A stretch of 31,622 nt of DNA from positions 1-31,622 of the forward strand of contig JAEOUH010000009.1 of assembly GCA_016839365.1 (NCBI GenBank), read 5' to 3'. A program made the translations under genes and the position numbers. The stretch comes from Candidatus Hermodarchaeota archaeon. Its GTDB lineage: Archaea; Asgardarchaeota; Hermodarchaeia; Hermodarchaeales; Hermodarchaeaceae. Shown in pieces: positions 1-31,622 of the stretch. Each line of letters begins with the position of its first letter. Positions within the stretch are counted from its first letter, which is position 1. The notes beneath the pieces were generated by a model, which ran no database searches, was not told the origin of the DNA, and saw only the letters and a list, made by a program, of their open reading frames with translations.

Positions 1-264
1 CATCTTTATCCTTCAAAGGACGCTGCTGCAATGCAAGAACAGGTCCACATCAAAAAACGACATGGCACTGAGGAGGCGGCGCCGCCACCTGCCATGAAAC
101 CAGCTAAACCTGTGGCTGAAGAGAAGAAAGAGGAAGTCCAAGAGGAACCCAAAGAAAAGGCTGAAAAACCACAAGGGCCGCCTGTAAAGAAGGAAGCTGA
201 AAAGCCCGAGCGAGAAGAGGACAAAAAGGAGAAACCCAAGGCGGAGAAAAAGGAAGAATCATAA
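1..264 (+). CDS. rps24e: 30S ribosomal protein S24e, 3' part (5' truncated by window), with long Glu/Lys/Pro-rich C-terminal tail
   Basis: Frame 1 is open from base 1 (HLYPSKDAAAMQEQVHIKKRHG...), resembling the S24e C-terminus. It lies directly upstream of rps27ae-kae1, the conserved archaeal order. Confidence 0.75.
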   Translation, partial: HLYPSKDAAAMQEQVHIKKRHGTEEAAPPPAMKPAKPVAEEKKEEVQEEPKEKAEKPQGPPVKKEAEKPEREEDKKEKPKAEKKEES

Positions 265-297
265 TTCGATTCTAGAACCAATAAAAGGTGAAATCCG

Positions 298-480
298 ACG
301 ACAAAAACTCACGAATACTATTCTGTTGGAAAAGATGGAAAACTCGACCGTAAACGCAGGTCATGTTCACGCTGCGGCGAAGGCACCTTCATGGCAGAAC
401 ATGCCAATCGGTTCCACTGTGGCCGCTGTGGATTTACAGAATTTAAGCCCTCAAAGAAGGGTGAGGGGAAAGAAACTTAG
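298..480 (+). CDS. rps27ae: 30S ribosomal protein S27ae (eS31), not ubiquitin-fused; start codon non-canonical or uncertain
   Basis: Manual translation gives (T/M)[59 protein letters not shown], with a C4 zinc ribbon (CSRC...CGRC) and the FMAEH motif. SD AGGTGA at 286-291. Missed by the ORF track. Confidence 0.92.
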
Positions 481-565
481 ACACAGCAACCCACTTACCC
501 TTTGGTGGTTTATCAGGGTCACGTCCTGTGTCAAGCAGCCTGATTTTAGGTCTGGTTAGGTCAAG

Positions 566-1552
566 ATGGTTATTCTAGGTATTGAAAGCACAGCACATAC
601 CTTCGGCATTGGTATAGTGGATACCACAGGACAAATTCTTGCTGATGTAAAGGCCGTATATTCTCCCCAAGAAGGTGGGATTCATCCTCGAGAAGCAGCC
701 GAACACCATCAAGCCTATGCACTCCGTGTGTTATCCAAAGCATTAGCTCAGGCTAACATTTCCAATGATCAGGTGAATGGAATCGCTTTTTCACAGGGAC
801 CTGGTCTACCTCCTGCACTTCGCGTAGGTGCTGTGTTTGCACGGAGCCTTGCTACAAGCCTTGGTGTTCCTCTTCTCGGTGTCAATCATTGTGTTGCCCA
901 CATTGAACAGGCCAGGTTCTTCACAAAGGCCAACCATCCACTCGTTATCTATTTGTCTGGTGGCAATACGCAAATAACCACTCTGATTGCACAGCGATAT
1001 CGGATTTTCGGGGAAACTTTGGACATCGCGTTGGGTAATATGCTGGATATGTTCGCGCGGGAAGCGAATTTGAAACACCCAGGTGGACCAAAAATCGAAC
1101 AATTAGCCCTTCAAGCGAAGAATGGGTATCATGAACTACCATACACGGTGAAGGGCATGGACCTGGCCTTTTCCGGGTTGTTAACGGCTTCAAAGCAGCT
1201 GCTCTCACAAGGTGTTTCCCTCGAAGAGGTCAGCTATAGCCTTCAAGAAACGGCGTTTTCAATGATAGCTGAAGTAACTGAGCGAGCCTTAGCCCACACA
1301 CAACGAAAGGAACTGATAGTCACTGGAGGGGTTGCAGCCAATTCCCGACTGAAGGAAATGCTTCAAATCGTAGCAGAAGAGCAATCAGCTCAATTTGCCT
1401 CAGTACCTCGGAAATACGCAGGGGATAATGGATCCATGATTGCATACAACGGCTTGCTTCTCCTTCAGGCAGGTAAACGAACAGCAATCTCTGAAAGCCG
1501 GGCCCAACCTAGATGGCGTCTGGATCAAGTCGACATACCTTGGGGGGCGTGA
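566..1552 (+). CDS. kae1: KEOPS tRNA N6-threonylcarbamoyltransferase Kae1
   Basis: LGIESTAHT, GGIHPREAAEHH, VNHCVAHIE (HxxxH metal site), YLSGGNTQ, GETLDIALGN, GDNGSMIA. Confidence 0.97.
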   Translation: MVILGIESTAHTFGIGIVDTTGQILADVKAVYSPQEGGIHPREAAEHHQAYALRVLSKALAQANISNDQVNGIAFSQGPGLPPALRVGAVFARSLATSLGVPLLGVNHCVAHIEQARFFTKANHPLVIYLSGGNTQITTLIAQRYRIFGETLDIALGNMLDMFAREANLKHPGGPKIEQLALQAKNGYHELPYTVKGMDLAFSGLLTASKQLLSQGVSLEEVSYSLQETAFSMIAEVTERALAHTQRKELIVTGGVAANSRLKEMLQIVAEEQSAQFASVPRKYAGDNGSMIAYNGLLLLQAGKRTAISESRAQPRWRLDQVDIPWGA

Positions 1553-1559
1553 ATCTATT

Positions 1560-2201
1560 ATGTCGCAACTACTCGCAAAAGGGGCGGAAGCCTCACTGTA
1601 CCTGGAGAACTTTTATGGGTATCCTTCTGTCCGCAAATATCGTCGACCCAAGCCCTATCGACTGCCCCAATTAGATGCCAAACTACGTACTGATCGAACA
1701 ATACGCGAAGCACGATCACTTGCTGCTGCACGTCAGAGTGGGGTTGCTACGCCCATTCTCTATCAAGTTGATTTAGAGAATGCGACCATAGTCATGGAAT
1801 ACATTGCTGGGCAACGTGTTAAGGAACAGGTTCCTAGCTTGAAGAAAACCCAACGGCGGAGGTTATTCAATGGAATCGGCAAAGCTGTTGCTCGTTTACA
1901 TCTAAATGAGATGACTCATGGAGACCTTACGACCTCCAACTTGTTGCTGGGTCCATCCCATCTCATCTATTTTGTTGATTTTGGGCTTGCGATGGTCACA
2001 AATAATATTGAAGACTTTGGGACAGACCTTCATCTATTGCGCCGCGCCCTTCTGAGCACTCATCACACACACTGGGAAGACTGTTATAATGCAGTCCAAG
2101 AAGGATACAGCGCAACCTTTGGAGATAGAAGCGATGAAGTTTTCCGCAAGGTTGAAGCAATAGAAAGCCGTGGGCGCTACATCACAGAAAGAATCCGGTG
2201 A
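1560..2201 (+). CDS. bud32: KEOPS kinase/ATPase Bud32
   Basis: KGAEASLY, K..KPYR.P.LD..LR..RT.REAR, HGDLTTSN, DFGLA, C-terminal RGRY. ATG 1560 is preferred over the ORF-track start 1440, which overlaps kae1. Confidence 0.95.
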   Translation: MSQLLAKGAEASLYLENFYGYPSVRKYRRPKPYRLPQLDAKLRTDRTIREARSLAAARQSGVATPILYQVDLENATIVMEYIAGQRVKEQVPSLKKTQRRRLFNGIGKAVARLHLNEMTHGDLTTSNLLLGPSHLIYFVDFGLAMVTNNIEDFGTDLHLLRRALLSTHHTHWEDCYNAVQEGYSATFGDRSDEVFRKVEAIESRGRYITERIR

Positions 2202-2206
2202 ACCAC

Positions 2207-2785
2207 ATGACACAGGGACCACTCCTTTTTGTTACTGGAAACAAAAATAAATTCGCTGAAGCCCAGCAGATTACGAAGCGTGCAGGGATTGTAATTGAGC
2301 AATTTCACGATCGGCCGACTGAAATCCAATCGAGTTCTCTGCACAAGATAGCCCAACACAGCTGTGAAGTGGCGTTAAATCAGCTCAAGCGACCCCTCTT
2401 TATTGAGGATGCCGGGCTGTTCATCTACCACCTCAATGGCTTCCCCGGTCCATATTCTTCGTACGTTTTGAAAACCCTTGATAATCCAGGTATTCTGAAG
2501 CTCATGCAAGCTGAGAAAAATCGTTCCGCCGTATTTCGCAGCATTATAGCCTACGGAGAACCGGACCGAGAAATTCAACTCTTTGAAGGAGAAACCAGGG
2601 GAACAATATCGCGGCGAATTCGTGGCACCGAATGGGGATTTGATCCAATTTTCATCCCTGATGAAGGCGATGGCTCTACCTATGCTGAAATGCCAGATGA
2701 TATGAAAAACCAGATCTCCCATCGGGCCAAATCGTTGGCAAAATTTGTCAATTGGTATCTGACATATGGTCCTGCGACCACATAA
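2207..2785 (+). CDS. rdgB: RdgB/HAM1 non-canonical purine NTP pyrophosphatase (XTP/dITP diphosphatase)
   Basis: FVTGNKNKFAE, EDAGLFI..LNGFPGPYS, GFDPIF, KNQISHR. SD GGTGA precedes ATG 2207. Confidence 0.95.
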   Translation: MTQGPLLFVTGNKNKFAEAQQITKRAGIVIEQFHDRPTEIQSSSLHKIAQHSCEVALNQLKRPLFIEDAGLFIYHLNGFPGPYSSYVLKTLDNPGILKLMQAEKNRSAVFRSIIAYGEPDREIQLFEGETRGTISRRIRGTEWGFDPIFIPDEGDGSTYAEMPDDMKNQISHRAKSLAKFVNWYLTYGPATT

Positions 2786-2886
2786 CAGAGATACAATTAA
2801 ATACCGTTGTCCATTCCTGCTCTCCGGTACTTAGCACCTAGGAAAGCTATTGAAGCAAGAATCTCTCATCACCTTGGTGAAATCTC

Positions 2887-3342
2887 ATGGCTCGAATGCA
2901 CTCCCCTCGAAAAGGAAAATCTCACTCCAAACGTCCAATCCGACTCGAAACTCCTGATTGGTGTCAACGGACACCAGAGGAAGTGGAAGAGCTCGTGGTT
3001 ACGCTAGCCAAGGAAGGTCATCAACCCTCCATGATTGGGCTTAAACTCCGAGACCAATATGGGATCCCCCTTGTGAAGGCGATCACCGGTAAGACCATTA
3101 CCCAGATTCTTAATGAAAATGAGCAATCATTACGCGTACCTGAGGACCTTTTCCATCTCATTAGTCGAGCCATTACTCTGCGAAGGCACCTTGAAGATGC
3201 GAAAAAGGACTTACACTCTCAATACGGACTCCGACTGATCGAGAGTAAAATACGACGCCTAGTGAAATATTACCGGCAACAGGGTGTTCTCCCTCAAGAC
3301 TGGAAATACACGCCAGAACAAGCCGCGCTCCTCATTCGCTAG
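2887..3342 (+). CDS. rps15: 30S ribosomal protein S15 (uS15/S13e)
   Basis: [45 protein letters not shown]. Confidence 0.98.
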
Positions 3343-3368
3343 GCGCAAAGGGCTATTGGCTGATTTCC

Positions 3369-4865
3369 TTGACCCGCGACCTGGACCGTCTTTTAGAGGC
3401 TGCAGATTCGGTGGCAAGCCACATCAACGACTGGATTGAAGCCAATGAGCAAATTTTTGTGACCTCACACCTAGATGCAGATGGCCTATCTGCTGCAGGT
3501 ATTATCGGTTCCGCATTAAATCGCCGAAACACCCCTTTCCAACTACGAATCGCACGTCAACTCGACGAAGTCTACCTATCAGAAATTTCCGGGAAGGGCT
3601 TTAACCACTATATCTTCTGTGACCTCGGGAGTGGGCAGTTAACGCAAATTAAAGAGGTATTAGGTGATGCAGAGAGTATCATATTAGATCATCATCCTCC
3701 CGGGTCCCTGAGGGTTCCTTCCAATATCCGTCAAGTTAACCCCCATGAGTGTGGATTTGATGCCACTTACGAAATCTCTGGTGCAGGAGTTGCCTATCTT
3801 GTCTCCCGTCACCTTGGTGGCTCAAATGAAGATCTAGCGGCATTAGCTGTTGTAGGCGCTTTAGGTGATGTTCAAGATCGTGGAAAACAACACGACTTTG
3901 TCGGATTAAACAAAGAAATCATCGTTGAAGATGCAATCGCTGCCGGAGTCATCGATCGATCTATTGACCTGCGGATTTTTGGACGAGAAACCCGTCCTAT
4001 CCACATCGCCTTACAATACACAAGTGATCCGTACATTCCAGGGATTAGCAACGATGCCGACGGAGCTTTGAATTTTTTAGCTGATCTTGATATTGATCTC
4101 CGTGAAGGTGATGAGTGGCGTACAATCGCATCCCTCTCCAAAGACGAAAAACGGAAACTCAACTCATCCCTTGTAACCCATATGCTCAAGCAAAATATTC
4201 CGCCACGTGAAGCCCAATCACTAATTGGCGTGGTATTCACACTCCTTCAAGAAGAGAGGGGGAGCTATCTTCGTGACGCTCGCATGTTTTCCACTCTGCT
4301 TAATTCCACGGGCCGCTCGAACCAAGGCAGCATTGGCGTCGCAGTGTCCATGGGTGATCGGGGTGCACTTCTTAGAAAGGCCGAAAACATCCTCAAAGAA
4401 TATCGGGAACAACTCGCATTGGGTCTTCAATGGTTAACTGCTGATCCCGCGGCGATAAAGAAACTACGCCTCATTCAGACCTTTCATGCTGAAGGTCGCG
4501 TTCCTGATACCATCGTGGGGTCTATTGCTGGTATGGCGTTGAACGCCCGGATAATCGATTGGACCAAACCGATTATTGCCTTTGTGTATTCCCGCGAAGG
4601 ACATGTCAAAGTCTCGGGGCGCACAACACGAGAAATCGTTGAGGCTGGAGCAGACCTCGGTGAAGCCATGTCACAGGCCGCCGAGGAAATCGGTAGCGGA
4701 GCGGTCGGTGGTGGGCACAACATTGCAGCGGGCGCAACGATTCCGCGAGGTCAGGAAGAGCGATTCTTGGGGATAATTGAACGGATTCTCCAAAAACAAA
4801 TGGGGCGAATGAAAGAGGTGACTTCTGACTCAGAGGAGAGTGCGAATGAGGAAACAATTAAATAG
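3369..4865 (+). CDS. RecJ/Cdc45-like DHH family nuclease (GAN-like)
   Basis: SHLDADG, DLGSG, ILDHH, VNPH, GDVQD, GGGHNIAAGA (DHHA1). Conserved position between rps15 and rps3ae. TTG start. Confidence 0.9.
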   Translation: MTRDLDRLLEAADSVASHINDWIEANEQIFVTSHLDADGLSAAGIIGSALNRRNTPFQLRIARQLDEVYLSEISGKGFNHYIFCDLGSGQLTQIKEVLGDAESIILDHHPPGSLRVPSNIRQVNPHECGFDATYEISGAGVAYLVSRHLGGSNEDLAALAVVGALGDVQDRGKQHDFVGLNKEIIVEDAIAAGVIDRSIDLRIFGRETRPIHIALQYTSDPYIPGISNDADGALNFLADLDIDLREGDEWRTIASLSKDEKRKLNSSLVTHMLKQNIPPREAQSLIGVVFTLLQEERGSYLRDARMFSTLLNSTGRSNQGSIGVAVSMGDRGALLRKAENILKEYREQLALGLQWLTADPAAIKKLRLIQTFHAEGRVPDTIVGSIAGMALNARIIDWTKPIIAFVYSREGHVKVSGRTTREIVEAGADLGEAMSQAAEEIGSGAVGGGHNIAAGATIPRGQEERFLGIIERILQKQMGRMKEVTSDSEESANEETIK

Positions 4866-4928
4866 CTGAGTCTGATTTTGCCCTTCACGCTTCACGAAAA
4901 GCTACTATAGCACAAAAGGTAAAGAACC

Positions 4929-5522
4929 ATGAGCCGACAATCCCGAGTTCGCGATAAGTGGCGCGAAAAACGCTGGTATATGATGGTGGCCCCCTCCTCA
5001 TTTGGGAACGTAGAAATCGGGGAGACACCTGCAGGAAACGCTAAGATCCTAGTGGGTCGGAAAGTGGAGACCACACTTTATGCCATCTCAGGCGACTTTA
5101 ATCAAATCCACATCAAACTCTACTTCCAGATCAATGAAGTGAAAGGTGAAAAAGCCTACACCCACTTTGCTGGCCACGACTTCTCTCGTGACTACCTACG
5201 CAGCCTCGTCCGAAGGGGAAGCAGCCGCATCGATGGCATCTTTGATGTGACAACCAAAGATGGCTACCAGATTCGGATTTATGCCATTGCCTTTCCACTT
5301 CGCCGAGCTAAAGCAACACAACAATCGGCTATTCGTGAAGTCATGGAAAAAATCATTACAAAACGCGCAAAACGCCTTAACTTCGATGCCTTCATCCAAG
5401 AATGTGTCCTTGGTAAAATAGGCAGTGACATCTACAACAAAGCGAAGACCATTTTTCCTCTCCGAAAAAGCGAGATCCGAAAAAGCAAGCTACTTACCCA
5501 ACCAGTCGCTGCGGCGGGCTAG
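4929..5522 (+). CDS. rps3ae: 30S ribosomal protein S3Ae (eS1)
   Basis: RDKWREKRWY, GRKVETTL, DYLRSLVRRGSSRID, IFPLRKSEIRKSK. Confidence 0.97.
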   Translation: MSRQSRVRDKWREKRWYMMVAPSSFGNVEIGETPAGNAKILVGRKVETTLYAISGDFNQIHIKLYFQINEVKGEKAYTHFAGHDFSRDYLRSLVRRGSSRIDGIFDVTTKDGYQIRIYAIAFPLRRAKATQQSAIREVMEKIITKRAKRLNFDAFIQECVLGKIGSDIYNKAKTIFPLRKSEIRKSKLLTQPVAAAG

Positions 5523-5660
5523 ACTTAGTCGCCATTGCAGCCTAGGTTTCCATTTTTCCACGTGCTGGTTGTCAGAAACGATAATACCTCCTTTAAGCGC
5601 GCGCATGTTATGGAGATATTAGACGGTTTTTATACGAGCTTGAAATCAGTTTTCTAACTT

Positions 5661-5712
5661 AAGAATGAGGTTTGAAAGCAAGGGCTTTAGACCGAGCCTC
5701 GCTTCTTTTTTT
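5661..5712 (+). ncRNA. Putative small hairpin RNA or terminator-like element
   Basis: TATA-like TTTTTATA at 5627-5634. Long stem AAGAA-UGAGGUUUG / CGAGCCUCG-C-UUCUU capped by AAAGC-AAGG-GCUUU, ending in a T7 tract (5706-5712). Confidence 0.4.
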
Positions 5713-5769
5713 GAACCGATTTAAAACAGTATTCTGCGAAAGCTGACCGGTAAGGCTTATTAACAATAG

Positions 5770-6084
5770 ATGCGCCAAATGGCTAGGGTCTGGCTTACTA
5801 TGTTTGCTCGAACACTCCAGCGGCAGGGTTTTTGGAAAGCCCGAAATGTAGAGAACGAATCCGGGCGGCGAATCTTTCTGAAGCACGATCTATATCTAGG
5901 TGGCATCTACGTTGAGGTAATGAATCGTGTTGCGGTTCTCCGGATTACTGAGTTGGGGATTGTTCGTGTCTTCAAGCGAGCTAAAGCCCTCAGAACATTT
6001 TTAGCCGAGCTTGAAGCCATGAAAGGTCGAATTGCCGTGGAATCACCTTCCCTCCATTCCCTAGTACAGCTCTCCAGCGAGTAG
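5770..6084 (+). CDS. Hypothetical basic protein, 104 aa
   Basis: ATG-initiated ORF filling the gap between rps3ae and the radical SAM gene, with AT-rich promoter-like sequence upstream. No recognised motif. Confidence 0.55.
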   Translation: MRQMARVWLTMFARTLQRQGFWKARNVENESGRRIFLKHDLYLGGIYVEVMNRVAVLRITELGIVRVFKRAKALRTFLAELEAMKGRIAVESPSLHSLVQLSSE

Positions 6085-6207
6085 ACGCCCGCTTTCTTTC
6101 GTTGCATCTTGTCCCATACTGGGACTCTCCCTTCGAATTCCATTCAAGGTAGAATATTTTTTTAACGAAGCTTCTGGGCTAGGGGAAAGACCATAATATC
6201 TTAACCT

Positions 6208-7794
6208 TTGAAGACACCTAAAGCTGGAATGAAAATGCCGTTACAATTTCGGGAGCGCAATGTTGTGAAGAAAGACTGGCGGAAGGTCCAGCTGCGTATG
6301 GCATTGTGTTATCCGAATGCGTATCGTGTTGGCATGACGAGTCTCGCTGTGCATTTGTTGTACGCACAGTTCAATGCTAATCCAGCGGTTGCATGTGAGC
6401 GAGTTTTTTATGTTCCCGGGGAGGCTCCAAGGTCGCTTGAGTCTGGACAACCTCTTTCTGAATTTGATGTTGTGGCCTTTTCTCTTCAGTTTGAAATCGA
6501 TTTCGTCCATGTAGTTGAGATGCTGGTTCGATCGGGGGTTCCACCGCTGGCAGCAAATCGAAAGCGTCCCTGGGTGATAGTTGGAGGTCCCTGTGCCCTG
6601 TCCAACCCCTTTCCTCTCCTCCCTTTCACCGATGTGGTTCAGGTTGGAGATATTGAACCGGTCTATACCCAGCTTCTTGATGCCCTTCTCACCGCCAAAT
6701 CCCAAGAAGATTTGAATGGTCGTTTGGATAATCACTTTTTGTTATCAGAAAAGGATCAAGCGGAACGCGCCTATATCACCGATTTAGATTCCGCGTTTCA
6801 TCCCATCTGTCAGGTGTTACCGGACCCGCCATTCCCTCCAGAGCTTGAGCCAACTTTTGGGCAGAGCCTTTTGGTTGAAATTTCTCGGGGGTGTGATCGG
6901 CGGTGCAATTTTTGCATGACTGGCTATCAAACCAGTCCGTGTCGTGAACGCACATTGAGTACGCTGAGCCGCCTTATCGATGAAGGAACTCGGTGTACCG
7001 TAGTAGACAAAGTAGCCTTGCTGGCCTCAGGATTTATTGACCACTCAGAACTTGTGCCACTTCTTACAACGATTGTAGATAAGGGGCACCAACTCTCTGT
7101 TCCTTCACTTCGCGCTGATCTCCCCAATCCGGAAATCCTTCCGTTGATTTTCCAAGGGGGACAACGCACACTTACCTTCGCTCCTGAGGCGGGTTCAGAG
7201 CGCCTTCGAACACTCATCGGAAAATCTATCCCTGATGACACTTTTCTGCAGACCTTTGAATCCGCATTGGATGCAGGTTTTTCACAGTTCAAACTATACT
7301 TTATGGTGGGATTGCCCACCGAGACCGATGATGATGTGGCTGCGATTCACGATTTTTGCCTCAGCCTATTAGCCTTAACTGAAAGAAGTCATCGTATCCA
7401 CGTGAGTGTGTCACCATTCATCCCCAAACCACATACCCCCTACCAATGGTTGGGTCTGAGCACGCTCAAAACGCTGAAAAAGCGGCTGCAAATTCTGGAA
7501 AATCTTCGGCGTTATGGACGCATCCAACTTGATTTGACTAATCCTCGATGGGCAGTTATTCAAACGGTCTTATCTCGAGGCTCAAGTAATCTAGCCCCCT
7601 TATTACTCGAAGTAGCACAACAAGAACAAATCACCGCAGGCACTTGGTTCCAAACCGGAAAACAACTAGGATTAAATCTCGAATCATTGGCCACCGCTGA
7701 TTACTCCACGGATACGACCTTTAGCTGGGACAGAATTGATGTGGGCATCAATCGCAATATTTTATTGCGACGGTTTGCCAACCTTGACCAGTAA
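6208..7794 (+). CDS. Radical SAM protein with N-terminal B12-binding-like domain (YgiQ/TIGR03960-like)
   Basis: CDRRCNFC (CxxxCxxC) preceded by EISRG, YPNAYRVGMTSL, GGPCALSNP, TFAPEAGSERLR, LYFMVGLP, FIPKPHTP. The start may be ATG 6229 or 6235. Confidence 0.9.
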   Translation: MKTPKAGMKMPLQFRERNVVKKDWRKVQLRMALCYPNAYRVGMTSLAVHLLYAQFNANPAVACERVFYVPGEAPRSLESGQPLSEFDVVAFSLQFEIDFVHVVEMLVRSGVPPLAANRKRPWVIVGGPCALSNPFPLLPFTDVVQVGDIEPVYTQLLDALLTAKSQEDLNGRLDNHFLLSEKDQAERAYITDLDSAFHPICQVLPDPPFPPELEPTFGQSLLVEISRGCDRRCNFCMTGYQTSPCRERTLSTLSRLIDEGTRCTVVDKVALLASGFIDHSELVPLLTTIVDKGHQLSVPSLRADLPNPEILPLIFQGGQRTLTFAPEAGSERLRTLIGKSIPDDTFLQTFESALDAGFSQFKLYFMVGLPTETDDDVAAIHDFCLSLLALTERSHRIHVSVSPFIPKPHTPYQWLGLSTLKTLKKRLQILENLRRYGRIQLDLTNPRWAVIQTVLSRGSSNLAPLLLEVAQQEQITAGTWFQTGKQLGLNLESLATADYSTDTTFSWDRIDVGINRNILLRRFANLDQ

Positions 7795-7824
7795 TCGATC
7801 ACAATCCTAGCTTGGGACCATATT

Positions 7825-8265
7825 ATGGTATCAACACGGAAAGCAACCAAGAAGAAAAAGACTCTAGATTCATCGGAGATACCAAACGAAGCAGAGGAGG
7901 AAACGGACCCTGATTGTGAGGATTTATCTGAAAAAATCTTAGAGCGTCTACCACACTTGGCAAACGAGGTCAAATCCTCTGGGTCCGAAGTCCGAGTTGA
8001 TGGGGTACGGTGGGAAGAGACACATCGAACCCACCAACCAGTGAGAAGCGGAGAAGAACCGTTTGCTGGGTATTCACCAGATGTGATTGATTTTCTACGA
8101 CGTTGTTCCACCGAGGATGAAGCCCTGGAAATCATCAACTTCTTAGAAAAGCGGGGCGAAATTAAAGCCCATCATGCTAAGGAGCTCCGCAACCAATTAG
8201 TACGCCGTGGCGTGCGAAGCTTTGGATCCAAAAAGAACTGGGGCCATTATGAACGCCAAGGCTAG
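7825..8265 (+). CDS. DUF2095 family protein
   Basis: GYSPDVIDFLRRCSTEDEALEIINFLEKRGEI...GVRSFGSKK.GHY matches the archaeal DUF2095 pattern as I recall it. Confidence 0.75.
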   Translation: MVSTRKATKKKKTLDSSEIPNEAEEETDPDCEDLSEKILERLPHLANEVKSSGSEVRVDGVRWEETHRTHQPVRSGEEPFAGYSPDVIDFLRRCSTEDEALEIINFLEKRGEIKAHHAKELRNQLVRRGVRSFGSKKNWGHYERQG

Positions 8266-8267
8266 TC

Positions 8268-9476
8268 TCAGTGAGTGGCTCCTGCAGCCACGATACGGAT
8301 TACATCATTGGCTTGTAATTCATAATTTTCTGCCACACGCTTTTTAGTTCGAGCGTCAAGGGCGTGGATGAACGTATCTCCTAACTCAGTATGGATTTTG
8401 TAGGCAAGTTGTCGAGCCGTGGTCCCCTTGGGAACCAGATAGACATCCGGAAGCACATTACCATCATGGTCTGAGAGCTTTCCCGCATCCTCAACCGGAT
8501 AGACTGGGATGAGTTGAAGGACGTCAAAGACCACCGTATTCAAGACTTGTTGAACCCCTGTGGATCCATACTGGTCCAAAATCTCTGTTTGTAATCGCTG
8601 TAATTGGGATTGTTCCGTCTCGCCTAGCTCATTGGGGGCTAAGATCTCAAAGCGAGTTCCACCCGGTTGATAGGAAATAACACCCTTTTCACTCAGATTA
8701 CGGAGCACAAATTCTCCTGCGGCAGTGCATGGAATCACGATTTCATCAGTTAGTCCACGTAGCGCCTCCAAGTGGTGGGCAGCCGTTGGGCGGTCAATTT
8801 TATTCGCTGCGATTACCATGGGCTTTGCACGTCGTCGTAGATAATGCACAAACCTTTCAAGCTCCTCATCCGTCCATTCGGTTGGTTTTGTCGTTGGCAG
8901 TTCAGCATCACGAATGGCGTTTTTAATCACCTGTTCGCTAATTTGGAGTCCTGAGAGTTTTTCGCCTAATAGGGCACTGATTTTCAGTTTCTCTGTTTCA
9001 GCTCTCCGTGAAATGCGCCGCCAGTCTCGTTGTAGGATTTGGACTAGCCACATGGTGATTTCTCGTTCAAGAAACTCAACATCCTGACGGGGATCCCAAG
9101 TTCCGGGTTCTACATCATGTCCCTCCCCATCTAAGGATCCGGATGTATCTATGACATGGATGAAGGCATCCGCACGGCTTAGGTCACTCAGAAACTCGTT
9201 ACCTCGCCCCCGTCCAAGGTGGGCATCAGGGACAAGGCCAGCAACATCTAACATATCGATGGGGATGAGGCGGATCCCATCGCGGCAAACGGAATTCTTG
9301 GCATTGCAGGTAACCTCAAATTCCTGACAAAGGCAATCGACACGAACATAGGCCGTTCCTGGGTTCGGGTCGATAGTGGTGAACGGGTAAGCTCCCACCT
9401 TGGCTGCGGTTCGACACGCGGCGTTTAAAAACGTGCTCTTCCCTGAAGAGGGTTTTCCAACAATTCCAATCAGCAC
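8268..9476 (-). CDS. ychF: Obg-family YchF/Ygr210-like ATPase/GTPase with C-terminal TGS domain
   Basis: IGIVGKPSSGKST (G1), YPFTTIDPN (G2), DVAGLVP (G3), ANKID (G4), TGS-like LAYKIHTELG. Real start is likely GTG at 9476 after SD GGGAGG, not 9608. Confidence 0.93.
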   Translation of the reverse strand: MLIGIVGKPSSGKSTFLNAACRTAAKVGAYPFTTIDPNPGTAYVRVDCLCQEFEVTCNAKNSVCRDGIRLIPIDMLDVAGLVPDAHLGRGRGNEFLSDLSRADAFIHVIDTSGSLDGEGHDVEPGTWDPRQDVEFLEREITMWLVQILQRDWRRISRRAETEKLKISALLGEKLSGLQISEQVIKNAIRDAELPTTKPTEWTDEELERFVHYLRRRAKPMVIAANKIDRPTAAHHLEALRGLTDEIVIPCTAAGEFVLRNLSEKGVISYQPGGTRFEILAPNELGETEQSQLQRLQTEILDQYGSTGVQQVLNTVVFDVLQLIPVYPVEDAGKLSDHDGNVLPDVYLVPKGTTARQLAYKIHTELGDTFIHALDARTKKRVAENYELQANDVIRIVAAGATH

Positions 9477-9601
9477 TAAATGTCGCCTCCCTGCATTATT
9501 ATTAACGATAACAAATAAATGACAGCGATTGCTGCATTGGAAGATAACAATCCATCCCAACGAAAAGAAAAACATTGTGAAATGAAGGTTTGGTGAAACA
9601 C

Positions 9602-10534
9602 ATGACAAAGGTTCGCATTTTGGTTGCCGATACTATCCACGAAGATGCTGTCAAACAGCTCCAAAAAGCTGGATTTAATCTCGATCTCCAAACAGATATC
9701 ACTGCTCAACAATTACTGAAGTCAATTGAAGGGTATGATGCAATCATTGTTCGGAGTCGAACGAAGGTGACGAAGGAAGTGATTGACGCTGGCACCTCCT
9801 TGAAAGTCATAGCTCGTGCGGGTGTGGGATTAGACAATGTAGATAGCCAAGCAGCAAAGGAGAAAGGAATTGCAGTTGTTAACTCCCCAGAAGGCCCTTC
9901 AGTGTCTGTCGCCGAGCTTGTGTTTGCTTTGGCGCTTAATGTGCTTCGCAAGATTGCGTATGCAGATTCAGGAATTCGTCGCGGAGAATGGCTCAAGAAA
10001 ACGAGTAAAGGTGGCGAAATGCGAGGTCGCCGTATGGGTATTTGGGGTTTTGGGCTCATTGGTGAAGAAGTGGCAAAACGGGCATTGGCATTTGGAATGT
10101 CTGTATATGGATTTGATTTGCTGCCTGAACGTATTGAAGTGATGAAACAGCTAGGTGTCCAGTATGTTCAGGTGGAGGAGCTGCTTTCGGTATCTGACAT
10201 TCTCACGGTGCATGTTCCCTTAACGCCGAAGACTCGAGGGCTCGTTGGTGAGAAGGAGCTAGCCGCTATGCCCAAAGGTGCCATCTTAATCAACACGGCC
10301 CGTGGTGGAATTGTTGATGAACAGGCGCTCTATCAGGCTTTAGTTGATGGTCACCTGGGTGGAGCTGGGGTCGATGTTTTCACTGATGAACCTCCATTTG
10401 ATAATCCGCTTTTACAAAAACTGGTTGCCCTTCCTAACGTGGTGTCAACACCACATGTCGGGGCAGAGACAAATGAGGCTTCCCGTGCCAATTCGGTGAT
10501 TATTGCTGGGAAATTAATGGCTATCCTCAAGTAG
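9602..10534 (+). CDS. D-isomer-specific 2-hydroxyacid dehydrogenase (SerA-like, lacking ACT domain)
   Basis: IIVRSRT, RAGVGLDNVD, GIWGFGLIG (Rossmann), INTARGGIVDE, DVFTDEP, TPHVGAET. Confidence 0.9.
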   Translation: MTKVRILVADTIHEDAVKQLQKAGFNLDLQTDITAQQLLKSIEGYDAIIVRSRTKVTKEVIDAGTSLKVIARAGVGLDNVDSQAAKEKGIAVVNSPEGPSVSVAELVFALALNVLRKIAYADSGIRRGEWLKKTSKGGEMRGRRMGIWGFGLIGEEVAKRALAFGMSVYGFDLLPERIEVMKQLGVQYVQVEELLSVSDILTVHVPLTPKTRGLVGEKELAAMPKGAILINTARGGIVDEQALYQALVDGHLGGAGVDVFTDEPPFDNPLLQKLVALPNVVSTPHVGAETNEASRANSVIIAGKLMAILK

Positions 10535-10545
10535 TAGCATAACAA

Positions 10546-10571
10546 TTTTATAGGCAATAGCGTTTCGCTAT
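10546..10571 (+). promoter_or_regulatory. Putative promoter of the rpl15e superoperon with downstream palindrome
   Basis: TTTTATA at 10546-10552, then ATAGCG-TTT-CGCTAT at 10557-10571, and SD GGAGG before ATG 10599. Confidence 0.5.
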
Positions 10572-10598
10572 CCCAATTATGCGGAGGCGCCTACATCA

Positions 10599-11174
10599 AT
10601 GTACAAGCACATTGGCGAGCTTTATGCGAGCCCTGATAAAGAATTGAAAGACCTTATTCGTACGCGGCTTATTGAGTGGAGAAAAGAACCTGTAACGACC
10701 CGAATTGATAGGCCAACACGAATCGACCGGGCCCGTCAAATTGGTTATCGGGCCAAACAGGGTTACATCGTGGTACGCCAACGCATTTCCCGTGGATCTC
10801 GACGAAAACCAAGACCCATAATGGGTCGCAAACCCCGAAAGATGGGAACTGTAAAAATTACCCCTGGGCGCAGCCGTCAATGGATTGCTGAGGAGCGGAC
10901 CGCTAGAAAGTATCCAAACCTACGTATCTTAGGATCCTATCACATTGCCGAAGACGGAAAGAATCTCTGGTATGAAGTGGTACTCGTTGATCCCTCGCAT
11001 CCCGCTATACAGGCTGATCCACGAATTCGCTGGATCAGTGACCCCACTCACAAGGGACGTGTTTTCAGGGGATTAACTCCTGCTGGCAAAACATCTCGCG
11101 GGCTACGCCATCGAGGTACAGGTGCTGAGAAACTACGTCCCAGTATTGGAAAATACGGGCGACGTGGAAAATAG
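10599..11174 (+). CDS. rpl15e: 50S ribosomal protein L15e
   Basis: [54 protein letters not shown]. Confidence 0.98.
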
Positions 11175-11207
11175 CCGTATACGGTTCTTTTTGGAGCGTG
11201 TGTAATC

Positions 11208-11666
11208 GTGACCGCAACAGAAAGCGGGCCGATTCGACTAACTGTACAAGCCTCTGTCCAAGCCACCGAGGATGCTGAAAAGGTCCAAAAAGCGGTTGAA
11301 AATCTCTTTCCTGCAGACCTACGAAGCACACTAAAATTCAAAACAACAAAACTTCGAGGACACTACCATAACCCCATTCTTCGCCTAGAAACGCAACAAA
11401 CCCAACATGACCATATTGAAAGAATCTTAACTTCAATTGGCCAGTCATTATCCTCAGCGGATCGTGCTCAACTAGGTCGAACGTTTTCCTCCCGCATCGA
11501 CGAAAAGGGCGACCTTTTCATCCGGTTTAATAAACAAGAGGCTTATCAAGGACGAATCCGCATAATTCACCGCGGTGATTCAATTCGCCTGGTCATCCGG
11601 TTTTCAGGTCGAAAGCCCTCCATAAACCAGATTGAGAATCACTGCCGACAGTTCCAACTCATCTAG
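11208..11666 (+). CDS. DUF54/COG1325-type RNA-binding protein of the exosome superoperon
   Basis: VQATEDAEKV, GHYHNPI, LFIRFNKQEAY. Conserved position between rpl15e and rnp3. Confidence 0.85.
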   Translation: MTATESGPIRLTVQASVQATEDAEKVQKAVENLFPADLRSTLKFKTTKLRGHYHNPILRLETQQTQHDHIERILTSIGQSLSSADRAQLGRTFSSRIDEKGDLFIRFNKQEAYQGRIRIIHRGDSIRLVIRFSGRKPSINQIENHCRQFQLI

Positions 11667-11678
11667 GACCGGGACAGA

Positions 11679-12365
11679 ATGTCTGCATATGACTTCCACA
11701 TTCGATTACCCCCACAACCAGAAATAGCGGAGGTCCAACTCCTTCAGAAGGTAGCAGCGACATTAGGGTTTGCTGGACTAGCCATCGAATCATCCAAAGC
11801 CTTTACTGCTGACGCCGTGCATGAAAAGCTAACGATTTTTCGTCGAATAACACTCGTTCCTCGGAGTGCTGCACGACTACGTGCTCAAGTGGACAAACAC
11901 ACAAAAAATGCGAATCTCTTGGTAATTCAAGGCCGCTCAAAACCAATTTGGCTTGCAGCCGCTGAGATACCCGCTGTTCATATGGTGATGGCTAGAGAGA
12001 TTGAAGATTTCATGGTTATCGATTCCCAAACTGCCCGAGCAATGTCAAATCAGGGCAAACCCGTTGAGATATGCCTGCATAAGCTTCTAGTCCTGAACGG
12101 TGCTATTCGGTCTCGATTGATGCGAGTTATGAACTCGGCTATGGACCACCTAAGACGAGCTGATTGCCCCCTAATATTAACCTCAGGCGCCAGTAGGGCC
12201 TGTGAGCTTCGTTCTCCCCAAGACCTGATGGCACTCAGCTATCTTGCATCGGTCCCAGAGAACCTAGCCAAGGCTGCCATGATGCAGGAATCAAAGGTCC
12301 TTGTCTCAGCAATTCGACATTCAACTAGCGCCCGCTCAGTGGTACAAATCGGGAGGGAAAAGTAA
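11679..12365 (+). CDS. rnp3: Ribonuclease P protein component 3 (Rpp30)
   Basis: PHP-like YDFHI start, LILTSGA...LRSPQDL motif, and synteny. Confidence 0.85.
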   Translation: MSAYDFHIRLPPQPEIAEVQLLQKVAATLGFAGLAIESSKAFTADAVHEKLTIFRRITLVPRSAARLRAQVDKHTKNANLLVIQGRSKPIWLAAAEIPAVHMVMAREIEDFMVIDSQTARAMSNQGKPVEICLHKLLVLNGAIRSRLMRVMNSAMDHLRRADCPLILTSGASRACELRSPQDLMALSYLASVPENLAKAAMMQESKVLVSAIRHSTSARSVVQIGREK

Positions 12366-12367
12366 CG

Positions 12368-12724
12368 ATGCGGCTTCGCCAACGCTATCTCGCTATCCGA
12401 CTTCTCACCCATCAGAATCTTCCATCTGAACCCACTTTCCGAAACGCAATCTGGAACCAACTCCAGAGGCTATATGGCGAACTCGGCATGAGTCGAATTG
12501 GATTCTGGTTAACAGCTTACCATCCTGAAAAACAGAGTGCTATTATTCGCTGTCAGCACACACAGGTGCGTCCCCTACGTGCGGCCCTTGCAACAATTCG
12601 TCAAATTGATTCGACGCTTTTACTGATTCATGTGGTTGGAGTCAGCGGCTCCATTAAGAAGGCTTTGGCTTTTCTCCCCCAACTTGACCCAACGCATGTC
12701 GTGCGTTCTCGTAAGTATCGTTAG
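12368..12724 (+). CDS. rnp2: Ribonuclease P protein component 2 (Pop5/Rpp14)
   Basis: RQRYLA, LYGELG, IIRC.H, VSGSIKKA. Confidence 0.9.
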   Translation: MRLRQRYLAIRLLTHQNLPSEPTFRNAIWNQLQRLYGELGMSRIGFWLTAYHPEKQSAIIRCQHTQVRPLRAALATIRQIDSTLLLIHVVGVSGSIKKALAFLPQLDPTHVVRSRKYR

Positions 12725-12777
12725 ACACGAACGTCTATGCCAAAAAAGATAAAGCCCGCTTTGTCACCAAAATCACC

Positions 12778-12850
12778 GGGGTTCAGTGAAGCCCCGCCGC
12801 TCCAAACTGAGCCTTGTGCTATGACGATCTCGCGACGAGCCGAGAGCCCC
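12778..12850 (+). ncRNA. Box C/D 2'-O-methylation guide sRNA
   Basis: Terminal stem GGGGUUC (12778-84) / GAGCCCC (12844-50). Box C-like GUGAAGC 12786-92, D' CUGA 12807-10, C' AUGACGA 12821-27, D CCGA 12840-43, two 12-14 nt guides, and correct 3-nt-bulge K-turn geometry. A-rich promoter-like AAAAAAGATAAAG lies about 25 nt upstream. Confidence 0.75.
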
Positions 12851-12856
12851 CGCCTT

Positions 12857-13312
12857 TTATTCTGGTACGATATCGATATCGACGGATATTAAGAATCCCT
12901 GCCACAGCTGATAGGCTTTCATCCGGAACCGCAGTCCTCTCCTGCCATCAATAACCCAAACGCAAGGATTGTACTCCATGAATACCAAGTCGCTTCCCGA
13001 GGGTTCTGGAGGCGCCGGGTGTGAATGGTATATCCCCACCTGCTCTAATCCCTCATTCGCCGCTGCGGTGAGAATGCAATATTGATGTTCAGGGTCAATT
13101 TCAAAGGATGCGACTGACTTCGCAATATTAGCAGTTTCAACGACACGGACCACCTTTGCAATGAGGCCGTTTTCATTGTAGTTACCTAAAAGCAGTGCGC
13201 ACCCCTCTCGGGGCCATGCACGTCGGCGAATCGCGTATAACTGCCGACGATGCAGTGGTTCCATCTGAATTCGAGCGACGTGGGGTGAACTCATACGTGA
13301 ACCTACAGCCAA
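12857..13312 (-). CDS. JAMM/MPN+ (M67) metallo-isopeptidase
   Basis: PREGCALLLG (catalytic Glu) and YHSHP...PSGSD (HxH-x7-S-x2-D). The start may be ATG 13294. Confidence 0.92.
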   Translation of the reverse strand: MAVGSRMSSPHVARIQMEPLHRRQLYAIRRRAWPREGCALLLGNYNENGLIAKVVRVVETANIAKSVASFEIDPEHQYCILTAAANEGLEQVGIYHSHPAPPEPSGSDLVFMEYNPCVWVIDGRRGLRFRMKAYQLWQGFLISVDIDIVPE

Positions 13313-13382
13313 AGACTTAAAAGCTTCTCACCTTTTGAGTCATCGCAATCTCAAGCCACCCGACTCGAGGTTCCAACTGGCG

Positions 13383-13763
13383 ATGTCAAAAGATAGCTCA
13401 CAAGAACATCGTTTCATGCGTCGAAGTATGGTCATTAGTGCAGTAGTCATCGTCCTTTTCAGTATCTTAATTGCCCTGATGATATCAAGGTGGGGTCCGG
13501 TCGGTCCCTTTCTGGACTTCATTGGACCAGTTGTTACTGGTGTATTAGCAATTTTGCTACTCGTTCTGATTTTCATCGGGCTGGTTATTCTGTTTGGCAA
13601 TCTGCGAGAATATTATGGTGAAGCCCTTGGTTGGTTTGAAATCATCATCTTATTGATTATTGTCGTCGTTATTGCTTTCATCGGATTCGGTTGGCTTCAT
13701 GCCCTTCTCACTGGGCTTCTTTGCATCGGCGTCATTTATTATCTCCACGCAGCTCAAGACTAG
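13383..13763 (+). CDS. Small integral membrane protein (about 4 TM helices), unknown function
   Basis: Four hydrophobic stretches. GAGGT SD precedes ATG 13383 (ORF-track start is 13335). Confidence 0.75.
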   Translation: MSKDSSQEHRFMRRSMVISAVVIVLFSILIALMISRWGPVGPFLDFIGPVVTGVLAILLLVLIFIGLVILFGNLREYYGEALGWFEIIILLIIVVVIAFIGFGWLHALLTGLLCIGVIYYLHAAQD

Positions 13764-13914
13764 GTGACCTTTCCGAGTTCACAAAATCGGATTCTGTCAA
13801 TAACAAGATTTTAAAGGCGCTTTACCTAATCGGCAAACCTGCAAGACTAACGTAAGAGTAAGAGGGCTTTCACTAAACTCTCTTCTTATTCAGTGTTTAT
13901 GGAGGACCCCCTCA

Positions 13915-14622
13915 TTGTTCGGTGACACACAAAGCTATGACATTGCTCTGACTACATTTAGTCCTGAGGGACGCCTATATCAGGTAGAATACGCCTTTGA
14001 GGCGGTTCGAAAGGGTACTCCGGTTCTCGGAATTCGTGGGTCAGATGGGGTGGTTTTAACTGCTGCTATGCGCAAGCATGTTCTTCAAGAACCAAACCAT
14101 AACGATAAGATTTTCACCTTAGACGAATCAATTGGCACTGCCATCGCAGGCTTATCTGGCGATGCTCGTTCACTTGTTCGGTATGCCCGAGAGCTCGCAC
14201 AAATCAATCGACTAACCTTCGCTGAACCCATTTCCATAAAGGCGTTGAGTAAGAAAATCAGTGATCACCTACAATCATACACACAACAAGGCGGAACCCG
14301 TCCTTATGGCGTATCTATGTTGGTAATCGGTGTTGATTCCACTCCACAACTCTACCTTGTTACTCCAATCGGTGTTTTCTGGAGCTACAAGGCCTATGCC
14401 GTAGGAAACGCGGCTGACCAGATGAACACGATGTTGGAAAAGGAATATTCTCCCTCGCTTACTGTTGATGATGCGTTGCAGCTGGCCGTTCGGATTCACA
14501 AGGAAACATCACCTGCACCTATCCAACCTGGTGGGCTCTTAGCCGCCAAAATAACAATGATTGATAAGAAATTCGTTATCCTTGATGGTCAATCCGTTCA
14601 GCAGTTGCTGGAGTCAAGCTAG
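13915..14622 (+). CDS. psmA: 20S proteasome alpha subunit
   Basis: YDIALTTFSPEGRLYQVEYA, GLSGDAR, YTQQGGTRPYGVSML. TTG start after SD GGAGG. Confidence 0.96.
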   Translation: MFGDTQSYDIALTTFSPEGRLYQVEYAFEAVRKGTPVLGIRGSDGVVLTAAMRKHVLQEPNHNDKIFTLDESIGTAIAGLSGDARSLVRYARELAQINRLTFAEPISIKALSKKISDHLQSYTQQGGTRPYGVSMLVIGVDSTPQLYLVTPIGVFWSYKAYAVGNAADQMNTMLEKEYSPSLTVDDALQLAVRIHKETSPAPIQPGGLLAAKITMIDKKFVILDGQSVQQLLESS

Positions 14623-14642
14623 TTCGGAAAAAGGTGTTTGGT

Positions 14643-15383
14643 ATGTCTGGATTGGGTGGAATGCGTGGCGACAAACGGGTCGATTTAGGCGATGCAGCTA
14701 TAGCTCGATTAGACACCCATGGACATCGGTTCGAGCTCATCGTTGACCCGAAATTAGCTTGGAACTTTAAACAAGGCGAAGAGGTCGATGTCCGAGAGAT
14801 ACTCCAGGGTGAGACTGTCTTCGAGGATGCGTTACGAAGTAAGAAGGCTCCAATAGAAACCTTAGAGGACGCTTTTGGAACCACTGATGAGCTTGAAGTT
14901 GCTCGCATCATTCTCGAAAAAGGCTCGCTCCAGCTTACCACTGAACAACGACGAGAGATGGTTGAGAAGCGCCGACGTCAAGTGATAGATATAATTGTCC
15001 GTAACTCAATCAACCCCAAGACTGGACTTCCGCATCCCCCCACTCGTATCGAATCAGCAATGAATGAAGCGCACGTTGTCATCGATTCCACCCGGACGGC
15101 AGAGGAACAAGCCCGAGACGTCGTCAAAGCGCTCCAACCAATTATTCCGATCCGAATGGAAATTCAACAAGTTGCCATCAAGATCCCTCCTGATTTTGCT
15201 CCCAAGGCTTACGGCATTGTGGAGCAGCAAGGGCACATTGCCAAAGACGAATGGCAAAAAGATGGGTCCTGGATTGCGATCGTTGAGGTGCCAGCAGGCC
15301 TTAGAGGGGAACTGATTGAAGCTCTTAACAATCTTACCCGCGGTCGAGCAGAAATTAAAATCTTAAAGAAGGAAACAATGTAG
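14643..15383 (+). CDS. sdo1: Ribosome maturation factor SBDS/Sdo1
   Basis: ARL...GHRFELIVDP, AFGTTD, ILEKGSLQLTTEQRR, INPKTGLPHPPTRIE. Start is 14634 GTG or 14643 ATG. Confidence 0.95.
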   Translation: MSGLGGMRGDKRVDLGDAAIARLDTHGHRFELIVDPKLAWNFKQGEEVDVREILQGETVFEDALRSKKAPIETLEDAFGTTDELEVARIILEKGSLQLTTEQRREMVEKRRRQVIDIIVRNSINPKTGLPHPPTRIESAMNEAHVVIDSTRTAEEQARDVVKALQPIIPIRMEIQQVAIKIPPDFAPKAYGIVEQQGHIAKDEWQKDGSWIAIVEVPAGLRGELIEALNNLTRGRAEIKILKKETM

Positions 15384-15397
15384 GAGGCTAACCTCAA

Positions 15398-16108
15398 GTG
15401 TCAATTCATTTTGAACAACAAGACATCGTCGTCCCTGGACAGCTCCTCGCTGAAGGTGACTATCACACAGGTGAAGGGGCCTATATGGAACAGGAGAAAG
15501 TATACGCCTCGGTGATTGGTTTAGCAAAAATGAAGGGAAAAACGGTCTACGTAGTCCCCCTAAAAGGGCAGTATGTACCAAAACCCAGAGATATCATAAT
15601 TGGAAATGTTGTTGAAGTAACCTTGAACGGCTGGCTTTTAGATTTTCACAGCCCATATCCGGCAATGCTTCCAGTTATGCATGCACTATCTCGCCGTGAT
15701 GCAACACACGCCAAGGACAATCTCCGAAGATACTACGACGTTGGTGAAACGGTGGTTGCTGAAATCATTGCAGCAGACCGAACACGTGATCCCCTCGTTA
15801 CCACCCTTGGTCGCGGACTAGGGAAGGTTCGTGGTGGGGTACTAATGAACATAATCCCTACTCGGGTCCCCAGGCTCATTGGAAGAAAGGGCTCGATGAT
15901 AAATATGCTCAAATCCGAACTCCAAGTCGATATTGTTGTTGGGCAGAATGGGATTGTGTGGCTAAAAGGAAATCCTGCTCGAATGGAAATTGCACAGGAA
16001 GCAATTCGTCAAATCGAACGTGAAGCTCACACCAGTGGATTAACTGATCGCGTTCGAGACTTCATAACTGCAAAACTCACAGAACAAAATGGTGAAAAGA
16101 ATGAGTGA
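15398..16108 (+). CDS. rrp4: Exosome RNA-binding subunit Rrp4
   Basis: VVPGQLL, YVPKPRDIIIG (S1 domain), VPRLIGRKGSMI and VGQNG.VW (KH domain). Confidence 0.96.
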   Translation: MSIHFEQQDIVVPGQLLAEGDYHTGEGAYMEQEKVYASVIGLAKMKGKTVYVVPLKGQYVPKPRDIIIGNVVEVTLNGWLLDFHSPYPAMLPVMHALSRRDATHAKDNLRRYYDVGETVVAEIIAADRTRDPLVTTLGRGLGKVRGGVLMNIIPTRVPRLIGRKGSMINMLKSELQVDIVVGQNGIVWLKGNPARMEIAQEAIRQIEREAHTSGLTDRVRDFITAKLTEQNGEKNE

Positions 16109-17030
16109 TAAAAAAGCTGAAGCAGAACAACCATTGATAGATGCCAAAGGGCTCCGTACAGATGGTAGAAAACTTGATGAGCTCCGACCAATCCACTTAG
16201 AAGTTGGCTATCTCAGTCGTGCTGATGGATCCGCTTATATCGAACACGGTAAGAATAAAATTGTGGCCGCCGTGTACGGCCCTCGCGAACTTCATCCAAG
16301 ACACCTTGCTCAATCAGATCGGGCGCTTCTAAGGGTTACCTATCGTATGGCCACCTTTTCTGTGTCAGATCGAAAACGTCCGGCTCCAAGCCGTCGAGAG
16401 CATGAAATCTCTATGGTGCTACGTCAAGCTCTTGAGCCCCTGTTATTTCTCAAAATGTATCCCCGCGCCGCCATCGATGTATTCATCATGGTCTTAGAAG
16501 CCGATGGGGGTTCACGATGCGCCAGTGCCACAGTAGCGTCTTTGGCTCTTGCTGATGCAGGAATTCCAATGCGTGGCCTCGTTGCAGGTTGTGCTGCTGG
16601 AAAAATCGATGGCAAAATAGCTGTGGACTTAAACGATATTGAAGATAAAATCGGGGAAGCAGATATTCCACTCGCTATGTCCCCAGATCGTGGAGAAATT
16701 ACTCTTCTCCAAATGGATGGAAAACTTACTGCTGCTGAATTTGCGCAAGCCCTCAGTATGGCTGAAAATGGCATTCATCGGATTCAAGAAATGCAGAAAA
16801 CGGTTCTGCTCGAAAAATACGCACAAATTCGTGAAACAATCGGTGATGAACCTGACGTTTCTCCTGAAGACGAAGTTTTCGAAGAAGAACCTGCCAAGGA
16901 GCCCGCTGAAGAGCCTGAAAAACCGAAGAAGCGTGCGAAACGCATAAAGACGGAAGCAAAAGAAACGAAACCCAAACCTACCAAGAAGAGCACGCGCTCG
17001 AAAACAATGGAAGCCCAAGCCAAGAAGTGA
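16101..17030 (+). CDS. rrp41: Exosome catalytic subunit Rrp41, with charged low-complexity C-terminal extension
   Basis: RTDGRKLDELRP, ADGSAYIEHG, AVYGPRE, ADGGSRCA, DLNDIEDK. SD GGTGA precedes ATG 16101. Confidence 0.96.
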   Translation: MSDKKAEAEQPLIDAKGLRTDGRKLDELRPIHLEVGYLSRADGSAYIEHGKNKIVAAVYGPRELHPRHLAQSDRALLRVTYRMATFSVSDRKRPAPSRREHEISMVLRQALEPLLFLKMYPRAAIDVFIMVLEADGGSRCASATVASLALADAGIPMRGLVAGCAAGKIDGKIAVDLNDIEDKIGEADIPLAMSPDRGEITLLQMDGKLTAAEFAQALSMAENGIHRIQEMQKTVLLEKYAQIRETIGDEPDVSPEDEVFEEEPAKEPAEEPEKPKKRAKRIKTEAKETKPKPTKKSTRSKTMEAQAKK

Positions 17031-17036
17031 TTAGAA

Positions 17037-17825
17037 ATGGATATCGTAACAGAAATCGAACGCGAACAGATTCTAGCCCTACTACGAGAGGGAAAACGCA
17101 TTGACGGACGCGGTTTTGATGATGTCCGCCCAATCAAAATTAAATTGGGACATATAACTAAAGCCGAAGGCTCAGCTGAAGTCTGGCTCGGTAAGAGCCG
17201 CGTATTAGCTGGTGTAAAAATCCAGGTTGGGAAACCATTCCCTGACACTCCCAATGAAGGAGTGGTAATCACTTCATCAGAACTTTTCCCCATTGCCTCT
17301 CCCACCTTTGAACTTGGACCTCCCGATGAACAGTCCATCGAATTATCGCGAGTCGTTGATCGAGGAATCCGCCATTCAAGCGCCATCAACCGAACTGAGC
17401 TGTGCATCAAGGAAGGTGAACATGTCTACATGGTGTTGTTGGACCTGTACATATTAGCTGATCATGGCAACCTCATCGATGCAGCCTCCATCGCTGGAGT
17501 TTGCGCCTTGAAAGATACAAAGTTACCCAAGATTAACATTCCTGAAAGTGGTGAAGCTGAGCTCCTGGAAGACACCACTCCGCTAAAAATGGGTCCTCCT
17601 CCACTGACTCTAACTTTTGCCAAGATTGGTAGTAGTATCATCATTGATCCAAACCTTGCAGAAGAAAAGGTGATGGATGCCCGCCTCTCCATTGCCATCG
17701 ATGGCGACGACTCGATTGCATCAATGCAAAAATGGGGAACCAGTCCATTTACTCGGCAAGAAGTAATTGATTGCGTTGAACGTGCTAACAAAATTGTTAA
17801 AAAGATACGCACACAGCTTCCCTAA
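17037..17825 (+). CDS. rrp42: Exosome subunit Rrp42
   Basis: [51 protein letters not shown]. Confidence 0.96.
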
Positions 17826-17839
17826 AGGTGAGTAATCTA

Positions 17840-18115
17840 ATGGGACGTACAAAAAAAGTAGGAACTGCAGGGCGCTTTGGAGCCCGATACGGCGTTACCC
17901 TCCGTCAGCGAGTCGCGAAGATTGAGTCTAATCTAAAGGTATTGCACAAGTGTCCGAGCTGTCAAACGAAGGCAGTACGCCGCGTTTCAACAGGCATTTG
18001 GAACTGTCGCAAATGCGGATACACCTTCACCGGTGGAGCCTATAGCCCTGCCACGGACGCCCAGAAGATACTCCGCTCTTTCCGTGAACGCTCGGCTAGC
18101 CGGCGAACAAAGTGA
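17840..18115 (+). CDS. rpl37ae: 50S ribosomal protein L37Ae (eL43)
   Basis: [20 protein letters not shown]...GIWNCRKC...FTGGAY. Confidence 0.97.
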
Positions 18116-18672
18116 TAGCCATCGGTACTACTCGAAAACCCACCCAACGAATCCGTAGCTTCATTAAGGAACTAAACCGGGTTATTCCAGGTTCGATACG
18201 AGTAACCCGTGGAAAACAAGCCTTTGACGAATTCTGTGAAACCGCCTTCGATCAAGGTGCCACTCGTATACTACTCGTAGGTGCATTTCATGGGAATCCG
18301 GGGCGTATCGGGTTCTTGCATCATTCTCAAGATACCTGGGAGTTCCAGTCACCAACGATCATTCTCCAATCAGTGCAACTCCTCCGGGATCAAAAAAATC
18401 AGCGACCGCGAACAATCAAGCACCTGGTCGTACTTGCCGACACTTCCTATGATCAAAACAAAGCCACCGTATTAGCCAAAGCCCTTGATGCACCTTGTGT
18501 TAACCGTGATGCACTACCAATTGCTTCAAATAATACAGCCATCTTACGTGTAGCAGTATCCCGATACAAAGCCATGGACTTTGTTTCGCCAGATGAAACA
18601 AATCTTCTTGGTCCTGCTCTGCGAGTGAAACACTTCCTGAACCGTTCCATGGGGGAACCGAAACGATGGTAA
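18112..18672 (+). CDS. Brix/Imp4-domain ribosome biogenesis protein
   Basis: [26 protein letters not shown]-terminal GP.LRV, and superoperon position. Confidence 0.85.
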
Positions 18673-18935
18673 AATCCCCATCTTACACATTGACAATCAC
18701 GCTGCATCCAGAAAACCTACACAACAAGACGGTTATATGGTCCGCCCTAGAACCGGAATTGTCGTCGATAGATTCAAAAAGAGTCAAGCTTCACAGTAAG
18801 TCCACCAGAACTGAAATCGTGTTTCACCTCACAGCCTCGGATGTAAATGCCCTTCGCGCGGCGGCCACGTCGCTGATGCGCTTATATTTGGTGGCTGATG
18901 GGGTGAACCAACTAATGGTGAAGAAAAATGGGTGA
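18666..18935 (+). CDS. pcc1: KEOPS subunit Pcc1 family protein
   Basis: ALEPE, A.DVNALRAA.TS.MR motif. Located between Brix and pfdB. Confidence 0.85.
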   Translation: MVKSPSYTLTITLHPENLHNKTVIWSALEPELSSIDSKRVKLHSKSTRTEIVFHLTASDVNALRAAATSLMRLYLVADGVNQLMVKKNG

Positions 18936-19293
18936 AGAGCTTCCACCACGTGTTCGTCAGCAGCTTGTTCGGGTTCAGCAAACACGTGATAGTCTACAAT
19001 ACGTTACTGCCTTATTGCTTCAAGTTAAACAGCAGCTCGCAGAAACTAAAAACGCTCAAGAGCAGATAAGTGGATTAACTGAAAAAAGTGTGATCTATCA
19101 AGCCTCTGGACCACTGCTCTTTAAAACCACTAAAACCAAGGCGACCAACTCTCTAAAAGAGCAGATTGAGGCGCTTGAGCTACGGGTAAAATCCCTTGAA
19201 AAACAAGAAACCCAATTGCGTAAACAATATGATACTCTCCAAGACACTCTTCGAGGTATGCTTGGACAACCTGGCCCCACTCCTGCTGGCTAG
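18928..19293 (+). CDS. pfdB: Prefoldin beta subunit
   Basis: ELPPRVRQQL, coiled coil - IYQASGPLLFK hairpin - coiled coil LELRVKSLEKQE. Confidence 0.92.
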   Translation: MGEELPPRVRQQLVRVQQTRDSLQYVTALLLQVKQQLAETKNAQEQISGLTEKSVIYQASGPLLFKTTKTKATNSLKEQIEALELRVKSLEKQETQLRKQYDTLQDTLRGMLGQPGPTPAG

Positions 19294-19334
19294 TCTCCGT
19301 CGTTGACCTTTCCGCCCTTCAACCGATTATTCTG

Positions 19335-20387
19335 ATGGCGGTAGTTTTCTTGAAACAACTCAATCCTTCCCTGTTCCTGAGAACCTTGTTGCAGAAGGCT
19401 AAGGATTCGGTGGCTTTAGTCTTGCATCAAAGTGCAGACCCTGACGCAATCGGCAGTGCTGCAGCATTAGCCCAATTGCTTTCGCAGGAAGCTCAGATTC
19501 GATCACAGATATTCGCCGAAAGCCTCAACCGCTCAGCCAACAATATTGTCACTCATTACCAAATAGAACTCACGGACCCAGAGGAACTCGCCCAGCATTC
19601 CACTATCGTATTGATCGATTTGAACAATGTTGAACAGTTAGGTGATCTTACCTCACACCTGCCACGAAAAGGAGCCACAATATTTTGCATCGATCATCAC
19701 GCACCTCACAAAAATCTCCCCCAATTGACGAACTACCTGCTATATGATGACCAAATCCGGTCCACAGCTGAACTCATCTTGTTTCTCTGGCAGGCAAGCA
19801 CCCATAAGTTAAGTGCCGATTCAGCCACGCAGTTAGCCTGCGGTCTTGTCTATGATTCAAGACACTTTCACATTGCCATGAAAAATACCTTTGAGCACTT
19901 TCTCATCTTACTCCAACATGGTGCCGATTATGAACGGGTACTCTCACTATTATCAACCCCATTAGATAAATCTGAACGCATCGCTCGCTTGAAAGCGACC
20001 CAACGCACAGTGGTATACGATGAGTTCGGTCTGCTCATTGTCGCGACGAAAATCCGATCCTATGAGGCCAGCGTGTGCAGAGCACTCATTGGGCTCGGGG
20101 CTGATATTGCAATTGCTTGTGCTGATAAACATGATGAGGTTCGAATTAGTGCCCGTTCGAACTTGTCCGTGAACCAGGAGACGGGTCTTGACTTGGCACG
20201 AGATGTCATGGAACCCTTAGGGGAAATGATTGGCGGCGCTGGCGGTGGTCATCCTTCGGCTGCTGGAGCGAATGGTGTGGCTTCCAGTGATCATGCCTTG
20301 GGACTTGCTCTCCAATTGATTCGGAAAGCTCTAAAAGCTCATCAGGCTGAATTTCAGCCAGCTTCTGATCAAGGTTCTGATAGGTGA
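19335..20387 (+). CDS. DHH/DHHA1 phosphoesterase (NrnA-like nanoRNase/pAp phosphatase)
   Basis: HQSADPDAIGS, CIDHH, YDSRHF, RISAR, GGGHPSAAG. Confidence 0.88.
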   Translation: MAVVFLKQLNPSLFLRTLLQKAKDSVALVLHQSADPDAIGSAAALAQLLSQEAQIRSQIFAESLNRSANNIVTHYQIELTDPEELAQHSTIVLIDLNNVEQLGDLTSHLPRKGATIFCIDHHAPHKNLPQLTNYLLYDDQIRSTAELILFLWQASTHKLSADSATQLACGLVYDSRHFHIAMKNTFEHFLILLQHGADYERVLSLLSTPLDKSERIARLKATQRTVVYDEFGLLIVATKIRSYEASVCRALIGLGADIAIACADKHDEVRISARSNLSVNQETGLDLARDVMEPLGEMIGGAGGGHPSAAGANGVASSDHALGLALQLIRKALKAHQAEFQPASDQGSDR

Positions 20388-20393
20388 CATCGT

Positions 20394-21233
20394 GTGAGCA
20401 TTGAAATTAACGGGTTGTCCTTCACCTATTCGGGCTCTGACACGAAGGTGTTAGATGATATTTCGCTTTTCATTCCCCAGGGCGCTTTCGTTGGTCTCGT
20501 TGGGCCAAGTGGGTGTGGGAAAACCACGTTGGCGCGGTGTTTAAATGGTCTTATTCCCCATTTTCACCCCGGGGATTTGGAAGGGAGTGTCATCGTCCAA
20601 GGATTGAACTCGCAAGAGCATCAAGCCCATGAACTCGCACAGAAAGTAGGGTTGGTGTTTCAAAATCCGGAAAACCAGTTGGTTGCTCCTACAGTGGAAC
20701 GTGAATTAGCGTTCGGACCTGAGAACCTTGGTGTTCCTCGTGATGAAATCCGTCAGCGAGTTGAGACCCTGCTTAATCAGAATAACCTCTTAGAACTACG
20801 TGATAAGGCACCCTATGAGCTCTCCGGAGGTGAGCAACAACGCGTAGCTATTGCCGCGATTCTTGCCCTTGAACCCGATATTCTCGTATTAGACGAGCCA
20901 ACAGCAAATCTTGATCCCTTATCAGCTTTTGAAATTCTGAAGCTCATAGCAAAATTGAATCAGGAGATGAAGATCACTGTCCTTCTTATTGAACACCGAT
21001 TAGAACTCGTATTGCCTCTTATCCAAGAGCTCATTGTTCTCGATAATGGGAAAATCCTGATGCGGGGGCCTCCTGCTGAGGTCTTCAACAACCCCTCGGT
21101 CTCTGAAGTTGGTGTAGCCATCCCACGAATAATCCAGCTAATGAAGCAACTCGATAATCCGCGAATTCGTGCAACGACGCCACTTTCTGTTGACGAGGCA
21201 ATTGGTATGATACTCAAGGAGGTACGACGATGA
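20394..21233 (+). CDS. ecfA1: ECF transporter ATPase subunit A
   Basis: GPSGCGKT, VFQNPENQ, LSGGEQQR, LVLDEPT, EH. Confidence 0.93.
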   Translation: MSIEINGLSFTYSGSDTKVLDDISLFIPQGAFVGLVGPSGCGKTTLARCLNGLIPHFHPGDLEGSVIVQGLNSQEHQAHELAQKVGLVFQNPENQLVAPTVERELAFGPENLGVPRDEIRQRVETLLNQNNLLELRDKAPYELSGGEQQRVAIAAILALEPDILVLDEPTANLDPLSAFEILKLIAKLNQEMKITVLLIEHRLELVLPLIQELIVLDNGKILMRGPPAEVFNNPSVSEVGVAIPRIIQLMKQLDNPRIRATTPLSVDEAIGMILKEVRR

Positions 21234-22057
21234 TTCTGTTCAAAGACGTCGGGTTTGAATATGAACCTGGCCAGCCTGTCCTCCAGAATATCAACCTCGA
21301 ATTAGAACCTGGCCAAGTAGTGGGTCTCATGGGAGAAAATGGTGCAGGAAAAACCACTCTTGTGAAGCACATCAACGGTCTACTCAAACCCACAACCGGC
21401 GCCGTGTATGTAAATAACATCGATACGCGTGACACATCGACAGCCCAATTGGCGAAAACAGTAGGGTTCGTTTTTCAGAATGCTGACCATCAGCTTTTCG
21501 CTGATACCTTACAGGCTGAGGTGGCCTTTGGATTACGAAATCTGGGTTTTTCGAAAGAAGAGGTAGACAATCGCGTAGCCCAGTATCTGGAACTATTCGG
21601 ACTCACTCGCTACGGAGGTCAATCTCCCTTTCTTCTCAGTGGAGGCGAAAGAAAACGCTTGGCTTTGGCGTCTGTACTCTGTGTTGAACCGAAGGTCCTC
21701 ATCTTAGATGAACCTACCCAAGCCCAAGATGCCTTGCAGAAAGCCAAACTGCTCAACTTCATTGACTCGTTCCGTGATCCCGAGCACATCCTATTACTGG
21801 TCACTCATGATGTGGAATTTGCTATCCGCGCCGTCGACCGGCTTATCATCCTATCAAACGGGCAATTGATTGCAGACGGGTCCCCCAACCAAATCCTGAG
21901 TACCCCACGCCTTTTAGATCGGGCTCGTTTACTACCACCACAACTCACACAGTTTGCACATCAAATGGCGAAGCAATTTCCCCAGTTCCCTACCAATGTA
22001 ACCACTCTTGACGAAACCATTGAGGCCGTGAATCAACTACTTCGGGGGAGACGGTGA
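21230..22057 (+). CDS. ecfA2: ECF transporter ATPase subunit A'
   Basis: GENGAGKT, VFQNADHQLF, LSGGERKR, LILDEPT, THD. Confidence 0.93.
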   Translation: MILFKDVGFEYEPGQPVLQNINLELEPGQVVGLMGENGAGKTTLVKHINGLLKPTTGAVYVNNIDTRDTSTAQLAKTVGFVFQNADHQLFADTLQAEVAFGLRNLGFSKEEVDNRVAQYLELFGLTRYGGQSPFLLSGGERKRLALASVLCVEPKVLILDEPTQAQDALQKAKLLNFIDSFRDPEHILLLVTHDVEFAIRAVDRLIILSNGQLIADGSPNQILSTPRLLDRARLLPPQLTQFAHQMAKQFPQFPTNVTTLDETIEAVNQLLRGRR

Positions 22058-22063
22058 ACTAGC

Positions 22064-22843
22064 ATGGCTGCGATATTTGAGGCTTTCCGGTTCAAGCAAA
22101 AAGCCACCTTCATGCATAGCCTAGATCCCCGGACCACCTTCTTCATGGCGGTCACCTTCTCTATCATCGGCATGCTCTTTCTCCAAATAATCCCCCTCCT
22201 CCTCGTGTTCCTCTCCATGGTTCCCTTCATTTTGTTTGCCCGATCCACTCGACAATGGTTCAAAAGCCTTCAAGGACTAGCAATTCTTGCTGGGTTCATC
22301 TTGATTATCAATTCGTTCTTCATCTCCTTCTCCTTCGCCATCTCAACAGTGCTCCGATTAATCGTCCTGATGACGGCTTTTTCCCTCTTCTTTCTCACCG
22401 TTCATCCCGATGATTTCGCATTAGCCCTCATCAAAATGCATATCCCCTATGAGTTCGCCTTTGCCTTCTCCATGGCGGTGCGCTATGTACCCACCATAGC
22501 CACAGAAACAGAAACAATTCGAGACGCGCAGATGTCACGAGGGCTAGAACTTGAACGGGGAAACATCCTGCAAAAAGTACGCAACTACATACCCATCCTC
22601 ATCCCCATCATTGTCAGCTCCATTCGTCGTGCACTACAAGTCGCTGAAAGCTTGGAATCCCGCGCCTTTGGATCCACTGCCAAGCGAACAAGCCTGTATG
22701 ACTTGTCACTCCGAAAACGCGATTACGCCATGCTTCTCGTCACTACATTCGCCCTCATTTTCGCCCTTTTTGTGGCGTTTGTGGTGCGCATTCAATTCCC
22801 CTTTTTGCTACCCGATTGGTTTTTCTGGAGCCTTCCCTTCTAA
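22064..22843 (+). CDS. ecfT: ECF transporter transmembrane T component (EcfT/CbiQ)
   Basis: LDPRT, hydrophobic helices, and two X-Arg-X coupling motifs (AQMSRG and LESRAF). Confidence 0.92.
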   Translation: MAAIFEAFRFKQKATFMHSLDPRTTFFMAVTFSIIGMLFLQIIPLLLVFLSMVPFILFARSTRQWFKSLQGLAILAGFILIINSFFISFSFAISTVLRLIVLMTAFSLFFLTVHPDDFALALIKMHIPYEFAFAFSMAVRYVPTIATETETIRDAQMSRGLELERGNILQKVRNYIPILIPIIVSSIRRALQVAESLESRAFGSTAKRTSLYDLSLRKRDYAMLLVTTFALIFALFVAFVVRIQFPFLLPDWFFWSLPF

Positions 22844-22882
22844 TCGCATCAGGATTATCCTCATCCACGGTGAAAACATTAC

Positions 22883-23482
22883 ATGTCTCCTCTCCTTGTG
22901 CAGGAAGTCTTCGTTGGCACCGAATCGCATCAAGTAGGCGTCTTTGGGTTTACTCGACCAACACCATTGATACCTGAAACAATAACTAAGCTCACTAAGC
23001 AATTCGAGTCCACTCATCGGTTGACGCTTCAAATCGTGGATGCCACTAAGGTAGCAGGTCCAGATCATTTACTCTTTGCAACCCTTCATGCATACACCGC
23101 CTTCCATCACAAGACCAATCGCGCCTCTACCCTTGCCATGGAAATTCTACGATTTGCCGCCGCACAACGTCAAATCACAGAAGCGTTGAATCAGATGGGA
23201 GTCACAAGTGCTACCTGTCAATTCGGCGGAGTATTGACTAATTCAGAGGCTGCCTCCCTCGAAACGGCATACCGCGGGTTCTTATCCGTTGTTGAGGGAA
23301 CTGATGATACTTCGGTTTTAGAAATTACTACTGAACACAAAGAACATGTTATCCAAGAAGCGTTTCAAATCCGTGAGGATGAATTGATGGCCATTAGTCC
23401 ATCAATGGAGCTTGAAGATCGAAGGCAGGCACTGAAAAAAATCGTCTACGACCGCTGCGCTCTTCTTGCTATCTCGCGTTAG
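22883..23482 (+). CDS. cgi121: KEOPS subunit Cgi121
   Basis: QIVDA..VAG.DHL.FA..HA, NRA..LAMEIL..AA.QRQI.EAL..MG. Confidence 0.88.
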   Translation: MSPLLVQEVFVGTESHQVGVFGFTRPTPLIPETITKLTKQFESTHRLTLQIVDATKVAGPDHLLFATLHAYTAFHHKTNRASTLAMEILRFAAAQRQITEALNQMGVTSATCQFGGVLTNSEAASLETAYRGFLSVVEGTDDTSVLEITTEHKEHVIQEAFQIREDELMAISPSMELEDRRQALKKIVYDRCALLAISR

Positions 23483-24018
23483 GGACGACGAAGGGTTACA
23501 CTCTCTTCTTCGCGTAGTAGGGCTAGACCAGTGACTGGTCCGAGGATTTCAACCGCGACAATCCTCTCATACTCTTCTAAATCTACTTTTCCGGGGAATT
23601 GAATGGCGATTTCATGCAAGAGTTTCTTACGATCTAGCTTAGTATCACGACGATTAAGGTTTACGCGGAATTTTGCCCCTTCTGGCATCTGTTTTGCCAG
23701 CTCTTTACTACCGTCACGAATCGCCTCCATGGTGCTGGCAACAACGAGGTCGATGGGTTGGATTTTCAGCAAATCACGCACAATCCATGGCATTTTTTTC
23801 ACAAGTTGTCCAATGCGCATGACAAAAGCGTGGGGGTCTCCTTCGTGTCTCGCGACGACCAGACAGGAAATGCCTGTCAGTTTGCACCATTCCAAGGGTC
23901 CAAGTTCTGATTCGTCGTCGATTATTCGACGAAGCTCCTGACAGCTTTCTGCCTCTTGGAATTGGCGACAGGATAACAAGAGGTTGAATTGATCGTTGAC
24001 GGATAGCATACGGCTCAA
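23479..24018 (-). CDS. Stand-alone THUMP domain tRNA-binding protein (Tan1-like)
   Basis: NLLLSC, GIS.LV, LLKIQPID, FRVNLNRR, KVDLEEY..IVAVEILG. The start may be ATG 24009. Confidence 0.82.
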   Translation of the reverse strand: MSRMLSVNDQFNLLLSCRQFQEAESCQELRRIIDDESELGPLEWCKLTGISCLVVARHEGDPHAFVMRIGQLVKKMPWIVRDLLKIQPIDLVVASTMEAIRDGSKELAKQMPEGAKFRVNLNRRDTKLDRKKLLHEIAIQFPGKVDLEEYERIVAVEILGPVTGLALLREEESVTLRRP

Positions 24019-24064
24019 GGGTGCACGTATCCATTTTTAAGTTTTCAGGAACCAACCCATGCAG

Positions 24065-24715
24065 TCAGAATCCTTTGTCTTTTTTTACCTTCAAGAAGGG
24101 GGCTAGTTTCGCTCTTGCCACGACGCCTGAACGAATGATTTGTGGGGGGTCGACTGTGCAATTAATGATTGTGGAGTCCTTCGAATATTGGGTGGGTCCT
24201 GCGTCCAGAATGAAATCCACAAGCCCTCCCAACTGAAAGGCAGCCGCCTCCGCTGTTCGTGGGCTAGGCTTGTTAGAGATATTCGCACTGGTCCCAATGA
24301 TTGGATACCCCGTAGCCTGTATTATCGCCAAAGTCACAGGATGGTTAGGAACACGGACCGCTAGTGAATTCTGCGGACCCAAAATCCCCACAGGATACTC
24401 GTGATGTGATGACGCAATGAGGGTAAGGGCTCCCGGCCAAAACTTCTTCGCAATTCTCTCAGCTAGCGGAGGAAGGCTGACAAGCTTTTGGGCTTGGACT
24501 AAGCTAGCAGCTAGCAGTGGCATACCTGATTTTGCGGTTCGCTGCTTCACTTCGAGAATTCGATGTACAACTGAAGCGTCAGAAGGGTTTCCCGTCAAGC
24601 CATAAGCCGTATCTGTGGGGAGCACAATGATTTGTCCCTCCTTGATGCGAGCCGCGGCTTCTTGGATAAGGTTCAAATCCAGGTTTTCGGGGTCAATGGT
24701 GTGACGCCTATTCAT
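24065..24715 (-). CDS. sua5: L-threonylcarbamoyladenylate synthase, short TsaC/YrdC type (no SUA5 C-terminal domain)
   Basis: PTDTAYGL, K.R, FWPGALT, AVRVPNHP, TSANIS, STII. Confidence 0.95.
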   Translation of the reverse strand: MNRRHTIDPENLDLNLIQEAAARIKEGQIIVLPTDTAYGLTGNPSDASVVHRILEVKQRTAKSGMPLLAASLVQAQKLVSLPPLAERIAKKFWPGALTLIASSHHEYPVGILGPQNSLAVRVPNHPVTLAIIQATGYPIIGTSANISNKPSPRTAEAAAFQLGGLVDFILDAGPTQYSKDSTIINCTVDPPQIIRSGVVARAKLAPFLKVKKDKGF

Positions 24716-24778
24716 TTTTCAATTGCCACCACCATTGTAGAAGGCGTTCTAGCCTAAAACCTGTTCGAGGAACAATCT

Positions 24779-25786
24779 TTGCAAGGAATTATTCTAGCCA
24801 GTGGGCGTGGCGAACGTTTCTGGCCGCTAACAGAGTACACTCCCAAACCGCTACTTCCTCTGGTAAATCTCCCACTCCTTGAACATCTCTTGTCTGCACT
24901 CTCCGAAGCTGGTTGTACTGAAATCTATGTCAGCATCGGATATGCGGCAGACCAAATGCATGATTTTCTCTCCACCATAGAACTCCCCTCGGCTATTACC
25001 CCGGTGCTAGCCGAAGATTGGGAATATGGACCTTTTGCTTCCTTTCAAGCCGTAATCCCTTACCTGTCCACTGACGAACCATTCATACTTGTTCCCACTG
25101 ACCTGTATGTTTCTCCCCAAAATCTACAACTTCTCATATCCACGCCTTCCCCAATGGCTATGCTCTTTGATCCTCAGAAGAAACAATCTGGTTCCCAGGT
25201 AAAGATGAATCGATCCAACCAGATAACTGAACTTTTCCAATCGAAAACAATTCTTCCGGAAGCATTTCCCAATTTACCTGCACTCCGGGCGATGCCTAAA
25301 TTCTTGGACCAACCACTGCCCGAAGGCCCCAACATTTCTTATACAGTATTTACAATGCTGCAACATTGGCTTGCGGAGGGGGGTGAAATTCAAGGAATAC
25401 CCATCACAACTACGGCTTGGGCTGATGTTGACACCCCACATGATTTGGTACGTTTGAATCATTATCTCTTAACGGATGGTTGGCCACCCTATCAACGCCC
25501 TCCGGGGAGGTTTATCCCAGCTGACAAATCTTTGGAAGGACCATTAGAAACTGCGAATTTAATTTTAGGGCGTCATTCACAAATCCAAGGGCCTGTGCTC
25601 TTCGGAGCCCACGTTCAAGTAGGGGAGAACTGTCTCATTCGTGATGGATCCACTCTTGGGGACAACACGGTTATACAGTCGAATTCCGAACTCGCCCAAT
25701 GTATCACCTTACCACACACTCAGGTTCCCTCGAACGTAGATTTACGCGCGGCGGTGTTAGATGCGCATGGAAGTATCCTTCATTGA
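24779..25786 (+). CDS. NDP-sugar/polyol nucleotidyltransferase with short C-terminal left-handed beta-helix
   Basis: GIILASGRGERFWPLT...PKPLLP, WADVDTP, and hexapeptide repeats (IQGPVLFGAHVQVGENCLI). Confidence 0.85.
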   Translation: MQGIILASGRGERFWPLTEYTPKPLLPLVNLPLLEHLLSALSEAGCTEIYVSIGYAADQMHDFLSTIELPSAITPVLAEDWEYGPFASFQAVIPYLSTDEPFILVPTDLYVSPQNLQLLISTPSPMAMLFDPQKKQSGSQVKMNRSNQITELFQSKTILPEAFPNLPALRAMPKFLDQPLPEGPNISYTVFTMLQHWLAEGGEIQGIPITTTAWADVDTPHDLVRLNHYLLTDGWPPYQRPPGRFIPADKSLEGPLETANLILGRHSQIQGPVLFGAHVQVGENCLIRDGSTLGDNTVIQSNSELAQCITLPHTQVPSNVDLRAAVLDAHGSILH

Positions 25787-25798
25787 AAGTAACTGGAT

Positions 25799-26431
25799 GT
25801 GAGGAAGATGCCTTCACGTATTCGCCTTCGACGGGTATTCAGTCCCCTGGTACGGCTTCTAGCCCGCGGCTTTATTCGTCTGCATATCTCGCCGAATGGG
25901 ATTAGCGCACTGGCATTTTTCTTCGCTTGCTTGGCCACGCTACTACTTATCTTGTATCAGTGGATCATTGCTTATGGTCTGCTGGTCTTTGTTGCTGGAT
26001 TATTAGACGGTGTGGATGGTGAAGTAGCACGGCAGACTAATCGAGCTTCGCGAGCGGGTGGGTTTCTTGATTCGGTGCTGGACCGGTTTGCTGACGTGAT
26101 AGTGCTTTTTCCTTTTCTCTGGCTGCCCAATCCCTTTCCACAATGGGGACCAAGTTGGTGGTGGGTCACCACCGCGATAATTGGGGTCATTCTAGTCAGC
26201 TATGTACGTAGTCGGGCCCAAGCGGCCGGTGTGACGGATACCGATGTTGGACTTGCAGCCCGTTCCGAACGCCTGTTTATTTTAGTCCTCGCCAGTTTAT
26301 TTTCCTTCTTTTTTCCTCCCATGTTGTATCTGGGGCTTATCGTGGTGGCAATTTTAAGCCATCTCACTGTGGTATACCGTATCCTCTATTATTATCGCCA
26401 ACTTGACAAGGTGGGCACTCCAAAACCTTAA
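25799..26431 (+). CDS. CDP-alcohol phosphatidyltransferase (archaetidylinositol-phosphate synthase-like)
   Basis: ISPNGIS, DGVDGEVARQTNRASRAGGFLDSVLDRFAD (DxxDGxxAR...GxxxDxxxD), VSYVRSRA, G.AARSERL. Confidence 0.92.
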   Translation: MRKMPSRIRLRRVFSPLVRLLARGFIRLHISPNGISALAFFFACLATLLLILYQWIIAYGLLVFVAGLLDGVDGEVARQTNRASRAGGFLDSVLDRFADVIVLFPFLWLPNPFPQWGPSWWWVTTAIIGVILVSYVRSRAQAAGVTDTDVGLAARSERLFILVLASLFSFFFPPMLYLGLIVVAILSHLTVVYRILYYYRQLDKVGTPKP

Positions 26432-26461
26432 ACCCGACAACACCGTGGTGCATATTTTGTT

Positions 26462-27187
26462 ATGTCAGACTCCATTTCAGTTAATCATAGCTCTGGTCCG
26501 GAAGCCCTCGCTGAAGCCGTCACCCAAAACCACGTTATAGTGCTGGTTGATGTCCTCCGCGCTAGCAGCACCATCATCACCGCCCTCGCCAATGGGGCTT
26601 CCAAAATCATTCCGGTTCCCACCGTTGAAGAAGCCCGGGAACGAATCTATCATTATCCCAACGGATTTCTCGCCGGAGAGAGAGCTGCTCATCCACCCGC
26701 TGGTTTTGATTATGGCAACTCGCCACGCAGCTTCCTTACCACTCGTATCAAAGGGCATCCCATTATTCTTACCACTAGTAATTTCACCCGAACCCTGGGC
26801 AAACCTCCAGACACTGCAACAATCCTTGTCGGGGCGTTTCTGAATATTGACCATGTGGCAAAGACTGCCCGGTACCTTTCAGAAAAAACAGCACAGCCAA
26901 TCTCTGTCATTTCGGCCGGAAGTCTGCATGGAGTATCCACCGAAGATGACTTCACCTCGTATCATCTCATTATCCGAATAGAAGATCCGGAAGGTCCTCC
27001 CGGCTATGCTGATATTGGAGACTTATCCCGTGAACTCTTAGTGAGTCGTCACGGCAGCCTTCTGGTGCAAACAGGCTATGAAGATGATATCTATTTTTGC
27101 GCTCAACCCAATAGGTATAATCTAACTCCGATTCTCCGAGATGGAGGATTTGTCCCTTTTTCCTCGGAGATGAAAATCCCCGAGTAA
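26462..27187 (+). CDS. comB: ComB family (2-phosphosulfolactate phosphatase-like) phosphatase
   Basis: VDVLRASSTI, LAGER, GFDYGNSP, LTTSN.T, GAFLN, EDD. Confidence 0.9.
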   Translation: MSDSISVNHSSGPEALAEAVTQNHVIVLVDVLRASSTIITALANGASKIIPVPTVEEARERIYHYPNGFLAGERAAHPPAGFDYGNSPRSFLTTRIKGHPIILTTSNFTRTLGKPPDTATILVGAFLNIDHVAKTARYLSEKTAQPISVISAGSLHGVSTEDDFTSYHLIIRIEDPEGPPGYADIGDLSRELLVSRHGSLLVQTGYEDDIYFCAQPNRYNLTPILRDGGFVPFSSEMKIPE

Positions 27188-27299
27188 TGTTCTTCGAATA
27201 GTCACTTGAAGAAAATCCGGGTTTTTGTCGGTGATTTTTCGAAAGATGTGTTTCGAAAACAACAAAATTTCGTACCAGTGCTCATCAACAAAGATAGGG

Positions 27300-27330
27300 T
27301 ATAAAATCTTTCAATGAGAGATTGATAGAT
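27300..27330 (+). promoter_or_regulatory. TATA box followed by an imperfect inverted repeat
   Basis: TATAAAA at 27300-27306, then ATCTTTCAAT-GAGAG-ATTGATAGAT at 27306-27330 (9 of 10 arm positions pair). Confidence 0.45.
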
Positions 27331-27417
27331 GCTACTGATTTCCACAAATCAAGGCTACTGTAGCTGACAAAAGAGACTTGGCAAATCCTTCGAATGCCAG
27401 GGGAGGTAGCGGCTAGT

Positions 27418-29607
27418 ATGAAGGAAGCCCGGAAAACGTCCGGCCTTCATATAGTGTATGCAATAATAGGTCTAACAATCCTGCTCAATGGAATACTTAC
27501 GCCATTTCCATTCGGCAATGTAGACCGTAGTCCATTTCATCAAACTATAAACCCTAATTGGCCAATTTGCCTTCTTGAGCCGGAGGTTCACCTCTCCTTT
27601 AAGGCGATGCAAACACCGATCGATCAAGGAACTCCTGTTGCTCAATTAAGTTGGTTGCAACAACGTATTTGGCTAAACTGGGATAGTCGAACAAAGTTTG
27701 GTGTAAACGTTGAACAGGGTTTGCTGCAAAGAGAAGTTTTGAATTTTACTCAGATTGTGCCTGAACCCGTCCAGGTAGCCGTAGAAGATTATGATCCTGC
27801 CAATTGTCCCTTTGAAGACTATATTTGGACCGATGAAGAATCATACATGAGCTTTTGCATTAACGGCTCTGATCCAGTACGGGTTGATGGGTTTTGGATA
27901 TACCTTCGAGGTGAATCGAAAGGAATTTTCCGCTATCGCGTTTATGGAGCTCAACCAGGAACCCAAGCGGCCACATTTGTCAACACCTCGGCTCCAATTA
28001 CGGGCTGGATTGAAGTACCGATATCGCCAACACTCGAACCAGGCGAGGAATACTGGTTTTGGATCAACACCAATGAAACTGAGCTAGTACTCAATCCCCT
28101 TGAAACATATGCTAACACCTTTTATTTTGGAATTGCTCGCGCCTTTGGAGCCACAACAGATACTCGAATTAACTGGGTATTCTGTCGGGATGATGCAAAT
28201 CCCGATGAAGAAGATGAGGGCGATTGCTATGGACGTATCAGCTCATGGTCTTATCGAACCCGCGATCTCTTTCTCAATGTGTCGATCCTTCCACTCAATC
28301 AAGACATATACCCAACTGAGATCGACATGACGGTAAATGGCAATGCTATCAGAGACCTTAGTTCCCCCGCACATGGAGTGTGGGAAAGCGAAGCATACCA
28401 ACCTCCTCTCCAAATCAATGGCGGCCCTCGTGAATACCAGGTTATGGTACTTTGGTCAGACTTTTATCAATGGCCGGTTCGGTTCGATGTACAATGGACC
28501 GGCTCTTTCCTTGATGAAATTCCCGTCTTCTCGGGACCAAGCTATGGCTATTTGGACGCAAACTGGCTAGTCACGATAATAGTAGATTTTCCAGCTGACA
28601 TCGACAATCAAACCATATTCCTCAGTCTGCCCCAAGATTGGATAGCCAAACGAATCACTCGCAACACCCTCGACTATAACGAATGGATACTGGACGATAC
28701 ACTTCTGTGCATTACCAATGCGGAAGACGGACTCTGGCACGTGTACTGCAGTATACCTGTTTCTCCCCTGGCAATCTATGGGCAGCTAATTATCTGGATT
28801 GCAATTGTTCTCATTCTAGTCCTTTTGGCTTTACTCGTTTTTTACCGTCAAAAGATCCTCCTACCTAAACAGCGGACCCACCGTCGCCGGCTTCAAGCAC
28901 TGGCTGATTCCTTCAATGATATTCACAAAATCCGACGAATACTGGTAATCCATAAAGAAACCGGTCTGTGTCTACTTGATCCGATCGTCGATCATAAAAT
29001 GAGGGCCAATTTGGTCAGTGCGTTAATTCAGGCCATCACCGCCTTTGGCGTAAACCTCACTGAAACCGAAGAGACGCCGGATCTAATTGATGACACGGCT
29101 TCTCTTCGGCAGATTACTTATCGGGATTTCCATATCATGGTCCATGATGGCCAATATACACGCAACGCCCTCATTTTCAAGCAGCCTCCTAGTAGCCAGT
29201 TAGATAAACGCCTGGAAGAATTCACCCTGCGCTTTGAGGAACGATATCAGGATGTGCTTGAAAACTGGGCCGGACGGTTAAACATCTTTGGCGATGCCAT
29301 TGATCTGGTTGATGAATACCTGTTCATTTCCCTTCGATTACCTCACACGCTACACGCTGATCAAGACACCTCGTCGCTTTCTCAAGTAGAACGCGTTCTC
29401 TACGGACAAGCGAAAAACCTCAATGCTGAAAGCAGTAAGTTCTTTATTTGTGATTTAGTCGAGAAATATCTCCGTGAAAAAGGAGTCGACCGAATCGAGG
29501 TCTTTGAAGCCTTGTTCAAGTTAAGACAAAAAGGGGTTATTGTCCCGATCCACACAGAAATTCCCTACGAATTTAGCCGCAATACCGTTTCGAATAACGG
29601 ACCTTGA
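27418..29607 (+). CDS. Receptor-like membrane protein: N-terminal signal/TM, extracellular beta-rich region, TM helix, cytoplasmic longin-like domain and C-terminal winged helix
   Basis: Hydrophobic IVYAIIGLTILLNGIL, then TM LIIWIAIVLILVLLALLVFY followed by RQK...RRR. ILVIHKETGLCL...LVSALIQAITAFG...F...FEERY...W.G....F is the Asgard longin-like pattern. EVFEALFKLRQKGVIVP is wHTH-like. SD GGGAGGT favours ATG 27418 over 27394. Confidence 0.75.
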   Translation: MKEARKTSGLHIVYAIIGLTILLNGILTPFPFGNVDRSPFHQTINPNWPICLLEPEVHLSFKAMQTPIDQGTPVAQLSWLQQRIWLNWDSRTKFGVNVEQGLLQREVLNFTQIVPEPVQVAVEDYDPANCPFEDYIWTDEESYMSFCINGSDPVRVDGFWIYLRGESKGIFRYRVYGAQPGTQAATFVNTSAPITGWIEVPISPTLEPGEEYWFWINTNETELVLNPLETYANTFYFGIARAFGATTDTRINWVFCRDDANPDEEDEGDCYGRISSWSYRTRDLFLNVSILPLNQDIYPTEIDMTVNGNAIRDLSSPAHGVWESEAYQPPLQINGGPREYQVMVLWSDFYQWPVRFDVQWTGSFLDEIPVFSGPSYGYLDANWLVTIIVDFPADIDNQTIFLSLPQDWIAKRITRNTLDYNEWILDDTLLCITNAEDGLWHVYCSIPVSPLAIYGQLIIWIAIVLILVLLALLVFYRQKILLPKQRTHRRRLQALADSFNDIHKIRRILVIHKETGLCLLDPIVDHKMRANLVSALIQAITAFGVNLTETEETPDLIDDTASLRQITYRDFHIMVHDGQYTRNALIFKQPPSSQLDKRLEEFTLRFEERYQDVLENWAGRLNIFGDAIDLVDEYLFISLRLPHTLHADQDTSSLSQVERVLYGQAKNLNAESSKFFICDLVEKYLREKGVDRIEVFEALFKLRQKGVIVPIHTEIPYEFSRNTVSNNGP

Positions 29608-30273
29608 TTACCGGCGCATCCAGGAAACCGTGCCTAGCTCAGTAACAAAAATGCAAGGCAAATCAAACTCGATGGCCAGTTGATACAAAGCCAATGCACA
29701 TACTTTCCCGCCTCCAGTCACGTCGACGAGAATGGCATACTCTCGAATCAAATCCTGGGAAAGGCGGTACACCAGTTCATACATTTTGCCCAAATCATGG
29801 ACGAAAATATCTTCGGGCACCTCATGCAGAACCTTATCGGGGGTTAATCCGCTTACCCGCCGCCTTGCGGTTTCTTCAATGAAATAATGGTATTTCTCGG
29901 GGCGAAAAGAGGTTTCAGCGCGAATCCGTTTCGGCACCGCATGCAACACACCCGGATCTTCCCCAACAGCTCCGATATAGGCCACGGGAGCGGTCACCCC
30001 TAGAACCCGGCGGACACTTTGGATTTCATGGGGAACTAACCGGGCTGCTTTCTCTTTCCCATCACGAAACCGCTCAATCAGCCCATTATTCTCCAAGTGT
30101 TGCAGATTAAAATACAGCATAGCATCGGACACTTCATCCACGGGTTTGGAGACCCGACGGGCGATGGCCGCTCGTAGCACCAGCCCGGTCTGGGGGCCAT
30201 CTAAGAGATTGCGGAGAATAATTCGGCGTGCTTCAACGCCGCCGATGACGCGTCTGACTTTACCCTCAGCCAC
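29608..30273 (-). CDS. Winged-HTH + CARF domain putative transcription regulator
   Basis: N-terminal RRIILRNLLDGPQTG..L...SDAMLYFNLQHLENNGLIERFRDG (ArsR/PadR-like wHTH). C-terminal AYIGAVGEDP (CARF motif I-like) and ILVDVTGGGKVCALALY (CARF DxTGGxK motif II). GTG start after SD GGTGG. Confidence 0.8.
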   Translation of the reverse strand: MAEGKVRRVIGGVEARRIILRNLLDGPQTGLVLRAAIARRVSKPVDEVSDAMLYFNLQHLENNGLIERFRDGKEKAARLVPHEIQSVRRVLGVTAPVAYIGAVGEDPGVLHAVPKRIRAETSFRPEKYHYFIEETARRRVSGLTPDKVLHEVPEDIFVHDLGKMYELVYRLSQDLIREYAILVDVTGGGKVCALALYQLAIEFDLPCIFVTELGTVSWMRR

Positions 30274-30417
30274 TCTCTACCACCATGGATGTACTCTTCT
30301 CTAATGAGTGAAGCGCTCCCAGAATGTTGGGTGCTACATTAAAACCCTGCAAAGCCCGGCATATAAATGCCTCGTCGCAGCAACCCTTCTCCTAGACGAG
30401 TTTGCGGTTTAATTCAA

Positions 30418-30449
30418 CATCTCTATCACTAATAACGTTGATAGAGATG
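30418..30449. promoter_or_regulatory. Perfect 11-bp inverted repeat, putative operator between divergent promoters
   Basis: CATCTCTATCA-N10-TGATAGAGATG. It lies between a minus-strand TATA-like TTTATAT (30361-30367) and a plus-strand TTTAAAAG (30471-30478). Confidence 0.65.
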
Positions 30450-30584
30450 ACTGCAAAAAGTGCCTCAATCTTTAAAAGTAAAATTCGAAGTGCTACAACT
30501 GGGAATACAAAGACCAGCCTGGGAAGTATTCCAGCTGACTTACCCTTTTAACAAACCCCCCTTCGAAGGAGATGAACGTATCCA

Positions 30585-31622
30585 ATGACAGAAGAAGAAA
30601 TGGTCACCGCCAAACCCTTGGTGGTTGACAACGGTACCGGCCTTAGCAAAAACGGCTATGCCGGTGAAGACCAGCCACGCAGCGTGTTCCCCACGCTCAT
30701 CGGCTACCCCAAGTATCCCGCCTACATGACCGACGTCGAACACTACACTCGTGAATACTACATCGGCGAAGAAGCACTCCAACTTCGAGGTGTCCTGAAA
30801 CTCGTCTACCCCATCGCCCACGGCCAAATCACCGACTGGCCCGCCATGGAAAAGATCTGGCACTACACCTTCTACAACGACCTCCGCATCGACCCCACCG
30901 AACACCCGGTCCTCCTTACTGAGGCTCCACTGAACCCACGCGCCAACCGCGAAAAGATGGCCGAAATCATGTTCGAAACCTTCAACGTCCCCGCCATCTA
31001 CGTGGCCATGCAAGCTGTCCTCAGCCTGTACGCCTCCGGGCGGACCACCGGACTTGTTATTGACTCGGGTGACGGTGTTACCCACATTGTCCCCATCTAC
31101 GAAGGCTTCGCCCTGACCCACGCCATCAGCCGCGTCGACTTAGCCGGCCGCGACATCACCGAATACCTCCGCCGATTACTCCGGCAGCGAGGCTATTCTT
31201 TGACCACCACCGCCGAACGCGAAATCGTCCGCGACATCAAAGAAAAACTCTGCTATGTCGCCCTCGAACCCGAGAAAGAAACCAAACTCGCCGAAAAAGT
31301 CGCCGGCATGGAAAAGAAATACATGCTCCCCGACGGCAGCACCCTCACCGTCGGCGCCGAACGCTTCCAAGGCCCCGAAGTCCTCTTCAACCCCGGCGCC
31401 ATCGGCGTCGAAGCCCAACCCCTCGACGACGCCATCGTCGAAGCCGTCCGCAAATGCGACGTCGACCTCCGACGCGACCTCTACGCCAACATCGTCCTCT
31501 CCGGCGGCACCACCATGTTCCCCGGACTCAAAGAACGCCTCCGCAAAGAAATCATCGAACAGATCCCCGAAAACGTCGAAGTCAAAATCGTCGCCCCACC
31601 CGAACGCATGTACTCCGTCTGG
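30585..31622 (+). CDS. Asgard actin (Lokiactin-type), 3' truncated by window
   Basis: Manual translation: [42 protein letters not shown]...YPIAHG...[14 protein letters not shown]...[67 protein letters not shown]...DLAGRDIT...[17 protein letters not shown]...[16 protein letters not shown]...[19 protein letters not shown] upstream. Absent from the ORF track because there is no stop in the window. Confidence 0.98.

Follow-up and report, generated by a model that had tools for sequence, protein, structure and literature searches.

The CARF family, CARF-wHTH regulators (Csa3) and a CRISPR-independent CARF regulator, RtcR, are already known (PMC7790460, PMC9650030). The superfamily has a Rossmann-like core of six strands, the fifth and sixth of which form a beta-hairpin, and carries a signature of the form [DN]x[ST]xxx[RK], motif II, just after strand 4; a serine or threonine at the end of strand 1 is frequent without being universal (PMC4012209). 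Csa3 of the Sulfolobales (PDB 2wte, 6wxq, 6w11) is a dimeric, ligand-sensing DNA binder that binds cA4 and joins a CARF domain to a wHTH with no effector enzyme. RtcR, a bacterial protein of CARF-AAA+-HTH architecture, activates the rtcBA operon for RNA repair and is thus a CARF transcription factor that lies outside CRISPR, has a housekeeping target and answers to a signal other than a cyclic oligoadenylate (PMC7790460, PMC9650030, PMC4012209). In the CARF4-type nucleases Can2, Card1, VC1899 and Cdn1, cA4 or cA3 activates a PD-(D/E)xK nuclease domain. The locus described here differs from all of these in a reversed regulator architecture, in a conserved pairing with the gene for Asgard actin and in its persistence in lineages that lack Cas10, and these features are new. 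An earlier note on this DNA knew of no description of a link between CARF and actin; likewise, literature on CARF with Asgard actin, lokiactin neighbours, PadR with Asgard actin and CARF_m5 yielded no relevant paper.

The window, 31,622 nucleotides in length, is a whole contig from a 2.2-Mb MAG that is 84% complete, and this incompleteness bounds all statements of absence in the analysis. The regulator gene (29608..30273, minus strand) has a GTG start, a stop codon at 29608-29610 and a product of 221 amino acids. It is head-to-head with an Asgard (Loki-type) actin gene on the plus strand (30585..31622; E 9.6e-115 to Pfam Actin), of which the first 346 codons are present before the contig end truncates it, and the 311 bp between them (30274..30584) form a divergent promoter region common to both genes. 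The regulator reading frame is open over just 222 codons in total, so the gene is not extendable and could not hold another domain. The ORF encodes neither a nuclease nor any other effector domain, and the earlier note had likewise seen no nuclease in it. The 24 further window ORFs that were scanned against Pfam are housekeeping or unassigned and include parts of KEOPS, ribosomal proteins, an exosome subunit, an ECF transporter and ComB. There was no cas gene among these 24 (about nine ORFs, at 10599-16108, lay outside the scan), no tandem array within the window and, in a crude scan, no CRISPR-like array in the 2.2-Mb assembly, which bears out, for the ORFs scanned, the earlier remark that the window holds neither cas gene nor CRISPR array.

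An AF2 model of the regulator, generated with 17 homologues as input, reached a pLDDT of 87.3 and a pTM of 0.81. In it, residues of about 4-92 (29998..30264, minus strand) form a PadR/RosR-like winged helix-turn-helix that VIA-align superposed on hsRosR and PadR regulators at Z 9.6-10.3 (hsRosR 6qh0, Z 10.3; PadR Rv3488, Z 9.9). The Pfam PadR model (PF03551) scored the protein at 19 bits (E 1.5e-3), under its gathering cut-off of 27, and it is the fold alone that is common to the two; where PadR has a C-terminal dimerisation helix, the window protein has a CARF domain. The third helix of the wHTH, VSDAMLYFNLQHLENNG (30082..30132, minus strand), is presumed to be the recognition helix and is the best-conserved stretch of the regulator across Asgard families. 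As modeled, residues 94-221 (29611..29994, minus strand) are a true CARF domain. The model shows the six-stranded Rossmann-like core with its terminal hairpin of strands 5 and 6 (strands at 97-103, 125-133, 147-152, 180-184, 207-210 and 216-220). These residues were superposed by VIA-align on 44 solved CARF entries at Z 10.6-14.4 and rmsd 1.9-2.9 A over 113-127 residues, and all of the 44 best entries were CARF proteins, among them VC1899, Can2, Cdn1, Card1, ring nucleases, Csm6 and Csa3. Foldseek against the PDB gave E values of 3e-5 to 1e-3 at probability 1.0, with Csm6, Can2, VC1899, Cam1 and Cdn1 at the top. The earlier description of a 221-aa protein with an N-terminal wHTH and a C-terminal DxTGGxK CARF domain, divergent from actin over 311 bp, therefore stands, with AF2, Foldseek and VIA-align in agreement; the CARF fold itself, on which that description hinged, is further backed by a match to the CARF_m5 profile.

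Motif II reads D184-V-T-G-G-G-K190 (29704..29724, minus strand), lies after strand 4 on the predicted dimer axis and matches the superfamily signature exactly. Its D, T/S, G and K/R positions are kept across the window's family at 66-100% identity, and in 11 of 14 families. The basic residue is missing in Thor (f31), f30 and f2, where adjacency to actin is perfect, so that either ligand gating is not universal or the ligand differs. Loss of the same residue in RtcR was read in the 2014 CARF paper as a sign of a different ligand (PMC4012209). At the end of strand 1 the window protein has IGAVGEDP, with no serine or threonine, and some relatives have one (GAISQDP, GGLTEDP); a D/E-P pair is conserved in its place. 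The regulator is not a new family. By profile it belongs to a catalogued minor CARF clade, CARF_m5 of PADLOC-DB (PDLC01987), which matched the protein at E 3.2e-44 and 149 bits, residues 15-218 aligning to positions 9-194 of 195, and matched 27 of 27 relatives (best E 2.2e-80). In public databases, family members are annotated as 'PadR family' or 'hypothetical' and in no case as CARF. PDB sequences gave no match to the regulator in a single-sequence search and, in a profile search, only a weak one to Can2 (E 0.1), with NVTGGTK paired with DVTGGGK.

In its predicted structure the window protein may be likened to Csa3 as a dimeric sensor that binds DNA, and the CARF domains of the two superpose at Z 10.6-11.2. 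In Csa3, however, the CARF domain is N-terminal and the wHTH C-terminal; the window protein has the wHTH first in both the AF2 model and the VIA-align superpositions, as the earlier note had held. The Csa3 profile TIGR01884 gave only 15.2 bits (E 0.011) against a cut-off of 60.2. The wHTH is moreover of PadR/RosR type, the gene lies outside a CRISPR locus, and its neighbour and presumed target is cytoskeletal. RtcR, a sigma54 enhancer-binding protein, differs in having an AAA+ module and in a divergent CARF domain that mostly lacks the basic residue, whereas the archaeal window protein consists of just two domains and has a canonical motif. The best structural matches of the CARF domain are Can2, Card1, VC1899 and Cdn1 (Z 13.0-14.4), from which the window protein is set apart by having no nuclease.

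Proteins of the CARF superfamily are homodimers whose two-fold axis holds the pocket for a cyclic oligoadenylate or related nucleotide. A model of two copies gave a symmetric dimer with an ipSAE of 0.53, against 0.17 for the best control. At least 95% of contacts agreed between runs and the partner pLDDT was 89. The ipSAE mark used was passed by 20 of 30 solved homodimers and by 1 of 23 solved monomers. The predicted interface (residues 159-162, 185, 188-190, 193-201 and 209-219) follows the canonical CARF axis, and since it includes residues 188-190 of both copies, K190 would face K190 on that axis, as in solved CARF dimers. CARF dimers have already been solved, so the pass may mirror likeness to them only. 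The model points to a homodimer that probably pairs through its CARF domains and has its pocket on the two-fold axis.

Among 400 genomes from the phylum, 134 had a profile match to the regulator family, and about 80 loci were examined. The gene is head-to-head with actin in 10 GTDB families, namely f1 (Hermod, the window's family), f2, f3 (Atabey), f4 and f5 (Baldr), f14 (Frey/Jord), f26, f27 (Odin, including LCB_4), f30 and f31 (Thor); in Thor, 27 of 27 loci examined are divergent. It is in tandem with actin in f15, lies 3.4 kb from actin or elsewhere in the genome in f17, and is unlinked to it in f13 and f16 (Hel). Adjacency, which the earlier note had made a condition of its proposal, is thus kept in most Asgard lineages that have the gene. 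In a maximum-likelihood tree (f13 sister to f14, 100/99; f15, f16 and f17 a clade, 97/99) the unlinked lineages are nested within actin-linked ones, which indicates that linkage is ancestral and was lost secondarily. A ComB-like gene is a further conserved neighbour, placed tail-to-tail and retained where actin has been lost from the locus (f13, f16), so plain synteny may explain part of the conservation. Three large families, f20, f7 and f19, possess actin and lack a regulator orthologue; a hidden orthologue beside actin was considered there and rejected, as the divergent gene encodes an unrelated protein of 338-350 amino acids.

The shared spacer contains a perfect inverted repeat, CATCTCTATCA-N10-TGATAGAGATG (30418..30449), which is a candidate operator. 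Its 11-bp arms are separated by 10 bp, which places the half-site centres 21 bp, or two helical turns, apart. Arms of 11 bp were reached in 0 of 1000 dinucleotide shuffles of the spacer, and the repeat is unique in the 2.2-Mb assembly, in which no further exact copies were found and near matches were at chance level. It lies between two presumed TATA boxes, that of the regulator gene, GCATATAAAT (30359..30368, minus-strand reading), and a TATA-like box of actin, CTTTAAAAG (30470..30478, plus strand). Ten spacers from the family, taken from members with regulator identities of 67-97%, were aligned. The right arm of the repeat and both TATA boxes (10 of 10 for that of the regulator) are invariant across the ten, though regulator identity drops to 67%; the left arm is variable and retains the ATCA..TGAT symmetry. 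Both ribosome-binding sites are invariant or nearly so. The right arm falls within a nearly invariant block, ATAACGTTGATAGAGATGAC (30432..30451), in which the two most distant of the ten carry one or two substitutions. The repeat ends 20 bp upstream of the actin TATA-like box, a position that would be typical of archaeal activators.

A conserved 32-nt block, GGGAATAC..GTATTCC (30501..30532, plus strand), lies near the predicted actin transcription start or 5' leader and is an alternative operator. The idea that this block forms a hairpin in the leader RNA of actin was rejected, as its fold energy (z = 0.10) showed no excess stability. Metatranscriptome contigs from wetland and sediment runs, which derive from close relatives, match the actin ORF at 90-99% identity, and one extends 64 nt upstream of the actin ATG, a reach that fits, and does not prove, a predicted actin start near 30500. 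None of these contigs fell on the regulator; they come from relatives at small word shares and so permit no inference about its expression. Between families, exact k-mers of 7-9 nt were shared by spacers no more often than by dinucleotide shuffles, and we therefore claim no rigorously conserved cross-family operator. An element like TAGAYGATATC recurs in f26, f14, f5, f27 and f4; this motif was picked post hoc, and enrichment of TAGAYGATATC or GATATC, at 0-7 of 300 shuffles, is to be read with that choice in mind. In f17, where the genes are separated, the actin TATA box is preceded at about 25 bp by ATAGATGAYAATG with a short inverted repeat, and no similar element was found upstream of the regulator.

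The origin of a ligand was sought among known nucleotide cyclases. Models of Cas10 (Csm1 and Cmr2) matched 0 of 19 genomes of the window's family, its own included (72-91% complete), and Csm1 matched 0 of 3 genomes of f3, including the one-contig genome G002. Neither co-occurrence with Cas10 in the window's family nor a cas locus in the scanned window, the pattern of a type III CRISPR ancillary protein, was thus observed. The window's own assembly, 84% complete, had no match to DAC, GGDEF or class III cyclase and no CD-NTase; a SMODS match in it was rejected as a CD-NTase, being the CCA-adding enzyme. No candidate ligand synthase was found. A Cas10-made cyclic oligoadenylate is therefore an unlikely ligand in this lineage, and the earlier proposal that the regulator couples antiviral signalling to cell shape is disfavoured here. 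The other branch of that proposal, a CARF domain repurposed for housekeeping signalling, is the better fit of the two and has a precedent in RtcR. Cas10-like matches are present in some families that have the regulator-actin pair.

Other members of CARF_m5 are found with CRISPR. Weak matches in f20 (19-22% identity) have the same wHTH-then-CARF architecture, with ELTGSTK or EITGGTK as motif and a length of about 215-225 amino acids, and lie within type III-D loci with Cas10, Csm3, Csx10, Csm2 and Cas1. One of them, at locus L065, is transcribed divergently from cas10, the operon presumed to be its target, and so repeats the layout of regulator and target seen here. The two differ in context, the type III-linked members being in cas loci and the window's clade adjoining actin in genomes without Cas10. 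In the unrooted maximum-likelihood tree the type III-D-linked members form a long separate branch. With such sister members in cas loci, the actin-linked clade looks as if a regulator associated with type III CRISPR had been exapted to a housekeeping target; because the tree is unrooted, the direction from CRISPR to actin is our reading of it.

The CARF fold and the conserved adjacency support a dedicated local regulator of the actin promoter region that is probably ligand-responsive. The mechanism we propose, with slightly more confidence than doubt, is a dimeric, ligand-gated local regulator placed between divergent promoters that tunes actin and itself in answer to a ligand not made by Cas10. 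We infer its DNA binding, ligand gating and effect on actin from sequence, predicted structure and gene context. The 221-aa protein would be a one-component transcription factor, with a CARF sensor C-terminal to a PadR/RosR-like winged helix, that probably dimerises via its CARF domains such that two DxTGGxK loops line a pocket on the two-fold axis. It would probably bind the palindrome at 30418-30449, between the core promoters of the regulator and actin. Filling of the pocket by a small, probably nucleotide-derived molecule would alter DNA binding and so tune transcription of actin and of the regulator gene itself. The site just upstream of the actin TATA box suggests that the effect on actin may be activation. 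It is possible, and we advance this only tentatively, that early Asgard archaea co-opted a CARF sensor of the antiviral type as an actin switch gated by an endogenous, non-Cas10 nucleotide signal.

Other readings account for parts of these data. Sensing may have been lost, in which case the CARF domain would be kept as a dimerisation scaffold only and the protein would regulate the actin promoter region locally, either constitutively or under its own control alone. The loss of the motif II basic residue in Thor, f30 and f2 with actin pairing retained would fit this, as would a predicted dimer interface that is wholly inside the CARF domain and the want of Cas10 in the family genomes and of a cyclase in the window's own assembly; the retention of the motif in the window's family and in 11 of 14 families argues instead for selection on the pocket, beyond the interface alone, and we regard a pure scaffold as unlikely. 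It is quite unlikely, in our estimate, that adjacency is simply inherited gene order with no regulatory link, the protein controlling other genes or only itself. The equally conserved ComB neighbour, which stays where actin does not, and the Hel-type and f13 lineages with a regulator away from actin would be expected of that. Divergent pairs are nevertheless the usual layout of a regulator and its target. The short-spacer, head-to-head arrangement recurs across 10 families, Thor among them with 27 of 27 examined loci, the type III paralogue is arranged likewise with cas10, the palindrome is single in the assembly, and the operator-like element of f17 tracks actin and not the regulator.

Two further readings would tie the protein to cyclic oligoadenylates. 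The first, in which antiviral signalling by a type III CRISPR system or a different defence cyclase is coupled to the expression of actin, draws on a CARF fold nearest to the cA4/cA3-binding Can2, Card1, Cdn1 and VC1899, on the canonical motif and the type III-D sister members, and on the Cas10-like matches in some pair-bearing families. Set against the failure of the Csm1 and Cmr2 models to match in the window's family or of Csm1 to match in f3, and against an own assembly with neither CD-NTase nor CRISPR array, it is very unlikely. A stand-alone ring nuclease, or a cyclic oligoadenylate sponge with an attached wHTH, is barely credible. Structural matches at Z 11.3-13.3 do include the ring nucleases Sis0811, Sis0455 and Sso2081, but the lineage offers no source of cyclic oligoadenylate by the Cas10 count, the loop after strand 1 has no conserved serine or threonine, and the conserved sharing of a promoter region favours a role in DNA binding.

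We know of no mechanism for the control of eukaryote-like actin in Asgard archaea. The regulator described here is a candidate switch by which a signal could control the expression of archaeal actin, and the pair provides a handle on actin control that can be tested in vitro, with a small soluble protein, 311 bp of DNA and a defined palindrome; the orthologue of the thermophilic Odin LCB_4 (WEU40861.1) would be convenient for biochemistry. If the CARF pocket is functional, the pair would point to a novel nucleotide signal in organisms without type III CRISPR, and the regulator would join RtcR as a second clear example of a sensor of the defence type put to housekeeping use. Should the tentative reading of an exapted actin switch be true, small-molecule control of a eukaryote-like cytoskeleton gene would be older than the eukaryotes.

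Between the regulator gene and the actin gene, a 32-nt block (GGGAATAC..CCAGCCTGG..GTATTCC, 30501-30532) lies near the predicted actin transcription start and is nearly invariant within the Hermod family to which the window belongs. Folded as RNA, this block was not unusually stable as a hairpin (z 0.10). A palindrome, GAATCTAGATTC, occupies a similar position in the spacers of Thor genomes, and the block could be a second operator. The Thor regulator orthologues (family f31; loci L059-L064 and L083-L102) are approximately 40 aa longer and carry inserts both within the wHTH and following CARF strand 3, and the K/R of motif II is replaced by P, A or T (e.g. DVSLGPP). Despite this replacement, actin was found head-to-head with the regulator in all 27 Thor loci examined.

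In G110, a genome of genus g2, the alignment of the actin gene (L011:4609-5677 and L027:2484-3552) is split into residues 1-47 and residues 47-346, with ~28 nt lying between the two parts. The break points to a frameshift, a misassembly or a short insertion close to codon 47. Two actin-regulator pairs were found in one MAG (also G104), on separate contigs (L003 and L007). The L003 and L007 regulators are 92% and 86% identical, respectively, to that of the window, and the two copies in this MAG probably reflect a mixture of two strains rather than a duplication.

Elsewhere on the contig are two DHH-family phosphoesterase genes, both on the + strand: one RecJ/GAN-like with DHH-CID/DHHA1 domains (3369-4865) and one encoding a 350-aa, NrnA-like DHH/DHHA1 protein (19335-20387). 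DHH-type phosphoesterases break down short oligonucleotides and cyclic dinucleotides. Genes for t6A synthesis (Kae1/TsaD, a Bud32-like kinase, Cgi121 and Sua5) are dispersed along the contig (566-2201, 22883-23482 and 24065-24715), with the kinase gene overlapping that of Kae1/TsaD.

On its other side, the regulator gene abuts a + strand gene (27394-29607) whose 737-aa product is predicted to span the membrane and has no match in Pfam or NCBIfam. Because the stop codons of the two genes adjoin directly (29605-29607 and 29608-29610), their convergent transcripts must overlap or collide. The 737-aa gene is an insertion separating the regulator from a ComB-like 2-phosphosulfolactate phosphatase gene (26462-27187, + strand; PF04029, E 1.6e-46) and was seen in only part of the window's genus, being missing from loci L006 and L024 and from genus g2. 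The tail-to-tail arrangement of the ComB-like gene and the regulator is kept in the Hermod, Frey/Jord, Atabey, f2, f13 and Hel lineages, and this neighborhood persists also in lineages whose actin no longer adjoins the regulator. Actin, regulator, comB is probably the ancestral gene order.
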